Position numbers and translations under genes: made by a program. This document shows, piece after piece, positions 1 through 64,000 of a stretch of DNA of 64,000 nucleotides (the first letter of the stretch is position 1; each line of letters begins with the position of its first letter). Below the pieces are notes generated by a model, which saw only the letters and a list, made by a program, of their open reading frames with translations, was not told the DNA's origin and made no database searches. The DNA is taken from NCBI GenBank assembly GCA_038883855.1, contig JAVZLH010000004.1:1-64000 (forward strand), in the 5' to 3' direction. The stretch is from Candidatus Bathyarchaeia archaeon. Its GTDB lineage: Archaea > Thermoproteota > Bathyarchaeia > Bathyarchaeales > Bathycorpusculaceae.

Positions 1-76
1 TCATCCAGAAGCAAGTCCAGGTCCATATGACACCGAGTTTCTTTTCGACGATTTTATATCGCTTATGAAAGGGTGA
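1..76 (+). CDS. carA: Carbamoyl-phosphate synthase small subunit, C-terminal fragment (truncated by window start)
   Basis: The frame from position 2 reads HPEASPGPYDTEFLFDDFISLMKG* (CarA HPEAxPGP motif) and ends immediately before carB. Confidence 0.9.
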   Translation, partial: HPEASPGPYDTEFLFDDFISLMKG

Positions 77-78
77 AA

Positions 79-3000
79 ATGATGCCGAAGTTTGAATGGG
101 TAAAGAAAGTTCTGGTTCTGGGAAGTGGCGCAATAAAAATTGGCGAAGCCGCAGAGTTTGATTATTCTGGAAGCCAATGTCTTAAGGCGTTAAAAGAAGA
201 GGGGATAGAAACAGTTCTCATCAACCCCAATATAGCTACAATACAGAGTGACCCGCGCTTAGCTGGGAAAGTTTACCTCCTTCCAGTTGAACCACAATAC
301 GTTGAAGAAGTCATCAAAAAAGAGAAGCCTGATACCATACTGCTCGGTTTCGGAGGTCAAACAGCTCTAAACTGCGGTGTTCAGCTGGCAAAGCAAGGCA
401 TACTTGACAAGTATGGAGTTAAAGTTTTGGGAACGCCGATATCGGCTATTGAAGCCACGGAAGATAGAGAACTCTTTAGAAAAGCAATGATTGACGCGGG
501 AATCCCTGTTCTTAGAAGCAAATCTGCAACAACAGTTGAAGAGGCTCTGAAGGCGGCTGAAGAAATAGGTTATCCAGTCATTCTGAGAGTTGCATACACT
601 TTGGGTGGAAGAGGCGCCAGCGTAGCCCATAACCCGAGCAGTTTACGGCGGTTAGCAAGCAAGGCTTTAGCCCAAAGCATGATTTCTCAAGTGTTGGTTG
701 AAGAGTATGTCGGCAAATGGAAGGAAATTGAATACGAGGTTATGAGAGACAGGGCCAACAACTGCATAACTGTCTGCAACATGGAAAACTTTGACCCTAT
801 GGGAGTCCACACAGGAGATTCAATCGTCATAGCGCCTTCTCAGACACTAACAAATAGAGAATATCATCTTCTCCGTTCAGCTTCAATAAAGGTTATCCAA
901 AGTCTCGGCATAGTGGGCGAATGCAACATTCAGTGGGCTTTGCACCCACGCTCTGAAGAGTTCCGCGTCATCGAAGTTAACGCCCGCATGTCCAGAAGCT
1001 CAGCTCTAGCAAGCAAAGCAACTGGATACCCGCTGGCTTATATAGCCGCTAAACTCGCCATAGGATACTTGCTTCCAGAACTCATAAACAAGGTGACAGG
1101 CATCACAACTGTGTGTTTTGAACCAGCATTGGATTATTTGGTTGTTAAAATTCCAAGATGGGACTTCCAGAAGTTCAAGAAGGCGGATAGACGACTTGGA
1201 CCACAAATGAAGTCTGTTGGAGAGGTCATGGCTATTGGCAGATGCTTCGAAGAGGCTTTGCAGAAAGCTGTTAGAATGCTTGATATTGGGAAAGCTGGGC
1301 TAGTAGGCAACGGCGACGACAACAAAACAGAGCCAATTGAGTCGGTAAAGCATGTTTTAGCGGAACCCACCGATGAAAGACTCTTCAAAATCGTCAAAGC
1401 AATAAAAATGGGCATACCGATAGAGGAGATATACAATTTAAGCGGCGTAGACCCGTGGTTCCTACACAAAATAAAGAACATAATTAAAATGGAGAAGAAA
1501 CTAAAGTCCCTAAACTTAGACAGCGAAGAAGCCCCCGAAATTGTAAAAGAAGCCAAACGCTTAGGTTTCTCAGACAAACAAATCGCAGACTGCCTAGGCA
1601 AAGACGAAATGACGATTAGAAATTGGAGAAAGGAAAAGGGAATAGTTCCAGTGGTTAAGCAAATAGACACGTTAGCCGCAGAGTGGCCGGCAAAAACCAA
1701 CTATCTTTACCTAACCTACGGAGGAAGCGAAAACGATGTGGAGTTTAAGCCGCCGGACGGTAAAGTTGTAGTTTTGGGCGCTGGAGTCTTCAGAATAGGT
1801 TCAAGCGTTGAATTTGACTGGTGTGCAGTAAACACGGTTTGGGCGCTTAAAAAACACGGCGTGAATGAAGTTATAGTGGTGAACTATAATCCAGAAACTG
1901 TTTCAACAGACTATGACATATGTGATAAGCTTTACTTTGAAGAACTAACCTTAGAACGTGTTCTCGACATTTATGAAAAAGAAAACCCCATGGGCGTCGT
2001 CGTAAGCGTTGGAGGGCAAATTCCAAACAACATAGCCTTAAAACTTGCAAAGCTCGGAGTTAGACTCTTGGGCACTCCCGCTGAAAGCATAGACCGCGCT
2101 GAAGACCGCTCAAAGTTCAGCCAACTTCTCGAAGAGTTGGGGATACCACAGCCGAAGTGGAGCAAATTGACAACGCTGAACGAAGCGTTAAAGTTTGCTG
2201 ATGAGATAGGCTATCCAGTTCTCGTGAGACCAAGCTACGTTTTATCTGGAGCAGGCATGAAAATCGCATATTCAGAACACGAGCTTAAAGACTATCTTGA
2301 AATAGCCGCCAAAGTATCACCTGAATACCCAGTTGTCATATCAAAAGTTATACAGAACGCGAAAGAAGTTGACGTAGACGGCGTTTCAGACGGCGAAGAA
2401 GTTTTCATAGGCGCCATAATCGAACACATAGAGAATGCAGGAGTCCACAGCGGCGACGCAACTATGTGCATACCACCCCAGACACTTTCAAAAGAAACCA
2501 TAAAAACCCTAGAAGAATACACGCAAAAAATAACCAAGTCCCTCAAAATAAAAGGACCATTCAACATACAATACATAGTCAAAGACGACAAGGTATACGT
2601 TATAGAATGCAATGTAAGAGCGTCAAGGTCCATGCCTTTCGTGAGCAAGACAATCGGCATAAATCTTATGGATTTATCCACAATGGCAATGCTTGATAAA
2701 AAGTTGAAAGAAGCAAAAATACCGCCTCTTTTGGCGGTACAACACGTTGGAGTCAAAGTTCCACAATTCAGTTTCATGCGTCTAAACGGGGCTGACCCAA
2801 TGCTTGGAGTTGAAATGCAAAGCACGGGCGAAGTCGCATGTCTAGGCGAAAACTTCGCTGATGCATTAATAAAGGCTTTGCAGTCAGCCGAATTTAATAT
2901 TCCAAAGAACGGCGGATCCATCCTCATAAGTGTTGAGGACGAGGAAAAGAAGAGGGAAATTATAACTTTAGCTCTTGACCTTCGGCGTATGGGATTCAAG

Positions 3001-3339
3001 ATCTACACAACAGAACCCATAGTTCAAGCCTTAAAGGAGATTGGAATAAACGATGCAATAACATTGCACAATGTGAACGAAATTGACAAAAACCCAAATC
3101 CAATACGATATCTGTCTGAAAGAAAGATAGATTTAGTTATAAATATTCCAGCTAAAAACTCTCATGTATCCCAAGACAATTACATGATTAGGAGAGTGGC
3201 GGTCGACTTCAATGTACCAGTTGTCACAACCATTGAATTGGCTTCATCCCTAGTTAAAGCCTTAGAGTACTTAAGAAAAAGCAAACCGACAATACGCTCG
3301 CTTGAGGAATATTGCCTACCTAAATGTACCCTTTCTTAG
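79..3339 (+). CDS. carB: Carbamoyl-phosphate synthase large subunit
   Basis: GSGAIKIGEAAEFDYSG and a second GAGVFRIGSSVEFDW repeat, two ATP-grasp halves and a C-terminal MGS domain. Start taken at ATG 79. Confidence 0.98.
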   Translation: MMPKFEWVKKVLVLGSGAIKIGEAAEFDYSGSQCLKALKEEGIETVLINPNIATIQSDPRLAGKVYLLPVEPQYVEEVIKKEKPDTILLGFGGQTALNCGVQLAKQGILDKYGVKVLGTPISAIEATEDRELFRKAMIDAGIPVLRSKSATTVEEALKAAEEIGYPVILRVAYTLGGRGASVAHNPSSLRRLASKALAQSMISQVLVEEYVGKWKEIEYEVMRDRANNCITVCNMENFDPMGVHTGDSIVIAPSQTLTNREYHLLRSASIKVIQSLGIVGECNIQWALHPRSEEFRVIEVNARMSRSSALASKATGYPLAYIAAKLAIGYLLPELINKVTGITTVCFEPALDYLVVKIPRWDFQKFKKADRRLGPQMKSVGEVMAIGRCFEEALQKAVRMLDIGKAGLVGNGDDNKTEPIESVKHVLAEPTDERLFKIVKAIKMGIPIEEIYNLSGVDPWFLHKIKNIIKMEKKLKSLNLDSEEAPEIVKEAKRLGFSDKQIADCLGKDEMTIRNWRKEKGIVPVVKQIDTLAAEWPAKTNYLYLTYGGSENDVEFKPPDGKVVVLGAGVFRIGSSVEFDWCAVNTVWALKKHGVNEVIVVNYNPETVSTDYDICDKLYFEELTLERVLDIYEKENPMGVVVSVGGQIPNNIALKLAKLGVRLLGTPAESIDRAEDRSKFSQLLEELGIPQPKWSKLTTLNEALKFADEIGYPVLVRPSYVLSGAGMKIAYSEHELKDYLEIAAKVSPEYPVVISKVIQNAKEVDVDGVSDGEEVFIGAIIEHIENAGVHSGDATMCIPPQTLSKETIKTLEEYTQKITKSLKIKGPFNIQYIVKDDKVYVIECNVRASRSMPFVSKTIGINLMDLSTMAMLDKKLKEAKIPPLLAVQHVGVKVPQFSFMRLNGADPMLGVEMQSTGEVACLGENFADALIKALQSAEFNIPKNGGSILISVEDEEKKREIITLALDLRRMGFKIYTTEPIVQALKEIGINDAITLHNVNEIDKNPNPIRYLSERKIDLVINIPAKNSHVSQDNYMIRRVAVDFNVPVVTTIELASSLVKALEYLRKSKPTIRSLEEYCLPKCTLS

Positions 3340-4372
3340 CAGCCAATTCTGCGCTTAACAGTCCAGCGCCCGCAGCCCCTCTTATGGTGTTGTGCCCTAA
3401 GCAGAGATACTTTATTGTTAGAACAGGATCTTCTCTTATCCTTCCAACAACCACACTCATGCCGTTCCCTTCATTTCTGTCAAAACGGGGCTGAGGTCTA
3501 TCTTTTTCCTCTCTTACTACTATTGGGTTTTTTGGAGCAGAGGGGAGATTAAGCCTCTGCGGTTCACCTTTGAAGTTTCTGAATGCTTCTTTAACTTCCT
3601 CCACTGACGGTTTCTTCTCCAACTCCGCAAAGACGCATTCTAAATGACCGTCCTTGACATCAACTCGACTACAACTTGCACTTAACTGAACTTTTGCCGG
3701 CTGGATTTTGTCGCCGTCCAATTTCCCAAGAATCTTTAGAGTTTCCAGCTCCAGTTTTTCTTCCTCTCCAGAAATGTATGGCACAACATTGTCAATTATG
3801 CTCAGTGAAGGAACCCCTGGAAAACCTGCGCCACTGAGGGCTTGCATTGTTGAGACAATAACCTTTTTTAAGCCAAACTGCATCAGCGGCTTCAAAGTTA
3901 TTGCCAGCTGTATGGTTGAACAGTTGGGGTCGGTTGATAAGAAGCCGCTCCACCCTCTCCTTTTCTTCTGAATTTCAATTAGGGCTAAATGGTCAGGGTT
4001 AACTTCGGGAATTAAAAGGGGCACATCCTCTTCAAGCCTATGAGCACTCGCCTTACTAAACACCGGATATTCTTTGGCAAATTCCTCTTCCACGAGCCCG
4101 GCGACATCTGAGGGTAAGGCGGAGAAAGCGAAATCCACGTTTCCCGCTTCCTTAACAGATTTAAGGTCAGAATGAACTACTTCCATTTCTCCTATTTCGG
4201 CTGGCATGTCCGACTCCAGCACCCAAGTGCAGGCTTCGCGATATTTCTTTCCGGCAGACCTTTCAGAGGCAGCGAGTACCTCAATTTCGAACCATGGGTG
4301 ATTTTGAAGCAGTTGGATGAATCTTTGACCGACAGCCCCTGTTGCTCCAAGGATAGCAACTTTACGCTTCAA
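3320..4372 (-). CDS. asd: Aspartate-semialdehyde dehydrogenase (archaeal type)
   Basis: GATGAVGQRF, PNCST catalytic Cys, QALSGAG, HNTIRGAAG. Confidence 0.97.
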   Translation of the reverse strand: MKRKVAILGATGAVGQRFIQLLQNHPWFEIEVLAASERSAGKKYREACTWVLESDMPAEIGEMEVVHSDLKSVKEAGNVDFAFSALPSDVAGLVEEEFAKEYPVFSKASAHRLEEDVPLLIPEVNPDHLALIEIQKKRRGWSGFLSTDPNCSTIQLAITLKPLMQFGLKKVIVSTMQALSGAGFPGVPSLSIIDNVVPYISGEEEKLELETLKILGKLDGDKIQPAKVQLSASCSRVDVKDGHLECVFAELEKKPSVEEVKEAFRNFKGEPQRLNLPSAPKNPIVVREEKDRPQPRFDRNEGNGMSVVVGRIREDPVLTIKYLCLGHNTIRGAAGAGLLSAELAAKKGYI

Positions 4373-4478
4373 ATTTAAACCCGTCCACTGATGAAGATGG
4401 TCATAGTGTAATTAGGTTTTTCGTTTAAACAATTGTAATTTTTACATTTTTTGCCGAAATTGGTATGAATTCCATTTT

Positions 4479-4889
4479 TCACCAACTGCGCAATATTATC
4501 ATGGTGTTTGTGTTGGCTATTCCATCTATTTTACGGATTCTTTCTATGCACTCGTTGACTTCAGCAATATTCATTGCAGATATTATAATTGCAACATCAT
4601 ATTCGCCCGTAACTTCATAAACATTTTCGACGTTTGGCAGCTTCATCAATTCAGCAGAGATTTGCGATGTTGGAACCGATGGTTTTACTGAAGCTAAGGC
4701 TATGGCTTCGGCGCCCTCCGTGAGCCCCAACTTTATCGTAAACTTCTTTATAACGCCCGCTTTAACAAGATCCTTAATCCTTTTTCTAACAGCACCTTCT
4801 GAAAGCCCAATTTTGTTTCCAATTTCGCTATAAGTTGCTCGGGCATCCTGTTTGAGGATTTGGATTATTTCTTTATCAACTTCATCCAT
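4479..4889 (-). CDS. lysM: Lrp/AsnC family regulator, LysM-like
   Basis: Lrp HTH (LSEGAVRKRI) plus RAM domain (YEVTGEYD...TNTMIILRSW). It closely resembles Sulfolobus LysM as I recall it and is divergent from the lysine genes. Confidence 0.8.
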   Translation of the reverse strand: MDEVDKEIIQILKQDARATYSEIGNKIGLSEGAVRKRIKDLVKAGVIKKFTIKLGLTEGAEAIALASVKPSVPTSQISAELMKLPNVENVYEVTGEYDVAIIISAMNIAEVNECIERIRKIDGIANTNTMIILRSW

Positions 4890-4945
4890 TCGCTTCTTCC
4901 CTTTTTGAATGCTTGTATTAGTTTTAACGCTTCCCTATAAGTTTT

Positions 4946-4960
4946 TTGCGATTTTCGTAA
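4946..4960. promoter_or_regulatory. Candidate Lrp/LysM binding box
   Basis: 15-bp semi-palindrome TTGCGA-TTT-TCGTAA between divergent lysM and dapA, with the CGA-WWW-TCG core typical of archaeal Lrp sites. Confidence 0.6.
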
Positions 4961-5068
4961 AATATATTCAATATTATTATTTAACATACATAGTTTTTTC
5001 CGAAATTCTTATAAACTTGACTGATTTTATAATCAGCAGTCCAAACATATATAGAGAACGGGATTAGA

Positions 5069-6100
5069 ATGTTTAGAGGCTGTTATACCGCCTTAATAAC
5101 TCCAATGTTAAAAAGTCAGGAAGTAGATTTTGAAGGCTTAAAAGCCCTTGTAGATTTCCAAGCATCTCAAGGAGTCAGCGGCATCCTTGCCGTGGGAACA
5201 ACAGGGGAAAGTGCAACCTTAACTTGGAGCGAACATGACTTTGTGATAAAGAAAGTTTATGAGTTCAGCCCTAAAGAACTGCTTACAATAGCTGGAACAG
5301 GGAGCAATTGCCTACGTGAATCCATGGAAAGCACCAAACACGCCTACGATATAGGAATCAGAGCGGTCCTGCTGGTGGACCCATACTACAACGGTCCAAG
5401 CTCGCTTGAAATAAGAAGAGAATACATCGCCCCCATAGCCGAGCGTTTTCCAGAAGTCCAAGTAATACCCTACGTCATTCCTGGAAGAACTGGAACACAG
5501 CTTTTACCCCAAGATTTGGCGATTTTGCATTCTCAATATTCTAACGTAAGAACGGTGAAAGAGGCAACGGGAGACTTGGCGAACATGAGGTTAACGAGGA
5601 AGCTTTGCGGAGATGACTTTGACATATTGTCAGGCGACGATGACAAAACGTTTGACATGATGGTTGACGCTGCAATTAGGGCTTCAGGAGTGATTTCCGT
5701 AGTTTCCAACGTGGCTCCAGCCGCAGTTCAGAAAATGACGAAGATGATTTTGGAAGGAAAAATTGGAGAGGCAAAAATTTTATGTGATAAACTGAAGCCG
5801 CTCTTCCAAATAGTAACCGTGAAAACGGTTGAAGAAACAAAGTTTGGAGAAGTAACAGTCAAAGCCAGAAACCCCCTACCCTACAAGATTTTAATGAATG
5901 TTCTCGGGATGCCCTCTGGACCGTTAAGACCGCCGCTTGGAAAAATGACTAGGAAAGGCTTAAAAGTTGTTTTAGATGCTGCAAGGGAAGTTTACGAGAA
6001 AAGCCCCGAAATCCTAAAGCCAGTTGAGGAATTTTTTGATGTTGACCTTTCACAAAGGCTTTACAACGAAAAGTATTGGGAAGGACTAACGTATGATTAG
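5069..6100 (+). CDS. dapA: 4-hydroxy-tetrahydrodipicolinate synthase
   Basis: GTTGE motif, PYYN, YVIPGRTG, VKEATG Schiff-base Lys. Confidence 0.95.
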   Translation: MFRGCYTALITPMLKSQEVDFEGLKALVDFQASQGVSGILAVGTTGESATLTWSEHDFVIKKVYEFSPKELLTIAGTGSNCLRESMESTKHAYDIGIRAVLLVDPYYNGPSSLEIRREYIAPIAERFPEVQVIPYVIPGRTGTQLLPQDLAILHSQYSNVRTVKEATGDLANMRLTRKLCGDDFDILSGDDDKTFDMMVDAAIRASGVISVVSNVAPAAVQKMTKMILEGKIGEAKILCDKLKPLFQIVTVKTVEETKFGEVTVKARNPLPYKILMNVLGMPSGPLRPPLGKMTRKGLKVVLDAAREVYEKSPEILKPVEEFFDVDLSQRLYNEKYWEGLTYD

Positions 6101-6887
6101 GCTTTGTGTTGCAGGTGCAACTGGAAGGATGGGAAGCACTCTAATTACTGAAGCCCTAAACAAAAAAGGGTTTGAAATAGTTGGAGCCTTAGCCGCCCCA
6201 ACCGACCCAGGAGTTGGCAAAACGCTACGTGGGCTTGGAATAGGCAACTTAGACCTAATGGTTGTGGAGCCTTCAAAGCTTAAAGAGGCTGTTGAAAACG
6301 CAGATGTCTACGTCAGTTTTACCACGCCAGAGGCTGAAATGAGAAATATTCCAGAAGTGGCAAACCTTGGAAAAAGGATTGTTATGGGAACAACGGGATT
6401 CACGGAAGAGCAGATGAGCAAGCTCAAATCTTCAGTTTCTTCGAAGGTGCCGACGGTTTTCGCCCCAAACTTTTCGATAGGTGTAAACTTCACATTAAAA
6501 ATGTTGAAAACCTTAGAGGTTTTGCCAGAGGACTATGAAGTCAGCATAGTTGAGGCGCATCACTCCAAAAAGAAGGATGCCCCAAGCGGGACGGCCTTAG
6601 CCATAGCCAACCTAATCTCAAAACTGAGGGGATACAAGGAAACCGTTTATGGAAGAAGCGGAATAAGCCAAAGAAAACGCGAGGAAATCGAAGTATTAGC
6701 CGTAAGAGGCGGCGGAATCCCAGGAATCCATAATGTTATAATTGCTGGTCCATATGATATGATTTCAATTGAGCATGTCTCATTTTCCAGAAACGCCTTT
6801 GCTCAAGGAGCGCTTTACGCTGTTGAGTGGGTGATGAAGCAGACAAAACCTGGAGTTTACTCGATGGACGATGTTTTGGGCGGATAG
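6093..6887 (+). CDS. dapB: 4-hydroxy-tetrahydrodipicolinate reductase
   Basis: GATGRMG, GTTGF, EAHHSKKKDAPSGTA. Confidence 0.97.
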   Translation: MIRLCVAGATGRMGSTLITEALNKKGFEIVGALAAPTDPGVGKTLRGLGIGNLDLMVVEPSKLKEAVENADVYVSFTTPEAEMRNIPEVANLGKRIVMGTTGFTEEQMSKLKSSVSSKVPTVFAPNFSIGVNFTLKMLKTLEVLPEDYEVSIVEAHHSKKKDAPSGTALAIANLISKLRGYKETVYGRSGISQRKREEIEVLAVRGGGIPGIHNVIIAGPYDMISIEHVSFSRNAFAQGALYAVEWVMKQTKPGVYSMDDVLGG

Positions 6888-6905
6888 GAGGCTACAGTAG
6901 TTAAC

Positions 6906-8081
6906 ATGCCTAAAAGAGTTGTTGTGAAGTTTGGTGGAGCAGAGCTTTCATCTGGAGAAAAGTTCATAAAAGCGGCAAAAATGGTTAAGGAATCCGGCTA
7001 CGAGGAAATTGCGGTCGTCGTTTCCGCCATGACCGGAACCACCGACAACTTTGTAAACTGCATTAAAGAAATTGGGGAAGTTGACGAGGCCGATTACGCT
7101 GATGTTTTGGCCATGGGCGAAAGAACAAGTGTGAGAATTTTCTGCTCTGCCCTAAAATCTTTAGGTGTCAAATCAACTTACTTTGATCCGCAGCATGAAA
7201 ATTGGCCTATAATAACCAATTCCAACTTCAGAAATGCAAAACCTAACATTGCGGAAACAAAAAAGAGAGTCCAGAAATATGTTGAGCCGCTTCTTGGCGA
7301 TTGTATTCCAGTGATATGTGGTTTTGTCGGGAAGGATAAGTATGAGCGTGTAACTACGCTTGGAAGAGGCGGAAGCGACATCACTGCAACTCTTCTGGGC
7401 AACTGTTTAAGAGCGGATGAGGTCATACTTGTGAAGAATACGGAAGGCGTTCTATCAGCAGACCCGAAGATAGCTCCAAACGCGAAGCCTTTAAAGGAAA
7501 TCTCCATTGAAGAAATGTTTTCCCTTGCCCACGGAGGAGCAAAAATAATCCATCCAGCAGCATTAAAGTATAAGCTTCCAGAACAAAAGTTGAAAGTTGT
7601 CTGTTTTTCTGGAAGCCTATGTTCTAATGGAACTGAAATAACTGGAGTTTTCAGCGCAAACCCCATGGAATTGCGAAGTTACAGCGGATTATCAGCTCTC
7701 ACAATGGTTGGAGAAATAACGCCCAGCAACCTCAGCAAGGTCTTTTCAACCCTTAGCGAAGAGGAAATAGTCGGCATAAGCACTGGCAGAAGCTCAATAA
7801 CATTGTTTGCAAAAGTTGAAAACCCGAAAAAGGCAGTTCAGCAAATTTGCAGTCTCGAATGTTTTAAGGCGGTTAGCCTACGCGAGGGGGTGGGCGCAAT
7901 AGAGGCAATAAACCCAGACTTCATAGACTCGCCAGGGTGGGTCGCGAAGATATCGAATGCCCTTGCAGATAAAGGGATAAACATAGTTGAGGTAACCACT
8001 GGTAAAGCCACCATAAACGTGTTCGTTGACGAAAAGGACTTGGAAGAGGCTTTAACAGCCATAAAAAATGCGGTAAAATGA
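6906..8081 (+). CDS. lysC: Aspartokinase (lysine operon copy) with C-terminal ACT domains
   Basis: VVKFGG, VVSAM, TLGRGGSD, ADPK; ACT-like C-terminus. Confidence 0.93.
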   Translation: MPKRVVVKFGGAELSSGEKFIKAAKMVKESGYEEIAVVVSAMTGTTDNFVNCIKEIGEVDEADYADVLAMGERTSVRIFCSALKSLGVKSTYFDPQHENWPIITNSNFRNAKPNIAETKKRVQKYVEPLLGDCIPVICGFVGKDKYERVTTLGRGGSDITATLLGNCLRADEVILVKNTEGVLSADPKIAPNAKPLKEISIEEMFSLAHGGAKIIHPAALKYKLPEQKLKVVCFSGSLCSNGTEITGVFSANPMELRSYSGLSALTMVGEITPSNLSKVFSTLSEEEIVGISTGRSSITLFAKVENPKKAVQQICSLECFKAVSLREGVGAIEAINPDFIDSPGWVAKISNALADKGINIVEVTTGKATINVFVDEKDLEEALTAIKNAVK

Positions 8082-8111
8082 AAAATCAACAAACAACGAA
8101 GGAGACCTATT

Positions 8112-9395
8112 TTGATCAAGAAACCCTTAGAAAACGTTAACGGCGAGCTTTACTTGGACGGTGTTTCAGTCCTAAAACTGGTAGAGGAATTTGGCACGCC
8201 TTTGTATTTGATGAGTGAAAACAAGATAAGGGAAAATTATAGGCGTTTTAATTCTGCTTTTTCCCATCACTATGATAAAATAAGGGTTTTGTATTCTGCA
8301 AAGGCGAACACGAACCTTTCAGTCTTGAAAATTCTAAAAAGCGAAGGCGCATGGGTAGACACTGTGAGCGCGGGTGAAGTTTACCTTGCCCTAGAGGCGG
8401 GGTTCCAGCCAGAACAAATCTTTTACACGGGAATTAACGTTGGAGACGAAGAATTACGCTATGTAGTAGATAAGAAAGTTAAGGTTAACTTGGATTCGCT
8501 ACCTCAAGTTAAGAGACTATTGAAAATTGGAATCCCAACAGCGCTTTCTGTGAGAATTAACACGGAGTTCGGCGCTGGACACCACGCATACGTAGTAACT
8601 GCTGGCAAAACAACAAAATTTGGAGTTCAAGAGGAAACAGCATTAAAAGCCTACGAGTTGGCGAAGAAGACGGGAGTCGAAAGATTTGGAATACACATGC
8701 ATATAGGTTCAGGCATAATGGACGTGAACCCGCATCTTCAAGCAGCGGAAAAACTGCTCAAAACAGCAAAGAGAATCCATGACGAACTTAAAATAAACTT
8801 CGACTTCATAGACTTCGGCGGAGGCTTCGGCGTTCCATACAAGCCAGACGAAAAGGAAATTGACGTACAGTATTTCGCCGAAAAACTAGTAGGCTTATTT
8901 AAAGAGAGAACAAAGGAATATTCGCTTGGAGAACCAGAACTTTGGTTTGAACCAGGCAGATACATGGTTGCCGAAGCTGGAATCCTGCTGACGAGAGTTA
9001 ACGCGGTGAAGCAGACGCCAGAGAAAACGTTTATCGGAGTTGACGCTGGCTTTAACACGCTTATAAGACCAGCCATGTATGGCTCGTATCATCACATACT
9101 GGTTGCAAACAAGCTGGATGCACCTTCAACGGAAAAATATGATGTTGTTGGTCCGATATGCGAGACTGGAGATGTTTTAGCCAAGGAACGTATGTTACCG
9201 TCAATTTCTGAAGGAGACATTCTGGCGATATTAAACGCTGGAGCTTATGGTTTCTCCATGAGTTCCCAGTATAACTCAAGACCCAGACCAGCCGAGGTTC
9301 TGGTGAAAGACGGCATATACGCGCTTATAAGAGAGCGGGAAACTTTTCTGGACTTAGTTAAGGGGCAGAGGATAGCTGAATGGTTAGAAAACTAG
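8112..9395 (+). CDS. lysA: Diaminopimelate decarboxylase
   Basis: YSAKAN PLP Lys, HMHIGS, EPGRY, GPICETGD, YNSRPRPAEV. Confidence 0.97.
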   Translation: MIKKPLENVNGELYLDGVSVLKLVEEFGTPLYLMSENKIRENYRRFNSAFSHHYDKIRVLYSAKANTNLSVLKILKSEGAWVDTVSAGEVYLALEAGFQPEQIFYTGINVGDEELRYVVDKKVKVNLDSLPQVKRLLKIGIPTALSVRINTEFGAGHHAYVVTAGKTTKFGVQEETALKAYELAKKTGVERFGIHMHIGSGIMDVNPHLQAAEKLLKTAKRIHDELKINFDFIDFGGGFGVPYKPDEKEIDVQYFAEKLVGLFKERTKEYSLGEPELWFEPGRYMVAEAGILLTRVNAVKQTPEKTFIGVDAGFNTLIRPAMYGSYHHILVANKLDAPSTEKYDVVGPICETGDVLAKERMLPSISEGDILAILNAGAYGFSMSSQYNSRPRPAEVLVKDGIYALIRERETFLDLVKGQRIAEWLEN

Positions 9396-10225
9396 AGTTT
9401 TGGAAGATGCATGGTCTCGGAAACGACTACATAGTGGTGGATAACCGCGACAACAAGATAAGGGATGAAGAATTGCCAGTTTTAGCTAAAAGGCTTTGCG
9501 AAAGACGGTTCAGCGTCGGCGCAGACGGACTTCTCCTAGCTTGCAAATCCGCGGTTGCCGACGTGAAAATTCGCATTTTCAACCCCGACGGAACAGAAGC
9601 GGAGATGTGCGGAAACGGAATAAGGTGTCTCGTAAAATTTTGCTTCGAAAACAAAATTGCACAGAAGAACCCCATACGTGTGGAAACCCTTGCAGGGATT
9701 AAAGAAACATCATTAAACATTCAAAACGGTGAGGTAAAATCCGTCAGAGTGGACATGGGGAAACCGCAGTTTGAAAGAGAAAAAATACCCATGCTTGGAA
9801 AAGGAACCTTCATCAACCAACCCATAAGCCTTAATGGAAAAGAAGTTAGGGCTACAAGTCTTTCGTTGGGTAACCCTCACTGCGTAATCTTCGTTGGCAA
9901 AGTAGACAGTTACCCAGTAAGCGATGTTGGACCAAAAATAGAGAGACACAAGTTGTTTCCAAACAGAACCAACGTAGAATTTGTTCAAGTCATATCTAAA
10001 AAGGAAATGCGTGTTAGAACTTGGGAACGGGGAGTTGGCGAAACTTTAGCGTGTGGAACTGGAGCATGCGCCAGCGTGGTCGCCGCCAACCTCTTAGGGA
10101 AAATAGGAGAACGGGCAACTGTGCATCTTTTGGGAGGCGACTTAAAAGTTGAATACTTGAATGGCACGGTGTTCATGGATGGACCAGTGGAAAAAGTTTT
10201 TGAAGGATACATAAATCTTGAATGA
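9380..10225 (+). CDS. dapF: Diaminopimelate epimerase
   Basis: KMHGLGND, EMCGNG, GNPH, ERGVGETLACGTG. Confidence 0.98.
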   Translation: MVRKLEFWKMHGLGNDYIVVDNRDNKIRDEELPVLAKRLCERRFSVGADGLLLACKSAVADVKIRIFNPDGTEAEMCGNGIRCLVKFCFENKIAQKNPIRVETLAGIKETSLNIQNGEVKSVRVDMGKPQFEREKIPMLGKGTFINQPISLNGKEVRATSLSLGNPHCVIFVGKVDSYPVSDVGPKIERHKLFPNRTNVEFVQVISKKEMRVRTWERGVGETLACGTGACASVVAANLLGKIGERATVHLLGGDLKVEYLNGTVFMDGPVEKVFEGYINLE

Positions 10226-11399
10226 GGTGACAGTTTTGGAGTTTGAATTTTCTGATAGGATTAAGGCTCTTCCGCCATACTTATTCGCTAGGATGGAGGA
10301 GGTTATCCGAAAGAAACAGCAGAGCGGCGCAGACATCATATCGCTTGGCATCGGAGACCCGGACTTGCCCCCGCCAAAATTCATACTTGACGCTCTTAAA
10401 GAAGAGGCAAGCAACCCCAGAAACCATGGCTACTCCTCAAGCATCGGCGAATACGATTTCAGATTGGCGGTTGCAGAATGGTATAAGCATCGGTTCGGCG
10501 TTGACTTAGACCCGGAAAAAGAGGTAATAGCCCTCATGGGCTCAAAAGAGGGACTAAGCAACCTTGCAAGAGCATTCATCAACAACGGAGACCGCGTCCT
10601 CGTCCCAGACCCAGCATATCCCGTTTACGCCAATGGAGGAACAATTCTAAGCGGAGGAAAACCAGTATACGTTCCACTCCTTGAGGAAAACCAGTGGCTG
10701 CCAAACCTTGAGGACATAAACCCAAAAGGAGCTAAGATGCTTTACCTTAACTATCCAAACAATCCCACCGGAGCCACGGCAACAATTAAGGAACTTGAAG
10801 AATTTGTGGAATTCGCGTTGGAGAATAGGCTGATACTTTGCTATGACAACGCCTACTCAGAAATAACATTCCAAGATTATAAAGCGCCAAGCATACTTCA
10901 AATAGACGAAGCAAAAGAAGTGGCAATTGAAATGAACTCCTGTTCAAAGACATTTAACATGACAGGTGACAGAATAGCCTTTGCCGTTGGCAACAGAAAA
11001 CTCGTTGATGGACTTGCAAAAGTAAAATCACAAATAGATTCCGGCTCGCCAAAATACGTGCAAAAAGTGGCAGCCAAAGCATTAAGAACCTATAAAGGCC
11101 CAGAACTGCCAGAATACATTGTTGAAAGAAACAAAATTTATGAAAAAAGGGCGCAGATTCTCGTAAAAGAACTAAATTCCTTAGGTTTAGAATGCAAGAT
11201 GCCTAAGGCAACTTTTTATGTCTGGGCTAAATGCGGCGGAAGCTCTATGGAATTCGTCGATAAAATGTTAAGCGTAAATGTTGCAGCAACCCCAGGCGTT
11301 GGATTCGGCAATCATGGTGAAGGCTACATAAGATTTGCAGTGACCTGCCCAGAAGAGAGGATTAAAGAGGCTTGTGAACGATTAAAGAAAATACTTTAG
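10218..11399 (+). CDS. dapL: LL-diaminopimelate aminotransferase (class I PLP); true start may be TTG 10236
   Basis: LPPYLFA, LGIGDPD, GSKEG, NYPNNPTG, SCSKTFNMTG; completes the DapL route in this operon. Confidence 0.85.
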   Translation: MNEVTVLEFEFSDRIKALPPYLFARMEEVIRKKQQSGADIISLGIGDPDLPPPKFILDALKEEASNPRNHGYSSSIGEYDFRLAVAEWYKHRFGVDLDPEKEVIALMGSKEGLSNLARAFINNGDRVLVPDPAYPVYANGGTILSGGKPVYVPLLEENQWLPNLEDINPKGAKMLYLNYPNNPTGATATIKELEEFVEFALENRLILCYDNAYSEITFQDYKAPSILQIDEAKEVAIEMNSCSKTFNMTGDRIAFAVGNRKLVDGLAKVKSQIDSGSPKYVQKVAAKALRTYKGPELPEYIVERNKIYEKRAQILVKELNSLGLECKMPKATFYVWAKCGGSSMEFVDKMLSVNVAATPGVGFGNHGEGYIRFAVTCPEERIKEACERLKKIL

Positions 11400-11407
11400 C
11401 GTTTCCA

Positions 11408-12241
11408 TCAGTTATTTGCCTTTGGGTAAGATCCCAAAATTTTAATGAAAACAGTTTTGTCACGTAATCCTTCTAAAGCTTCTTTATACCTCGGCTCAGT
11501 CCAGTGACCCTCAAAGTCAAGATAGAAATTGTATTCCCATGGCTTACGCTTTGTAGGTCGCGATTCTATTTTAGTGAGATTAATTTCCCGAGACGCAAAC
11601 TCTCCTAAAGCTTTGTAAAGCGCCCCTGGAATATGTTTAACTGAAAAAATTATTGAGGTCTTATCGTTTCCCGAAGGTGGAGCCTCACTTTTGGAAAGGA
11701 CAAAAAAGCGAGTGTAATTGTCCGGGTTATCCGATATGTTTCTTTTCAGAATTTTCATTCCGTAGATTTGGGCTGCTCTTTCACTGGCAATCGCCGCAGC
11801 ATCAGCGACACCCTGTTCTTTGATTAGTTTGACGCTGCCAGCCGTGTCATAAGTGGGAATCGGCTTATAGCCCGACCTTTCCAAGAAGCTTATGCATTGC
11901 CCCAAGGCTTGGGGATGCGAATAAACGACCTTTATGGAATCTAACGTGGCGTTTAAATTTGCTATTAGGCAGTGTTCTATTTTTAGGATTATTTCACCGC
12001 ATACTTTAAGATCGTATTCCATGAACAAATCGTAAACTTGATTTACACTTCCTTCGATGGAGTTTTCCACTGGAACAACGCCATAATCCACTTCGCCAAT
12101 GTCAACGCTTCTGAAAACGTCGGAGAAAAGTTTACATGGCTTAACTTGGACGTTAGAGCCAAAATGTTTGTAAACTGCTAGCTCACTGTATGCGCCTATC
12201 TCGCCTTGAAAGGCAATTTTTAACTGTTTTGTAGTTTTCAC
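11408..12241 (-). CDS. pheA: Prephenate (or arogenate) dehydratase with ACT domain
   Basis: FQGEIGAYS, ENSIEGSV, SHPQALGQC, NYTRF, LTKIESRP. Confidence 0.96.
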   Translation of the reverse strand: MKTTKQLKIAFQGEIGAYSELAVYKHFGSNVQVKPCKLFSDVFRSVDIGEVDYGVVPVENSIEGSVNQVYDLFMEYDLKVCGEIILKIEHCLIANLNATLDSIKVVYSHPQALGQCISFLERSGYKPIPTYDTAGSVKLIKEQGVADAAAIASERAAQIYGMKILKRNISDNPDNYTRFFVLSKSEAPPSGNDKTSIIFSVKHIPGALYKALGEFASREINLTKIESRPTKRKPWEYNFYLDFEGHWTEPRYKEALEGLRDKTVFIKILGSYPKANN

Positions 12242-12416
12242 GACATGCCATCCTCAGATCGATTAGACCATTGAACTATTATGGTTTTAAACTGCTTACT
12301 TCGCAACATTGCTATCAAGTTTCATACTTTCTTATATTTTTATTGTATGCAACGTTACATAGAAAGATTTTAATATTACACAAGCAGTAATGGTTTGGTG
12401 CGAGGGCTAAAAATGA

Positions 12417-13967
12417 GGTATCGCTTTATCGAATAACTTTAAAAATAAAATTAGATTTTTTGACACAACCCTCAGAGATGGCGAACAAACACCTGGAGTT
12501 TCCCTAACCCCTGAAGAAAAAATTGAGGTAGCTAAAAAACTAGACGAAATTGGCGTAGACGCCATTGAAGCTGGTTTTGCAGCGGTTTCAAAAGGAGAAT
12601 TTGAAGCCATAAAGCTAATTGCAAAGGAAAACCTTAAGGCCGATGTCTTCAGTTTTGCAAGGGGAGTTAAAAGTGACATTGATGCAGTTATAGACAGCGA
12701 TGCAAACGCTGTTTTCTTAGTGATACCAGTCTCAGACAGACATATTGAATGTAAATTTGGAAAAACAAGAAACGAAATATTAGAGCTCGTGGAGGAATGC
12801 GTTCACTACGCGAAAGATCATGGCTTAAAAGTAGAGTTCGGAGCCGAAGACGCCACCAGAAGCGACTTTTCATTTCTAAAAGAGTTCATTGCTGCTGGTA
12901 TCCGAGCTGGGGCAGATTTAATTTCTCCATGCGACACTGTTGGAACACTTACTCCAGAAAGAACTTACGCTTTCTTCTCAGACCTAGTAAAGGAGTTTCC
13001 AGACATACCTTTCAGTGTCCACTGCCATGACGACTTTGGAATGGCAACGGCAAACTCCATAGCAGCTTTAATGGCTGGCGCAACAGAGGTGCATGCAACA
13101 ATAAATGGCATAGGCGAAAGGGCTGGAAACGCCGCTTTAGAAGAGGTGGCTGTCGCGTTAAAGCTTCTCTACAACATGGACGTTTCCATCAAGCTGGATA
13201 GATTATATGACGTTTCGATGCTTGTTTCAAGATTAGCTGGAATCCCAGTTCAGCCCAACAAAGCCATAGTAGGAGAAAACGCCTTCGCCCACGAGTCAGG
13301 CATACATACACATGCCATTTTGAAAGATCCCTTAACCTATGAGCCAATTCCGCCGGAGATTGTAGGACGCACAAGAAGGCTTGTTGTCGGTAAACACGCT
13401 GGGTCTAAAGGTATAAAGGCGGTTCTCAACGAGATGGGCATATACCCTGACGAAAGACAGCTGAAGGAAATCTTTTTCAAAGTTAAAGCGCTTGGAGACA
13501 AGGGCAAAAGAGTAACAGACGCGGATCTGAAGGCAATGGCCGAATCAATTATGAAACTTCCAAAATGTAGACCGTTTAAACTTAAAGAGCTAACAGTTGT
13601 AACTGGAAACAAAGTAACCCCAACTGCTTCTGTTAAACTCGATGTAAAGGGTGAAACTGTTGTGGGCGCAGCCACAGGCGTCGGACCAGTAGACGCGGCG
13701 ATTAACGCCGTGCGAAAAGCAGTTTCAATGGTTGAGCCTATAAAACTTGATGAGTATCACGTAAAATCCATTACTGGCGGAACCGATGCAGTAGTTGAGG
13801 TTATTGTGCGCTTAAGCAAAGGAGATAAAACAGCGGCAGTTCTCGGAATTCATGGAGATATAGTTATGGCAAGCGTGGAAGCAATGCTAAGCGGAATGAA
13901 CGCACTGTTAACAAACAACGAGGCACAGAAGGATGATTTAAAGATCTCAATAAAAGCTAGGAGGTAA
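12417..13967 (+). CDS. cimA: (R)-citramalate synthase; the open frame extends about 100 codons upstream of the ORF-track start and lacks a canonical start codon
   Basis: The frame after TGA 12414-12416 reads ...KNKIRFFDTTLRDGEQTPGVSLTPEEKIEVAKKLDEIG... and continues into the 12720 ORF. HCHDDFG and the C-terminal allosteric domain resemble methanogen CimA. Confidence 0.8.
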   Translation, partial: GIALSNNFKNKIRFFDTTLRDGEQTPGVSLTPEEKIEVAKKLDEIGVDAIEAGFAAVSKGEFEAIKLIAKENLKADVFSFARGVKSDIDAVIDSDANAVFLVIPVSDRHIECKFGKTRNEILELVEECVHYAKDHGLKVEFGAEDATRSDFSFLKEFIAAGIRAGADLISPCDTVGTLTPERTYAFFSDLVKEFPDIPFSVHCHDDFGMATANSIAALMAGATEVHATINGIGERAGNAALEEVAVALKLLYNMDVSIKLDRLYDVSMLVSRLAGIPVQPNKAIVGENAFAHESGIHTHAILKDPLTYEPIPPEIVGRTRRLVVGKHAGSKGIKAVLNEMGIYPDERQLKEIFFKVKALGDKGKRVTDADLKAMAESIMKLPKCRPFKLKELTVVTGNKVTPTASVKLDVKGETVVGAATGVGPVDAAINAVRKAVSMVEPIKLDEYHVKSITGGTDAVVEVIVRLSKGDKTAAVLGIHGDIVMASVEAMLSGMNALLTNNEAQKDDLKISIKARR

Positions 13968-13973
13968 TGTGGC

Positions 13974-14651
13974 GTGCGTAAAAAATTTAAGTGTCCACAA
14001 AAATCTAACAAAGGAAAGGCGTTAGAAATTTACGGGGTAAATAAAATCTTCAGAGAGTCAGCGGAACCGAGCCGCCAAAACGACGCTGCCATTGAGGTAG
14101 AAGGATTCGTTAATGTAAGCAAAGTTCTCCAATCGGATGAGAAAGAGGATCTTCAAAAGAAAATCGAGGCAATTATGGGAGTGCTGGAGGCTCTGGCTAA
14201 AAAGCGCATATCAATGAAACAGCTTAATTTACTTTCGAAAATAGAGGAAAATGAAGGGTTATTATACTATCAGCTTGTTGATAAAGTTTCTCAAGAGCAG
14301 AAGTTGCCAAAATCCACAGTTAGATGGAATTTAACTAAGCTTAGAGAGGCTGGATTGATAGTTGCAGGCGACAAACAAAATAAGGGATTGCCCGTGGAAC
14401 TGACCGAAAAAGGCAGGATAGCGTTGTTAGCTGTTAGTAAAAGAAGAGAAGAGTTCATGAGCAACTTTTTTTGCCCAAAACCTTTATCTGATGTAAAACC
14501 ACCAATCTACAACGGTTCAAGAACCCATATCAAAAACAAACGCGAGGAAAAATCGGCGTTGAATAATGCAAAAAACAAAGCCGATGAAGATCACGCTAAA
14601 GAAAAGTTGGAATTGTCTTTCTGGTACGAAACGAGGCTGGAAGGACCTTGA
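13974..14651 (+). CDS. Putative winged-helix transcription regulator (central wHTH, poorly conserved termini)
   Basis: LVDKVSQEQKLPKSTVRWNLTKLREAGLI...VELTEKG wHTH pattern; located between cimA and ilvB. Confidence 0.65.
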   Translation: MRKKFKCPQKSNKGKALEIYGVNKIFRESAEPSRQNDAAIEVEGFVNVSKVLQSDEKEDLQKKIEAIMGVLEALAKKRISMKQLNLLSKIEENEGLLYYQLVDKVSQEQKLPKSTVRWNLTKLREAGLIVAGDKQNKGLPVELTEKGRIALLAVSKRREEFMSNFFCPKPLSDVKPPIYNGSRTHIKNKREEKSALNNAKNKADEDHAKEKLELSFWYETRLEGP

Positions 14652-14827
14652 AAAAGTGTTTATGGAGGCAACATGATGAGGGATAGAGTTCTCCGGAGGA
14701 ATCAATGGATTCACGGCTCAAGCTAAGCCGCAAATTCCAGAGCGTGTAGACAAATCGTCACTCGTTCTTGCCAAAACTTTCTGTAAGATTGTTTATCCGC
14801 ATTTTGTATCTCCAGTGGGGGTTAACA

Positions 14828-16507
14828 ATGGAGGTCATGACAGGAGCTGAAGCTCTCATAAAAGCCCTTAAGGAGCAGGGCGTTGAGATTATTTTCGGCA
14901 TACCAGGAGGCGCCGCTCTCGACATTTACAATGCTCTATGCGACTCAAACATTAGGCATATTCTAATGAGGCATGAGCAATGTGCAGCGCATGCAGCAGA
15001 TGGATACGCCCGCGCATTAGGGCGCGTTGGAGTTTGCATGGCTACTTCGGGACCTGGTGCAACAAACTTAGTGACTGGCATAGCTGCTGCCTATATGGAT
15101 TCGTCTCCGGTGGTTGCTCTTACAGCCCAAGTTCCAACAACTTACATAGGCAGGGATGCTTTTCAAGAAGCAGACATCACTGGCATAACCAATCCTATAA
15201 CCAAACATAACTTCCAAGTGAGAACCCCTTCAGAAATTCCTTCAGTGGTTAAGAAGGCATTCTTTATTGCCCATTCTGGAAGACCAGGTCCAGTTTTGGT
15301 GGATTTTCCAAAGAACGTCCAAGCAAGTTCAGCCAAGATTGATTTCAGCAACGACATTAAGCTTCCTGGTTACCGTCCAAATTACGAGCCCCATCCATTG
15401 CAAGTTAAGAAGGCTGTTGAGTTGCTTTTGCAAGCTGAGAGACCTATGATAGTTGCTGGAGGTGGGGTTATAGCCTCTAACGCTTCAGCTGAACTAATTT
15501 CGCTTGCGGAGCTTCTTTTGGCACCGGTTGCAACGACGCTTATGGGTAAGGGCTGCATTCCAGAAAATCATCCTTTGGCAACTGGAATGATGGGGATGCA
15601 TGGAACGGTTGCGTCGAACCGCTTAATTCAAGAGGCAGATGTCATCCTTGCGGTTGGCGTGAGGTTTTCAGATAGAACAATTGGCAGGATAGACGAGTTT
15701 GGCAAAGACGTGAGAATCATACATATTGACATAGACTCGGCTGAAATAGGTAAAAATGTCGAGGCCCACGTGCCAATAGTAGCTGATGCCAAGCGCGCAT
15801 TAAACGAAATCCGTAAACTGCTTCAGGAAAACTTCAAAAAGAAAGAACGGTCGGTTTGGATGGCTAAACTTAAGGAACTAAAGGAGCAGCTTGAGGAAAA
15901 AGCAAATTGCACAGAAGGTATAAAGCCGCCCAAGTTGATGGTTGAAATTCGCAAAATGCTTCCCGAAAACGCCATAATAACAACTGAAGTCGGTCAACAT
16001 CAGATGTGGGCGGCGCTTCATTTAAAGATTTACAAGCCTAGAACCTTCATATCATCTGGTGGACTTGGGGCAATGGGTTTTGGGTTTCCAGCCGCTATAG
16101 GCGCCAAAGTAGCTTGTCCAAATGTCCCGGTAGTAGATATTGCTGGGGATGGCAGTTTCATAATGAATGAACAAGAGCTGGCCACTTCAGTTACCGAGCA
16201 AATTCCAGTAGTGGTTGTTATTTTGAACAATTCGATGCTTGGAATGGTTGCACAGTGGCAGAGACTTTTCTATAAAAGGCGATACTTTGCTGTCAATTTG
16301 GGCAAGGTTCCCGACTTTGTAAAGTTGGCAGAGGCTTATGGTGCGCAAGGTTTCCACGTTCAATCAATCGAAGAATTTTCTTCAGCGTTCAAAAACGCGT
16401 TAAAAAGCGATGTCACAACCGTTATAGACGTGCCCATTCATCCAGAAGAAAACGTTTTTCCAATGGTGCCTGCTGGAAAGGCATTAAAAGAAATGATGTG
16501 GGAGTGA
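14828..16507 (+). CDS. ilvB: Acetolactate synthase large subunit
   Basis: MTGAEAL, RHEQCAAHAADG, TSGPGATN, GDGS ThDP motif. Start reassigned to ATG 14828, after SD GGGGGT. Confidence 0.97.
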   Translation: MEVMTGAEALIKALKEQGVEIIFGIPGGAALDIYNALCDSNIRHILMRHEQCAAHAADGYARALGRVGVCMATSGPGATNLVTGIAAAYMDSSPVVALTAQVPTTYIGRDAFQEADITGITNPITKHNFQVRTPSEIPSVVKKAFFIAHSGRPGPVLVDFPKNVQASSAKIDFSNDIKLPGYRPNYEPHPLQVKKAVELLLQAERPMIVAGGGVIASNASAELISLAELLLAPVATTLMGKGCIPENHPLATGMMGMHGTVASNRLIQEADVILAVGVRFSDRTIGRIDEFGKDVRIIHIDIDSAEIGKNVEAHVPIVADAKRALNEIRKLLQENFKKKERSVWMAKLKELKEQLEEKANCTEGIKPPKLMVEIRKMLPENAIITTEVGQHQMWAALHLKIYKPRTFISSGGLGAMGFGFPAAIGAKVACPNVPVVDIAGDGSFIMNEQELATSVTEQIPVVVVILNNSMLGMVAQWQRLFYKRRYFAVNLGKVPDFVKLAEAYGAQGFHVQSIEEFSSAFKNALKSDVTTVIDVPIHPEENVFPMVPAGKALKEMMWE

Positions 16508-16513
16508 AAAGGT

Positions 16514-17050
16514 TTGGAAAATGGAAATCAAGAACAACATTACGTTATCGGTGCAATAGTTGAGCATCAACCGGGAGTGTTGTTCAGAGTTACAAGTTTG
16601 ATTAGACGGAGGGGTTTTAACATACAAAGCATATCTGTTGGACCGACAGAAAAAAAAGAAATTGCAAGAATAACATTAGTTGTTACCGGAGACAAAAAGA
16701 TTGTGGAGCAAGTTGTTAAACAACTGAACAAGCTTGTTGAAGTAATAAAAGTAAGCATAATAAACCCTGAACGGGCAGTTGTCCGCGAGCTTGCATTAAT
16801 AAAAGTTAACGCTCCGAGGGGCGTTAAGTCAGAGATAATTAACTACGCGAAAATCTTTAAGGGTCACATAGTTGACGCTTCACCAAATTCTTTAACAGTC
16901 GAAGTCACCGGTGATTCTGACAAAATCGACGCTTTCATAAAGCTTTTAAAGCCTCATGGAATTAAAGAAGTAGCTAGAACCGGTATAACTGCTCTTTCAA
17001 GAGGAATAGAATCCGTTAATAATAAAAAGGAAGGTGGAAGAACTCTATGA
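16514..17050 (+). CDS. ilvN: Acetolactate synthase small regulatory subunit
   Basis: [21 protein letters not shown] domain, [14 protein letters not shown]. Confidence 0.95.
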
Positions 17051-18036
17051 AAAAAGTGTATTATGATTCAGACGCAAACTTGAATATCTTGAAAGATAAA
17101 AAATTGGCTGTAATAGGATATGGAAGCCAGGGAGAAGCCCAAGCGAAAAATCTCAAAGATTCAGGTTTGAACGTGGTCATTGGCGTTAGACAAAATGGAG
17201 AGTCGTGGAAGAGGGCGGAAAAAGACGGTTTTGAAGTATATCCTATTTCAGAGGCAGTGAAGAAGGGCGATATCGTATTACTCTTAATTCCAGACACTTC
17301 CCAACCAGACGTCTACAAAGACTCAATAGCCCCATATCTAACTGAGGGAAAAACCATAGACTTTGCACATGGCTTCAATATCCACTACAAACAAATAATC
17401 CCACCCAAAAACGTCGATGTTATCATGGTAGCTCCAAAAAGCCCTGGACCAAGAGTAAGAGAAACATACCTCAGCGGCTTCGGTGCACCGGCACTTATAG
17501 CTGTATACCAAAATTACACTGGACAAGCCAAAGAAACAGCCTTGGCAATTTCAAAAGGGCTTGGATGTACCAGAGCCGGTGTACTAGAAACCACATTTAA
17601 AGACGAGGTTGAAAGTGACCTAATAGGCGAGCAAACAGTTCTCGTTGGAGGATTAATCGAACTTATAAAGAAAGGGTTCGAGGTTCTGGTTGAAACTGGC
17701 TATCCGCCAGAACTTGCCTACTTTGAAGTTTGCAACGAGGCAAAATTGATAATGGACCTAATCTATCAGGGAGGCATAAGTGGAATGTTAAAAGCTGTTT
17801 CGGACACCGCGAAATATGGCGGCTTAACTGTTGGACCAAAAGTTCTAGATGAACACGTCAAAGAAAACATGAGAAAAGCCGCTGAGAATGTTAAGAATGG
17901 AAGCTTTGCCAAAGAATGGATAGAAGAGCATAGAAAAGGCGAGAAAAAACTGAAAGCTTTAATGAAAGAAATGGAAAACCACGAAATAGAGCGTGTAGGC
18001 AAGTTCCTAAGGAAAATGGCTGGCATAGAAAAGTAA
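17047..18036 (+). CDS. ilvC: Ketol-acid reductoisomerase
   Basis: [37 protein letters not shown]. Confidence 0.98.
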
Positions 18037-18064
18037 ACTGTAACGCCAAAATTTTTCGGGATAG

Positions 18065-19330
18065 ATGAACACAGTGAACATCAGTGAAAAAATTTTAGCG
18101 AAGGCCTCTGGAAAAAAGAACGTAAGCCCAGGAGAAATTGTTGAAGCCACCGTGGATATGGCGATGATTAATGAGATAACTGGTCCATTAGCAATTGAAG
18201 CCTTCCATAAGATTGGGGTCGAAAAAGTTTGGGACAAAAAGCGAATAGTAATGGTTTTAGACCACCAAGTTCCAGCAGACTCTGTTAAATCGGCGGAACT
18301 TCATAAAATAATGAGGGAATTCGCTAAAGAACAGCAAATCCCAAATTTCTATGATGTTGGATTTGGCGGAGTATGCCATCAAGTTATGGTTGAAAAGGGA
18401 CACGTAAAACCCGGAGAACTAATTGTGGGCGCGGACTCTCACACTTGCACTTACGGCGCTTTAGGAGCTTTTGCAACGGGAGTAGGTTCCACGGAGATTG
18501 CCTCTGTCTTCGCAACTGGCAAAATATGGCTGAAAGTTCCGGAAACAATAAAAATAAATGTGGAAGGCGTGTTTCAAAAGTTTGTTACAGCAAAAGATCT
18601 AATTCTAAACCTCATCGGGCAAATTGGAGCCGACGGGGCAACTTATAAGGCTATGGAATTTGCTGGTTCAACAATTGAACGTTTAAGCGTAGGTGAAAGA
18701 ATGACGCTTTGCAACATGGTTGTGGAAGCAGGAGCCAAGACTGGAATTGTTAACCCAGACGAAAAAACACTGGCTTATGTAAAAAACAGAACTAGCGGAT
18801 CATTCAAACCTTTGAAAAGCGACCCAGACGCTAATTACGAAAAAACAGTTGACTTAAGTGTTGATGAGCTAGAACCGCAAGTTGCATGCCCCCACTCCGT
18901 GGATAACGTGAAGGCTGTTTCTGAAGTGGAGGGGATCCCCATAGACCAAGCCTTCATAGGCTCATGCACCAACGGCAGAATCGAAGACCTAAGACTAGCG
19001 GCAAGCATCATTAAAGGAAAGAAAGTTAAAAACGGAGTGCGAATGCTCATAACTCCAGCCTCGCAAGAAGTGTATTTAGACGCCCTAAAGGAAGGCTTAT
19101 TGGAAATATTCGTTGAGTCTGGAGCATATGTTTGCAGTCCAACTTGCGGAGCGTGTTTCGGCGGGCACATGGGCTTACTTGCCGACGGGGAAACTTGCAT
19201 AAGTTCTTCTAATAGAAACTTTGTTGGAAGAATGGGAAGCCCTAAAGCAAAAATATACTTAGCCTCACCAGCCACGGTTGCAGCCTCGGCGGTTAAAGGC
19301 GAAATAACAGACCCTAGGGAGCTGAAGTAG
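18065..19330 (+). CDS. leuC: Isopropylmalate/citramalate isomerase large subunit
   Basis: DHQVP, GVCHQ, GADSHTCT, GSCTNGR, CGACFG, NRNFVGRMG. Confidence 0.95.
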   Translation: MNTVNISEKILAKASGKKNVSPGEIVEATVDMAMINEITGPLAIEAFHKIGVEKVWDKKRIVMVLDHQVPADSVKSAELHKIMREFAKEQQIPNFYDVGFGGVCHQVMVEKGHVKPGELIVGADSHTCTYGALGAFATGVGSTEIASVFATGKIWLKVPETIKINVEGVFQKFVTAKDLILNLIGQIGADGATYKAMEFAGSTIERLSVGERMTLCNMVVEAGAKTGIVNPDEKTLAYVKNRTSGSFKPLKSDPDANYEKTVDLSVDELEPQVACPHSVDNVKAVSEVEGIPIDQAFIGSCTNGRIEDLRLAASIIKGKKVKNGVRMLITPASQEVYLDALKEGLLEIFVESGAYVCSPTCGACFGGHMGLLADGETCISSSNRNFVGRMGSPKAKIYLASPATVAASAVKGEITDPRELK

Positions 19331-19828
19331 ATGAAAGTTCATGGAAAAGCCGTGGTTTTCGGAGACGATGTCAACACCGACGTGATTATTCCAAGCAAAT
19401 ACTTAACTTTGCTTGACCCTAACGAGTTGGCGAAACACGCCATGGAAGGCTTAGACCCGAAATTCCCGTCTAAAGCCCGCGAAGGCGTCATAATGATTGC
19501 TGGAAAAAATTTTGGCTGCGGCTCAAGCCGCGAGCAAGCTCCAATAGCCCTAAAACACGCAGGCGTAAAATGTGTTGTCGCTAAGTCTTTTGCCCGCATA
19601 TTTTACAGAAACGCCATAAACATCGGTCTACCTGTCCTAGAATGCTCTGCCATTAAAGAAAAAACAAGCGAAGGTGACGAACTAGTCGTAAACTTGGCGG
19701 ATGGACAAATAATAAACGCAACCAAAAACATTAGTTTCCAAGCTAATAAGCTGCCAGAATTTATTTTGGAAATCATAAACGCTGGTGGTTTAATAGAACA
19801 CTTAAAAAAGAGGTTGAAAAACTCATGA
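19331..19828 (+). CDS. leuD: Isopropylmalate/citramalate isomerase small subunit
   Basis: DVNTDVIIP, NFGCGSSREQA, SFARIFYRN. Confidence 0.95.
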   Translation: MKVHGKAVVFGDDVNTDVIIPSKYLTLLDPNELAKHAMEGLDPKFPSKAREGVIMIAGKNFGCGSSREQAPIALKHAGVKCVVAKSFARIFYRNAINIGLPVLECSAIKEKTSEGDELVVNLADGQIINATKNISFQANKLPEFILEIINAGGLIEHLKKRLKNS

Positions 19829-20859
19829 GTGAATATAGGATTGCTGTAATCCCCGGAGATGGAATAGGACCGGAAATAACAGATGCTACAATAAAGGTTT
19901 TAAATGCTGTGCGAGATGTTTTTCCCATCAAACTTGATTACGTGTTCCTCGAAGCTGGGGACGCGTGTTTCCGGAAAAGAGGAGTTGCGCTTCCAGAGGA
20001 AACGGTTGAAGCCATAAAAAATTCTCATGTTTGCTTGAAGGGGCCGGTAGGCGAAACAGCTGCGGATGTTGTTGTTAAGCTTAGGATGATGTTTGACCTT
20101 TACGCGAATATTCGCCCAATAAAGTCTTATGTTGGGGTTCCATGCTTGAGAGATGATATAGACTTGGTTTTTGTTAGAGAAAACACTGAAGACTTGTATA
20201 AGGGGTTCGAGTTCATGCTCAACGAAGATGTGGCTATAGGATTGAGAGTCATATCCAGAAAAGGATGTGCAAGGATAGCTATAAAAGCCTTCAGCACAGC
20301 CCGCTTAAGAAACAAAAAGCGAAAAGTCACAGCCATCCACAAAGCTAATGTGATGAAGAAAACTTGTGGTTTATTTGCAGAAGTATGCAGAGAAGTGGCA
20401 AAGGAATATCCAGAAATCACGTTTGAGGAACAATATGTTGACGCTGCATCTATGAGGCTGATTAAAGAACCGCAAAACTATGATGTTATAGTTACGACAA
20501 ATATGTTCGGCGACATCCTTTCAGATGAAGCAGCTCAACTTATAGGCGGGTTAGGCATGGCTCCAGGTGGGAATATAGGTGATAACTTTGCAATGTTTGA
20601 GCCAATACATGGGTCAGCTCCAACACGCACAGGAAAACATACGGCTAATCCATGCTCAATGATTTTGGCTTCAAAAATGATGCTTGAATGGCTAGGCGAA
20701 AAATACGGAGACAAAAACTGTTTGGAAGCAGCTAAAGCAATTGAAATTGGCGTTTCAGAGGCGCTGCGAAAAGGACTGTCGATTCCAGACTTTGGAGGCT
20801 CATTAACTACTTTAGAAATGAGTGAGGCTATAGCAAACGAAATAAAGAAAATGAAGTAG
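19825..20859 (+). CDS. leuB: 3-isopropylmalate dehydrogenase
   Basis: PGDGIGPE, RENTEDLY, HKANV, NMFGDILSD, EPIHGSAP; operon context. Confidence 0.9.
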   Translation: MSEYRIAVIPGDGIGPEITDATIKVLNAVRDVFPIKLDYVFLEAGDACFRKRGVALPEETVEAIKNSHVCLKGPVGETAADVVVKLRMMFDLYANIRPIKSYVGVPCLRDDIDLVFVRENTEDLYKGFEFMLNEDVAIGLRVISRKGCARIAIKAFSTARLRNKKRKVTAIHKANVMKKTCGLFAEVCREVAKEYPEITFEEQYVDAASMRLIKEPQNYDVIVTTNMFGDILSDEAAQLIGGLGMAPGGNIGDNFAMFEPIHGSAPTRTGKHTANPCSMILASKMMLEWLGEKYGDKNCLEAAKAIEIGVSEALRKGLSIPDFGGSLTTLEMSEAIANEIKKMK

Positions 20860-20871
20860 GAGGAATAGAAG

Positions 20872-22365
20872 TTGGAATATGTGAGAATTTTTGACACCAC
20901 TTTAAGAGATGGAGAACAAACTCCAGGGGTTTCCTTCACGCCCGAAGAAAAAATGGAGATAGCACTGCAACTTGACAGGCTTGGCGTCGATGTTATTGAA
21001 GTAGGTTTTCCATCTGCTTCAGAAGGTGAGTTAAACGCTGTAAAGAAGTTGGCGAAGGCTGGCTTAAACGCAGAAATCTGCGCCCTTGCGCGTATCGTAA
21101 AAAGCGATATAGACGCAGCAATGGCATGTGAAGTTGACTCTATACATGTGTTTGCTCCAACATCAAACGTTCAAATCAAATATGTTCTAGACAAGACTCC
21201 TGAACAGGTTCTGAAGGAAATCGAAGAATCTGTTAGGTACGTTAAGGCCCATGGTTTTATCTGCGAATTTTCCCCCATGGACGCAACTCGCACAGAACCC
21301 GAGTACCTCAAAAAAGTATGTGTGACTGCTCAGAACGCTGGAGTTGACAGAATAAACGTGCCTGATACTGTTGGAATCATGAGTCCGCCATCAATGAAGA
21401 AGTTTATAGAAGAGTTGAGGGAAGTTGTTAAAGTTCCGATAAGCGTCCACTGTCACAATGACTTTGGATTAGCAGTGGCAAATTCCCTTGCAGGAGTTGA
21501 TGGCGGAGCAACGCAGGTTCACGTCACGGTGAACGGCATAGGCGAAAGGGCTGGAAACGCCGCTCTGGAAGAGGTTGTGATGGCTCTCCACACGATATAC
21601 AAGAAAAAGACAAAAATCAACACGAAGTTACTTTATGAAACCTCACGGCTCGTCTCGCGGCTCACAGGAATTACACCTCAACCTAACAAAGCCATAGTAG
21701 GCGAAAACGCCTTCGCCCACGAGTCTGGAATCCACACCAAAGGAGTCACAATAAAACCAGAAACCTTTGAACCGATAAAACCCGAGTTGGTAGGTCGAAA
21801 AAGGAAAATTGTAGCCGGCAAGCTCGCCGGAAGACAAGGAATAAAAGCTGAACTTGCGTCGGCGGGAATTCATCCAACCGATGAACAATTGAAAGAAATC
21901 TTGAACCGCGTGAAAAGCCTAGGAGACAAAGGGAAAATTGTCACGGACACGGATCTTTTCGCCATCGCAAGATCTGTCATAGGAATGCCTGAAGAGAAAA
22001 TCGTCAACTTAACGGACTTCGCCGTCGTCACCGGAAGCGGGACCACTCCAATGGCTTCTGTTAAGTTGACAGTTGACGGGAAAGAATATATTGCTGCAGA
22101 AACAGGCGTTGGACCCGTGGACTCTGTGATTAAAGCTATACAAAAAATTGTAAGCGAGCTGGTTAATGTCAGATTGACGGAGTATAGGCTTGAAGCCTTA
22201 ACAGGCGGCTCTGACGCTATTGCCGAGGTAATAATAAAGGTTGAGGACAAGTACGGAGAAATAGTTTCAGCCAGGGGCGCGGGCGAGGACATAGTTAAGG
22301 CAAGCGTTGAGGCTATGATAAACGGAATAAACAAGTTGCTCAGCAAAAGGAGGAGCAAACGCTAA
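20872..22365 (+). CDS. leuA: 2-isopropylmalate synthase (archaeal type)
   Basis: FDTTLRDGEQ, HCHNDFG, GIGERAGN, allosteric domain; follows leuCDB. Assignment as leuA rather than cimA rests on context. Confidence 0.8.
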   Translation: MEYVRIFDTTLRDGEQTPGVSFTPEEKMEIALQLDRLGVDVIEVGFPSASEGELNAVKKLAKAGLNAEICALARIVKSDIDAAMACEVDSIHVFAPTSNVQIKYVLDKTPEQVLKEIEESVRYVKAHGFICEFSPMDATRTEPEYLKKVCVTAQNAGVDRINVPDTVGIMSPPSMKKFIEELREVVKVPISVHCHNDFGLAVANSLAGVDGGATQVHVTVNGIGERAGNAALEEVVMALHTIYKKKTKINTKLLYETSRLVSRLTGITPQPNKAIVGENAFAHESGIHTKGVTIKPETFEPIKPELVGRKRKIVAGKLAGRQGIKAELASAGIHPTDEQLKEILNRVKSLGDKGKIVTDTDLFAIARSVIGMPEEKIVNLTDFAVVTGSGTTPMASVKLTVDGKEYIAAETGVGPVDSVIKAIQKIVSELVNVRLTEYRLEALTGGSDAIAEVIIKVEDKYGEIVSARGAGEDIVKASVEAMINGINKLLSKRRSKR

Positions 22366-22440
22366 ATCTCTTCCCTCGTAAGTTCCTCTTCTACACGAAC
22401 CATCGTTAAAATATCATTTAAGGGAAATTAACCTAGAAAT

Positions 22441-22455
22441 CGCAAAATTTATATA
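22441..22455 (+). promoter_or_regulatory. BRE-TATA promoter of the thr leader/thrBC
   Basis: CGCAAAA-TTTATATA; predicts a transcription start around 22478-22482, just 5' of the leader ORF. Confidence 0.75.
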
Positions 22456-22477
22456 CAGGGTTGCTTGAGTCACTTTC

Positions 22478-22629
22478 CGAGTGGTTTGGCTTGAAAGTCG
22501 CTAGTCCCCTAACGCAAATAACAACTACAACAGGAACAGGATCTCGTTAGGGGACCAGACGAAGCCAAACTCGTTTGCTTGTTTGCGCTGTTTTGCTTTC
22601 GTCTGGTCTTTTGTGAGGTGAAATAAGAT
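22478..22629 (+). promoter_or_regulatory. Putative thr attenuator (alternative RNA stems)
   Basis: Perfect 11-bp stem 22504-22514/22545-22555 and 9-bp stem 22484-22492/22562-22570. A competing perfect 11-bp stem 22553-22563/22598-22608. Anti-SD 22597-22604 can pair with 22616-22623, which overlaps the SD. Confidence 0.8.
22491..22550 (+). CDS. Threonine-rich leader peptide MKVASPLTQITTTTGTGSR (thrL-like)
   Basis: TTG...TAG, 19 aa. Six Thr codons (four consecutive: ACA ACT ACA ACA) plus one Ile, directly upstream of thrBC. Confidence 0.85.
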   Translation: MKVASPLTQITTTTGTGSR

Positions 22630-23714
22630 TGAAGGCTGGCAATAAGTTTCGGCGTGCCGCCGCCAATTTCGGAGATAAGAGTCTAGTTCAAGGCAGTTGC
22701 TTCAATGATAAGCGTGAACTTTATCCGCTGCTGGTTCAGAAACAGAAAAGTTGCGAGAAAACTCTTGTCTTTAATCATGTTGAGGCAATTGCCCCAGCTT
22801 CTTCGGCGAATCTCGGCGCTGGGTTTGACGTTTTCGGCGTAGCATTGGATGCGTTATTCGACAAAGTTTCTGTTGATGTCATAAAAGGTGGCAGCGGCAT
22901 TAAAATTTCTGTTGAGGGAAAAGGCTCAGAGCTTATTCCAACCGAACCAAACAGAAACACTGCTGGGATAGTTGCTAAGGCTTTATTGAAATTCTCTAAC
23001 AAAAGTTGCGGTCTCGCCATAAACATTGAAAAGGGAATACGTGCTGGCAGTGGTTTAGGAAGTAGTGCAGCAAGCGCCGCAGCCGCTGCAATAGCCATAA
23101 ACGAAGCTTTACAATTAAACCTTCCAAAAAGTGAACTCATAAAGTTTGCAGCATTAGGCGAAGTGGCAGCCGCTGGCGTCCCGCACGCGGATAATGTTTC
23201 TCCATCTATTCTAGGATTTTTCACTTTAATAGCCTCAAACAACCCGTTTGATGTTGTACAACTGCCCATGCCCAAAAACGTCAAATTCGTTATAGTGACG
23301 CCAGATATAGTTCTGGAAACCTCTTTAGCGCGTTCAGTTCTTCCAAAGAAAGTAAACTTTTCAGATGCCATCAGCAACATTGCACATGCATCAGCATTTG
23401 TAACTGGCATCATGACAAACAACATAGCTTTAATGGGAAAAAGCATGAACGATTCGCTCGCTGAACCATACAGAGCAAAATTAATCCCAGGCTTAATGGA
23501 AGTTAAAAAGAACGCCTTGGAAGCAGGCGCAGAGGGAATCGCAATAAGCGGGTCAGGACCCTCTATTTTGGCGTTAGTAGACTCATCGAAAAAAGTTGAG
23601 GACAAGGTTATGAAGGCAATGAAAGAAGTTTTTGAAAAACATGGAATAGGAAGTGAAGCTGTGATTGCGAAGCCCGGTCATGGAGGGAAAGTTGTTAGGA
23701 GAGAAGAGGCTTGA
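22629..23714 (+). CDS. thrB: Homoserine kinase (GHMP) with N-terminal extension
   Basis: APASSANLGAGFD, GSGLGSSAAS, HADNV, ISGSGPS; SD GAGGTGA at 22615-22621. Confidence 0.95.
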   Translation: MKAGNKFRRAAANFGDKSLVQGSCFNDKRELYPLLVQKQKSCEKTLVFNHVEAIAPASSANLGAGFDVFGVALDALFDKVSVDVIKGGSGIKISVEGKGSELIPTEPNRNTAGIVAKALLKFSNKSCGLAINIEKGIRAGSGLGSSAASAAAAAIAINEALQLNLPKSELIKFAALGEVAAAGVPHADNVSPSILGFFTLIASNNPFDVVQLPMPKNVKFVIVTPDIVLETSLARSVLPKKVNFSDAISNIAHASAFVTGIMTNNIALMGKSMNDSLAEPYRAKLIPGLMEVKKNALEAGAEGIAISGSGPSILALVDSSKKVEDKVMKAMKEVFEKHGIGSEAVIAKPGHGGKVVRREEA

Positions 23715-24934
23715 TTTCTTTAAGGTGTATAAGTTGCGGAGCAGAATACTCCATCAATGACACAGTTTACACTTGTAGAAAATGCGGCGACTTACTTGAA
23801 GTAAAGTTCGATTTAAAAGAGTTGAAGGAAAAGCTAGACGAGGCGGATTGGAGGCAGAGGCGAATATGTGTTTGGAAATATAGGGAGTTTCTTCCAGTTC
23901 TTGACGAATCTAAAATTGTAACTTTGCATGAAGGCGGTACGCCGCTTTACAAATGCGATAAGCTTGGCAAGAAACTTGGAGTTAAGAGCTTATATGTGAA
24001 GAATGAGGGAGCGAACCCAACTGGTTCTTTTAAAGATAGGGGAATGACCGTTGGCGTTTCTAAAGCGTTGGAGCTTAAGGCAATGGCGGTTGTTTGCGCT
24101 TCAACTGGCAACACTTCGGCTTCATTGGCTGCTTACGCAGCTAAGGCTGGCTTAAACTGTGTAGTGCTTATTCCCTCTGGAAAAATAGCTCTTGGAAAAC
24201 TTGCGCAGGCAATGATGTATGGGGCTAGTGTGGTGGCGGTTAAAGGCAACTTTGACGACGCCCTCCAAATAGTTTTGGAAGCAAGCAAAAATCTCGGCCT
24301 ATACTTATTGAACTCTATAAACCCGTTTAGGATAGAGGGACAGAAAACCTCAGCCTTCGAAATCTGCGACCAGTTAGGATGGCGCTCTCCAGACAGGGTA
24401 ATTTTGCCAGTTGGAAACGCTGGAAACATAACAGCTTACTGGAAAGGATTCAAAGAGCTAAGAAATTTAGGAATTATTGAGGAACTGCCTAAAATGACGG
24501 GTATACAGGCGGTTGGAGCCAACCCAATCGCAAAAGCCTTCGCAACAAAAAGCAGCCAAATAGAGCCCGTTAAAAACCCAGAAACAATAGCCACGGCAAT
24601 CCGCATAGGCAACCCAGTAAACTGGAAAAGGGCGCTGAACGCTATGCGAGAATCTGGTGGAACAGCCATAGCAGTCACAGACGACGAAATAGTTTATGCA
24701 CAAAAACTCTTGGCGAGAACGGAGGGAATCTTTGTTGAACCCGCCAGCGCAGCAAGCATAGCTGGACTAAAAAAGCTAGTTGAAAACAAAGAAGTTGACT
24801 CAAACGAAACCATTGTATGTGTAACCACTGGCCATGGACTGAAAGACCCAGAAGCTGCCATAAAAGCTTGCGAAAAGGTTGTTGAAATCAAGCCAAACCT
24901 AGAAGCATTGAAAAAGGCATTAAACCTTAATTGA
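23711..24934 (+). CDS. thrC: Threonine synthase
   Basis: N-terminal CxxC...CxxC, NPTGSFKDRG PLP Lys, ASTGNTS, PVGNAGN, TGHGLKDP. Confidence 0.97.
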   Translation: MISLRCISCGAEYSINDTVYTCRKCGDLLEVKFDLKELKEKLDEADWRQRRICVWKYREFLPVLDESKIVTLHEGGTPLYKCDKLGKKLGVKSLYVKNEGANPTGSFKDRGMTVGVSKALELKAMAVVCASTGNTSASLAAYAAKAGLNCVVLIPSGKIALGKLAQAMMYGASVVAVKGNFDDALQIVLEASKNLGLYLLNSINPFRIEGQKTSAFEICDQLGWRSPDRVILPVGNAGNITAYWKGFKELRNLGIIEELPKMTGIQAVGANPIAKAFATKSSQIEPVKNPETIATAIRIGNPVNWKRALNAMRESGGTAIAVTDDEIVYAQKLLARTEGIFVEPASAASIAGLKKLVENKEVDSNETIVCVTTGHGLKDPEAAIKACEKVVEIKPNLEALKKALNLN

Positions 24935-24947
24935 CCGGAGGCTTTGG

Positions 24948-25814
24948 CTACTCACCCTTTTCCATCACTTCCAAAATGGCGTACATTTTCTCGTACATTG
25001 CAGCCAAATCTAAAGTTTTGGATAAACCCTTGTTTATCTCATTGTAAAAATTCTGGAAGGCTTCCGTGTCGCCGCTCTCTATCAACTTCCTTATCTTTTC
25101 CGCATTTAAAACAAACCTTCTCAGATACTCTGGAGAGTATTTGTTCGCCATATGTAACGAAGCGTGAAGCTCCGAGTCATGCATCATTATCGCTCCTATA
25201 AGAACTTGCTGAAGCGTAAATGTTGTACCGCTCAACTTTTCCAGAGTTTTAAAATCCTCGTCTTTAATTGCTGAGGCGAAGGCCATGTTCACAAAATACT
25301 GAAGAGAAAGTGTTACCGCCATTGCCCTATCATGTTTTTCAGCGTCAACCACAACAATTTCGGCGTCAGGGAAAAATCGTTTAGCAACAGCCAGTTCGCT
25401 TTCAGGGTTTAAAACTGGCACTAAAACAAATTTTTTCTTCGCTTTCTGCATTGGACCAAAAAGAGGATGCAAAGAAAGTGGCTGAACACCAGATTTAGAG
25501 CTTTCCCTTAAAACATCAATTATCCCAGACTTCACAGAAGCAATTTCAGAAACTATAGACCCTTGTTTCAATTTAGGTGTTATTTCCCGCAATACTTCAG
25601 CTGTTTTGCCTATTGGAACAGACACAAGCGTTAGGTCAGCGTCTTCAACAGCTTCCTGATTGTTCCTTGCAACTTTTGCACCGTAATTTTTCGCAAGTGC
25701 TCTCAATTTTTCTTGGTTTATACCAGAAATCGTTAACGGATATCCTTTCTCAGCGAAGTATTGGGTAAACCATTTACCCATCCGTCCTGCCGCGCCTAAA
25801 ATAGCGATCTTCAT
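24948..25814 (-). CDS. tyrA: Prephenate/arogenate dehydrogenase
   Basis: GAAGRMG, SVPI, IASVK, HPLFGP, HDRAMA. Confidence 0.93.
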   Translation of the reverse strand: MKIAILGAAGRMGKWFTQYFAEKGYPLTISGINQEKLRALAKNYGAKVARNNQEAVEDADLTLVSVPIGKTAEVLREITPKLKQGSIVSEIASVKSGIIDVLRESSKSGVQPLSLHPLFGPMQKAKKKFVLVPVLNPESELAVAKRFFPDAEIVVVDAEKHDRAMAVTLSLQYFVNMAFASAIKDEDFKTLEKLSGTTFTLQQVLIGAIMMHDSELHASLHMANKYSPEYLRRFVLNAEKIRKLIESGDTEAFQNFYNEINKGLSKTLDLAAMYEKMYAILEVMEKGE

Positions 25815-27208
25815 TTTAGTAAATCCCCCATCTTTTCAACAGCTTCAAGAAGCACATTTTTAGGTTGACATGCAGTTATCCTAAAGAAATGTTTGTATTC
25901 CTCGCCGAACGCCGTGCCAGGCGTGACGCAAACACTCTTTTCCGTCATAAGTCTCTTAACAAAAGTTTGCGTGTCTATGTTTTCGTTGCGCAGTTTCGGA
26001 AAAACGTAGAAGCCGCCGTCTGGTTTGTGGTAGGAGACAGGTATCTTATCTAAGGCGTCGCAGAGAAAGTCCATTCTCGCCCTGACTGTTTTTGCGTATT
26101 TTTTGGCTTCTTCACGGCAGTCTAAGGCTTTTATTGCTGCGTACTGAACAAACTCTGGGACGCTTGTAAGGCATAAATTCTGAATTTTCACCATCTTTTT
26201 AATGGTTTCCGTATCCGAAATAGCATAGCCCACTCTAAAACCCGTCATGCCGAACGTTTTGGAAAACGAGTTGACAAAGACGAATTTACATCCTGGAAAC
26301 TCCAGTATGCTTTTAAACGGTTTAAAAGCGAAGTTAGAGTAGACTTCATCGCTCATAATGTATATGCCTTTATCGTTGGCTATCTCAACGATCTGTTTTA
26401 AAACATCGCCACTAATAATTTTTCCAGTTGGATTGTTAGGATTATTCAAAATTATCAGTTTTGTTAGCCTATTTACATTTTCAGCTAAAGCATCCAAATC
26501 CGGTTCCCAATTGTTTTCCAGTTCAGCCGGAATCTTCACAGCCTTTGCTTGAACAGCTCTTATACAATCTTTATAGGCTGGCCATGCAGGCTCAAAAACT
26601 ATGGCTTCGTCGCCTGGAGACAATATGGACGCTATGCCGAGATAAACCGCGTATCGTCCACCGGAAGTTACAATTACTTGTTCAGACGAGACATTTGCAT
26701 GATAAAGTTCGTTGTTGACTGAAGCGATTTTCTCTCTAAGTTGAAGAATTCCCGCGCTTTCGGTGTAGTGGGCGTAGCCGCTTTTTAAAGCTTCTGTTAC
26801 AGCTTCTTTTACGCTTTCTGGAGGCCCAAAGTCTGGTTCTCCAACGTCTAAGCGGATTAGCCGTTTACCAGTTCTCTCAAGTTTTTTGGCTTCAGCAAAC
26901 ACCTCGTAAGGCGTGGAGAAACCCGTTTTTCCCTCTGATTTTTGGATTATGTCCTTTTGGATGTTTTTTGACTCTTCAATTAAAAGGTTCAGCAGCCTCA
27001 ATCCAAAATCCAAATCAACACCGTAAGCCTCGCATTTCTTGGAAATAATTTCTTTGAGCTTTCTCTCAGCGTTAACATCTTCCACTGGCAAGCCCTTTTT
27101 TATTTTAAATTCAACCACTTTTTTGGCTAGAGCGAAACGTTTTCCAACTAACTGGAATATCTCAGCCGTAACTTCCTCTATTTCTTTACGTAAATTGTCT
27201 ATATCCAT
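25811..27208 (-). CDS. Chorismate mutase (AroQ)-class I aminotransferase fusion
   Basis: The first ~90 aa are AroQ-like (LRKEI...KR...K...D..E...SKNIQ). They are followed by VGEPDF, NNPNNPTG, SDEVY and SFSKTFGMTGFRVG. Confidence 0.88.
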   Translation of the reverse strand: MDIDNLRKEIEEVTAEIFQLVGKRFALAKKVVEFKIKKGLPVEDVNAERKLKEIISKKCEAYGVDLDFGLRLLNLLIEESKNIQKDIIQKSEGKTGFSTPYEVFAEAKKLERTGKRLIRLDVGEPDFGPPESVKEAVTEALKSGYAHYTESAGILQLREKIASVNNELYHANVSSEQVIVTSGGRYAVYLGIASILSPGDEAIVFEPAWPAYKDCIRAVQAKAVKIPAELENNWEPDLDALAENVNRLTKLIILNNPNNPTGKIISGDVLKQIVEIANDKGIYIMSDEVYSNFAFKPFKSILEFPGCKFVFVNSFSKTFGMTGFRVGYAISDTETIKKMVKIQNLCLTSVPEFVQYAAIKALDCREEAKKYAKTVRARMDFLCDALDKIPVSYHKPDGGFYVFPKLRNENIDTQTFVKRLMTEKSVCVTPGTAFGEEYKHFFRITACQPKNVLLEAVEKMGDLLK

Positions 27209-27295
27209 CTTAATCTTAAAATTTAGACTCCATCGTTCTATTATTCTTTTCCAAAGTTATTAGGGTTGATTTCGGACATGGGGTGGATTTAGAAA

Positions 27296-27317
27296 CCAAA
27301 AAGTATAAATTTTAAAA
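27296..27317 (+). promoter_or_regulatory. BRE-TATA promoter of the aromatic leader operon
   Basis: CCAAAAAG-TATAAAT (alternative TTTTAAAA at 27310-27317); predicts a start around 27331-27342. Confidence 0.65.
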
Positions 27318-27331
27318 AGTTGTTCTAAGTA

Positions 27332-27469
27332 CGGTTATTTCAATGGATAATCCAGTAGCCACAAGAACTACATATTTTGGATATTTTAGTGGCTATTGGG
27401 CATTTGGTTATTAGGAGAAGCCGCGAACACTTTCAGGTTCTTGGTTTCTCCGTTTGGGGGGTTTGTGTG
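27332..27469 (+). promoter_or_regulatory. Putative aromatic attenuator (alternative RNA stems)
   Basis: Stem 27352-27362/27389-27399, plus 5' segment 27332-27341 pairing with 27415-27423. A competing hairpin 27414-27428/27437-27451 has a 3' arm TTCTCC next to the G-rich SD 27456-27461. Confidence 0.75.
27343..27414 (+). CDS. Aromatic-rich leader peptide MDNPVATRTTYFGYFSGYWAFGY
   Basis: ATG...TAG, 23 aa. Eight of the last 13 codons are Tyr (4), Phe (3) or Trp (1). It lies directly upstream of the aspartokinase-aro operon. Confidence 0.88.
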   Translation: MDNPVATRTTYFGYFSGYWAFGY

Positions 27470-28771
27470 GACAAAAATCAAAACGATGTCTTTGATCGTC
27501 CTGTCGTTGTGAAATTCGGTGGGAGTAGTCTTGCAAACGGCGAAAAAATAGCTGATGCTGTCAAAGCCGTTGTGAAAGAAGCGCATAGAGGAGTAAAAAT
27601 TGTTGTTGTCGTTTCAGCCATGGGGAAAACTACAGATCTTCTGCTTGAGGTTGCCAGCGAAATCGTAAACTGCAATGGCGGCGCCGCGTTAAACAGTGAT
27701 GTTGACGATATTTTGGCTATGGGAGAGAGAACCAGCGCGAGAATCTTTTCAGCGGCCCTAAAAGCAAAGGGTGTAAAATGCCGCTATTTTGACCCGGCAG
27801 ATCCGGACTGGCCCATAATCACTAATGATAAAGCTACCAACGCTGACCCTATTCTTTCAGAGTGCGAAGCCCGCATAATGAATTATGTTGCTCCTCTGCT
27901 TAAAGAAGGAACCGTCGCAGTCATCCCAGGTTTCATCGGTAAAACTTTAAATAACAAAATCACGACCATGGGAAGAGGCGGAAGTGACACGACAGCATTA
28001 ATAATAGCACATGCGCTCAAAGCAAAACAAGTTATCCTCGTAACCGACGTGGACGGCATAATGACCGCAGACCCTAAACTTGTCAAGTCTGCAAGAAAAA
28101 TACCGGAGATAGATGTAAACTCATTGATCGGGTTGGCGAGTTCAGGTAAGAAGTTCCTCCAAAGGAAAGCTTTGAGATACAAAGACGAGAATATAGACAT
28201 TAAAATTGTAAACCATAACCATTGCGATTTAAACGCGGAAGGCACAATCGTGAAGGGGTCTTTCACAAGCACCATCGCCAACTTAGATTTTCCAGAACCA
28301 GTAGCCTCAATAACTGTAGTGGGCAGAGCCTTATCCCAGTCGCCTGAACTTTTACATCAGATAATTCAGAAGGTCAAAAAAGCCGATGTTTCCCTTTTGG
28401 GAATGTCGGCCAACTATGATTCACTTATACTCTACTTACCAGAAAACATGTTTGACAAAATACTCGAACCGCTCCATTCAGTTGTCCTTGAAAACCCGGA
28501 AGCTTTAGCCATTGCCGTTAGAAAAAACTTGGCTCTGCTAAAGATTAAAACAGCAGAATTAGAAGAAACCCCGGGAATAATAAGCAGATCTGCCCAAGCC
28601 CTTAGCTCCAAAAACATTAATATTTATGGAATTTTCACAATAGCCTCTGGGATTCACATTTTTGTCGATATGACATCAGCTAAAGAAGCCTTAGCTTTAG
28701 TCAGAAAAAGCCTTGGAATAAACCGCTTAGAAAAAGACATAAAACGAGAGGGAGATATTGAAGATGACTAG
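27467..28771 (+). CDS. Aspartokinase, second copy (aromatic operon); start reassigned to GTG 27467
   Basis: VVVKFGGSS, VVSAMGKTTD, TMGRGGSDTT, DVDGIMTADP, ACT domains. The ORF-track start 27377 falls inside the leader peptide. Confidence 0.92.
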   Translation: MDKNQNDVFDRPVVVKFGGSSLANGEKIADAVKAVVKEAHRGVKIVVVVSAMGKTTDLLLEVASEIVNCNGGAALNSDVDDILAMGERTSARIFSAALKAKGVKCRYFDPADPDWPIITNDKATNADPILSECEARIMNYVAPLLKEGTVAVIPGFIGKTLNNKITTMGRGGSDTTALIIAHALKAKQVILVTDVDGIMTADPKLVKSARKIPEIDVNSLIGLASSGKKFLQRKALRYKDENIDIKIVNHNHCDLNAEGTIVKGSFTSTIANLDFPEPVASITVVGRALSQSPELLHQIIQKVKKADVSLLGMSANYDSLILYLPENMFDKILEPLHSVVLENPEALAIAVRKNLALLKIKTAELEETPGIISRSAQALSSKNINIYGIFTIASGIHIFVDMTSAKEALALVRKSLGINRLEKDIKREGDIEDD

Positions 28772-28835
28772 CAGAAAAGGAGGAAAAGGGAAGGATGTTT
28801 AGGATAATAAAGTCCTTAATTCTAGGTGAAGTATA

Positions 28836-29924
28836 ATGAGGGAGTTTTGGATTAAAATAGAAAAGGACCTTCCAAAGGAGTTAAAAGAGCAGATGATAAA
28901 GGGTACTAGCGATTTTTGCACGGCTTATGTTGTTGACGCAGCCGACGAGGCTTTAGCCAGAAGCCTAGGAGCAAAAACGCTGGTTTCCCAAAAGAGTGGC
29001 GACATAATACTCTTTGAATCTTCTCAGAAAGCTTCTAACGCAAAAATAAACAGAAAAAGGTGTATCCAAGCGAAAATACGTTCAGGAGAAGATGAGAGGA
29101 AAATTGTGAAGTTAGCCGAGGCTGGAATAGAATACATTTTAGCGAAATGCGAAGACTGGAAAATAATTCCGTTAGAAAACCTAATAGCCAGCACGAGAGG
29201 CAAAAGCAAACTTTTAGCGTCTATATCAAGCGCTGATGAAGCTGTCCTTGCACTGGAAGTGCTTGAAGTAGGTGTGGACGGCATTCTGGTGGAGTTGTCG
29301 GATGTTAATGAGATAAAGAAGATTTATGAAACTTGCAGAAAAGTAGACATTAAGTTTGCGGAGGAGGAAGGCATCGAAAAACTGCAGTTGTTTGAAGCGA
29401 AAGTGACTCAGATTAAGCCTTTGCGTTCTGGAGCGCGGACATGTATAGACACATGTGATTTGATGAAGGAAGGCGAAGGAATGCTGGTGGGCTGTCAATC
29501 TTCTGGTCTTTTCCTAATTCAAGCAGAGACAGCGGAAAACCCCTTCGTCGCTCCCAGACCTTTCAGAGTGAATGCTGGTGCAACAGCGCAGTATTTGCTT
29601 GCCAGCGGAGGCAACACAAAATACTTATCGGAGGTTAGGGCTGGCGACGAGGTTCTAATAGTTGATAAGGAAGGGAGAAGCAGAGTTGCTAATGTTTGCA
29701 GAACGAAGATTGAGTGGAGACCATTATTATTGATTGAGGCGGAACATGAAGGCAGAACTTTCAAGGCTATTGTGCAGAATGCTGAAACAATAAGGCTTGC
29801 GACGAAGGAAGGGTCAAAGTCTGTTAAAGATTTAACAAAGGGAGACACTGTGCTAATCCACATACAAGAGGGCGGAAGACACTTCGGCAAACTTGTCAAA
29901 GAAGAAAGAGTGATAGAACGGTGA
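28836..29924 (+). CDS. 3-dehydroquinate synthase II (AroB', DKFP/ADH pathway)
   Basis: DWKIIPLENLIA, LEVGVDG, RTCIDTC, RPFRVNAG, QNAETIRL, GRHFG. Confidence 0.95.
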   Translation: MREFWIKIEKDLPKELKEQMIKGTSDFCTAYVVDAADEALARSLGAKTLVSQKSGDIILFESSQKASNAKINRKRCIQAKIRSGEDERKIVKLAEAGIEYILAKCEDWKIIPLENLIASTRGKSKLLASISSADEAVLALEVLEVGVDGILVELSDVNEIKKIYETCRKVDIKFAEEEGIEKLQLFEAKVTQIKPLRSGARTCIDTCDLMKEGEGMLVGCQSSGLFLIQAETAENPFVAPRPFRVNAGATAQYLLASGGNTKYLSEVRAGDEVLIVDKEGRSRVANVCRTKIEWRPLLLIEAEHEGRTFKAIVQNAETIRLATKEGSKSVKDLTKGDTVLIHIQEGGRHFGKLVKEERVIER

Positions 29925-30610
29925 CCATCAAAGTCTGCGTTCCAATAGCCGCAGAAAAACCATCAGAAATCCCAGCGCTAATAGAAAAGGCGGAAAAAGC
30001 GGGAGCAAACCTCGCAGAAATAAGACTAGACTATCTGGAAGAGTTTAAGGGAGTAGAAAAGGCGGTTGAAGGCGCAAAAATTCCGCTAATAGCGACAAAT
30101 AGGCAATATGAACAGGGCGGGAAGCGTAAACAAGACGAAGGTGAAAGGGTGCAGAGGCTTTTAGAATTGACGGACAAAGGATTCTCCATGGTTGACGTTG
30201 AAATAACAACACCAAACCTAAAGTCTGTGGTAAAAAACTTGAAAAAGAAAGGCGTAGAAACCATAATATCTTTTCACGATTTTAACAAAACCCCAAATCT
30301 AGCAGAATTACGCAAAATTGCCGCTTCACAAATAAAAGCTGGAGCAGACATATGCAAAATAGTCACAAAAGCAAACGACATCAGCGACAACCTCACATGC
30401 CTATCTTTAGTTTCAGAAACTCATCGAAAAACCCGCATAGTGTGCTTTGCCATGGGAAACAATGGAATCCTCTCAAGAATCCTCTCGCCGATTTTCGGCG
30501 CCCACTTCACATACGCCTCGCTTGAAAGCGGAATGGAAACAGCTCCTGGACAGATAAGCATACAAAGGCTTAAAGAAATCTACAAATGTTTAGGTGTCGA
30601 GGAAATTTGA
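29921..30610 (+). CDS. aroD: Type I 3-dehydroquinate dehydratase
   Basis: EIRLD, IATNR, ISFHDF, KIV, FAMG, TAPGQ. Confidence 0.95.
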   Translation: MTIKVCVPIAAEKPSEIPALIEKAEKAGANLAEIRLDYLEEFKGVEKAVEGAKIPLIATNRQYEQGGKRKQDEGERVQRLLELTDKGFSMVDVEITTPNLKSVVKNLKKKGVETIISFHDFNKTPNLAELRKIAASQIKAGADICKIVTKANDISDNLTCLSLVSETHRKTRIVCFAMGNNGILSRILSPIFGAHFTYASLESGMETAPGQISIQRLKEIYKCLGVEEI

Positions 30611-31473
30611 AAATTTCCGGGAAAACCCAACTTTGCGCGTTGATAGGCGACCCAGTTGAGCATTCCCTAAGCCCATACATTCACAACGCTGCATTCAAAC
30701 ATCTAAAACTTGACTTTGTTTACGTGACTTTCAAAGTCTCAAAGGAAAACGTCAAAGAGGCATTGGAAGGCGCAAGAGCCTTAGGAATTAGGGGATTAAA
30801 CGTAACAATGCCACTAAAAACTGCGGTAATCCAGCACCTTGACAAACTTGACCCAAACGCAGAGAAAATAGGCGCAGTAAACACAATCCTCAACAACGAG
30901 GGAAAGTTAACTGGCTACAACACTGATGGATTTGGAGCCCTCGAAGCCCTAAAAGCAAAGAGACAAAACCCAGCGGGAAAGAACATTCTCGTTTTAGGAG
31001 CTGGTGGAGCTGCAAGAGCAGTTGCGTTTGCGCTATGCAAAGATGCAAAAGACATGACGATTCTTAATAGGACGCCAGAAAAGGCAAAAATCCTAGCAGA
31101 GGAACTGAGCAGAATTTTTGAAAAAAAGGTGAAGTTCGGCGGGTTAGGCGAGGAAACTTTAAGGCGAGAGGTGGAAAAGGCGGATATACTTGTGAATGCC
31201 ACAGCAGTTGGAATGGCGCCAAAAATAGATGAGACTCCCGTTGACATGAAACTTTTGCATTCAAACCTAACAGTCTTTGATTTGGTATACAACCCGCCAG
31301 AAACCCGACTTCTGAAAGAAGCTAAGGCCATGGGAGCAAAAACTGTGGATGGAATTTGTATGCTTGTTCACCAAGGGGCTTTATCCTTCCAAATATGGAC
31401 TGGCAGAAAGGCGCCAATTGACGTGATGACACGCGCCTGCAAAAGAGCCTTAAGAACTTTAAGAGGCGAGTAG
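30607..31473 (+). CDS. aroE: Shikimate dehydrogenase
   Basis: GDPVEHSLSP, NVTMPLK, GAVNT, NTDG, GAGGAARA; start TTG 30607. Confidence 0.97.
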   Translation: MKISGKTQLCALIGDPVEHSLSPYIHNAAFKHLKLDFVYVTFKVSKENVKEALEGARALGIRGLNVTMPLKTAVIQHLDKLDPNAEKIGAVNTILNNEGKLTGYNTDGFGALEALKAKRQNPAGKNILVLGAGGAARAVAFALCKDAKDMTILNRTPEKAKILAEELSRIFEKKVKFGGLGEETLRREVEKADILVNATAVGMAPKIDETPVDMKLLHSNLTVFDLVYNPPETRLLKEAKAMGAKTVDGICMLVHQGALSFQIWTGRKAPIDVMTRACKRALRTLRGE

Positions 31474-31476
31474 GCG

Positions 31477-32343
31477 ATGATTGGAAAAGCCATAGCCCAT
31501 GGAGCAGTAACAATAGTTAACGCAATCGCCTGCGGTTTCGGAGCAGCTTTAGGCGTGAAACTATGGACCAAAGCCACAGTAAAATTAACCGACAACCCAG
31601 GAAAGATTGAGGGGAGAATAATTTCTGACCCCAGTGAAAATCCAAGCTTAATGGTGGAGACTGTAAAACAGGTTTTGAACTATTTGAAACTGGAAAAGGT
31701 GTATGGTGCTTATGTGGAGACCGAATCCAACATACCAGTTGCAAGGGGGTTGAAAAGCAGCAGTGTAGCAGCCAACGCCGTAGCATTAGCCACCTTCGCA
31801 GCGTTAAAGAAGGAAGTTGACGATTTGACCGTTGTAAAATTGGGAGTGAAAGCCGCCATAAACGCTAAAGTCACGATAACAGGAGCTTTTGACGATGCAT
31901 GCGCATCTTACTTTGGAAACATAGCCGTGACAGATAACAAAGCCATGAAAATAATGAAGTTCTCTGAGGTTGAAGGCGAATACGAGGTTTTGATTCACGT
32001 TCCACAAGAGAAACGGTACACTGCAAGCATCAACGTTAAAGAAACAAAGGCAATAGCCAGAGAAGTGAAGGCAATTCACAGACTAGTCCTTAATGGAGAT
32101 TACTGGACTGCAATGACCCTTAATGGCTTGGCGTATTCCGCAGTTTTTGGCTACGACCCAAAAATAGCCTTAGAAGCTCTTGTGAATGGGGCGGTGGCTG
32201 CTGGCTTGTCTGGAACCGGACCCGCAGTAGCTGCCATAGTTCCAAAAGAAAGTGCTGGCAAAGTTGCTGAAGCATGGCGGAAACATGGCGGAACGATAAT
32301 TAAAACGGAGATTAACCGTGAAAAGGCGCATGTTTTGAGGTGA
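31477..32343 (+). CDS. aroK: Archaeal (GHMP-type) shikimate kinase
   Basis: GAVTIVNAIA, GLKSSS, TITGAFDDA, LSGTGPA. Confidence 0.95.
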   Translation: MIGKAIAHGAVTIVNAIACGFGAALGVKLWTKATVKLTDNPGKIEGRIISDPSENPSLMVETVKQVLNYLKLEKVYGAYVETESNIPVARGLKSSSVAANAVALATFAALKKEVDDLTVVKLGVKAAINAKVTITGAFDDACASYFGNIAVTDNKAMKIMKFSEVEGEYEVLIHVPQEKRYTASINVKETKAIAREVKAIHRLVLNGDYWTAMTLNGLAYSAVFGYDPKIALEALVNGAVAAGLSGTGPAVAAIVPKESAGKVAEAWRKHGGTIIKTEINREKAHVLR

Positions 32344-32347
32344 AAGT

Positions 32348-33646
32348 TTGGCGACGCTAACTGTGAAGAAAACTGAAAGGCTGGAAGGGACTGTAAGGGC
32401 TCCGCCTTCAAAGGCTTACACTCATAGGGCTGTTATAGCAGCTTCGCTTTCTAAAGGAAAATCGGTGATAAAGTATCCATTGAGGTGCAGCGATACAGAA
32501 GCCACGATTAAGGCGTGTTCAATGTTGGGCGCCAAAATAAAATGGAGCGAGAAAGAAAAAGCGTTAACTGTTGAGGGATTTTCAAAGCCCAAAACCCCAG
32601 ACAACATCATTGACTGTCGAGGTTCAGGCTCAACAATAAGGTTTCTAGCCTCTGTTTGCGCTTTGGCTGAGGGTGCATCTGTTTTAACCGGAAACAAAAG
32701 CTTGAGAAGGAGACCTATGCAACCTTTAATTGACGCTTTAAACCAGCTTGGAACACACTGTTTTAGCGCTAGAAATGATGGGAAACCGCCGATAATTGTT
32801 CTCGGCGGAGGGGTTAAGGGCGGTGAAGCCTCGCTTGTTGGGAATGTAAGTTCACAGTTCATCTCCAGCCTTCTTTTTGCTGCTCCAAAGGCTGAAAAGG
32901 AGACTAGGATAGAGGTTAATACGCCTCTTGAATCCAAATCTTACGTGGAAATGACGTTGAACACGCTTAAAGCACACAAAATAAAAGTTGAATACTCTCA
33001 GAGTTTTGACTGCTTCAGCGTGCCATGCAATCAAGAGTATATGCCTACAAGCCACGTTATAGAGGGCGATTACTCGTCAGCCGCCTTTCTTCTGGCAGCT
33101 GCAAGCATAACAAACTCTAAAGTTATGGTAACAGGCTTGAAAAAAGAGACTCTTCAAGGCGACAAAATAATAGTGGACATCATTAGGAGGATGGGCGTAG
33201 CCGTAAGCTCAGCTGAAGATGGCATAGAAGTTTCTGGAAGCGGCGAAGCGCTTAAGCCAATTAATGTTGATTTGAGGGATTCGCCCGATTTAGTTCCCAT
33301 ATGCGCTGTGTTGGCATGTTTTGCTAAGGGAGAAAGCGTCATTAGTGGAGTTGAAAGGCTGCGTTTTAAAGAGTCTGATAGGCTTGTGGCGTTGGCTTCT
33401 GAATTGGGTAAGATGGGAGCGAAAATTACGGTGAGCGAAAACTCTATGGTAATTGAGGGTGGCGCAAAGCTTCGAGGCGCTCATGTGTTTTCTCACAGAG
33501 ACCATAGGATAGCTATGGCTTGTGTTGTTGCAGCTTTAGGCGCTGAAGGCGAAATAGTTATTCACGGAATAGAATGTATTAAAAAGTCGTATCCAAACTT
33601 TGTTGAAGACTTAAAGAGTTTAGGGGGAAAGTTGTTTGTCTGGTAA
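32348..33646 (+). CDS. aroA: 3-phosphoshikimate 1-carboxyvinyltransferase (EPSP synthase)
   Basis: PPSKAYTHR, RRPM, SSQFISS, GDYSSA, KESDR, DHRIAM. Confidence 0.98.
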   Translation: MATLTVKKTERLEGTVRAPPSKAYTHRAVIAASLSKGKSVIKYPLRCSDTEATIKACSMLGAKIKWSEKEKALTVEGFSKPKTPDNIIDCRGSGSTIRFLASVCALAEGASVLTGNKSLRRRPMQPLIDALNQLGTHCFSARNDGKPPIIVLGGGVKGGEASLVGNVSSQFISSLLFAAPKAEKETRIEVNTPLESKSYVEMTLNTLKAHKIKVEYSQSFDCFSVPCNQEYMPTSHVIEGDYSSAAFLLAAASITNSKVMVTGLKKETLQGDKIIVDIIRRMGVAVSSAEDGIEVSGSGEALKPINVDLRDSPDLVPICAVLACFAKGESVISGVERLRFKESDRLVALASELGKMGAKITVSENSMVIEGGAKLRGAHVFSHRDHRIAMACVVAALGAEGEIVIHGIECIKKSYPNFVEDLKSLGGKLFVW

Positions 33647-34748
33647 CTCTTTCGGAAAAGCCTTTGTAATTACGTGTTTCGGAGAAAGCCATGGAAAATG
33701 CGTGGGAGTAGTAATTGACGGGTGTCCAGCGGGGTTACCGCTTTCCGAAAAAGACATTCAAACAGAACTGGACAAGAGAAGACCAGGCGCATCCAGAATT
33801 AGCACACCCAGAGCAGAGGAAGACAAAGCCGAAATCCTCTCCGGAGTTTTTGGCGGATACACGACTGGTGCACCCATATGTATTGTTGTTTGGAACAAGG
33901 ATGTGGATTCTGAACCCTACGAAAGGTTGAGGAGTAAGCTTAGACCCGGACATGCGGATTACGCTGCCCATCTCAGATACAGCGGGTTTAATGATTATAG
34001 GGGTGGTGGGCGTTTTTCTGGGCGCATAACCGCCGCGTATGTTATGGCTGGAGCGGTAGCCAAAAAACTATTGGAAACTGTTGGTGTGGAGGTTTTGGCG
34101 CACACTGTTCAAATAGGTTCAATAGAAGTTTCAAAGAAGATTTCATACGATGAAATTAGGAAGAACGTTTACGGGAATGATGTTAGATGCGCAGACCCGC
34201 AAGCGGCTGCTCTAATGGAGAAAGAAATTTTGAAAGTTAAAAGCGAAGGGGACAGCCTAGGCGGAGTGGTTGAGTGCATAGCGCTCAATTATCCCGCTGG
34301 TGTGGGCGACCCCATATTTGATTCTTTGGATGCAGACATAGCGAAAATAATGTTTGACATTCCCGGCGTGAAGGGCGTTGAAATCGGTGCTGGTTTTAAC
34401 GCGGCATCTATGAAAGGCTCAGAAAACAACGATGCATTTCGAATAAGAAATGGCAAGATAGTTACGGAAACTAATAATTGTGGTGGGATTTTGGGCGGCT
34501 TGTCTAACGGCATGCCTATAGTGGCTAGAGTAGCGTTTAAGCCAACCTCTTCAATTCTTAAAAGGCAGAGAACTGTGGATATTGAACGTATGGAAGAGGT
34601 TGAGTTGAAGCTTTCTGGAAGGCATGACCCTTGCATTGTGCCCAGAGCGGTTCCAGTTGTTGAATCCTGCATGGCTGTAGTGCTGGTTGACCATGCCATT
34701 AGGCTTGGAAAAATTTCGCCAACGAGCATTTCCTCTCCAAAAGTTTGA
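33636..34748 (+). CDS. aroC: Chorismate synthase
   Basis: FGESHG, RPGHAD, RGGGRFSGR, GGILGG, GRHDPC. Confidence 0.98.
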   Translation: MSGNSFGKAFVITCFGESHGKCVGVVIDGCPAGLPLSEKDIQTELDKRRPGASRISTPRAEEDKAEILSGVFGGYTTGAPICIVVWNKDVDSEPYERLRSKLRPGHADYAAHLRYSGFNDYRGGGRFSGRITAAYVMAGAVAKKLLETVGVEVLAHTVQIGSIEVSKKISYDEIRKNVYGNDVRCADPQAAALMEKEILKVKSEGDSLGGVVECIALNYPAGVGDPIFDSLDADIAKIMFDIPGVKGVEIGAGFNAASMKGSENNDAFRIRNGKIVTETNNCGGILGGLSNGMPIVARVAFKPTSSILKRQRTVDIERMEEVELKLSGRHDPCIVPRAVPVVESCMAVVLVDHAIRLGKISPTSISSPKV

Positions 34749-34820
34749 CGAGAGAAAGTTTAAAACTTTTTAATATTAGGTTGTGCTTTTAGGGTTTGTG
34801 ACAGGGGGCTGTGTAACATA

Positions 34821-35303
34821 ATGGGTGGTAAGGTTGTTGTATTGATGGCTTCGGAGAAGGATTTGGATTTTTGCCGTGAAATAGCCAAGCACTTGAAGGT
34901 TTTTGGGTTGGATTTTGTTTTTCGTGTGGCTTCTGCCCATAAAACTCCGGAGAAGGTTTTGGAGATTCTGCGGGAGTTTGAAGAGGAAAACGTTGTTTAC
35001 ATAACTGTTGCTGGAAAGTCTAATGCTTTAAGCGCTTTTGTTGACGCGAACACGGCGAAGCCTGTTATTGCTTGTCCGCCTTATTCTGAAAAGTTTGGTG
35101 GAGCAGACATCTACTCTTCGTTAAGGGTTCCGAGCGGGATAGGCGTGGTTGTGACTGTTGAGCCTGAAGGCGCTGCTGTGGCTGCTGCGAAGATTTTTGC
35201 TGTTGAAGATAAGGCGTTGGCGAAGCGTGTTAAGGAATATCAATTAGCAAAGAAAAAAGAGATTGAGAAGGCTGATGAGAGTATTAGGAAATTGAGTGTA
35301 TAG
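34821..35303 (+). CDS. purE: AIR carboxylase/N5-CAIR mutase
   Basis: RVASAHKTP, AGKSNALS, PVIACPP, SSLRVPSG. Confidence 0.93.
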   Translation: MGGKVVVLMASEKDLDFCREIAKHLKVFGLDFVFRVASAHKTPEKVLEILREFEEENVVYITVAGKSNALSAFVDANTAKPVIACPPYSEKFGGADIYSSLRVPSGIGVVVTVEPEGAAVAAAKIFAVEDKALAKRVKEYQLAKKKEIEKADESIRKLSV

Positions 35304-35305
35304 TC

Positions 35306-36358
35306 ATGGGAAGTGTCAAAGACCTAGAAGTGATTAAGAAGCCTACTCGCACCAAAATGGGCGTTGGACGCTTTCATTTTTCCGACCGTTACTCAGTTTT
35401 TGACTGGGGTGAGATGCCAGACCACATTGAAGGGAAAGGCGCAGCCCTATGCCTTATGGGCGCTTACTGTTTTGAGAGGCTTGAGGAGAAAGGGATTAGA
35501 ACGCATTATCGCGGGCTGGTTGATGTAAATGGTAAAGTTGTGCGTTTTGACGAGTTAAAACAAGCCACTAATGTTATGGAGATTAACCTTGTCAACGTGT
35601 ATAAGCCTAAGGCACATGTGGAGGATGGCAAACTCGTTTATGATTACAGCGTTTACACGCCGAAACTGAGGAACTTCCTAATCCCGCTTGAAATAATTTA
35701 CCGTAACGGCCTGCCAGAAGGCTCTTCGGTTTTTAAGCGGCTTGAGCAGGGATTGGTGACGCTTGAAGAGTTGGGGTTAGACCATTATCCGCGGGCTGGC
35801 GAAAGATTGGCTAAGCCCATTTTTGATGTAAGCACGAAGCTTGAGATGGGAGACCGTTATGTGAGCTGGAAAGAAGCGCAACAAATTGCTGGTTTGACCG
35901 ACGGCGAACTGGAAGAGGTTAAAAGAATGCTTCTGAAAGTTAATGAGACGATTACTGAAATAGCCGCTAAGGCGGATTTGGTTAACGAGGATGGGAAGAT
36001 TGAGTTGGCTTTTGACCCGCAGAAAAGGCTTATGGTTGTTGATGTTGTGGGCACGTTGGACGAGTGCAGATTCACTTATAACGGGTTGCATGTGAGCAAA
36101 GAAATAGCACGCATATACTATAGAAAAACGGAGTGGGCTAAGGAAGTAGAAGAGGCGAAGAAGAAAGCGAAAGAACAAGGCGTAGAAGACTGGAAGAAAC
36201 TAGTGAAAACGAAGCCTCCAAAGCTAGACCCAAAATTAAAAACATTAATAAGCCAAATGTACATGGCAACAGCAAATGAAATGACAAACCGCAAACTATT
36301 TGACGTGCCAAACCTTGCAGAAATCATGGAGAAGTATAGGAGCATGAAAGCTGAATGA
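35306..36358 (+). CDS. purC: SAICAR synthetase (long form)
   Basis: MGSVKD, FSDRYSVFDWG, STKLE, DGKIE, GTLDECRF. Confidence 0.93.
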   Translation: MGSVKDLEVIKKPTRTKMGVGRFHFSDRYSVFDWGEMPDHIEGKGAALCLMGAYCFERLEEKGIRTHYRGLVDVNGKVVRFDELKQATNVMEINLVNVYKPKAHVEDGKLVYDYSVYTPKLRNFLIPLEIIYRNGLPEGSSVFKRLEQGLVTLEELGLDHYPRAGERLAKPIFDVSTKLEMGDRYVSWKEAQQIAGLTDGELEEVKRMLLKVNETITEIAAKADLVNEDGKIELAFDPQKRLMVVDVVGTLDECRFTYNGLHVSKEIARIYYRKTEWAKEVEEAKKKAKEQGVEDWKKLVKTKPPKLDPKLKTLISQMYMATANEMTNRKLFDVPNLAEIMEKYRSMKAE

Positions 36359-37455
36359 TTGGCAAAAACACTGTTAGAAAGATAATAGCGGAGTATGATG
36401 TAAAAAACATTAGAGTAGGCGTCCTAGGTTCGCATTCTGCACTTGAAATTGCACATGGTGCGAAAGAAGAGGGCTTTGAAACGGTAGTAGTTTGCCAAAA
36501 AGGACGCGAGAAAACCTATACCCAACATTACCGCAACCTTTTCAACCATGCGCTCTTGCTGGACAGATTCATCGACATCATGCAAGTTGAAATTCTTGAA
36601 AAACTAAGAGCCCTAAACACAATCTTCGTGCCCAACCGCTCCTTTTCAGTTTATGTTGGTTACGAAAACATCGAGAAACGTTTCACCGTGCCCATCATGG
36701 GAAACCGTTTTATGCTCAAAACCGAAGAACGCAACGTTCCCAGAAACCAGTATTACTTACTGCAAAAGGCGGGAATAACCACACCTAAAATTTTCAAGCG
36801 TTACACCGAAATAGACCGCTTAGCTATAGTAAAAGTTCCGGAAAAAGAGCGCAATATTGAAAGAGCCTTCTTCTATGCCTCTTCCCCAGAAGAATTTAAG
36901 AAGAAGGCGGAAGAACGCATCAGCAAGGGCATAATAAGTAGAGAAGCCCTTGAAAAAGCCGTGATAGAAGAGTATGTTATCGGAGCGAAATTTAATGCAA
37001 ACTTTTTCTGGTCGCCTTTAACAGATGAAATAGACCTTTTAGGATTTGACAGAAGAATACAGACGGATCTAGACGGAATTTTAGACTTACCAGCAGCAGA
37101 ACAGTTGGAACTGAGAATAGCTACACAAAACATTGAAATAGGACACATAGGCGTAACCATGCGAGAAAGTCAGCTAGAAAAAATATTTGAAGCTGGAGAA
37201 CGCTTCGTCGAAACATGCAAGAAGGAGTATCCCCCGGGAATTATTGGATTGTTTGCACTGCAAGGCGCCGTTACAAAAGACTTAGAATTTTATGTTTTTG
37301 ACGTCAGTCCCCGTGTTCCAGGATGCCCATGTGTAGAGCCCACATCACCATACATGAAATACAAGTACGGTGTGGAAGTAGGTCCCGGAAGAAGGATTGC
37401 AATGGAAATAAAGCGGGCTGTTAGAGAGGATAGGCTTGAGGACATTGTAACATGA
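36355..37455 (+). CDS. purP: PurP-family ATP-grasp ligase (FAICAR synthetase-like), paralog 1
   Basis: LGSHSAL...GAKEEGF, PNRSF, GFDRRIQT, TMRES, FDVSPRVPG. Confidence 0.85.
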   Translation: MIGKNTVRKIIAEYDVKNIRVGVLGSHSALEIAHGAKEEGFETVVVCQKGREKTYTQHYRNLFNHALLLDRFIDIMQVEILEKLRALNTIFVPNRSFSVYVGYENIEKRFTVPIMGNRFMLKTEERNVPRNQYYLLQKAGITTPKIFKRYTEIDRLAIVKVPEKERNIERAFFYASSPEEFKKKAEERISKGIISREALEKAVIEEYVIGAKFNANFFWSPLTDEIDLLGFDRRIQTDLDGILDLPAAEQLELRIATQNIEIGHIGVTMRESQLEKIFEAGERFVETCKKEYPPGIIGLFALQGAVTKDLEFYVFDVSPRVPGCPCVEPTSPYMKYKYGVEVGPGRRIAMEIKRAVREDRLEDIVT

Positions 37456-38537
37456 TAACAAAAGAAGAAATAAATCAGCTAATAAGCCGCTACGATTCAA
37501 AAAAGTTGGCTATCGGCACAATCGGCTCCCACTCAGCCTTAAATATCTTTAAGGGAGCAAAGGAAGAGGGGTTCAGAACGGTCTGTATCTGCAAAGAAAA
37601 AGACCTTATAGTTTACAAGAAATTTCCGCTTGTAGACGAATTTATAATTGTGGGAGATTTCACTGAAATTTTAAAGGACGATGTGCAGGAAAAGCTGAGG
37701 AAACTGAACACTGTGATTGTTCCCCACGGGTCTTTCACAGCCTACCTAAGCACTGAAGAATTGACTGACCGCTTCTACGTGCCCATGTTCGGAAACCGCC
37801 AACTTCTCCATTGGGAGGCAAACCGTGAAAAACAGGCAGAATGGCTAAGGAGAGCAGGGCTTAAACTGCCTAAAACTTTCAAAAGCCCGGAGGAAATAAA
37901 CTGTTTAGCCATAGCGAAACTTCCTGGAGCAAGAGGGGGGAGAGGCTATTTTTTGGCTAACTCGCCTGAAACTTTTAACAAAAAGGTTAAGGAGATGGTC
38001 AGCCGCGGTTTACTCAACAAAGAAGACGTAAAAAGGATACATTTGCAGGAATATGTTTTAGGCGTGAACGTTTACCCACATTACTTCTCGTCGATAGTGA
38101 ATGGCGATGTGGAGTTCTTCGGAGTTGACAAACGCTACGAGTCAACAGTCGACGCCATTGGGCGAGTGCCGGCAAGCGAACAATTAGAATTAGGCGTAAT
38201 CCCAACATACACGATTGTAGGCAACTTTCCCCTAACACTTCGCGAATCCATTCTGCCAGAACTACTACGCATGGGCGATAATGTGCAAGAAACAGCGAAA
38301 AACCTCGCCCCGCCAGGCATAATAGGACCGTTCTGTTTAGAAACAGTCATTACCGACAACTTGGAAATCTACACTTTTGAAATTTCAGCGCGCATCGTCG
38401 CAGGGACGAACGTTGGAATTGGAACATCACCGTACGCCTATCTAAAATATGGCGAGAAAATGTATACTGGTAGAAGAATAGCTTTGGAGATTAAGGAAGC
38501 CTTAAAGAAAAGGCGAATCCAAGATGTAGTGGCGTAA
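37452..38537 (+). CDS. purP: PurP FAICAR synthetase, paralog 2
   Basis: GSHSAL, PHGSF, GARGGRGYF, DKRYES, FEISARIVAG. Confidence 0.9.
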   Translation: MITKEEINQLISRYDSKKLAIGTIGSHSALNIFKGAKEEGFRTVCICKEKDLIVYKKFPLVDEFIIVGDFTEILKDDVQEKLRKLNTVIVPHGSFTAYLSTEELTDRFYVPMFGNRQLLHWEANREKQAEWLRRAGLKLPKTFKSPEEINCLAIAKLPGARGGRGYFLANSPETFNKKVKEMVSRGLLNKEDVKRIHLQEYVLGVNVYPHYFSSIVNGDVEFFGVDKRYESTVDAIGRVPASEQLELGVIPTYTIVGNFPLTLRESILPELLRMGDNVQETAKNLAPPGIIGPFCLETVITDNLEIYTFEISARIVAGTNVGIGTSPYAYLKYGEKMYTGRRIALEIKEALKKRRIQDVVA

Positions 38538-38841
38538 ACTTAAGCTTGACCGCTGTAAAAGAATTAGAATTTATTTCTAGAATTTTCTTCTATCCTAATT
38601 TTCCATATGAGGTTATAAGGTTTGATGGGAAAAACGGGTTTGGGGAAGGGAAGGGAGAGTTGGGAGAAGAATCCTTCGGCTGGATTTTTGTGGATTTTGT
38701 TCCCCTACTTTATGAAAGGAGAAGGGTTGCAAGACAATTCCAAATTGAGATGTGGCTTGACCTTGCCCAACTTGTTAAGGAATTGGGCATCGAAAAAACA
38801 AAAGAACTATCACGAAACAACCAGCCGGTAAGCTACATAAT

Positions 38842-39609
38842 TTAGAGCTTGCAAACCTCCAGAACCCTTTTAAAGCTTTCGCGACTTCTGCTGGCTTTAT
38901 AGGCTCGCAAAGCTTGAATAATTGCTGTTTTATCTCTTTCACCGAGTTTTTCAGCAACTTTTTCCGCAACAGCTCCGCTTATGAACAAAAACTGGCAAAT
39001 TGACGTAACATTTGCTGGTTTACGGTTTAAGCTGGCGGTTTCAAAGTCGACAATAAACGGTTTCCCAAATCTATCTACAATAACGTGTTTGGGAGCGCGG
39101 CTAAGTTCCCCATGGTCCAAACCAGCCTCATCTAAACGCCAACACTGTTCCAAAACTTCACGTAAAACACGCTTGACCTCAGCCCTTTCTCTGGGCGCTT
39201 CAAGCCATTTCGGAAGTAAATCGCCCTCAACAAACGGCATTAAAAGAAAGTTTTTACTCACACCTAAAAATTTTGGTCCAACACCCACCGAGTTCGCTTT
39301 CTTAATCATTTCTGCCTCATGCTGCATTCTGGAGCGGTCAGCGTCAACCCTACGAATTTTAACAGCCAACTTTTCGCGCCCTTTGTAGGCTATTACAACT
39401 ATGCCAACACATCCTTTCCCCAAAACTTTTAGGTTAAAAGCTTCCTTTTCCCCAACGAATTCTATGGCTTCTATGCCGAGCCTTTGCAGTTCTTTTAGGC
39501 GTTTGTTTAGTTCGGCTCTGCAAGGTTTTGGGTAGCATATTACTGAGGCGAAGGGTTCCTGCCAAAGCCCTTCAAGAGCCACTTTCACTTTTACCCTATC
39601 CCCTAACAA
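38842..39609 (-). CDS. Archaeal Ser/Thr protein kinase-like (RIO/Bud32-like fold)
   Basis: LGKGCVGIV Gly-loop, AVKIRR, HGELS, IVDFE. Confidence 0.8.
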   Translation of the reverse strand: MLGDRVKVKVALEGLWQEPFASVICYPKPCRAELNKRLKELQRLGIEAIEFVGEKEAFNLKVLGKGCVGIVVIAYKGREKLAVKIRRVDADRSRMQHEAEMIKKANSVGVGPKFLGVSKNFLLMPFVEGDLLPKWLEAPRERAEVKRVLREVLEQCWRLDEAGLDHGELSRAPKHVIVDRFGKPFIVDFETASLNRKPANVTSICQFLFISGAVAEKVAEKLGERDKTAIIQALRAYKASRSRESFKRVLEVCKL

Positions 39610-39698
39610 CTCAGCAAGTGAAAGGCTTTTAAGCGTTCCATAAATTTGTCTCTTAGCACTTCAATAATTGTATAGATGAAACTGGAGATATCACCTTT

Positions 39699-41810
39699 AT
39701 GCCCAAATTTAGGCAGACAACTGAAATCCTCAAGCTAATGGGTAGAAAGGAAAGCATCCGCAACATCGGCGTAATCGCCCACATAGACCACGGAAAAACA
39801 ACAATAACAGACTCACTGCTTGCTGGAGCTGGAATGTTGCCGACTGAAATAGCTGGAAAAGCACGGGTTCTAGACTATTTGGAGGAAGAGCAAAAACGTG
39901 GAATAACAATAAAAACCGCAAACATATCCCTACTGCACAAAAAAGACGGCAACACCTACCTAATCAACTTGGCTGACACGCCGGGGCATGTGGACTTTAC
40001 TGGCAAAGTCACTAGGGCTTTAAGAGCCATAGACGGAGCAGTTGTCGTTGTGGACGCTGTGGAAGAGGTTATGGTTCAAACAGAAACCGTTACCCGCCAA
40101 GCCCTAGAAGAACGCGTCAGACCAGTGCTTTTCATAAACAAGGTTGACCGCTTAATAAAAGAGCTAAAGCTCACTCCAGAAGAGATACAAGCACGTTTTC
40201 TCCGCATAATCCGCGACTTCAACAACATAATCGAAATTTACGGAGAAGAAGAGTTTAAAGAACGTTGGAAGGTTGACCCAGCAAAGGGAAGTGTTGCCTT
40301 CGGCTCAGCCCTCCATAATTGGGGTTTCACCCTCAAGATAGCCCAAGAAAAGGGAATAAAATTCACAGAAGTAATAGACGCCTACAAAGAAGACGACTAT
40401 CAAACTTTATCCAAAACTATTCCCATCCACAACGCTATACTTGACATGGTTATAAAGAACGTTCCAAATCCAGCTGAAGCCCAAAAATACCGTATACCGA
40501 AAATATGGAAAGGCAAACTCGACTCAGATATAGGAGTGGCTATGTTGAACTGCGACGATGAAGGACCAACAACAATGGTCGTAACCATGACCCAAACAGA
40601 CCCAAAGGAAGGCGTGGTTTCAACAGGAAGACTTTTTTCAGGCTCAATAAAAGCAGATGACCAAATATATTTGATTAACGCAGGAAAAGAACAATGTATA
40701 AGGCAAGTTGCCATTTACATGGGCGCCCTAAGAGAAGTTGTGGACAAAATTTCCGCAGGAAACATAGCAGCCCTTTTAGGCGTTGAAGAAGCTAGGGCTG
40801 GAGAAACCATAGTGGCTGTTTCACATAAGGATTTCATGGTTCCCTTTGAACGCATAATTTACGTTTCCGAGCCAGTTGTGACAGTAGCCATCGAACCCAA
40901 ACGTCATGAGGATTTGCCGCGGCTTCTAGAAGCAATAAACAGACTTTCAATCGAAGACCCAAACCTTTCGGCGACAGTAAATAGGGAGACAGGCGAATAT
41001 CTTTTGAGCGGAATAGGCGAGCTCCACCTGGAAATCGCCCTAAAATTTTTAAGAGATTACAGTGAGGGAATAGAAATCGCCGTGTCAAAGCCCATGGTGG
41101 CCTACAGAGAAAGCGTCACCAAACAAGGAAAAACTGTCATGGCTAAAAGCCCCAACAAGCACAACAGTGTTTCTGTGAAAGTTGAGCCTTTAAAACAAGA
41201 GGCTGAAAACGTTTGGGCGTCTGATGAAAACAAAAACATCCTAGTAAACTTGGCAAGGGATATTGAAAATCTTCAGGACGTAAAGGAAAGCATTGTTGCT
41301 GGGTTTAAATGGGCATGTAAAGCGGGACCCTTATGCAATGAACCCTTAAGAAACGTGAAGGTTAAGCTTTTAGACGCACAACTCCACGAAAACCCTTCAC
41401 ATCGTGGTTCAGCCCAAATAATGCCCGCCATACGCAGGGCGATTTTAGGCTCTTTCCTAACGGCGAAACCAACACTTCTAGAACCCATCTACAAAATTGT
41501 GGTTTCTGTTCCACATAGGTGGATGGGTGAATGCGTAAGCATAATAACCCGAAGGGGGGGCAAGATAGTGGCTTCTGAACAGAAGGGAGCATTAACCATT
41601 ATTACTGGATACATTCCAGTTGCAGAGTCTTTGGGCTTACTTGAGGAAATGCGTTCGGCAACTTCTGGACATGCGTTTTGGCAGTGTTCCTTTGACCGCT
41701 GGGAGAAAATTCCAGAAAATATAGCAACGGGGGCTATAAAGCAAATCCGTGAAAGAAAAGGCTTGCCGCCAGAAATACCAAAACCAGAAGAGTTCGTTGA
41801 CGCCATATGA
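39699..41810 (+). CDS. Translation elongation factor 2 homolog (probable aEF-2 paralog)
   Basis: AHIDHGKTT, RGITI, DTPGHVDF, NKVD, GELHLE, HRGSAQ; not in the rpsL-rpsG context. Confidence 0.9.
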   Translation: MPKFRQTTEILKLMGRKESIRNIGVIAHIDHGKTTITDSLLAGAGMLPTEIAGKARVLDYLEEEQKRGITIKTANISLLHKKDGNTYLINLADTPGHVDFTGKVTRALRAIDGAVVVVDAVEEVMVQTETVTRQALEERVRPVLFINKVDRLIKELKLTPEEIQARFLRIIRDFNNIIEIYGEEEFKERWKVDPAKGSVAFGSALHNWGFTLKIAQEKGIKFTEVIDAYKEDDYQTLSKTIPIHNAILDMVIKNVPNPAEAQKYRIPKIWKGKLDSDIGVAMLNCDDEGPTTMVVTMTQTDPKEGVVSTGRLFSGSIKADDQIYLINAGKEQCIRQVAIYMGALREVVDKISAGNIAALLGVEEARAGETIVAVSHKDFMVPFERIIYVSEPVVTVAIEPKRHEDLPRLLEAINRLSIEDPNLSATVNRETGEYLLSGIGELHLEIALKFLRDYSEGIEIAVSKPMVAYRESVTKQGKTVMAKSPNKHNSVSVKVEPLKQEAENVWASDENKNILVNLARDIENLQDVKESIVAGFKWACKAGPLCNEPLRNVKVKLLDAQLHENPSHRGSAQIMPAIRRAILGSFLTAKPTLLEPIYKIVVSVPHRWMGECVSIITRRGGKIVASEQKGALTIITGYIPVAESLGLLEEMRSATSGHAFWQCSFDRWEKIPENIATGAIKQIRERKGLPPEIPKPEEFVDAI

Positions 41811-41837
41811 TAACGTACATTTGAGAGGTGAATTGAC

Positions 41838-42758
41838 GTGAGTGTTCAGCTTAACAGTCCACTCATGTTCAATCTGGATTTCACTTTATGCTGCGGTCAA
41901 TCTTTCAGGTGGGAAAAACTTGGTGAATGGTGGTTTGGCATTGTAAGAGACAAAGTTTTCAAAGTGCGCCAAGTTGAAGATGAACTCCAGTTTGAGGGCG
42001 CTGACAAAGACTTTGTTATGGAATACTTTGGGCTTTACGATGACTTACCGGAGATTTTGTCCAAAATAACGAAAGACCAGCATATCAAGAAGGCTGTTGA
42101 AGCCTTTAAAGGTTTACGTATTCTGCGTCAAGACCCTTGGGAATGCCTAATCTCCTACATCTGTGCAGCATACAAGAACATCCCAGCCATAAAACAAATG
42201 CTTTTTAGACTGTCCAAAAAGTTTGGAGAAAAACGCGTTTTTGACGGACGAGAATTTTACACCTTTCCAGAGCCAACCGTTCTTGCAAAGGCAAGCACGG
42301 CAGACTTATCCGAGTGCGGTTTGGGTTATAGAGCAGAGTACGTTTTGGAAACAGCTAAGAAAGTCTATAGCGGTGATGTCAGCTTAGAGGAATTGAAAAA
42401 TAGGAGTTACATGGACGCAAGAAACGAGTTGCTGAATCTTTCTGGAGTAGGCTTAAAAGTTGCCGACTGCGTTCTGCTCTTTTCCCTAGAGAAACTGGAG
42501 GCTTTTCCAGTTGACATTTGGGTAAAGCGTGCTGTTCTAAGATGTTATGCAAGCCATTTGGAAGAGGAATTCGTTGAAAGAATTTCCTCTAAAAGCTCTC
42601 TGACAAAGTCTGAGTATGAGAGGCTTAATTTTTTTGGACGAAGCTATTTTGGGGAGTACGCTGGCTACGCTCAAGAATACCTCTACCATTTTGAAAGAAC
42701 CAAACCTAAATTAGATCATTATCCTTCAAAAGCTGGGCTGCTTGAACACCGTTTGTAG
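41838..42758 (+). CDS. ogg: 8-oxoguanine DNA glycosylase (OGG1-type HhH-GPD)
   Basis: TLCCGQSFRW, GLRILRQDPWE, GLGYRA, GVGLKVADC, FPVDIW, AGYAQ. Confidence 0.9.
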   Translation: MSVQLNSPLMFNLDFTLCCGQSFRWEKLGEWWFGIVRDKVFKVRQVEDELQFEGADKDFVMEYFGLYDDLPEILSKITKDQHIKKAVEAFKGLRILRQDPWECLISYICAAYKNIPAIKQMLFRLSKKFGEKRVFDGREFYTFPEPTVLAKASTADLSECGLGYRAEYVLETAKKVYSGDVSLEELKNRSYMDARNELLNLSGVGLKVADCVLLFSLEKLEAFPVDIWVKRAVLRCYASHLEEEFVERISSKSSLTKSEYERLNFFGRSYFGEYAGYAQEYLYHFERTKPKLDHYPSKAGLLEHRL

Positions 42759-43083
42759 TTGTTATGACAACAGCCTCTGAAACAAGCCTTTCAGCGTTTA
42801 GGTAATTGTGTTGCTTTAACTGTTCAATGGCTTCTTCCAGCTTTACATTAACGTTTCGAAAACCATCAATTCCAGAAGCCCCAGCTGCAATGTTAACCTC
42901 GCCAATTAACGCCCTAAAATAAGCAACCAACAGCTTTTCAGCGCCAGAAATCTCCTTGTCCCGCACATCGCTTAAACTTTCCAGAAGTTTCGCGGCCAAA
43001 ATTAAGTTCGCCTTTATCCTCTCCGCATAATGAAACGTAATCAAAGCTTTCTTAATCTCAGACAAACGTTTCCTCTCAAACAA
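42706..43083 (-). CDS. Hypothetical helical protein
   Basis: 125-aa ORF with amphipathic helical composition; no recognisable motif. Confidence 0.6.
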   Translation of the reverse strand: MFERKRLSEIKKALITFHYAERIKANLILAAKLLESLSDVRDKEISGAEKLLVAYFRALIGEVNIAAGASGIDGFRNVNVKLEEAIEQLKQHNYLNAERLVSEAVVITTTNGVQAAQLLKDNDLI

Positions 43084-43215
43084 AAATAGCCCGACAAAAA
43101 GGATAAACCTTATGCATAAAAACCCTTAAAACCACCAACAAACAGCCTAATAAGCAACAAAATGCGGAAACCTTTAAATTACTTTTAAAAACGAATATTA
43201 GTAGACGCCTAGAAA

Positions 43216-43290
43216 GGGCCCGTAGCTCAGCTAGGTTAGAGCGACAGGCTCATAACCTGTTGGTCGCCGGTTCAAATCCGGCCGGGCCCA
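43216..43290 (+). tRNA. tRNA with CAU anticodon, most likely tRNA-Ile2 (agmatidine-modified, reads AUA); intronless, CCA not encoded
   Basis: Acceptor GGGCCCG/CGGGCCC-A, D arm GCTC/GAGC, anticodon arm ACAGG-CTCATAA-CCTGT, T loop GGTTCAAATCC. The G1 GGGCCC start fits Ile2 better than initiator Met. Confidence 0.93.
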
Positions 43291-43302
43291 CATTCGAGGT
43301 TT

Positions 43303-43782
43303 TTAAGCTTTTAATTTTTTGGCCAGTGTTGCTGTTCTTTTTCCAAGTTCTTTGCATTGTTCTAGAGCCTTTTTGTCTGGTTTTCCTACCGCTGCCGCGC
43401 CATAGTGTTTGTCATCCGCTCTTCCCTGCACTATCATGCCGTGGACTAGCATGGCGTGCAATATTGAAAGCAAGGTTGTTTCGGCGCCTGTAGCTGTCCC
43501 GCCTGAACTTGTGAAAGCTGCTCCCACTTTGCCTTCAAGTTTCCCGTGGATTTTGACAGATTCGTCGATTAACGCTTTGAGTTTAGCGCTCATCTGCCCA
43601 TAATATGTAGGGGAGCCCATCACTATTCCGTCGGCTTTTTGCATATCTTCAAGACTTGTTTGGTCGGCTCGTTTAACAACCACATTGACTCCATTTACCT
43701 CTTTGGCTCCTTCGGCAACGGCGAAAGCCATTTTCTCAGTGTTACCTGTTTTAGAATCGTAAACAACAAGAATTTGCACCAT
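43303..43782 (-). CDS. Flavodoxin-like NAD(P)H-dependent oxidoreductase (WrbA family)
   Basis: YDSKTGNTEKMA, GSPTYYG, GKVGAAFTSSG; start ATG 43782. Confidence 0.88.
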   Translation of the reverse strand: MVQILVVYDSKTGNTEKMAFAVAEGAKEVNGVNVVVKRADQTSLEDMQKADGIVMGSPTYYGQMSAKLKALIDESVKIHGKLEGKVGAAFTSSGGTATGAETTLLSILHAMLVHGMIVQGRADDKHYGAAAVGKPDKKALEQCKELGKRTATLAKKLKA

Positions 43783-43918
43783 TTTTAAACACCACCTTGA
43801 CAATTAAAGTTTCATCCTTTAAAATTTTGCCGCTTCAAAATCACCTTCCAAATAGAGCTATACAATAAAAGATTTTTCGCAAACTATAAGCGGTAAGAAA
43901 GCGCATTAAAATTGGTCA

Positions 43919-43986
43919 TGAGGAGAATGGCAATATGTTTATAGGGGAGAAAGGAGGAGGAAAATTTTTCTCTACCATTCTCCTCA
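43919..43986. repeat. Intergenic inverted repeat/hairpin
   Basis: TGAGGAGAATGG (43919-43930) is the perfect reverse complement of CCATTCTCCTCA (43975-43986). An inner G-U stem spans 43942-43951/43965-43974. Confidence 0.7.
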
Positions 43987-44064
43987 ATCATTGATTCCTA
44001 ATGCGTGCAACGGGTTGCTTTTAAACTTTTCTTTAAATTTCGAATTTAACCCTCGAAAATGGTC

Positions 44065-44646
44065 TCAGAGAACAGCGCTTGAAAAGTTCCGGTTAAATTC
44101 TTCTATGATCTCGTCAACCGTCATTAGCTTGGCGTTATAAAAATCCTGCAAATATTTCAAACCTTGCTCATGTTCTTCTTGGGTGAAGGCTTCCACACCG
44201 TCCTTAGCTATTATTATTTTGTACCCTCTGAAGAAGGCGTCTGCAGCCGTATGCCTCACACAAATGTGCGTGTGTATTCCGCATAATATGACGGTTTTCA
44301 CCCCTTCACCGTTGTATAAACTTCTTAAAAGCGGGTCTAAACCAGTTTCGAAGAAGCCGCTGTAAACTCGTTTTTCTACAATATAGTCTTTTGCAGAAGG
44401 CTCGAGTTCGGGAATAACTTCAGCCCCCTTTGTTCCTTTTATGGCGTGTTTCCCCCATTTGTGAACAACCTCGAAATCTTGCGGGTAATGGGCATCATTA
44501 CTGTATATGACTGGAACGTTGTTTTTGCGGGCGGTCTCAATAAGCCTTTTGAGGTTTGGAACTATCCGTTGGGCGCGTTCGCATTTTAACTCTCCGGTTA
44601 CGAAATCCCTTAACATGTCAATAATTATAACGGCCGCGTTGTCCAT
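44065..44646 (-). CDS. Isochorismatase/nicotinamidase-family cysteine hydrolase
   Basis: IIDMLRDF, DAH, H..KGTKGA, EKRVYSGF, GIHTHICV catalytic Cys. Confidence 0.9.
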   Translation of the reverse strand: MDNAAVIIIDMLRDFVTGELKCERAQRIVPNLKRLIETARKNNVPVIYSNDAHYPQDFEVVHKWGKHAIKGTKGAEVIPELEPSAKDYIVEKRVYSGFFETGLDPLLRSLYNGEGVKTVILCGIHTHICVRHTAADAFFRGYKIIIAKDGVEAFTQEEHEQGLKYLQDFYNAKLMTVDEIIEEFNRNFSSAVL

Positions 44647-44712
44647 AGGCGTTCACATAATTGATACACGAGTGTTAACTCTTTATACTTTTGCCAAAAT
44701 GCTTGTTAGTTT

Positions 44713-45786
44713 TTAACGGCTTGTTTCCAAAATGTAAAACCCGTCTGTAAGTTTTTCCGCTCCCCCTCTCTGCACCAAAACAGTGTCTTCTATACGCACG
44801 CCGCCATAGCCAACAAGGTATATGCCAGGCTCGTTTGTAACAACGTTTCCAGCCGCTAAAACATCTTTGCTTTCGCTGCTCAATGTTGGCGGTTCATGAA
44901 TTTCTAAGCCAACGCCATGTCCTAAGCCGTGGGTAAAATATTCTCCATAACCAGCTTCACCTATCACTTTTCTGGCTGTTGCGTCCACATTCTTTGCCTT
45001 TACCTTATGTTTAATGGTTTGGAAGGCTTTTTCCTGCGCAGTCCTAACAATTTCATAAAGCTTTCTCTGTTTCTCTGAGGGGGTCCCAGCGACAAACGTC
45101 CTCGTCATATCCGCGCGATAAAAACAGTATGTAGCGCCAATGTCGACAACTACAAGGTCTCCATCTCGGATTTCGCGGTCCGTGCATCCACCGTGGGGAA
45201 AAGCCGAGCGGGCTCCAGAGGCAACTATGGTGTCGAAGGCTGTTCCCCATGAGCCTTTCTTGCGCATAGCATATTCTATTTCCGCGGCAACCTCATACTC
45301 TTTAACGCCCGACTTTATTGTTTCATATGCAGCTTTCATTCCTCCCATTGTTAACTCCGCGGCTTTTCTCATAAATTCAAGTTCTTTCTCATCCTTTACC
45401 TTGCGCAGTTCCCAGACAAGGCTGCCCTGAACCTTTAGCTTTGTTTCTCCCTTTAGTTCTTTTTTCAAGTTTTTGTAGTTTTCATAATTAAGCGTGTCAA
45501 CAGCAAGTTTTTTGATTTCACAAGCTCTAGCTTCCTTTGCAATTTTAGCCATCAAATTTTCATTACTCCCAACCATTTCAACTCTGAAGCCTCTCACCTC
45601 AGCCTTTGCTTGCTCATAATTGACATTGTAAACATACGCTATGTTTTCTCCAAATTTAGGTATGAGTAAACATGCCAGTCCGGGGTAACCAGCGAAATAT
45701 AAAGCGCTAACTTCATTTGTAATTAGAAAGCCGTCGAATTTTTTCTCTTCGAAAGCTTTTTGCTTAAGAGCACTCACCCTATCCAT
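44713..45786 (-). CDS. Xaa-Pro peptidase (M24B)
   Basis: LRKVKD, PHG, DIGA, DMTRT, HGLGHGVGLEIHE, NEPGIY, GVRIED. Confidence 0.93.
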   Translation of the reverse strand: MDRVSALKQKAFEEKKFDGFLITNEVSALYFAGYPGLACLLIPKFGENIAYVYNVNYEQAKAEVRGFRVEMVGSNENLMAKIAKEARACEIKKLAVDTLNYENYKNLKKELKGETKLKVQGSLVWELRKVKDEKELEFMRKAAELTMGGMKAAYETIKSGVKEYEVAAEIEYAMRKKGSWGTAFDTIVASGARSAFPHGGCTDREIRDGDLVVVDIGATYCFYRADMTRTFVAGTPSEKQRKLYEIVRTAQEKAFQTIKHKVKAKNVDATARKVIGEAGYGEYFTHGLGHGVGLEIHEPPTLSSESKDVLAAGNVVTNEPGIYLVGYGGVRIEDTVLVQRGGAEKLTDGFYILETSR

Positions 45787-45850
45787 AAACTTGCCTTCTT
45801 GGAGTTAGTCATACTTTCTACTTTGGATTAAAACGTCTTGCGGTTCTGGG

Positions 45851-46144
45851 CTAGCCTCCGCTCACGATAGGCAACAACGTAACACGGTCTCCGTTATTAA
45901 GTTTCGTTTTTATTCCTTCCAGCTGGTTTATCAGATAACCGTTTACCGTGATGATGTAGTTGGGTTTCACGTCTGCTCCACCTTTGTCGTAGAAGGCTTT
46001 GCGGAAAGGTTCGCCATATTTATCAGCAAGTACCACCAGAAGCTCGGCAACAGAAGCCCCTTCCTCTACTTCGATTTCCTCCTCTCGTCCACTGCCAATA
46101 ATGTTTTTAACGTGCCCCACATATTCGACTTTGACACGCAACAC
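45851..46144 (-). CDS. MoaD/ThiS/SAMP ubiquitin-like sulfur carrier
   Basis: Beta-grasp size, VNG, GDRV, C-terminal PIVSGG; divergent from the AOR gene. Confidence 0.9.
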   Translation of the reverse strand: MLRVKVEYVGHVKNIIGSGREEEIEVEEGASVAELLVVLADKYGEPFRKAFYDKGGADVKPNYIITVNGYLINQLEGIKTKLNNGDRVTLLPIVSGG

Positions 46145-46355
46145 CAGACACCAGCACTCTAAATGTAATTCAAGAAATGAGGGGTTATTATCATTTCGGT
46201 TTCTATAATCAACAAAATCAACGTCTCAAAACAGAACCTATAAGAGTTTAACGTATCCTTGCAGAATGTGTAAATAATAAAACAAGACAGATACCTTAAT
46301 ATATATACACATAAAGTTTAATTCTCACTAAAACAGTGCGTAGGGAGGAAACGGA

Positions 46356-48218
46356 TTGTACGGCTATGCTGGAAAAATACTTCACATAGACTTAACAACG
46401 GGAAAAACCCGCACAGAGCCCTTAAACGAAGATTACGCTAAAAAATACATTGGCGGGATAGGTCTAGGAATGCGTCTATGGCTTGACCACTCAAAGGCTG
46501 GAGTAGACCCATTCAGCCCAGAAAACCCGCTAATTCTCACAACTGGACCCACTTCTGGAACAGTTTGGCCAACAGGCGGAAATGGACATGCCTTTGTTTC
46601 AAAATCGCCTCAAAGTTACGGAGTTGGAGAATCAAAGTCCCACGGGTCTTTCGGAACAGAACTGAAAAGGGCTGGATACGATGCGGTGATTTTTAAGGGT
46701 AAAGCCGAAAAACCCATTTACGTTTGGATCGACGACGATTCTGTTCAAATTTTAGATGCTTCACACCTATGGGGTAAATCGCCAGCTGACACTGAGGATA
46801 TTATAAAAGAGGAGTTGGGCGACTATTACATTCGCGTTGCTGCCATAGGTCAAGCAGGAGAAAAACTTGTGAGAATAGCGTGCATAATCAACGAAAAAAC
46901 AAGAGCAGCCGGAAGAACTGGAATGGGTGCAGTGATGGGGTCGAAGAATTTGAAGGCGATTGCCGTGCGAGGAACAAACGATGTCAAAGTTGCAAAACCA
47001 GACGAGTTCCTAGAATTCGTTAAGGAATTTCATGAGAGGATGAAGGGCCCAGCCACAAAGAAGTATCGAACATTAGGCACGCCGGAAAACGTTCTAGTGC
47101 ATAATGCTCTACAATGCATGCCAACAAGAAACTACAACAATGCTTACTTTGAAGCTGCAGAAAAAGTGAGCGGGGAAAAACTCAACGAGAGGTACGTAGC
47201 CAAAATTATAGGATGCAGTTCATGCGCCATGAGATGCGAACACATATGCGTCGTCCAAGAAGGGCCGTACAAAGGCGCCATGGCAAGAGTTGAGTACGAA
47301 CCCCTATGGGCTTTGGGACCATACTGCGGCGTCGACCGTCTTGACGCGATAATTAAGGCGTCGGAGCTCTGCAACTATTATGGTATTGACTCAATAAGCG
47401 CTGGCGTGATTGTCGGTTTCACCATGGACTGCTATGAAAATGGTATATTAACGGAGAAGGACTTGGATGGTTTAGAGGCACGCTTCGGAAACCACGAAGC
47501 CATGGTTAAGCTAGTTGAGAAAATTGGGAAGCGTGAGGGGATAGGCGACATTCTCGCTGAAGGAGTGAAATTCGCTGCTGAAAAAATAGGCAAAGGTTCA
47601 GAAAAGTTAGCCCAACACATTAAAGGAGTGGAAGTTACAGGCTACGACCTCAGATGCCTTAAGACCGCTGCATTAGGCTTTGCTGTTTCTTTCCGTGGAG
47701 CAGACCATAATAGGCACGGAGCTTACGCCTTTGATGTAAAAGGCAAAGTCAACCGCCTAAAGGCTGAGAAGGGCAGAGGCAAAATGGTTAAAGAAATCGA
47801 AGATGTCTATACAATAATTGACTCGATGATAATCTGTAAGTTCTCAAGGGGCACATACTACAAGGAATTTGAGGACTTGGCTAAGCTCTACACTCTTGTG
47901 ACAGGTTTTGAAACAACACCAGAGGAAATGAAAATCAAAGGCGAGAGGATAAACAACCTCGCTAGACTTTTCAACATTAGAGAAGGCTTAGGTAGAAAAG
48001 ATGACCATCTACCCTACAAAGTTATGCACATGCCAGTTCCAGATGAAGGGCCATCGAAAGGAGCTTATGTAAGCCAAGAAGAGTTGGATTTGCTTTTAGA
48101 CGACTACTACGAAGCCCGCGGATGGACAAAAGACGGAATACCCACAGTTGAAAAACTTAAAGAGTTGGGCATGGACGACCTAATCCACATAGTTGAAGGA
48201 AAAATCAAGGAGGCCTGA
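46356..48218 (+). CDS. Tungsten-dependent aldehyde:ferredoxin oxidoreductase family protein
   Basis: YGYAGKIL.IDL, LKRAGYD, AGRTGMGAVMGSKNLKA, CSSCAMRC, EYE, GIDSIS, YYEARGW. Confidence 0.95.
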   Translation: MYGYAGKILHIDLTTGKTRTEPLNEDYAKKYIGGIGLGMRLWLDHSKAGVDPFSPENPLILTTGPTSGTVWPTGGNGHAFVSKSPQSYGVGESKSHGSFGTELKRAGYDAVIFKGKAEKPIYVWIDDDSVQILDASHLWGKSPADTEDIIKEELGDYYIRVAAIGQAGEKLVRIACIINEKTRAAGRTGMGAVMGSKNLKAIAVRGTNDVKVAKPDEFLEFVKEFHERMKGPATKKYRTLGTPENVLVHNALQCMPTRNYNNAYFEAAEKVSGEKLNERYVAKIIGCSSCAMRCEHICVVQEGPYKGAMARVEYEPLWALGPYCGVDRLDAIIKASELCNYYGIDSISAGVIVGFTMDCYENGILTEKDLDGLEARFGNHEAMVKLVEKIGKREGIGDILAEGVKFAAEKIGKGSEKLAQHIKGVEVTGYDLRCLKTAALGFAVSFRGADHNRHGAYAFDVKGKVNRLKAEKGRGKMVKEIEDVYTIIDSMIICKFSRGTYYKEFEDLAKLYTLVTGFETTPEEMKIKGERINNLARLFNIREGLGRKDDHLPYKVMHMPVPDEGPSKGAYVSQEELDLLLDDYYEARGWTKDGIPTVEKLKELGMDDLIHIVEGKIKEA

Positions 48219-48233
48219 TGGAGAGGGTAAATA

Positions 48234-48743
48234 ATGGTGAAAATTCACGAAAGAAAATTTGTTTCCGCCGACCCAGACAAATGCGTTGGCTGCCAAGTCT
48301 GCGAATACATCTGTTCATGGGAAAAAGAGAAAGCCTTCAACCCGCTTAAATCAAGGATAAGAGTTGTAAGGCTAAACCCTCTGGTAAACCTCTCGCTTAC
48401 ATGTAGGCTTTGTGAAGAACCGCCGTGTGTCGCAGCTTGCCCAAGAGACGCCTTAACCCAGTCTGAAGAGACAGGCTTAATAATGGTTGATGAGGACAAG
48501 TGCAACGGTTGCGGATGGTGCATTGAAGCATGCGATTACGGAGCAATTTCGCTGCATCCAGAAAAGAAAGTTGTGTTCGTCTGCGATTTATGCAAAGATA
48601 AGGGCGAACCTCAATGTGTTAAATGGTGTCCAGAAGAAGCCCTAGACTTGGTCACAGCAGACGTTTTAGCTCAAAAGGCGAGAATAACCGCTACAAAGAA
48701 GTTGCTTCAAGAAGCTGCAAAAGTCGCTGCTCCTGCAACTTAG
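48234..48743 (+). CDS. 4x[4Fe-4S] ferredoxin-like subunit (DmsB/HybA-like), partner of AOR
   Basis: CVGCQVCEYIC, CRLCEEPPCVAAC, CNGCGWCIEAC, CDLC...CVKWC. Confidence 0.92.
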   Translation: MVKIHERKFVSADPDKCVGCQVCEYICSWEKEKAFNPLKSRIRVVRLNPLVNLSLTCRLCEEPPCVAACPRDALTQSEETGLIMVDEDKCNGCGWCIEACDYGAISLHPEKKVVFVCDLCKDKGEPQCVKWCPEEALDLVTADVLAQKARITATKKLLQEAAKVAAPAT

Positions 48744-48768
48744 CGGCCTTCCTTTTTCTACCCATTTC

Positions 48769-49263
48769 TTAAGGAAGAACTTTAAGCAAAGTTTTTACAA
48801 TTTTTTGTTCTGCCTTCCAAATTTCTAGTGTTAATCCTTCGCCGAAGTCTGTTTGCTTAGGCTCTATCAACAGCAAAGCAATTTTCGCCTTAACCGTTTG
48901 AGCCAAATGCTCACAAAAAACTCTTAAAGGAAGCATGTGAGTTGAAAACGCTGGAAAAATTTCTAGATGTTGCGGAAATGTGAGTTTTGATTCGCCCGGT
49001 TTTAATCCTAAAATTGCAGCGTCTATGAGGAGGACATGGGTCGGGTTGAAGTCGATTATTTGTTGGATGAAACCTTCTGGGACGGTTTCACACTCGATTA
49101 ACTGGACATTACTGGAGACTTTTCCATGCAGGTCTTGAACTATCTTGACGCCGATAAAATCGTCCATGCAAATAGGATTTCCAATCCCTGCTACAACAAC
49201 CCTTTTAGCGTCAACAAGCCATTTTTTTAACTCTTTTTGAAGGTTATATTTTCCACTGATCAA
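48769..49263 (-). CDS. Hydrogenase maturation endopeptidase (HycI-like)
   Basis: GIGNP...DD.IG, ETVPE, IDAA, STHMLPL; follows the hydrogenase large subunit. Confidence 0.9.
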   Translation of the reverse strand: MISGKYNLQKELKKWLVDAKRVVVAGIGNPICMDDFIGVKIVQDLHGKVSSNVQLIECETVPEGFIQQIIDFNPTHVLLIDAAILGLKPGESKLTFPQHLEIFPAFSTHMLPLRVFCEHLAQTVKAKIALLLIEPKQTDFGEGLTLEIWKAEQKIVKTLLKVLP

Positions 49264-49308
49264 CAGAGTTTCTCCAAAACCTAAAAAGATGGGGAGAAGG
49301 GAAAAAGT

Positions 49309-50760
49309 TTACCTTTGAACTTTCCTTAGCAGTTTCCCATCGCGACTGTAAATTTCCACGGTTAGGGGCATCTGCCCCACGGCAAAATGTGTTGCGCATC
49401 CAAAGCATGGGTCATAAGCCCTGAAAGCCATTTCCACCATGTTAAGCAAGCCTTGGTCAACTTTGCCCCCGTGGATTAAACCTTTAGCAGCATTACGAAC
49501 TGACATGTTTATCGACGGAGCATTATTAACTGTTGCCACAATCAAGTTTACGTCTTTTATTAACGCGTCCTCATCCAAAACATAATGATGAATCAACGTT
49601 CCTCTCGCAGCTTCAACCACACCTACACCTTCGCCGGGCCTCCCGGGCTTGTTGCGAACATCTTTGCTTGTGATCTCCGGGTCTTTAGCCAGTTCCAAAG
49701 TTCTTTCAGCAGCGTAAAGCAGTTCGATAAGCCTAGCCCAGTGATAAGCTAGTGTTGAGTGAACTGGCCGGCCTAAAGTCTTATACATCAACTCATACTC
49801 TTCTTGGGCAAGCGGTGTAGCCATACCATCTGAGGCGTTAAGCCTTCCAAGCGGTCCGACACGGTATGCCCCGCTTTCTGGACCGTCTACAAAGCCTTTC
49901 CAGCCGATTTTCTTTAGGTATGGAAGTTTTACGTAGGTCCATTCTTCTACATGTTCCGCTATGTGGTCTAGGTAGTTTTTCGCCTCAAACTTTGCGAACT
50001 CGTTTCCGTTTGGGTCGACGACCCGTATTTTGCCGTCGTAGAAGTTTACTTTGTTTTTCTCGTCAACCAAACCCATATAATAGGTTTTCAGCGTGTAGGC
50101 GTCGCTTTTAATTAAGTCAACGTATTTGCTGTTTCCAAGAACAACATCGTGGAACAGTTTTAACGAGAACTTAGCAAAGTTGACGGCTGAAGCCGCCATC
50201 TTCTCAATTTCTTGCCTATTCTCCTCGCTTAATGGCTTAGATATCCCGCCAGGTATTCCACATACCGGATGCGTTGCTTTTCCGCCGATTATTTCGGTTA
50301 TTCGTTGTCCATAGGCTCTGTGTTTTATGACTTCTTTGCCTATTTCTAATCCAGCCTTTTCAATAACGCCTAGAACGTTGCGTTTTTCCGGCGGTGCGTC
50401 TGGACCGACAACAAAGTCTGGTCCACCAAGATAATAAAAGTGCAGTGTATGGTCGTAGATGTAGTAGCCACAATACATAAGTTCCCGTAACTTTTTAGCT
50501 GCTGAGGGAGGCTCAACATTGAAGGCGGCGTCTAAAGCCTTTGTTCCAGCCATGTGGTGAGCGACGGGGCAGACTCCGCAGATTCTGCTCGTTAGAAGCG
50601 GCATGTCTTCAGCTTTTCTTCCGACGCAGAACCTTTCGAAGCCCCTCAGTTCTGGAATTTGCAGGTAGGCGTTTTCCACCTCACCGGCGTCGTTTAGGAA
50701 AATGGCTATTTTTCCGTGTCCCTCAAGTCTTGTTATTGGGTCTATGATTATTTCTTTCAT
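49309..50760 (-). CDS. mvhA: [NiFe]-hydrogenase large subunit, Mvh (group 3c-like)
   Basis: ITRLEGH, L1 RICGVC, L2 YDPCFGCATH with cleavable C-terminal tail. Confidence 0.93.
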   Translation of the reverse strand: MKEIIIDPITRLEGHGKIAIFLNDAGEVENAYLQIPELRGFERFCVGRKAEDMPLLTSRICGVCPVAHHMAGTKALDAAFNVEPPSAAKKLRELMYCGYYIYDHTLHFYYLGGPDFVVGPDAPPEKRNVLGVIEKAGLEIGKEVIKHRAYGQRITEIIGGKATHPVCGIPGGISKPLSEENRQEIEKMAASAVNFAKFSLKLFHDVVLGNSKYVDLIKSDAYTLKTYYMGLVDEKNKVNFYDGKIRVVDPNGNEFAKFEAKNYLDHIAEHVEEWTYVKLPYLKKIGWKGFVDGPESGAYRVGPLGRLNASDGMATPLAQEEYELMYKTLGRPVHSTLAYHWARLIELLYAAERTLELAKDPEITSKDVRNKPGRPGEGVGVVEAARGTLIHHYVLDEDALIKDVNLIVATVNNAPSINMSVRNAAKGLIHGGKVDQGLLNMVEMAFRAYDPCFGCATHFAVGQMPLTVEIYSRDGKLLRKVQR

Positions 50761-51737
50761 TTCATAACCCTCCTTCTAAGAATCGAAGCTGGTAAACCAT
50801 ACATGTAAAATGTTCCCACAGGGTCTTTTATCTGCGCTATAAGTTTCTCAACCTCTTCCTCCGTGTACTTTTCTTTCTCCTCTTCCAAGCCAAGTATCGA
50901 AGCCAAAGCACTTATCATCGCTGCACCTTGCTCTGGCGAGTTGGGGCATGGTCCACCGCAGCCTGTGCATGGCATGTCAGCTTTTAAGCATCTTGCTCCG
51001 CATCCGCCGCGGGTTGCTGGACCCATGCATAGTATTCCCTGCTCAAGTAGGCAACGTTCCGGCTCCGGAGCCTTCTCGTAAACTCGGTATATTTTTGAGA
51101 TTTTCTTATTCTCCTTCTTTCTTAGGCATTCGTCGCAAACAGATTTTAGCGGCGCGAGAACAGAGCCTTTTGGCGGAAGTTCTCCTTTGGCTATGGCTTC
51201 TATTGCGTAGAGTGTTCGTTCAACTGCTGGCGGACAGCCCGGTACATAATAGTCAACTTCCACTGTTTGGTCTAAGGTTTTGACGGTGTCGTAAAATTCT
51301 GGAATTTCCAGTTCTCCCTCTTTAACTTTGACTTTTGGTTTGGGTGTTACGCCGTTTGGGTTTACTGTGGAAAAAGTTTGCATGTAAACTTTTTCAAAAA
51401 TTTCCTTCTTGTTTGTGAGGTTCGCCAGTCCAGGTACGCCTCCTAAATGAGCACAGGCGCCGTAGGCAACGAGCACTTTTGATTTTTTCCTTAAAAGTTT
51501 CGCCATATGCTCTTGTTCTGAGTTGCGTATTCCACCGTTAAAGAAGCATACATCTATGTATTTGTCCGGCATGTTTTCAACATCTTTATATTTTATGTCC
51601 ATTGCTACCGGCCAGAAAACGACGTCGGCGATTTGCACTACGTCTAGGATTTTCTCGTTTATGTCTAAAACGGCGATTTCGCATCCGCCGCAGCTCGCAG
51701 CCCAGTAGAAGGCAATCTTTAATTTGTTTTTCTCCAT
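50757..51737 (-). CDS. mvhG: [NiFe]-hydrogenase small subunit
   Basis: ASCGGC, GACAHLGG, PGCPP, VCDEC, CMGPATRGGCGARC, PCTGCGG. Confidence 0.92.
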   Translation of the reverse strand: MEKNKLKIAFYWAASCGGCEIAVLDINEKILDVVQIADVVFWPVAMDIKYKDVENMPDKYIDVCFFNGGIRNSEQEHMAKLLRKKSKVLVAYGACAHLGGVPGLANLTNKKEIFEKVYMQTFSTVNPNGVTPKPKVKVKEGELEIPEFYDTVKTLDQTVEVDYYVPGCPPAVERTLYAIEAIAKGELPPKGSVLAPLKSVCDECLRKKENKKISKIYRVYEKAPEPERCLLEQGILCMGPATRGGCGARCLKADMPCTGCGGPCPNSPEQGAAMISALASILGLEEEKEKYTEEEVEKLIAQIKDPVGTFYMYGLPASILRRRVMK

Positions 51738-51750
51738 TTTGATTCCTCAA

Positions 51751-52626
51751 TTAAACGTTACTTAAAACTTCTGTGGGCTTAACTCTAAGCTCGTCGAATC
51801 CGAGTTCTTTAGGTTGGAAGCCCATGGCTAAACCCAGCAGCTGCGTGTAGTGTAGCACTGGGATGCCGAACTTCTCGTTAAAAGTTTTTTCTATTCTGGA
51901 TTGGTTAAGGTCGAACATTATGTGGCAGAATGGGCATATGGTAATCAGCGCCTGAGCTTTCACAGCCCTAATATTGCTGAGTTTTTCCTTTGCCATTTGG
52001 AATGGCACTTCCTCGTTTACGCCTATTATCGGGTTTCCACAACACTGAGTCTCATCCATGTAGTCTAGGCATTCAGCCCCGGTCAGCCTAATCAGTTCCT
52101 TAAGGGTTGTTGGGTTTTCAGGGTCGTCGCGGCCAACATACTTTGCTGGGCGGACGACGTGGCATCCGCTGTGTTGGGCAACTTGAAGTTTTGTTAGAGG
52201 CTTTTTAACAGCGCTTTTTATTTTCTCGAAGCCAACATCTTCAGCCAAAACATAGATTAGATGTTTAACTTCTATTGTCCCTTTGAACTCCATGCCCATT
52301 TCCTTTAAGTAACCGTTAATCTTCTCCCTCAACTTTTTGTCTTCTTTAAGCATCTTGTTTGTTTCGTTTAGGCTGCTGAAGCATCCGTTGCACAAAGTTA
52401 AGATGTTGAGGTTTTCTCTTTCAGCCAAGCAGAGGTTTCGCGCCGCCAAAGTCAACATTAACTCATGGTTTATTGGGTCCATTGGTAGCCCGCAACAGTT
52501 GAATTCTGGCATCTCAACAAGTTCAACTCCGAGCTTGCCAAGGACTTTTCTCGCTGAAACCTCGTAGCTTGAAAGCCTATATGGGACGACGCAGCCTAGG
52601 AATATGAGGTATTTTGGATTTGCCAT
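51751..52626 (-). CDS. hdrB: Heterodisulfide reductase subunit B
   Basis: FLGC, CCG, CNGC, HSGCH, CCG, CPFC (two CCG domains). Confidence 0.95.
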   Translation of the reverse strand: MANPKYLIFLGCVVPYRLSSYEVSARKVLGKLGVELVEMPEFNCCGLPMDPINHELMLTLAARNLCLAERENLNILTLCNGCFSSLNETNKMLKEDKKLREKINGYLKEMGMEFKGTIEVKHLIYVLAEDVGFEKIKSAVKKPLTKLQVAQHSGCHVVRPAKYVGRDDPENPTTLKELIRLTGAECLDYMDETQCCGNPIIGVNEEVPFQMAKEKLSNIRAVKAQALITICPFCHIMFDLNQSRIEKTFNEKFGIPVLHYTQLLGLAMGFQPKELGFDELRVKPTEVLSNV

Positions 52627-53180
52627 CAGCTTTTCACCTTCTCAAAAGTTTTCGCGTTTTCAAGAATCTTCGCCGAACCAGTAAGCTCAAATATTTTTGA
52701 AACGTCGGCGAGGTTTGGCTTTGGAAGAGGCGGTAAACCATCCTCCACCCTCTTTTTATGTCTTGACTCTGGAATGGCGTATACATAACCGCTTTTCAAA
52801 AGGTTAGTTGCCAACTCCTTGTAAACTAGAGGCATTATACCCTTATCTTTCGTAACCATGTTTCGTAAGGCGCGCACTATTCCAGCGATTTCAACACCCT
52901 GCGGACAGTGGTCAACACATGTGAAGCACGCTGTGCAAAGCCAAAGGGTGTCGTTTGACAAAAGCCTATCTTTTAGCCCAAGCTGCACCATTCTTGCTAT
53001 CTTTCTTGGTCTGTAAAAGTCGCTGAACCTTGAGATTGGGCAGTCGGCTGTGCATGTTCCACACTGGAAGCAGAGCATTATTTTTTCTGCGCCATGTATC
53101 TTACTCATTTCATACTTGAATTTGGGATCTAGTTCCTCAGCCTTTATCACGCTTGCAGCTTGCTCTTTAACTTCACTCAT
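52626..53180 (-). CDS. hdrC: Heterodisulfide reductase subunit C
   Basis: [26 protein letters not shown]. Confidence 0.95.
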
Positions 53181-53614
53181 TCGTTTTTCCCTCCACTCTT
53201 TAACGGGCTTGGACCAAGCTTTTTAATTTGTTCAACCATGTCCCTCACAACAGCGGCAAACTTGTCTCCTTCACTTGCCGAAACCCACTCCAGTCGCACA
53301 CGCTCCGGTTCTATTCCGAATTCCTGCAGAACCTTCTTTAGGAGCTTTACCCTTCTTAAAGCTTTAAAGTTCCCGCTGAGGTAATGGCAGTCTGATGGTA
53401 AATGACAGCCGGCGACGAGAACCCCGTCAGCTCCATCCTTGAAGGCTTCTAAAATGAAGGCTGGATCTACTCTGCCGCTGCACATTACGCGGATAATTCT
53501 TATGTGTGGCGGGTATTGGATGCGGCTTACACCAGCCAAGTCTGCTCCAGCATAGGCGCACCAGTTGCAGAGGAAGCCAACAATTTTTGGTTCGAAATTT
53601 TTTTCGCCGCTCAT
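53177..53614 (-). CDS. mvhD: Mvh hydrogenase delta [2Fe-2S] subunit
   Basis: [39 protein letters not shown]. Confidence 0.96.
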
Positions 53615-56600
53615 GCTGTTGCCTCCTCCATTAAGGCTGCTCTAACTTGAGCCATTATCTCTTCAGTTGTGAAGTGACCTAGGATTATGGCTTTTGTTGG
53701 ACATGCTGTTCCGCAGACTCCGCATCCCTTGCAGAGGGCTTCAATTACGTGTGCAACTGGTTTGCCGTCTTTTTCTTTCATTTCTATCGCGCCGTAGGGA
53801 CATAGATATTCACAGATTCTACAACCACTACATAAATCTTCATCCACGTTTGCGATGATTCCCTCGGTTTCAAGCGTCTTTTTCGATAATATCGTTGCGG
53901 CTCTTGCTGCTGCAGCACACGCTTGAGCGATGCTTTCGTCAATGTATTTGGGGAGATGCGCCATTCCACATAGGAAGACGCCGTCTGTTTGGAAGTCTAC
54001 TGGTCTAAGCTTCATGTGGGCTTCTAGGAAGAAACCGTCTTTTGTCAGAGGCACTTTAAGCATTTCTGCTATGCGCTTATTATCTGGGTTTGGAACTGTG
54101 GCGGCGCTTAAAACAACGAGGTCTGGTTGGATTTCAATCTCCTCTTTAATCACTGGTTCATAGAATCTTACTTCGAGTTTTCCACCAGTGTTTGTAACTT
54201 TTGGCTTTCTTTCATCATCATAGTTTATGAACATGACGCCTTTTTCCGCTGCCTTGCGATAATAGTCCTCTTTGAAACCATAACTTCTAACATCCTTGTA
54301 GAGAACGTAAACATCTGTCTGGGGGCTGGTCTCCTTGATTTTTAACGCGTTTTTGATGGCCTGCCCGCAGCATATCCTAGCACAGTTAGGTCTTTCTTCC
54401 GTTCTTGCGCCGACACATTGTATCATGACAACTGTTTTTGCTTTGAATTCGCCTTTCGCAATTTTCTCTTCCAACTCGTGTTGCGTCACTACCCTTGGGT
54501 CTTTACCATATAAGTATTCGGTTGGCTTGTATTCAACAGCTCCAGTTGCAACGATAACCACACCATGCTCTATTTCCTTTTCCTCGCCATTTTCCACAAT
54601 TTTTGATTTAAAGTTGCCAACGAAACCGTTGACTTCAACGACTTCCGCTCCGAGGTGAACTTGTATCTTCTTGTTTTCCATAACCTCTTTAACTAGCTTG
54701 TTCAACTGTTCCTTCGGGTCTTCGCCTTCCAGCAGATAGTAGATTTTGCGCAGGTGTCCACCCAACTCTTTTTCGCGTTCTACAAGGTGAACTTCAAAGC
54801 CTTGCTTGGCAAGTTCTAGAGCTGCAGTCATGCCTGAAACTCCGCCGCCGATTATTAGGGCTACAGGCGTAACGCCTATCACTGGCTTCTTCAGAGGTTT
54901 CAGAAGCCTTGCTTTTGCAACCACTGACCGAACAAGGTCTTTGGCTTTTTCCGTTGCTTCCTTGGGCTGGTGCATATGCACCCAACTGCACTGGTCTCGG
55001 ATGTTCGCCATCTCAAAGAGGTAGGGGTTCAAGCCAGCCTCTTGAACGGTTTCTCTGAAAAGCGGCTCATGTGTCCTAGGAGTGCAGGAGGCGACAACAA
55101 CACGGTTAAGCTTATACTCTTGTATTTTCTCTTTTATCCTCTTTTGTGTGTCGTCAGAGCACGTGTAAAGGTTGTCTTCGGCGTAAACCACGTTTGGAAG
55201 TTTCCTCGCATATTCTACAACTTCCGGGACCCTTACTATTCCGCCGATGTTTATTCCACAGTGGCAAATGAAAACTCCTATACGCGGCTCTTCTTGGCTT
55301 ACGTCCCTTTCAGGCGGATACTCCTTAACCGTTACGAACTTTCCTCTTTCAGAAGCTATTATGGACATGGCTTTTGAGGCTGCAGCACTCGCCTGCGCAA
55401 CACTTTCAGGAATATCTTTCGGCGCGCTGAAAGCTCCACAGACAAATATGCCTGGCTTTGATGTTTCAAGGGGCGTGAAGGTTTTTGTTTCACAGAAATG
55501 ATATTTGTTAAGCTTTATCCCGAGGATTTTGGCAAGCTTTTCTATGTCTTTTGGCGGTTGCATTCCGGTGGAGAGAACAACCGTGTCGAACTCTTCTGTT
55601 TTCGGCGTTTCGTCCTCAACATAGTGGACGAAGAGGTTGTTTGTCGCCGGGTCTTCTGTTACGCTTGCAACCCTTGACCTCACAAACCTTATACCGTACT
55701 CCTCTTTTGCACGGTTGTAGTAGGCGTCAAACTCTTTTCCATAAGCGCGGATATCCATGTAGAAAATTGTGCAGTCAAGCTTTGTCGGCACATGTTCCTT
55801 AGCTATTATCGCCTCTTTAATGCCGTACATGCAGCACGCTGCAGAACAATAGTTGTTTCCGAGTTGCGCATCTCGTGAGCCAACACATTGAATGAAGGCT
55901 ATTTTCCGCGGGATTTCGCCGTCTGAAGGTCTTAGGACTATTCCGCCGTAGGGTCCTGAAGCGCTTAAAATGCGTTCGAACTCTATGCTTGTTACAACGT
56001 TTGGGAAGCGTCCATAACCATATTCGCTTTTGAGCCTAGCGTCGAAGGGTTCGAATCCTGGTGCTAGGATTATTGAGCCTACTTTTAGGGTTACTTCGCT
56101 GTCTTGCTGGTCGTATTCAACAGCCTTCGCCTTACATACTTCTTGACATGTTCTACAGCCTATGCATTTTTCTCGGTTTATTATGAACCTTAACGGAACT
56201 GCTTGTGGATACTCAACGTAGATGGCGCTTTTATCAGTCAAGCCTTTATTGTATGTGTCTATGGCTTCAACGGGACATTTTTGTGCGCACAGCCCGCAGC
56301 CGTTGCATTTTTCCTCGTTTATGTAACGGCTTCTTTTTCGAATTTTAACTTCGAAGTTTCCAGCTTCGCCTTCTAAGCCCACCACTTCGCTGTTCGTAAT
56401 CAAAGTTATGTTTGGGTGCCTTCCAGTTGTGACAAGCTTTGGTGCAAGAATACACATTGAACAGTCGTTTGTTGGGAACGTCTTGTCAAGTTGCGCCATT
56501 ACGCCGCCTATGCTAGGCGACTGGTCAACAAGGTACACTTTAAAGCCAGAGTCAGCCAAGTCTAGGGAAGCTTGTATTCCAGCGACGCCTCCGCCGACCA

Positions 56601-56631
56601 CGAGGACTGAACCTACTTTTTCCTTAGCCAT
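53611..56631 (-). CDS. hdrA: Large (about 1006 aa) heterodisulfide reductase subunit A with two FAD-binding modules
   Basis: GGGVAG...[34 protein letters not shown], a second GGGVSG/QCVGAR, and a C-terminal ferredoxin. Start ATG 56631. Confidence 0.93.
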
Positions 56632-56632
56632 T

Positions 56633-57382
56633 TTACTTAACCTCCAAAGCTTTGTAAAGTGGAGTTGTTCCTTCAACCCTGTCTAGGGCTATCATCCCCT
56701 TTCTACGCATGTTAGTTATGTGTCGAAGAACTGCGGCTGGCTTAATGCCGAGGTTTTCGGCTAAAGCCTTAACTGAAAGGGGTTTATCCTTTGTGAGAAG
56801 GTGAATCTTATGTCGGATAAATTCTGCAGTAACGATTTCGTCTAATAAGGCGTCAAATTCCTCTTGTGGGATTTTTTCGCCATAGGCGTTTAGGAAGTTT
56901 GTCAGTTCTTCCTCCCTTCCCAAAAGAACTCTAAGTCTAAAATCTGATGCCGCGTTCTTTGCTGCCAGAATATTTTCTGAAATTTTTGATTTCGGCTCTT
57001 TCAATGGGGAAGCGCCAAGCTTCCAGATGTCTTCTGAAAACTCTCTTGCAAGGTAACTGAAACTTATCTCTTCCAATGGTGAAGACCAAAACAGTTTCAA
57101 GCGTTCAGGTTCAAGACCAGTTAAAGCCATCAGCTTCTTCAACATTTTGACAGCGCGTTCTGCTTGAAGGTTGCCGTCGACAAAGTGGCAGTCTGGCGGT
57201 TTGCATCCAACCAGCATTACGCCGTTTGCTCCCTTGGCGAATGTTTCTAAAACTATAACTGGGTCTATCCTTCCAACACATGCAACGCGGACAACGTTAA
57301 CGTTTGATGGAACATGTAATTCTTCTTGGCAGTAAGTCCAGTTACACATGAAACAAACAATTTTAGGCATGTTACGTTCCAT
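56633..57382 (-). CDS. MvhD-like [2Fe-2S] protein with C-terminal winged-helix-like domain
   Basis: FMCNW, RVACVGRIDP, GCKPPDCHF; C-terminal LSVKALAENLGIKPAAVLRHITNMRRKG. Start ATG 57382. Confidence 0.8.
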   Translation of the reverse strand: MERNMPKIVCFMCNWTYCQEELHVPSNVNVVRVACVGRIDPVIVLETFAKGANGVMLVGCKPPDCHFVDGNLQAERAVKMLKKLMALTGLEPERLKLFWSSPLEEISFSYLAREFSEDIWKLGASPLKEPKSKISENILAAKNAASDFRLRVLLGREEELTNFLNAYGEKIPQEEFDALLDEIVTAEFIRHKIHLLTKDKPLSVKALAENLGIKPAAVLRHITNMRRKGMIALDRVEGTTPLYKALEVK

Positions 57383-57387
57383 GCTTT

Positions 57388-59103
57388 TTACCTCCCTAAA
57401 GCTGCCGAAACGAGCATTAAAATTTGCTCGTTGGTCAGCTTCTTCATTGTTATGGCTTGTTCGGGACATCTAGCCGCACATACCCCGCATCCCTTGCATA
57501 GGTCTTCGTTTACCTGCGCTATTCCTTTCTCGTTCTTTTTAATTGCCTCAACGGGGCAGATAACCGCGCACACGTTGCATCCTACACAGCGGTTTTCATC
57601 CACAACGGCCTTATCGCCTTCGCATAAGTCCATGCTTGCAAGGCATTCTGAACATGGTCCACAGCCCAAACAGCGAAACGCTTCAAAACGCGCCTTCTGC
57701 TTTATCCTCTCCAAATATTCCACAGCTTCTTCAAAGCTTAAATGAGGCTTCTCTATGGGCGGTTCATACCTACGCTCTTTCTTCTTTATAGAACCCCAGT
57801 TTTTAACCCAGGTTGTCTCTTCAACCTTCTCCTCTCTACCCTTCCGCAAATCTTGACCCCTAAGATAAAGATGGATGGAAACAGCCGCCCTTTTTCCAGC
57901 GCCCACAGCCTCAATTATGCTTGCGGGCCCAGTGGCTATGTCGCCTCCAGCGAAAACTCCTGGAACATTTGTTTCCAATGTTAACGGGTCAACTTGTAAG
58001 GGTGGACCCTTTTTGTCTTGGCTTAAAACTTCTGCTGGCAGACACTCGGTTTCAGCCACTTGTCCAAGGGCTGGAATCACCATGTCAACTTCATATTGGT
58101 GTTCTGAGAAACTTATTGGAACTGGGCGTCTTCTTCCGCTTTCATCTGGTTCGCCGAGGCGCATTCTCAGGCATTCAACAGCCTTAACCTTTCCATTTTC
58201 GCCTATAATCTGTTTCGGAGCAACCAACAGGTAGATTTTTATTCCGTCTTTTTCAGCCAGCTCCACCTCGTGCGGCAGCGCCGGCATTTCCTCACGTGAA
58301 CGCCTATAAAGAATCATGACCTCTTTTGCGCCAAGCTTCTTTGCAGTTCTAGCTGCGTCGATTGCGGTGTTTCCGCCGCCGATCACAGCAACCCTTTCGC
58401 CGACGGTAACATGCTCGCCAAGCGCCACCGCCCTCAGAAAGTCTACAGCATTAATAACGCCTTCTAAATCTTCGCCGGGCACATTTAATTTCATGCCTTT
58501 CTGTGTTCCGATGGCTATGAAAAACGCTTTGTAACCATCAGCCTTTAAGCTTTCAAGCGTCACATCTTTTCCAAATTCTACGCCAGTTTTTATTTCAACG
58601 CCTAAATCTTGGATGTAGGCTATTTCGTTTGCAACAACAAATTTTTCAAGACGAAAGTTTGGGAGACAATACCGCATCATGCCGCCTGGCTCGGACATGC
58701 GCTCAAAAACGGTTACGGGATAACCGAGCTTTGCAAGTTCGTAGGCTGCTGTTAACCCTGCGGGTCCAGCCCCTATTACGGCGACTTTTTCGCTGTATTT
58801 CTTCGGTATTGGGTCAGGCTTTACCCGTCCTTGTTCGCGTTCTATGTCTGCAACAAGCCTTTTTAGAGCGCGGATGGCTACGGCTTGGTCAACATTAACT
58901 CTTGCGCAAGCGTCTTCGCATGGGCTGAAGCATACTCTTCCACAGATTGCAGGGAAGGGCATGTCCTTTCTTATAACTTCCACAGCCTCTCTGAATTTAC
59001 CCCTTTGAATCAGAGAAACATATGCTTGAACGTTTACCCGCGCTGGGCACACCGCCCTACACGGGGGCAACAATCTTTTTTCACTTATTGGAATGGCTGT
59101 CAT
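57388..59103 (-). CDS. GltD/SudA/NfnB-like NAD(P)H-dependent Fe-S flavoprotein with C-terminal ferredoxin
   Basis: PPCRAVCP, CGRVCFSPCEDAC, GAGPAG, GGGNTAID, YRRS, AGGD, then three CxxCxxC motifs. Confidence 0.9.
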   Translation of the reverse strand: MTAIPISEKRLLPPCRAVCPARVNVQAYVSLIQRGKFREAVEVIRKDMPFPAICGRVCFSPCEDACARVNVDQAVAIRALKRLVADIEREQGRVKPDPIPKKYSEKVAVIGAGPAGLTAAYELAKLGYPVTVFERMSEPGGMMRYCLPNFRLEKFVVANEIAYIQDLGVEIKTGVEFGKDVTLESLKADGYKAFFIAIGTQKGMKLNVPGEDLEGVINAVDFLRAVALGEHVTVGERVAVIGGGNTAIDAARTAKKLGAKEVMILYRRSREEMPALPHEVELAEKDGIKIYLLVAPKQIIGENGKVKAVECLRMRLGEPDESGRRRPVPISFSEHQYEVDMVIPALGQVAETECLPAEVLSQDKKGPPLQVDPLTLETNVPGVFAGGDIATGPASIIEAVGAGKRAAVSIHLYLRGQDLRKGREEKVEETTWVKNWGSIKKKERRYEPPIEKPHLSFEEAVEYLERIKQKARFEAFRCLGCGPCSECLASMDLCEGDKAVVDENRCVGCNVCAVICPVEAIKKNEKGIAQVNEDLCKGCGVCAARCPEQAITMKKLTNEQILMLVSAALGR

Positions 59104-59225
59104 CGGTTAGACCAGCCTCTTAGAAGTATATTCGAATGTTTTGTCCAATATATTAACCCACCTAAACCATGTTTAACATATATGTAACACAAGATTTTTA
59201 ACAGAAAAAGGGGGGAGTTGAGGGT

Positions 59226-59816
59226 TTATTCGCGGAGCCTTCCTTCAAGTTTGCTTACCCACTTATTGTATTCTCTTGGGCCTAACAAGCCTTTTAGTTC
59301 CTCTTCCAAAGTCATGGAGTTTTTGGGTTTAATCTCGATTATCCAGCCTTCGCCATACGGATCCTCATTTATCAGGTGAGGTTTATCCCTCAAATTCTCG
59401 TTAACCTTAACGATTTTACCGCTTACAGGTGCGTAAAGGTCAAACATGAACATCCATGTTTCAGCCACACCGAAAGGCTCCATTTTGTTAACTTCTTTCC
59501 CAACAGGGTCTGTAATAACGTTTGCAATGCCCTTTAAGTGTTTTTGAGCGTAGTCTGAAACGCCCACGCGTATGTTTCCTTCAGGGGTTATTTGAGCCCA
59601 AGTGTGCTTTGGTGTGTATAGCAGTTGTTCAGGTACCGCTAGGAGTTCTTTGCACTTTTCGGCTGGAATGCCCTCAGCGCGCATAAGTTCTTCTAAGCGC
59701 AGTCGGATTGCTTCTGAAACGAACTCCGATATGCTTCGGTAACGGCCCGTTTTGAGAGCTTTTTCGATTTCTTTTATGAGTTCTTGCCTTATACTTACGG
59801 TTTTCCATTCTGACAT
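59226..59816 (-). CDS. Ribbon-helix-helix domain fused to a glycine-cleavage H-like domain lacking the lipoyl Lys
   Basis: N-terminal KTVSIRQELIKEIE...YRSISEFVSEAIR (RHH). The GcvH domain shows YTPKHTW, VGVSDYAQ, APVSGKIVKVN and INEDPYGEGWI. Confidence 0.88.
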   Translation of the reverse strand: MSEWKTVSIRQELIKEIEKALKTGRYRSISEFVSEAIRLRLEELMRAEGIPAEKCKELLAVPEQLLYTPKHTWAQITPEGNIRVGVSDYAQKHLKGIANVITDPVGKEVNKMEPFGVAETWMFMFDLYAPVSGKIVKVNENLRDKPHLINEDPYGEGWIIEIKPKNSMTLEEELKGLLGPREYNKWVSKLEGRLRE

Positions 59817-59951
59817 TTTACATCAACCTCCTTTACATCTACGTGATATATAGAGCAAAGCTAAAGATATATATCTAACGTAAATAAAAAATATAGAATA
59901 AATAAATGTGTCAAAGTATATATCGTAAGTATAAGTAAAGAGTTGGTAAAT

Positions 59952-61025
59952 ATGGAGATTAGAAAAGTACAGAAAGTCGGCCACTCAACAATGACAGTTT
60001 CACTTCCAAGCGAGTGGGTGAAACAACACAACCTCAAACCCAGCGACCTCCTGTTCATTGTTCCAGAAAGAGACGGTTCGCTTAAGTTGATGCCAAGCCA
60101 ACTAGCCCAAAGAGAGGAAGCAGAAGAATACGTGATAAATGCTGATGCTTGCGATGAGCCTGGAATGCTTGAAAGGATAATTGTCGGCGGTTATATACTT
60201 GGAAGAGACGTAATAAGGGTTATTTCTTCAAGTCGCATAGGGAAAGCCCACGTAGACGAAGTGAGAAATATTGTCCAGAAGCTCATAGGTTTGGGTATTC
60301 TCGAGGAAACGCCGAAGAGCATCCTTCTCCAATGCTCAATTGACTCGACAAAGTTCAAGCTCGACATGTTGATTAGGCGGCTTTCGCTAATCGCCTCCAC
60401 CATATTGTCGGAGGCAGTTCAAGGTTTTCGAGAGAAAAACTATGATTTAGTGGAGGAGGCGATCGCCCGCGAAGATGAAGCAGACAAAATCTACTATTTG
60501 GCAGTGCGTCTGCTGCTTTCTGCACAGATAAAACCAGACATAGCAGAGGAAGTCGGTATGGTAGATATACTTTTCATTCCAGCAGCCAGAGTAATACTAC
60601 AATATTTGGAGTTGGTTGCAGACTACTCGGAATTTTTAGCCAGAGAAGTTCTTGAAATGGAAGTGTACCGTAACAGGTTGCCGAACGAATTGGTTGATAG
60701 AATTTGCCATCTCAGTGAGTTAACCCAAACAATTTTTCAGAAAGCTGTGGAGTGCGTTTTCACAAGAGACTTAAAAGTTGCAAATCAGCTTTTGGAGATG
60801 AAAAACGTACTTGAAATAGACTCAAACAGACTTATGCGAGAGGCGCCAGAGATTCCCTATGTTAGGGCGATTCTTTCATGTCTAAGCAAGATTGCAGACA
60901 AAGGCGCAACCATAGCTGAAATAGCCATAAACAGAGCTTTGGAAGAACCTAGCAGGTACGCGGGGAACATTGTTCGAGCAGTGAAGCACGTGCGGACTAT
61001 GCCGTTACCTGCTGGAAAGAGATAA
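59952..61025 (+). CDS. Archaeal AbrB-PhoU family regulator
   Basis: RKVQKVGHSTMTVSLPSEW AbrB domain followed by PhoU repeats (EDEADKIY, LELVADY, KIAD). Confidence 0.88.
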   Translation: MEIRKVQKVGHSTMTVSLPSEWVKQHNLKPSDLLFIVPERDGSLKLMPSQLAQREEAEEYVINADACDEPGMLERIIVGGYILGRDVIRVISSSRIGKAHVDEVRNIVQKLIGLGILEETPKSILLQCSIDSTKFKLDMLIRRLSLIASTILSEAVQGFREKNYDLVEEAIAREDEADKIYYLAVRLLLSAQIKPDIAEEVGMVDILFIPAARVILQYLELVADYSEFLAREVLEMEVYRNRLPNELVDRICHLSELTQTIFQKAVECVFTRDLKVANQLLEMKNVLEIDSNRLMREAPEIPYVRAILSCLSKIADKGATIAEIAINRALEEPSRYAGNIVRAVKHVRTMPLPAGKR

Positions 61026-61110
61026 CTGATGTTTACATTATACTTGTGCCACTATTAGCACAACAAGATTAAAAAGGCGGAAAGTAAATATTGTATTTAG
61101 AGGGAACTTT

Positions 61111-61566
61111 ATGGATGATTTTGAGGAAGCATTACAAAACATAGACGTCTTCTGCAGAGTTCTAGCTAAGAAGATAGCTGAAAGCTTAAATGATGTTGAA
61201 AGCAACGTTTCAGTTGAGCCTATTGAGAGGCTCTTGAGAAGAAAATATATTATAGAGGAGCAATTTGAACAAAATTCAACGGTTAAACATTTTATTCCGC
61301 TTCCACAAGTTGAGGAGCCTCTAATAGACGTTTTTGAAGATGACAACTACGTTAAAGTTTTGATGCAATGCCACTGTAAAGGCCAAAAAGTAACAATTCA
61401 CAGAGATTCGAGTGGCTTAGAAATATGTTTGGAAAACGTGTGTAGAAAACTTAACCTGCCGGTTGAACAGTTACAAGTTGAAAACATGGTCATGAAATGC
61501 AACAATAACGAAGCTTTAGAAGTTGAAATTCCAAAATTGAAGACAACTGTAAATTACGACCGCTGA
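61111..61566 (+). CDS. Hsp20/alpha-crystallin-like small protein (divergent)
   Basis: EEPLIDVFEDDNYVKV...KLNLP...NNEALEVEIPK resembles the archaeal sHSP core. Confidence 0.65.
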   Translation: MDDFEEALQNIDVFCRVLAKKIAESLNDVESNVSVEPIERLLRRKYIIEEQFEQNSTVKHFIPLPQVEEPLIDVFEDDNYVKVLMQCHCKGQKVTIHRDSSGLEICLENVCRKLNLPVEQLQVENMVMKCNNNEALEVEIPKLKTTVNYDR

Positions 61567-61574
61567 AAGCCCTA

Positions 61575-61778
61575 CTAAATGGGCACGGTTACACCTTTTT
61601 GTTTTATTCTTCTTCTGCAAGCTTCCTCTTCGGCGCACTTTACACAAGTGTAAATGACATCAAACTCGCTTTTCTCAGGGTTTGCAGGATTTACAAGGAA
61701 GGCGAGACACTCTTCACCCTTATTTATTGTCCCGCCACAACAATAGCATTTATGCTCTTTTAAGGCTCTAACCTTCAT
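61575..61778 (-). CDS. Small putative zinc-binding protein
   Basis: RALKEHKCYCCGGTINKGE...YTCVKC, with two CxxC pairs. Confidence 0.7.
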   Translation of the reverse strand: MKVRALKEHKCYCCGGTINKGEECLAFLVNPANPEKSEFDVIYTCVKCAEEEACRRRIKQKGVTVPI

Positions 61779-61819
61779 TTAGCATCCTAAAATTAGGTAA
61801 CATTTCGCACTATTAACAT

Positions 61820-61854
61820 TTTCTAACATAAAAAGATTTCTAACATAAAAAAGA
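61820..61854. repeat. Tandem 17/18-bp direct repeat in T-rich (minus strand) terminator region
   Basis: TTTCTAACATAAAAAGA followed by TTTCTAACATAAAAAAGA, downstream of the second hdrB. Confidence 0.65.
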
Positions 61855-61890
61855 AAAGAAAATAACAAAAATAAGTCTTAGGAGGAGTCG

Positions 61891-62766
61891 CTAGCCTATC
61901 TTCTCAAGCACTTTGTCAATTTTCATTTTGTGGAAGTCAAGCGCCAGCTCCTTGGGTTCCACGCCTAGGCTTAGGCTCAACAGCTCAGCGTAATGGACTA
62001 TAGGCATATTGTATTCTTCTTTATAAGAGGATTTTATCAGCATCTGCCCAAGGTCAAGGGTTAGGAAACAGAAGGGACAAAGCGTTGATATGCAGTCGGC
62101 GCCAGCTTCTGTTGCGTTTACAATTTTGTCTCTTGCTATTGCCAAAGCAACATCGTCCGCGTAACCCCTAAGGAGACCGCCACAACATCTCAGCTTGTTT
62201 CTGTACCAGATGCTTTTTGCGCCTAAAGCCTCAATTAACGTGTCAAAGATTCTTGGGCGTTCAGGATCGTCGAACCTTAAGAGCGCGCTTGGTCTGAGAA
62301 GGTGGCATCCAGAGAAAGAAGCCACTTTCAACTTGCTTAATGGTTTAACAACGCTTCTTTTTAGGCGGTCTACACCAATGTCCTTCATTAAAACTTGAAG
62401 GAAATGCCTAACTTCCTTGTTGCCCTTAAACTCCTTGCCAACATTCGCTAGGATTCTGTTCACCCGTTCTCGCAGTTCCTCTTTTTCTTTCAGCAAAGTG
62501 TTTGTCATTGCCAGAGACTCGAAACATCCCGTGCAAAGTGTGACTATGTTTAGGTCGGCTTCTTCGGCTAGGCAAATGTTGTAGGCTGCAATGGCTAGGC
62601 TTGTTCCCAAATCTATAGACTGCAGCGGTGGAGGAGCGCAACACGTCATATTCTCTAGGTCAACGAGTTCTATTCCCAGCTTTGTTAGGGCTTTTCTCGC
62701 TGAAAGTTCGTAGTGGGGTTGGCGGGCAGGTATTGTGCATCCTAAAAATAACGCGTAGGTCGTCAT
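61891..62766 (-). CDS. hdrB: Heterodisulfide reductase subunit B, second copy
   Basis: FLGCTIP, TCCAP, CTGC, SGCH, CCGG, CPFC. Confidence 0.93.
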   Translation of the reverse strand: MTTYALFLGCTIPARQPHYELSARKALTKLGIELVDLENMTCCAPPPLQSIDLGTSLAIAAYNICLAEEADLNIVTLCTGCFESLAMTNTLLKEKEELRERVNRILANVGKEFKGNKEVRHFLQVLMKDIGVDRLKRSVVKPLSKLKVASFSGCHLLRPSALLRFDDPERPRIFDTLIEALGAKSIWYRNKLRCCGGLLRGYADDVALAIARDKIVNATEAGADCISTLCPFCFLTLDLGQMLIKSSYKEEYNMPIVHYAELLSLSLGVEPKELALDFHKMKIDKVLEKIG

Positions 62767-63272
62767 TGGGATTCACCTTTTTTAAACATGATTTTATCAA
62801 AGCCTGTTGCTGAAAGAATCTTCTTTACGGCGTCGACACCAGTTGGTTTCAAGGGCGGCAGCCCATAGTCTCCCCGCTTCTTTTCCAAGAATTTTGATAT
62901 GGGAACTATGCGTCCTTCATTCATTATCCCAGCTGCGAACTCAGCATAGATGTTGGGTATGTTGCCCTCACGTATGGCCATGTTTCTCAAGGCGTAGATG
63001 ACATCTGCAATTTCAACTTTCTGCGGGCAGCGTTCCTGGCAGTTGTAGCAGGAGGCGCAGAGCCAAATGGCGTCGCCTGCAATGACGTCTTGTCTAAGCC
63101 CTAAAAGTGCGAGGCGAATGATTTGTCTTGGATTGTAGCGGTCTGTGGTTTTTGCTACTGGACAGCTGCTGGCGCATGTTCCGCATTGATAGCAGTAGGT
63201 TATTGTTTCTCCGCCGAGTCTGCTGGTTATCTCTTTTGTAAAGTCTGTGGTTGAAGTTTTTTCCTGCGCCAT
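62763..63272 (-). CDS. hdrC: Heterodisulfide reductase subunit C, second copy
   Basis: CYQCGTCASSCP, WLCASCYNCQERCP. Confidence 0.93.
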   Translation of the reverse strand: MAQEKTSTTDFTKEITSRLGGETITYCYQCGTCASSCPVAKTTDRYNPRQIIRLALLGLRQDVIAGDAIWLCASCYNCQERCPQKVEIADVIYALRNMAIREGNIPNIYAEFAAGIMNEGRIVPISKFLEKKRGDYGLPPLKPTGVDAVKKILSATGFDKIMFKKGESQ

Positions 63273-63287
63273 TATAGTTATCTCCTA

Positions 63288-64000
63288 TTAGGCTAGTTGC
63301 AGCAGCCCTAATTTCTCCACTCTTTCAGTCATAGTTCTAGCGGCTTCAGCGAACTTGTCTCCCTCAATGTAGACGAGGTTAAACATTTCAAGCCTTTCGG
63401 GTTCTATGCCGCACTCCTTAAGCAGCTTCTTCGCCAGTTCCACTTTCACTTTGGTTTTTTGGCTGCCAACTTCATAGTGGCAACCGTCTGGTTTGCATCC
63501 GACAACCATAACTCCTTGGGCGCCAGCCTTGAAGGCTTCGAGTATTTGCTGAACTTGAACCATGCCCGTGCACGGAACTTTCAGCACTCTTACGTTTGCT
63601 GGATACTGCATCATAGCCATGCCTGAAGAGTCCACTGCCGCGTGACCACACTCTGAGCAGCTTATGGCTAGAATCAGCGGTTTAGATGTTCCATTCACTG
63701 AAAGCAACGCCTTCATTTGGGCTGATATTTGGGCTGGCTTCAAGTGGCGGAGTTCAATGGCTCCGACGGGGCATGTTCCTACACATACGCCGCATCCTTC
63801 ACAGAGAAGGTCGTCTACTTTCGCGACAAAGTGCTCCTTGTCCTTTGGCACTAGGCTTATGGCGCCGTATGGGCATGTGACTGGACAGAATTCACAGTCG
63901 CCGCAGTAATCCTCATTCACAAAGGCGGTTTTTCGGTCTTTGATTATTTTGCCATTTGTGAGGAATTTGGCTGCTTTCACCGCCGCCGAGTGGGCATGTA
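63288..64000 (-). CDS. C-terminal part of a probable HdrA-MvhD fusion (truncated by window end)
   Basis: The frame is open to the window end (HAHSAAVKAAKFL, an HdrA-like helix), then two ferredoxin motifs, then an MvhD domain (KVPCTG, GCKPDGCHY, EGDKFA). Confidence 0.8.
   Translation of the reverse strand, partial: HAHSAAVKAAKFLTNGKIIKDRKTAFVNEDYCGDCEFCPVTCPYGAISLVPKDKEHFVAKVDDLLCEGCGVCVGTCPVGAIELRHLKPAQISAQMKALLSVNGTSKPLILAISCSECGHAAVDSSGMAMMQYPANVRVLKVPCTGMVQVQQILEAFKAGAQGVMVVGCKPDGCHYEVGSQKTKVKVELAKKLLKECGIEPERLEMFNLVYIEGDKFAEAARTMTERVEKLGLLQLA

What the first reader, a model, noticed from the sequence alone, without database searches (positions are those of the whole stretch)
59226..59816. 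RHH DNA-binding domain fused to a GcvH-like domain with the lipoyl-lysine replaced by Met
The canonical H-protein motif ESVKAASDIY aligns to ETWMFMFDLY (Met codon at 59451-59453), so the domain cannot be lipoylated, although the rest of the fold is well conserved. It is fused to an RHH domain and lies directly upstream of the hdr-mvh operon. It may be a new regulator using a repurposed H-protein domain as a sensor or mimic. Lipoate-binding proteins are known partners of sulfur-oxidising Hdr-like systems, which makes the location suggestive.
Basis: partly seen in the sequence, partly recalled or inferred. Interest (0 to 1): 0.7.

Follow-up and report, generated by a model that had tools for sequence, protein, structure and literature searches.

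The report
RHH regulator with lysine-less H-protein domain
A conserved archaeal gene joins a small DNA-binding domain to a copy of the glycine-cleavage H-protein that has lost the lysine carrying its cofactor; it sits at the head of hydrogenase/heterodisulfide-reductase operons and is most likely a new kind of regulator that databases wrongly name GcvH.

Summary
ORF 59226-59816 (-) encodes 196 aa. It has an N-terminal ribbon-helix-helix (RHH) segment and a full GcvH fold (Pfam E 1e-30; TM 0.90 to T. thermophilus H-protein). The lipoyl-lysine is Met122 (codon 59451-59453).

This is not an error. In 135 family genes from 103 loci, none has Lys in that column; an aromatic hairpin E-T/S-W-M/W-F stands there. 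Relatives, one of the same genus, also carry a separate canonical 139-aa GcvH with ESVK, so this gene is a diverged paralog.

Every organism-named record is Bathyarchaeia/Thermoproteota, bar one Baldrarchaeota-labelled cluster member. The gene lies next to a divergent AbrB-PhoU gene (66 of 73 loci). It lies directly upstream of a GltD-like/MvhD/HdrA/HdrCB/MvhGA operon (66 of 75), or else beside other [NiFe]-hydrogenase clusters. It has its own conserved promoter region. A T-tract follows it, then an 11-bp-period direct repeat before the operon's TATA box.

Best reading (about 0.6): a transcription factor of hydrogenase/Hdr genes whose pseudo-lipoyl domain is the sensing or oligomerising module. 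The link to the sulfur-oxidising Hdr-like system and its lipoate-binding protein (sHdr/LbpA) is analogy only. I found no description in the searched literature. Public annotation as "GcvH" is misleading.

The parts
59226..59816 (-). RHH-GcvH* gene, 196 aa
   Evidence: ORF; Pfam GCV_H and RHH_1; conserved full length in 120 database homologues and in the fetched loci.
59676..59816 (-). RHH segment, residues 1-47: strand WKTVSIR, helix 9-22, helix 29-47 with the YRSISEFVSEAIRLRL signature
   Evidence: RHH_1 E 0.004 for the whole protein and 0.00064 for the segment alone. 10 of 17 family N-terminal segments hit RHH_1 at E<=0.1, best 1.2e-5. The profile hits the H. pylori NikR RHH at E 0.024. The profile also finds small stand-alone ORFs in Bathyarchaeia; 4 of 6 that were scanned hit RHH_1, best 6.9e-6.
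59253..59636 (-). GcvH-fold domain, residues 61-188
   Evidence: Pfam E 1.1e-30. AF2 block pLDDT is mostly 84-97. Foldseek hit to 1onl_A has E 2.7e-13 and TM 0.90 on the target.
59439..59462 (-). Hairpin E119-T-W-M-F-M-F-D126, which replaces ESVKxxSD; Met122 codon at 59451-59453
   Evidence: Alignments; family counts.
59817..59942 (.). Divergent promoter region shared with the AbrB-PhoU gene. It holds the conserved GATATATATC (59866-59875), CTATATATCA (59844-59853) and SD AGGAGG (59827-59832).
   Evidence: Alignment of the last 130 nt upstream in 67 sequences. The elements persist in L006 and L020, where AbrB-PhoU is not adjacent. The function of the boxes is inferred.
59205..59215 (-). C-run plus T-tract directly after the stop codon (CCCCCCTTTTT), terminator-like
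   Evidence: Conserved in the alignment of 60 downstream intergenic regions. Its role as an archaeal oligo-T terminator is inferred.
59163..59203 (-). Candidate operator: TGTTAA (59198-59203), TGTTAC (59184-59189) and TGTTAA (59173-59178). The last two are 11 bp apart, and the last overlaps the inverted repeat TAAAC-ATG-GTTTA (59163-59175).
   Evidence: At offset 11, 43 of 53 loci have a 6-mer repeat with at least 5 of 6 identical, and 16 are perfect. At offsets 7-10 and 12-15 the figures are 2-16 of 53 and 0-3 perfect. The two boxes change together between lineages, for example TGTCAA/TGTCAA, TGCGCT/TGCGCT and TATGCC/TATGCC. Which protein binds is unknown.
59147..59156 (-). TTAATATATT, the TATA-box-like element of the hdr-mvh operon, 44 nt before the GltD-like ATG
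   Evidence: A TTAATAnnn or CTAATATA box is found in 53 of 63 downstream regions. Its promoter role is inferred.
57388..59103 (-). GltD/NfnB-like flavoprotein, 571 aa (Fer4_20 + Pyr_redox_2 + 2x[4Fe-4S]); first gene of the operon
   Evidence: Pfam. It is the next gene on the same strand in 66 of 75 genome loci and 15 of 15 metagenome loci that have at least 1 kb downstream.
56633..57469 (-). MvhD (FlpD) domain fused to a C-terminal winged HTH
   Evidence: Pfam FlpD E 1.3e-32 and HTH_24 E 2e-6.
48769..56676 (-). Tandem HdrA (1021 aa), MvhD, HdrC, HdrB, MvhG, MvhA and HycI-type protease
   Evidence: Pfam; synteny.
59943..61025 (+). Divergent AbrB/MazE-PhoU gene. The true start is probably the ATG at 59952.
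   Evidence: Pfam. It is divergent and within 700 nt in 66 of 73 genome loci and 9 of 10 metagenome loci that have at least 1.3 kb upstream.

Best explanation
The gene encodes a transcription factor. The N-terminal RHH would dimerise and place its beta-ribbon in the major groove. Candidate DNA sites are the conserved sites in its own promoter and the 11-bp-period TGTTAA repeats upstream of the TATA box of the adjacent GltD-like/MvhD/HdrA/HdrCB/MvhGA operon. The C-terminal domain is a duplicated H-protein that has lost lipoylation. Its hairpin tip has been rebuilt into a strictly conserved aromatic/hydrophobic knob (E-T/S-W-M/W-F). This knob would serve as the effector or protein-contact surface and/or as the higher-order oligomerisation module, in the way NikR adds a sensor domain to an RHH. 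Shown here: the two-domain architecture, the loss of the lysine throughout the family, paralogy with a canonical GcvH, the conserved gene neighbourhood, and the conserved cis elements. Inferred: DNA binding, the target sites, dimer or tetramer formation, the direction of regulation, and the signal (redox state, H2 availability or a partner protein).
For: - RHH sequence evidence. The N-terminal profile also finds small stand-alone RHH ORFs in the same class. Four of 6 of these that were scanned hit RHH_1, one above Pfam's cut-off.
- The segment SEFVSEA is invariant or nearly so among 17 diverse members.
- The gene has its own conserved upstream region with an SD. A T-tract follows it, then a separate TATA-like box for the operon.
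- A direct repeat with 11-bp period lies upstream of that box. It scores at least 5 of 6 in 43 of 53 loci, against 2-16 of 53 at other offsets.
- The gene is not tied to one enzyme. Of the 9 of 75 genome loci without the GltD-like gene next, three were annotated or blast-mapped. L057 has TauE and a Hox-type NAD-hydrogenase, L051 has TauE and a group-4-like hydrogenase with HdrB, and L062 has a convergent hydrogenase gene pair.
- One GltD-like ortholog locus (G093) has no RHH-GcvH* gene upstream.
- In a sample of 301 genomes of the class, 17 of 18 genomes with a GltD-like ortholog (>=66% identity) also have the RHH-GcvH* N-terminal match; where I compared the listed coordinates (for example G265, G163) the two lie side by side. 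Seven genomes have the match without a GltD-like hit at E<=1e-150.
- Many lineages carry two tandem paralogs: at least 12 of the 80 genome loci and most of the 23 metagenome loci. This fits hetero-oligomeric regulators.
- The hairpin is conserved between paralogs that match the window protein at only 38-48% identity. That points to a functional surface, not decay.
Against: - For the window protein the RHH_1 score (17.5-20.0 bits) is below Pfam's 20.5-bit cut-off. The best PDB profile hits are weak, E about 0.02.
- The monomer AF2 model shows the two helices but no ribbon strand.
- No dimer model could be made.
- The conserved DNA elements could equally belong to the neighbouring AbrB-PhoU protein or to the MvhD-wHTH protein encoded in the operon.
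- In the two-copy lineages the region before the GltD-like gene is short and lacks the repeat and the TATA box, so the proposed operator is not universal.
- No ligand-binding residues can be named.
- There are no expression data.
Confidence: 0.6

Rival explanations
1. It is a structural or adaptor subunit of the GltD-like/Hdr/Mvh complex. The lysine-less H-protein domain would dock on a flavoprotein or HdrB, as lipoyl-type domains dock on their enzymes. The N-terminal helices would be a protein-protein dimerisation element and not a DNA binder.
For: The synteny with the operon is tight: 66 of 75 genome loci and 15 of 15 metagenome loci. GcvH-type proteins are partners of Hdr-like systems: LbpA with sHdr (PMC6067878, abstract seen), and a GcvH encoded in an Ehe/HdrBC/HdrA2B2C2 cluster of Culexarchaeia (PMC9723716, passages read). 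The first operon gene belongs to the Pyr_redox_2 superfamily; that this superfamily also holds the H-protein's natural partner, dihydrolipoamide dehydrogenase, is recalled knowledge.
Against: The N-terminal segment is homologous to stand-alone CopG-type RHH proteins. The gene is set apart from the operon by a T-tract and a separate TATA-like box. It also occurs next to other hydrogenase clusters without GltD-like or HdrA genes. One orthologous operon lacks it.
Confidence: 0.2
2. It is a carrier protein for a different covalently bound group or a persulfide. It would replace lipoate as the redox-active substrate of HdrB.
For: The substrate disulfide of non-methanogen Hdr complexes is unknown, and Kohtz et al. 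proposed a GcvH-bound disulfide for Culexarchaeia (PMC9723716). A few first-copy paralogs carry Cys in or near the hairpin: P0133, P0135 and P0144.
Against: The window protein has a single, non-conserved Cys in the linker. Most family members have 0-1 Cys. The hairpin has neither Lys nor Cys in the orthologous group. So there is no attachment site for a redox-active group.
Confidence: 0.05
3. It is an ordinary GcvH of the glycine cleavage or reductive glycine pathway, as public annotation says.
For: NCBIfam NF002270 (GcvH subfamily) scores 124.1 bits, above its 117-bit cut-off. JGI and NCBI name many homologues 'glycine cleavage system protein GcvH'.
Against: The lipoyl-lysine is absent in all 135 family genes examined. 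The equivalog model TIGR00527 scores 103.8 bits, below its 115.85-bit cut-off. All 3 canonical paralogs that were fetched and read, from relatives (one of the same genus), are 139 aa and have ESVKAVSD. The gene is never seen next to gcvT or gcvP in the loci mapped.
Confidence: 0.01

Closest known systems
Glycine cleavage system H-protein (GcvH; PF01597, TIGR00527)
   Same: The C-terminal 128 residues have the same fold and clear sequence homology: 38% identity to T. thermophilus GcvH, TM 0.90, and 40% identity to the canonical GcvH of a same-genus genome.
   Different: There is no lipoyl-lysine; an aromatic hairpin stands in its place. A 60-residue N-terminal RHH and linker are added. The gene context is hydrogenase/Hdr, not gcvT/gcvP. 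It scores below the equivalog cut-off.
NikR (RHH plus C-terminal ACT-like nickel-sensing tetramerisation domain)
   Same: The design is the same: an N-terminal RHH followed by a globular C-terminal domain. The N-terminal profile's best structural hits are the H. pylori NikR RHH, and NCBIfam NikR models give weak hits. NikR's link to nickel and hydrogenase physiology is recalled knowledge.
   Different: The C-terminal domain is a GcvH barrel-sandwich fold, not ACT-like. No His/Cys metal site can be seen. The similarity is confined to the RHH and is weak.
LbpA, the lipoate-binding protein of sulfur-oxidising sHdr systems
   Same: It is a GcvH-like protein genetically linked to heterodisulfide-reductase-type genes (PMC6067878, abstract seen).
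   Different: LbpA is lipoylated on a conserved lysine and comes with dedicated lipoate ligases. The protein here has no lysine and no RHH-less form at this locus. The neighbouring genes are HdrABC-MvhADG with a [NiFe]-hydrogenase.
GcvH encoded in the Ehe hydrogenase/Hdr cluster of Culexarchaeia (Kohtz et al. 2022, PMC9723716)
   Same: It is a GcvH-family gene inside an archaeal (TACK) hydrogenase/Hdr gene cluster (passages read).
   Different: The authors treat it as a lipoyl carrier for HdrB. Whether it has the lysine or an RHH is not stated in the passages I read. Their supplements were not seen.
Small CopG/ParD-type RHH proteins
   Same: The N-terminal 45 residues match RHH_1, RHH_6 and ParD_antitoxin models, and they match stand-alone RHH ORFs of Bathyarchaeia.
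   Different: Those proteins are 45-100 aa and stand alone or act as antitoxins. Here the RHH is fused to a 130-aa H-protein domain, and no toxin gene is adjacent.

Membership tests
GcvH (glycine cleavage H-protein) | GCV_H fold and sequence homology | tested here: met
   Pfam E 1.1e-30; Foldseek TM 0.90 to 1onl_A.
GcvH (glycine cleavage H-protein) | Lipoyl-lysine at the tip of the ESVK hairpin | tested here: not met
   Met122 in the window protein. None of 135 family genes has Lys in that column.
GcvH (glycine cleavage H-protein) | Score above the equivalog cut-off (TIGR00527, 115.85 bits) | tested here: not met
   103.8 bits. The looser subfamily model NF002270 passes at 124.1 against a cut-off of 117.
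GcvH (glycine cleavage H-protein) | Works with P- and T-proteins and a lipoate ligase | tested here: inconclusive
   GCV_T, GDC-P and BPL_LplA_LipB were not found in the window's genome, which is 85% complete. Nine of the 10 relatives searched have BPL_LplA_LipB, and 9 of the 10 have a second, GcvH-sized GCV_H gene. The absence in the window's genome may therefore be due to incompleteness. None of these genes is adjacent in the mapped loci.
RHH (CopG/Arc/MetJ) transcription factors | N-terminal strand-helix-helix sequence signature | tested here: inconclusive
   RHH_1 gives 17.5-20.0 bits against a cut-off of 20.5 for the window protein. 10 of 17 family N-terminal segments hit at E<=0.1 (best 1.2e-5), and 17 of 40 whole proteins hit at E<=0.01. 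AF2 gives helices 9-22 and 29-47. The alternating T6/S8/R10 pattern and the RS-SEF-SEA motif resemble CopG and NikR; this comparison is recalled, not computed.
RHH (CopG/Arc/MetJ) transcription factors | Obligate dimer with an antiparallel beta-ribbon | not testable with these tools
RHH (CopG/Arc/MetJ) transcription factors | Sequence-specific DNA binding | not testable with these tools
   Only candidate sites were found.
LbpA / sHdr system | Lipoylated lysine | tested here: not met
LbpA / sHdr system | Linkage to sHdr genes and dedicated lipoate ligases | tested here: not met
   The neighbours are a GltD-like gene, MvhD, tandem HdrA, HdrCB and MvhGA. No BPL_LplA_LipB gene was found in the genome.
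NikR | C-terminal ACT-like nickel-binding domain | tested here: not met
   The C-terminal domain is a GcvH fold. NikR models match only residues 6-50, at E 0.012-0.16.

The most novel reading that the evidence does not exclude
The lysine-less hairpin (TWMF/TWWF) is a mimic of the lipoyl arm. It would plug into a flavoprotein or HdrB-type active site of the neighbouring GltD-like/Hdr/Mvh machinery. The occupancy or redox state of the electron-bifurcating complex would then be read out directly by a DNA-binding protein that switches partners. This would be the first case of an H-protein fold recruited as the signal-sensing domain of a transcription factor, and a direct feedback loop from Hdr-Mvh to its own genes.
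Probability: 0.2. Interest if true: 0.8.

Novelty: new variant of a known kind. Interest (0 to 1): 0.58.

Why it matters
Bathyarchaeia are abundant and uncultured, and how they control hydrogen and Hdr-based electron bifurcation is unknown. This gene gives a concrete, testable candidate regulator, with candidate operator sites, at the head of their Hdr-Mvh operons. It would also add a new sensor or oligomerisation domain to the RHH family, and it shows a lipoyl-carrier fold put to a use without its cofactor. On the practical side, the protein passes NCBI's GcvH subfamily model and is widely labelled 'glycine cleavage system protein GcvH'. Metabolic reconstructions that count it will overstate glycine-cleavage or reductive-glycine capacity in these archaea.

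Tried and rejected
- Homodimer prediction (complex prediction, two copies with alignment A3): the queue was full and the tool was declared unavailable. Nothing was folded.
- As a stand-in I tried to fold P0121, a natural 417-aa tandem fusion of two RHH-GcvH* units, with alignment A6. In any case MAFFT had aligned all rows to the second half only.
- The search for related loci with the 14-sequence alignment A1 failed for lack of a conserved stretch. It was replaced by A2.
- Expression: no RNA holder was listed for 58600-60300. Read laying was not used, because only contigs of DNA runs were offered.
- Tree of 141 GcvH-domain representatives, hairpin columns removed, 105 columns, FastTree. Before the tree I dropped 4 long or multi-domain rows (P0121, P0132, P0142, P0221) and 6 fragments with fewer than 90 filled domain columns. 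The tree is poorly resolved. All 15 RHH-fused rows fall in one clade of 46 rows (SH-like support 95) that also holds 17 Lys-bearing rows, so a single origin is neither shown nor excluded.
- I first read the lack of GCV_T, GDC-P and lipoate/biotin ligase hits in the window's genome as loss of the whole pathway. Relatives have a canonical GcvH and ligase-family genes, so I no longer rely on that reading.
- Literature searches that found no description of an RHH-GcvH fusion or of a lysine-less GcvH next to Hdr. The single paper listed mentions the two terms in unrelated places.
- A toxin-antitoxin reading of the RHH was rejected, because no toxin-like gene is adjacent in any mapped locus.

Full report
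**What is there.** The minus-strand ORF 59226-59816 encodes a 196-aa protein with an ATG start and an AGGAGG 11-16 nt upstream. Pfam places GCV_H on residues 65-188 (E 1.1e-30). It places RHH_1 on residues 6-43 (E 0.004, 17.5 bits, just under the 20.5-bit cut-off). NCBIfam gives the GcvH subfamily model 124.1 bits (cut-off 117), but the equivalog TIGR00527 only 103.8 bits (cut-off 115.85). It also gives weak ParD, YlcI, NikR and CdrS RHH hits on residues 6-50.

phmmer against PDB aligns the T. thermophilus H-protein VESVKTASDIY with AETWMFMFDLY. An AlphaFold2 model built from a 40-sequence alignment has mean pLDDT 82.8. It shows helices 9-22 and 29-47, a short linker helix, then a barrel with block pLDDT mostly 84-97. 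Foldseek matches that barrel to solved H-proteins at TM 0.84-0.92 on the target.

**The lysine loss belongs to the family.** All 120 best database homologues (84-100% identity, nearly all 196 aa; every one that carries an organism name is Bathyarchaeia/Bathyarchaeota or Thermoproteota) have ETWMF[MVIL]FDL[YF]. In an exhaustive search of 1.84 billion representatives, 110 of the best 150 hits are ordinary GcvH with Lys. Every hit that also aligns over the N-terminal RHH and covers the hairpin lacks Lys, with M, F, A, N, G, L, W or a gap in its place. One such cluster has a member labelled Candidatus Baldrarchaeota.

I then collected every family gene that covers the hairpin in the loci I fetched. 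This gave 135 segments in 103 loci. The lysine column holds M 98, W 23, L 7, F 5, N 1, gap 1 and no K. Ten segments have a Lys two positions later (ETWMFKFD). The N-terminal segment is at least as conserved as the barrel: SEFV and A36 are invariant, and Y26, S34, E35, I37, R40 and L41 are nearly so, in 17 diverse members.

**It is a paralog of a normal GcvH.** The window's own genome (1.11 Mb, 85% complete) gave only this one GCV_H hit, and no GCV_T, GDC-P or BPL_LplA_LipB hit. That absence should not be over-read. Nine of 10 relatives searched hold a second, higher-scoring, GcvH-sized GCV_H gene; these include one of the two same-genus genomes. Nine of the 10 hold BPL_LplA_LipB genes. The three such genes that I fetched are 139 aa and read YGTVESVKAVSDL, with the lysine. 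The window protein is 40% identical to the same-genus one. So the lineage keeps a canonical H-protein, and the RHH-fused copy has diverged at the hairpin.

**Neighbourhood.** In the window the gene is followed on the same strand by:
- a GltD/NfnB-like flavoprotein;
- an MvhD-winged-HTH fusion;
- a 1021-aa tandem HdrA;
- MvhD, HdrC, HdrB, MvhG, MvhA and a HycI-type protease.

An AbrB/MazE-PhoU gene lies divergently upstream.

Among 80 species-representative genome loci (75 titled Bathyarchaeia/Bathyarchaeota/Bathyarchaeales, 3 'uncultured archaeon', 1 Thermoproteota, 1 Bathyarchaeota without the MAG tag), 75 have at least 1 kb downstream. In 66 of these 75 the GltD-like gene is next on the same strand. 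Seventy-three have at least 1.3 kb upstream, and 66 of these 73 have AbrB-PhoU divergent within 700 nt. For 23 metagenome loci found with the most distant family members, the figures are 15 of 15 and 9 of 10.

Those distant members turned out to be the first gene of a tandem pair of RHH-GcvH* paralogs at the same place. At least 12 of the 80 genome loci and most metagenome loci have two copies. Copy 1 carries E-T/S-WWF-T or ETVARWPLVIH, and copy 2 carries ETWMF.

Nine genome loci do not have the GltD-like gene next. I annotated or mapped three of them. L057 has TauE and then a HoxEFUYH-like NAD-hydrogenase. L051 has TauE and a group-4-like hydrogenase with an HdrB-like gene. L062 has a convergent hydrogenase gene pair.

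In an even sample of 301 genomes of the class, the N-terminal profile gives strong hits (E <= 1e-23, with open frames mostly of 189-284 aa) in 24 genomes. GltD-like orthologs (>= 66% identity) occur in 18 genomes, and 17 of these also have the RHH-GcvH* match; where I compared the listed coordinates (for example G265 and G163) the two lie side by side. In the exception, G093, the 1.6 kb upstream hold a gene that I take, by recall and without a Pfam scan, for a metallo-beta-lactamase-fold gene. Seven genomes have RHH-GcvH* without a GltD-like hit at E <= 1e-150; of the two I looked at, one has a variant operon and one is of the Hox/TauE type.

**Cis elements.**
- The 130 nt before the start codon are strongly conserved. 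They hold GCATTA-TATATAT, a second CTATATATCA 22 nt later, and AAGGAGG. The same elements are present in L006 and L020, where AbrB-PhoU is not the neighbour. They are absent in the peat lineage L061-L065.
- After the stop codon comes a C-run plus T-tract, then a direct repeat of about TTTrTGYYAW with 11-bp period, then a conserved TTAATATAT about 45 nt before the GltD-like ATG.
- The 11-bp periodicity is specific. At offset 11, 43 of 53 loci have at least 5 of 6 identical and 16 are perfect. At offsets 7-10 and 12-15 the figures are 2-16 of 53 and 0-3 perfect.
- The two boxes change together between lineages. The loci are related, so these counts are not independent.
- In the two-copy lineages this region is shorter and lacks the repeat and the TATA box.

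**Interpretation.** The most economical reading is an RHH transcription factor with a new C-terminal module.
- The N-terminal segment is homologous to small stand-alone CopG-type proteins of the same class. The profile finds them at E 1e-7 to 5e-14, and 4 of 6 that were scanned hit RHH_1, one at 26.3 bits.
- Its polar and basic residues alternate on the predicted strand (T6, S8, R10), and helix 2 begins with the RS-SEF-SEA motif. Both resemble CopG and NikR. This comparison is from memory, not from a call.
- The gene looks like its own transcription unit at the head of hydrogenase/Hdr operons of more than one type, and it is dispensable for at least one orthologous operon. That argues against an obligatory enzyme subunit.
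- The strict conservation of an aromatic hairpin between paralogs that match the window protein at only 38-48% identity argues that the former lipoyl site is still the business end, now as a contact or sensing surface.

Not shown: DNA binding, dimer or tetramer formation, which of three candidate regulators (this protein, AbrB-PhoU, MvhD-wHTH) uses the conserved sites, and the signal.

**Rivals.**
- Adaptor or subunit of the complex (about 0.2).
- Carrier of another group (about 0.05). This is disfavoured because there is no conserved Lys or Cys.
- Ordinary GcvH (about 0.01).

**Comparison with the literature.** LbpA proteins of sulfur-oxidising sHdr systems are lipoylated GcvH-like proteins (PMC6067878, abstract). 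Kohtz et al. noted a GcvH gene in a Culexarchaeia hydrogenase/Hdr cluster and proposed that it carries a disulfide for HdrB (PMC9723716, passages; supplements not seen). Neither describes a lysine-less, RHH-fused form. Seven full-text searches found none. The ESM Atlas look-alikes are Bathyarchaeota clusters named only 'Glycine cleavage H-protein domain-containing protein'.

**Verdict.** This is a real, conserved gene family that I did not find described. I class it as a new variant of the RHH regulator theme built on a lipoyl-carrier fold without its cofactor. It is of moderate-to-good interest, and there is also a clear annotation error to correct.

Noticed in passing
window 56633-57469 (-): An MvhD/FlpD domain (E 1.3e-32) is fused to a C-terminal winged HTH (HTH_24 E 2e-6). 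It is encoded between the GltD-like gene and the tandem hdrA. It could be a second, iron-sulfur-based DNA-binding sensor inside the operon. The listed ORF overlaps the GltD-like gene by 82 nt, so the true start is probably a later ATG.
   Followed up: partly
window 59943-61025 (+): An AbrB/MazE-PhoU fusion gene lies divergent to the RHH-GcvH* gene. The pairing is conserved in 66 of 73 genome loci, including loci where the downstream operon differs. The two regulators may act as a pair. The likely real start is the ATG at 59952.
   Followed up: partly
window 53611-56676 (-): A 1021-aa protein with two HdrA-like halves: two Pyr_redox_2/FAD regions and several 4Fe-4S domains. This is a fused tandem HdrA.
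   Followed up: no
window 61111-61566 (+) and 61575-61778 (-): Two small conserved ORFs without Pfam hits. The 67-aa one has CxCC...CxxC cysteine motifs like a zinc ribbon. Both keep their place between the AbrB-PhoU gene and a second hdrB/hdrC/mvhD-ferredoxin cluster (61891-63980) in most loci.
   Followed up: partly
P0121 (protein): A 417-aa database protein is a natural in-frame fusion of two RHH-GcvH* units (hairpins EDWLSTHD and ETWMFMFD). This fits the idea that the two tandem paralogs work together.
   Followed up: partly
P0133, P0135, P0144 (alignment): Some first-copy paralogs have gained cysteines at and near the hairpin (YFCRKCHG, DLCCP, AWCFIHDLCCP, PRCPF). This hints at a thiol-based or metal-based variant of the same surface.
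   Followed up: no
L057 8638-9645 and L051 4131-5114: In the loci without the Hdr operon, the gene directly after RHH-GcvH* is a TauE/SafE-family membrane protein, only 44-69 nt away. Hydrogenase clusters lie further on.
   Followed up: partly
P0124-P0127, P0141, P0145-P0147, P0150 and others; L078 8225-8593: Sixteen of the best 150 representatives lack the lysine but show no RHH. Some may be truncated gene calls on short contigs, and some may be true stand-alone lysine-less H-protein domains.
   Followed up: no
window 1-44000: The rest of the window is ordinary biosynthesis and housekeeping: carbamoyl-phosphate synthase, the lysine/DAP pathway, branched-chain amino acid and leucine genes, the shikimate pathway with archaeal DHQS-II, purine genes, EF-2 and aldehyde:ferredoxin oxidoreductase.
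   Followed up: yes
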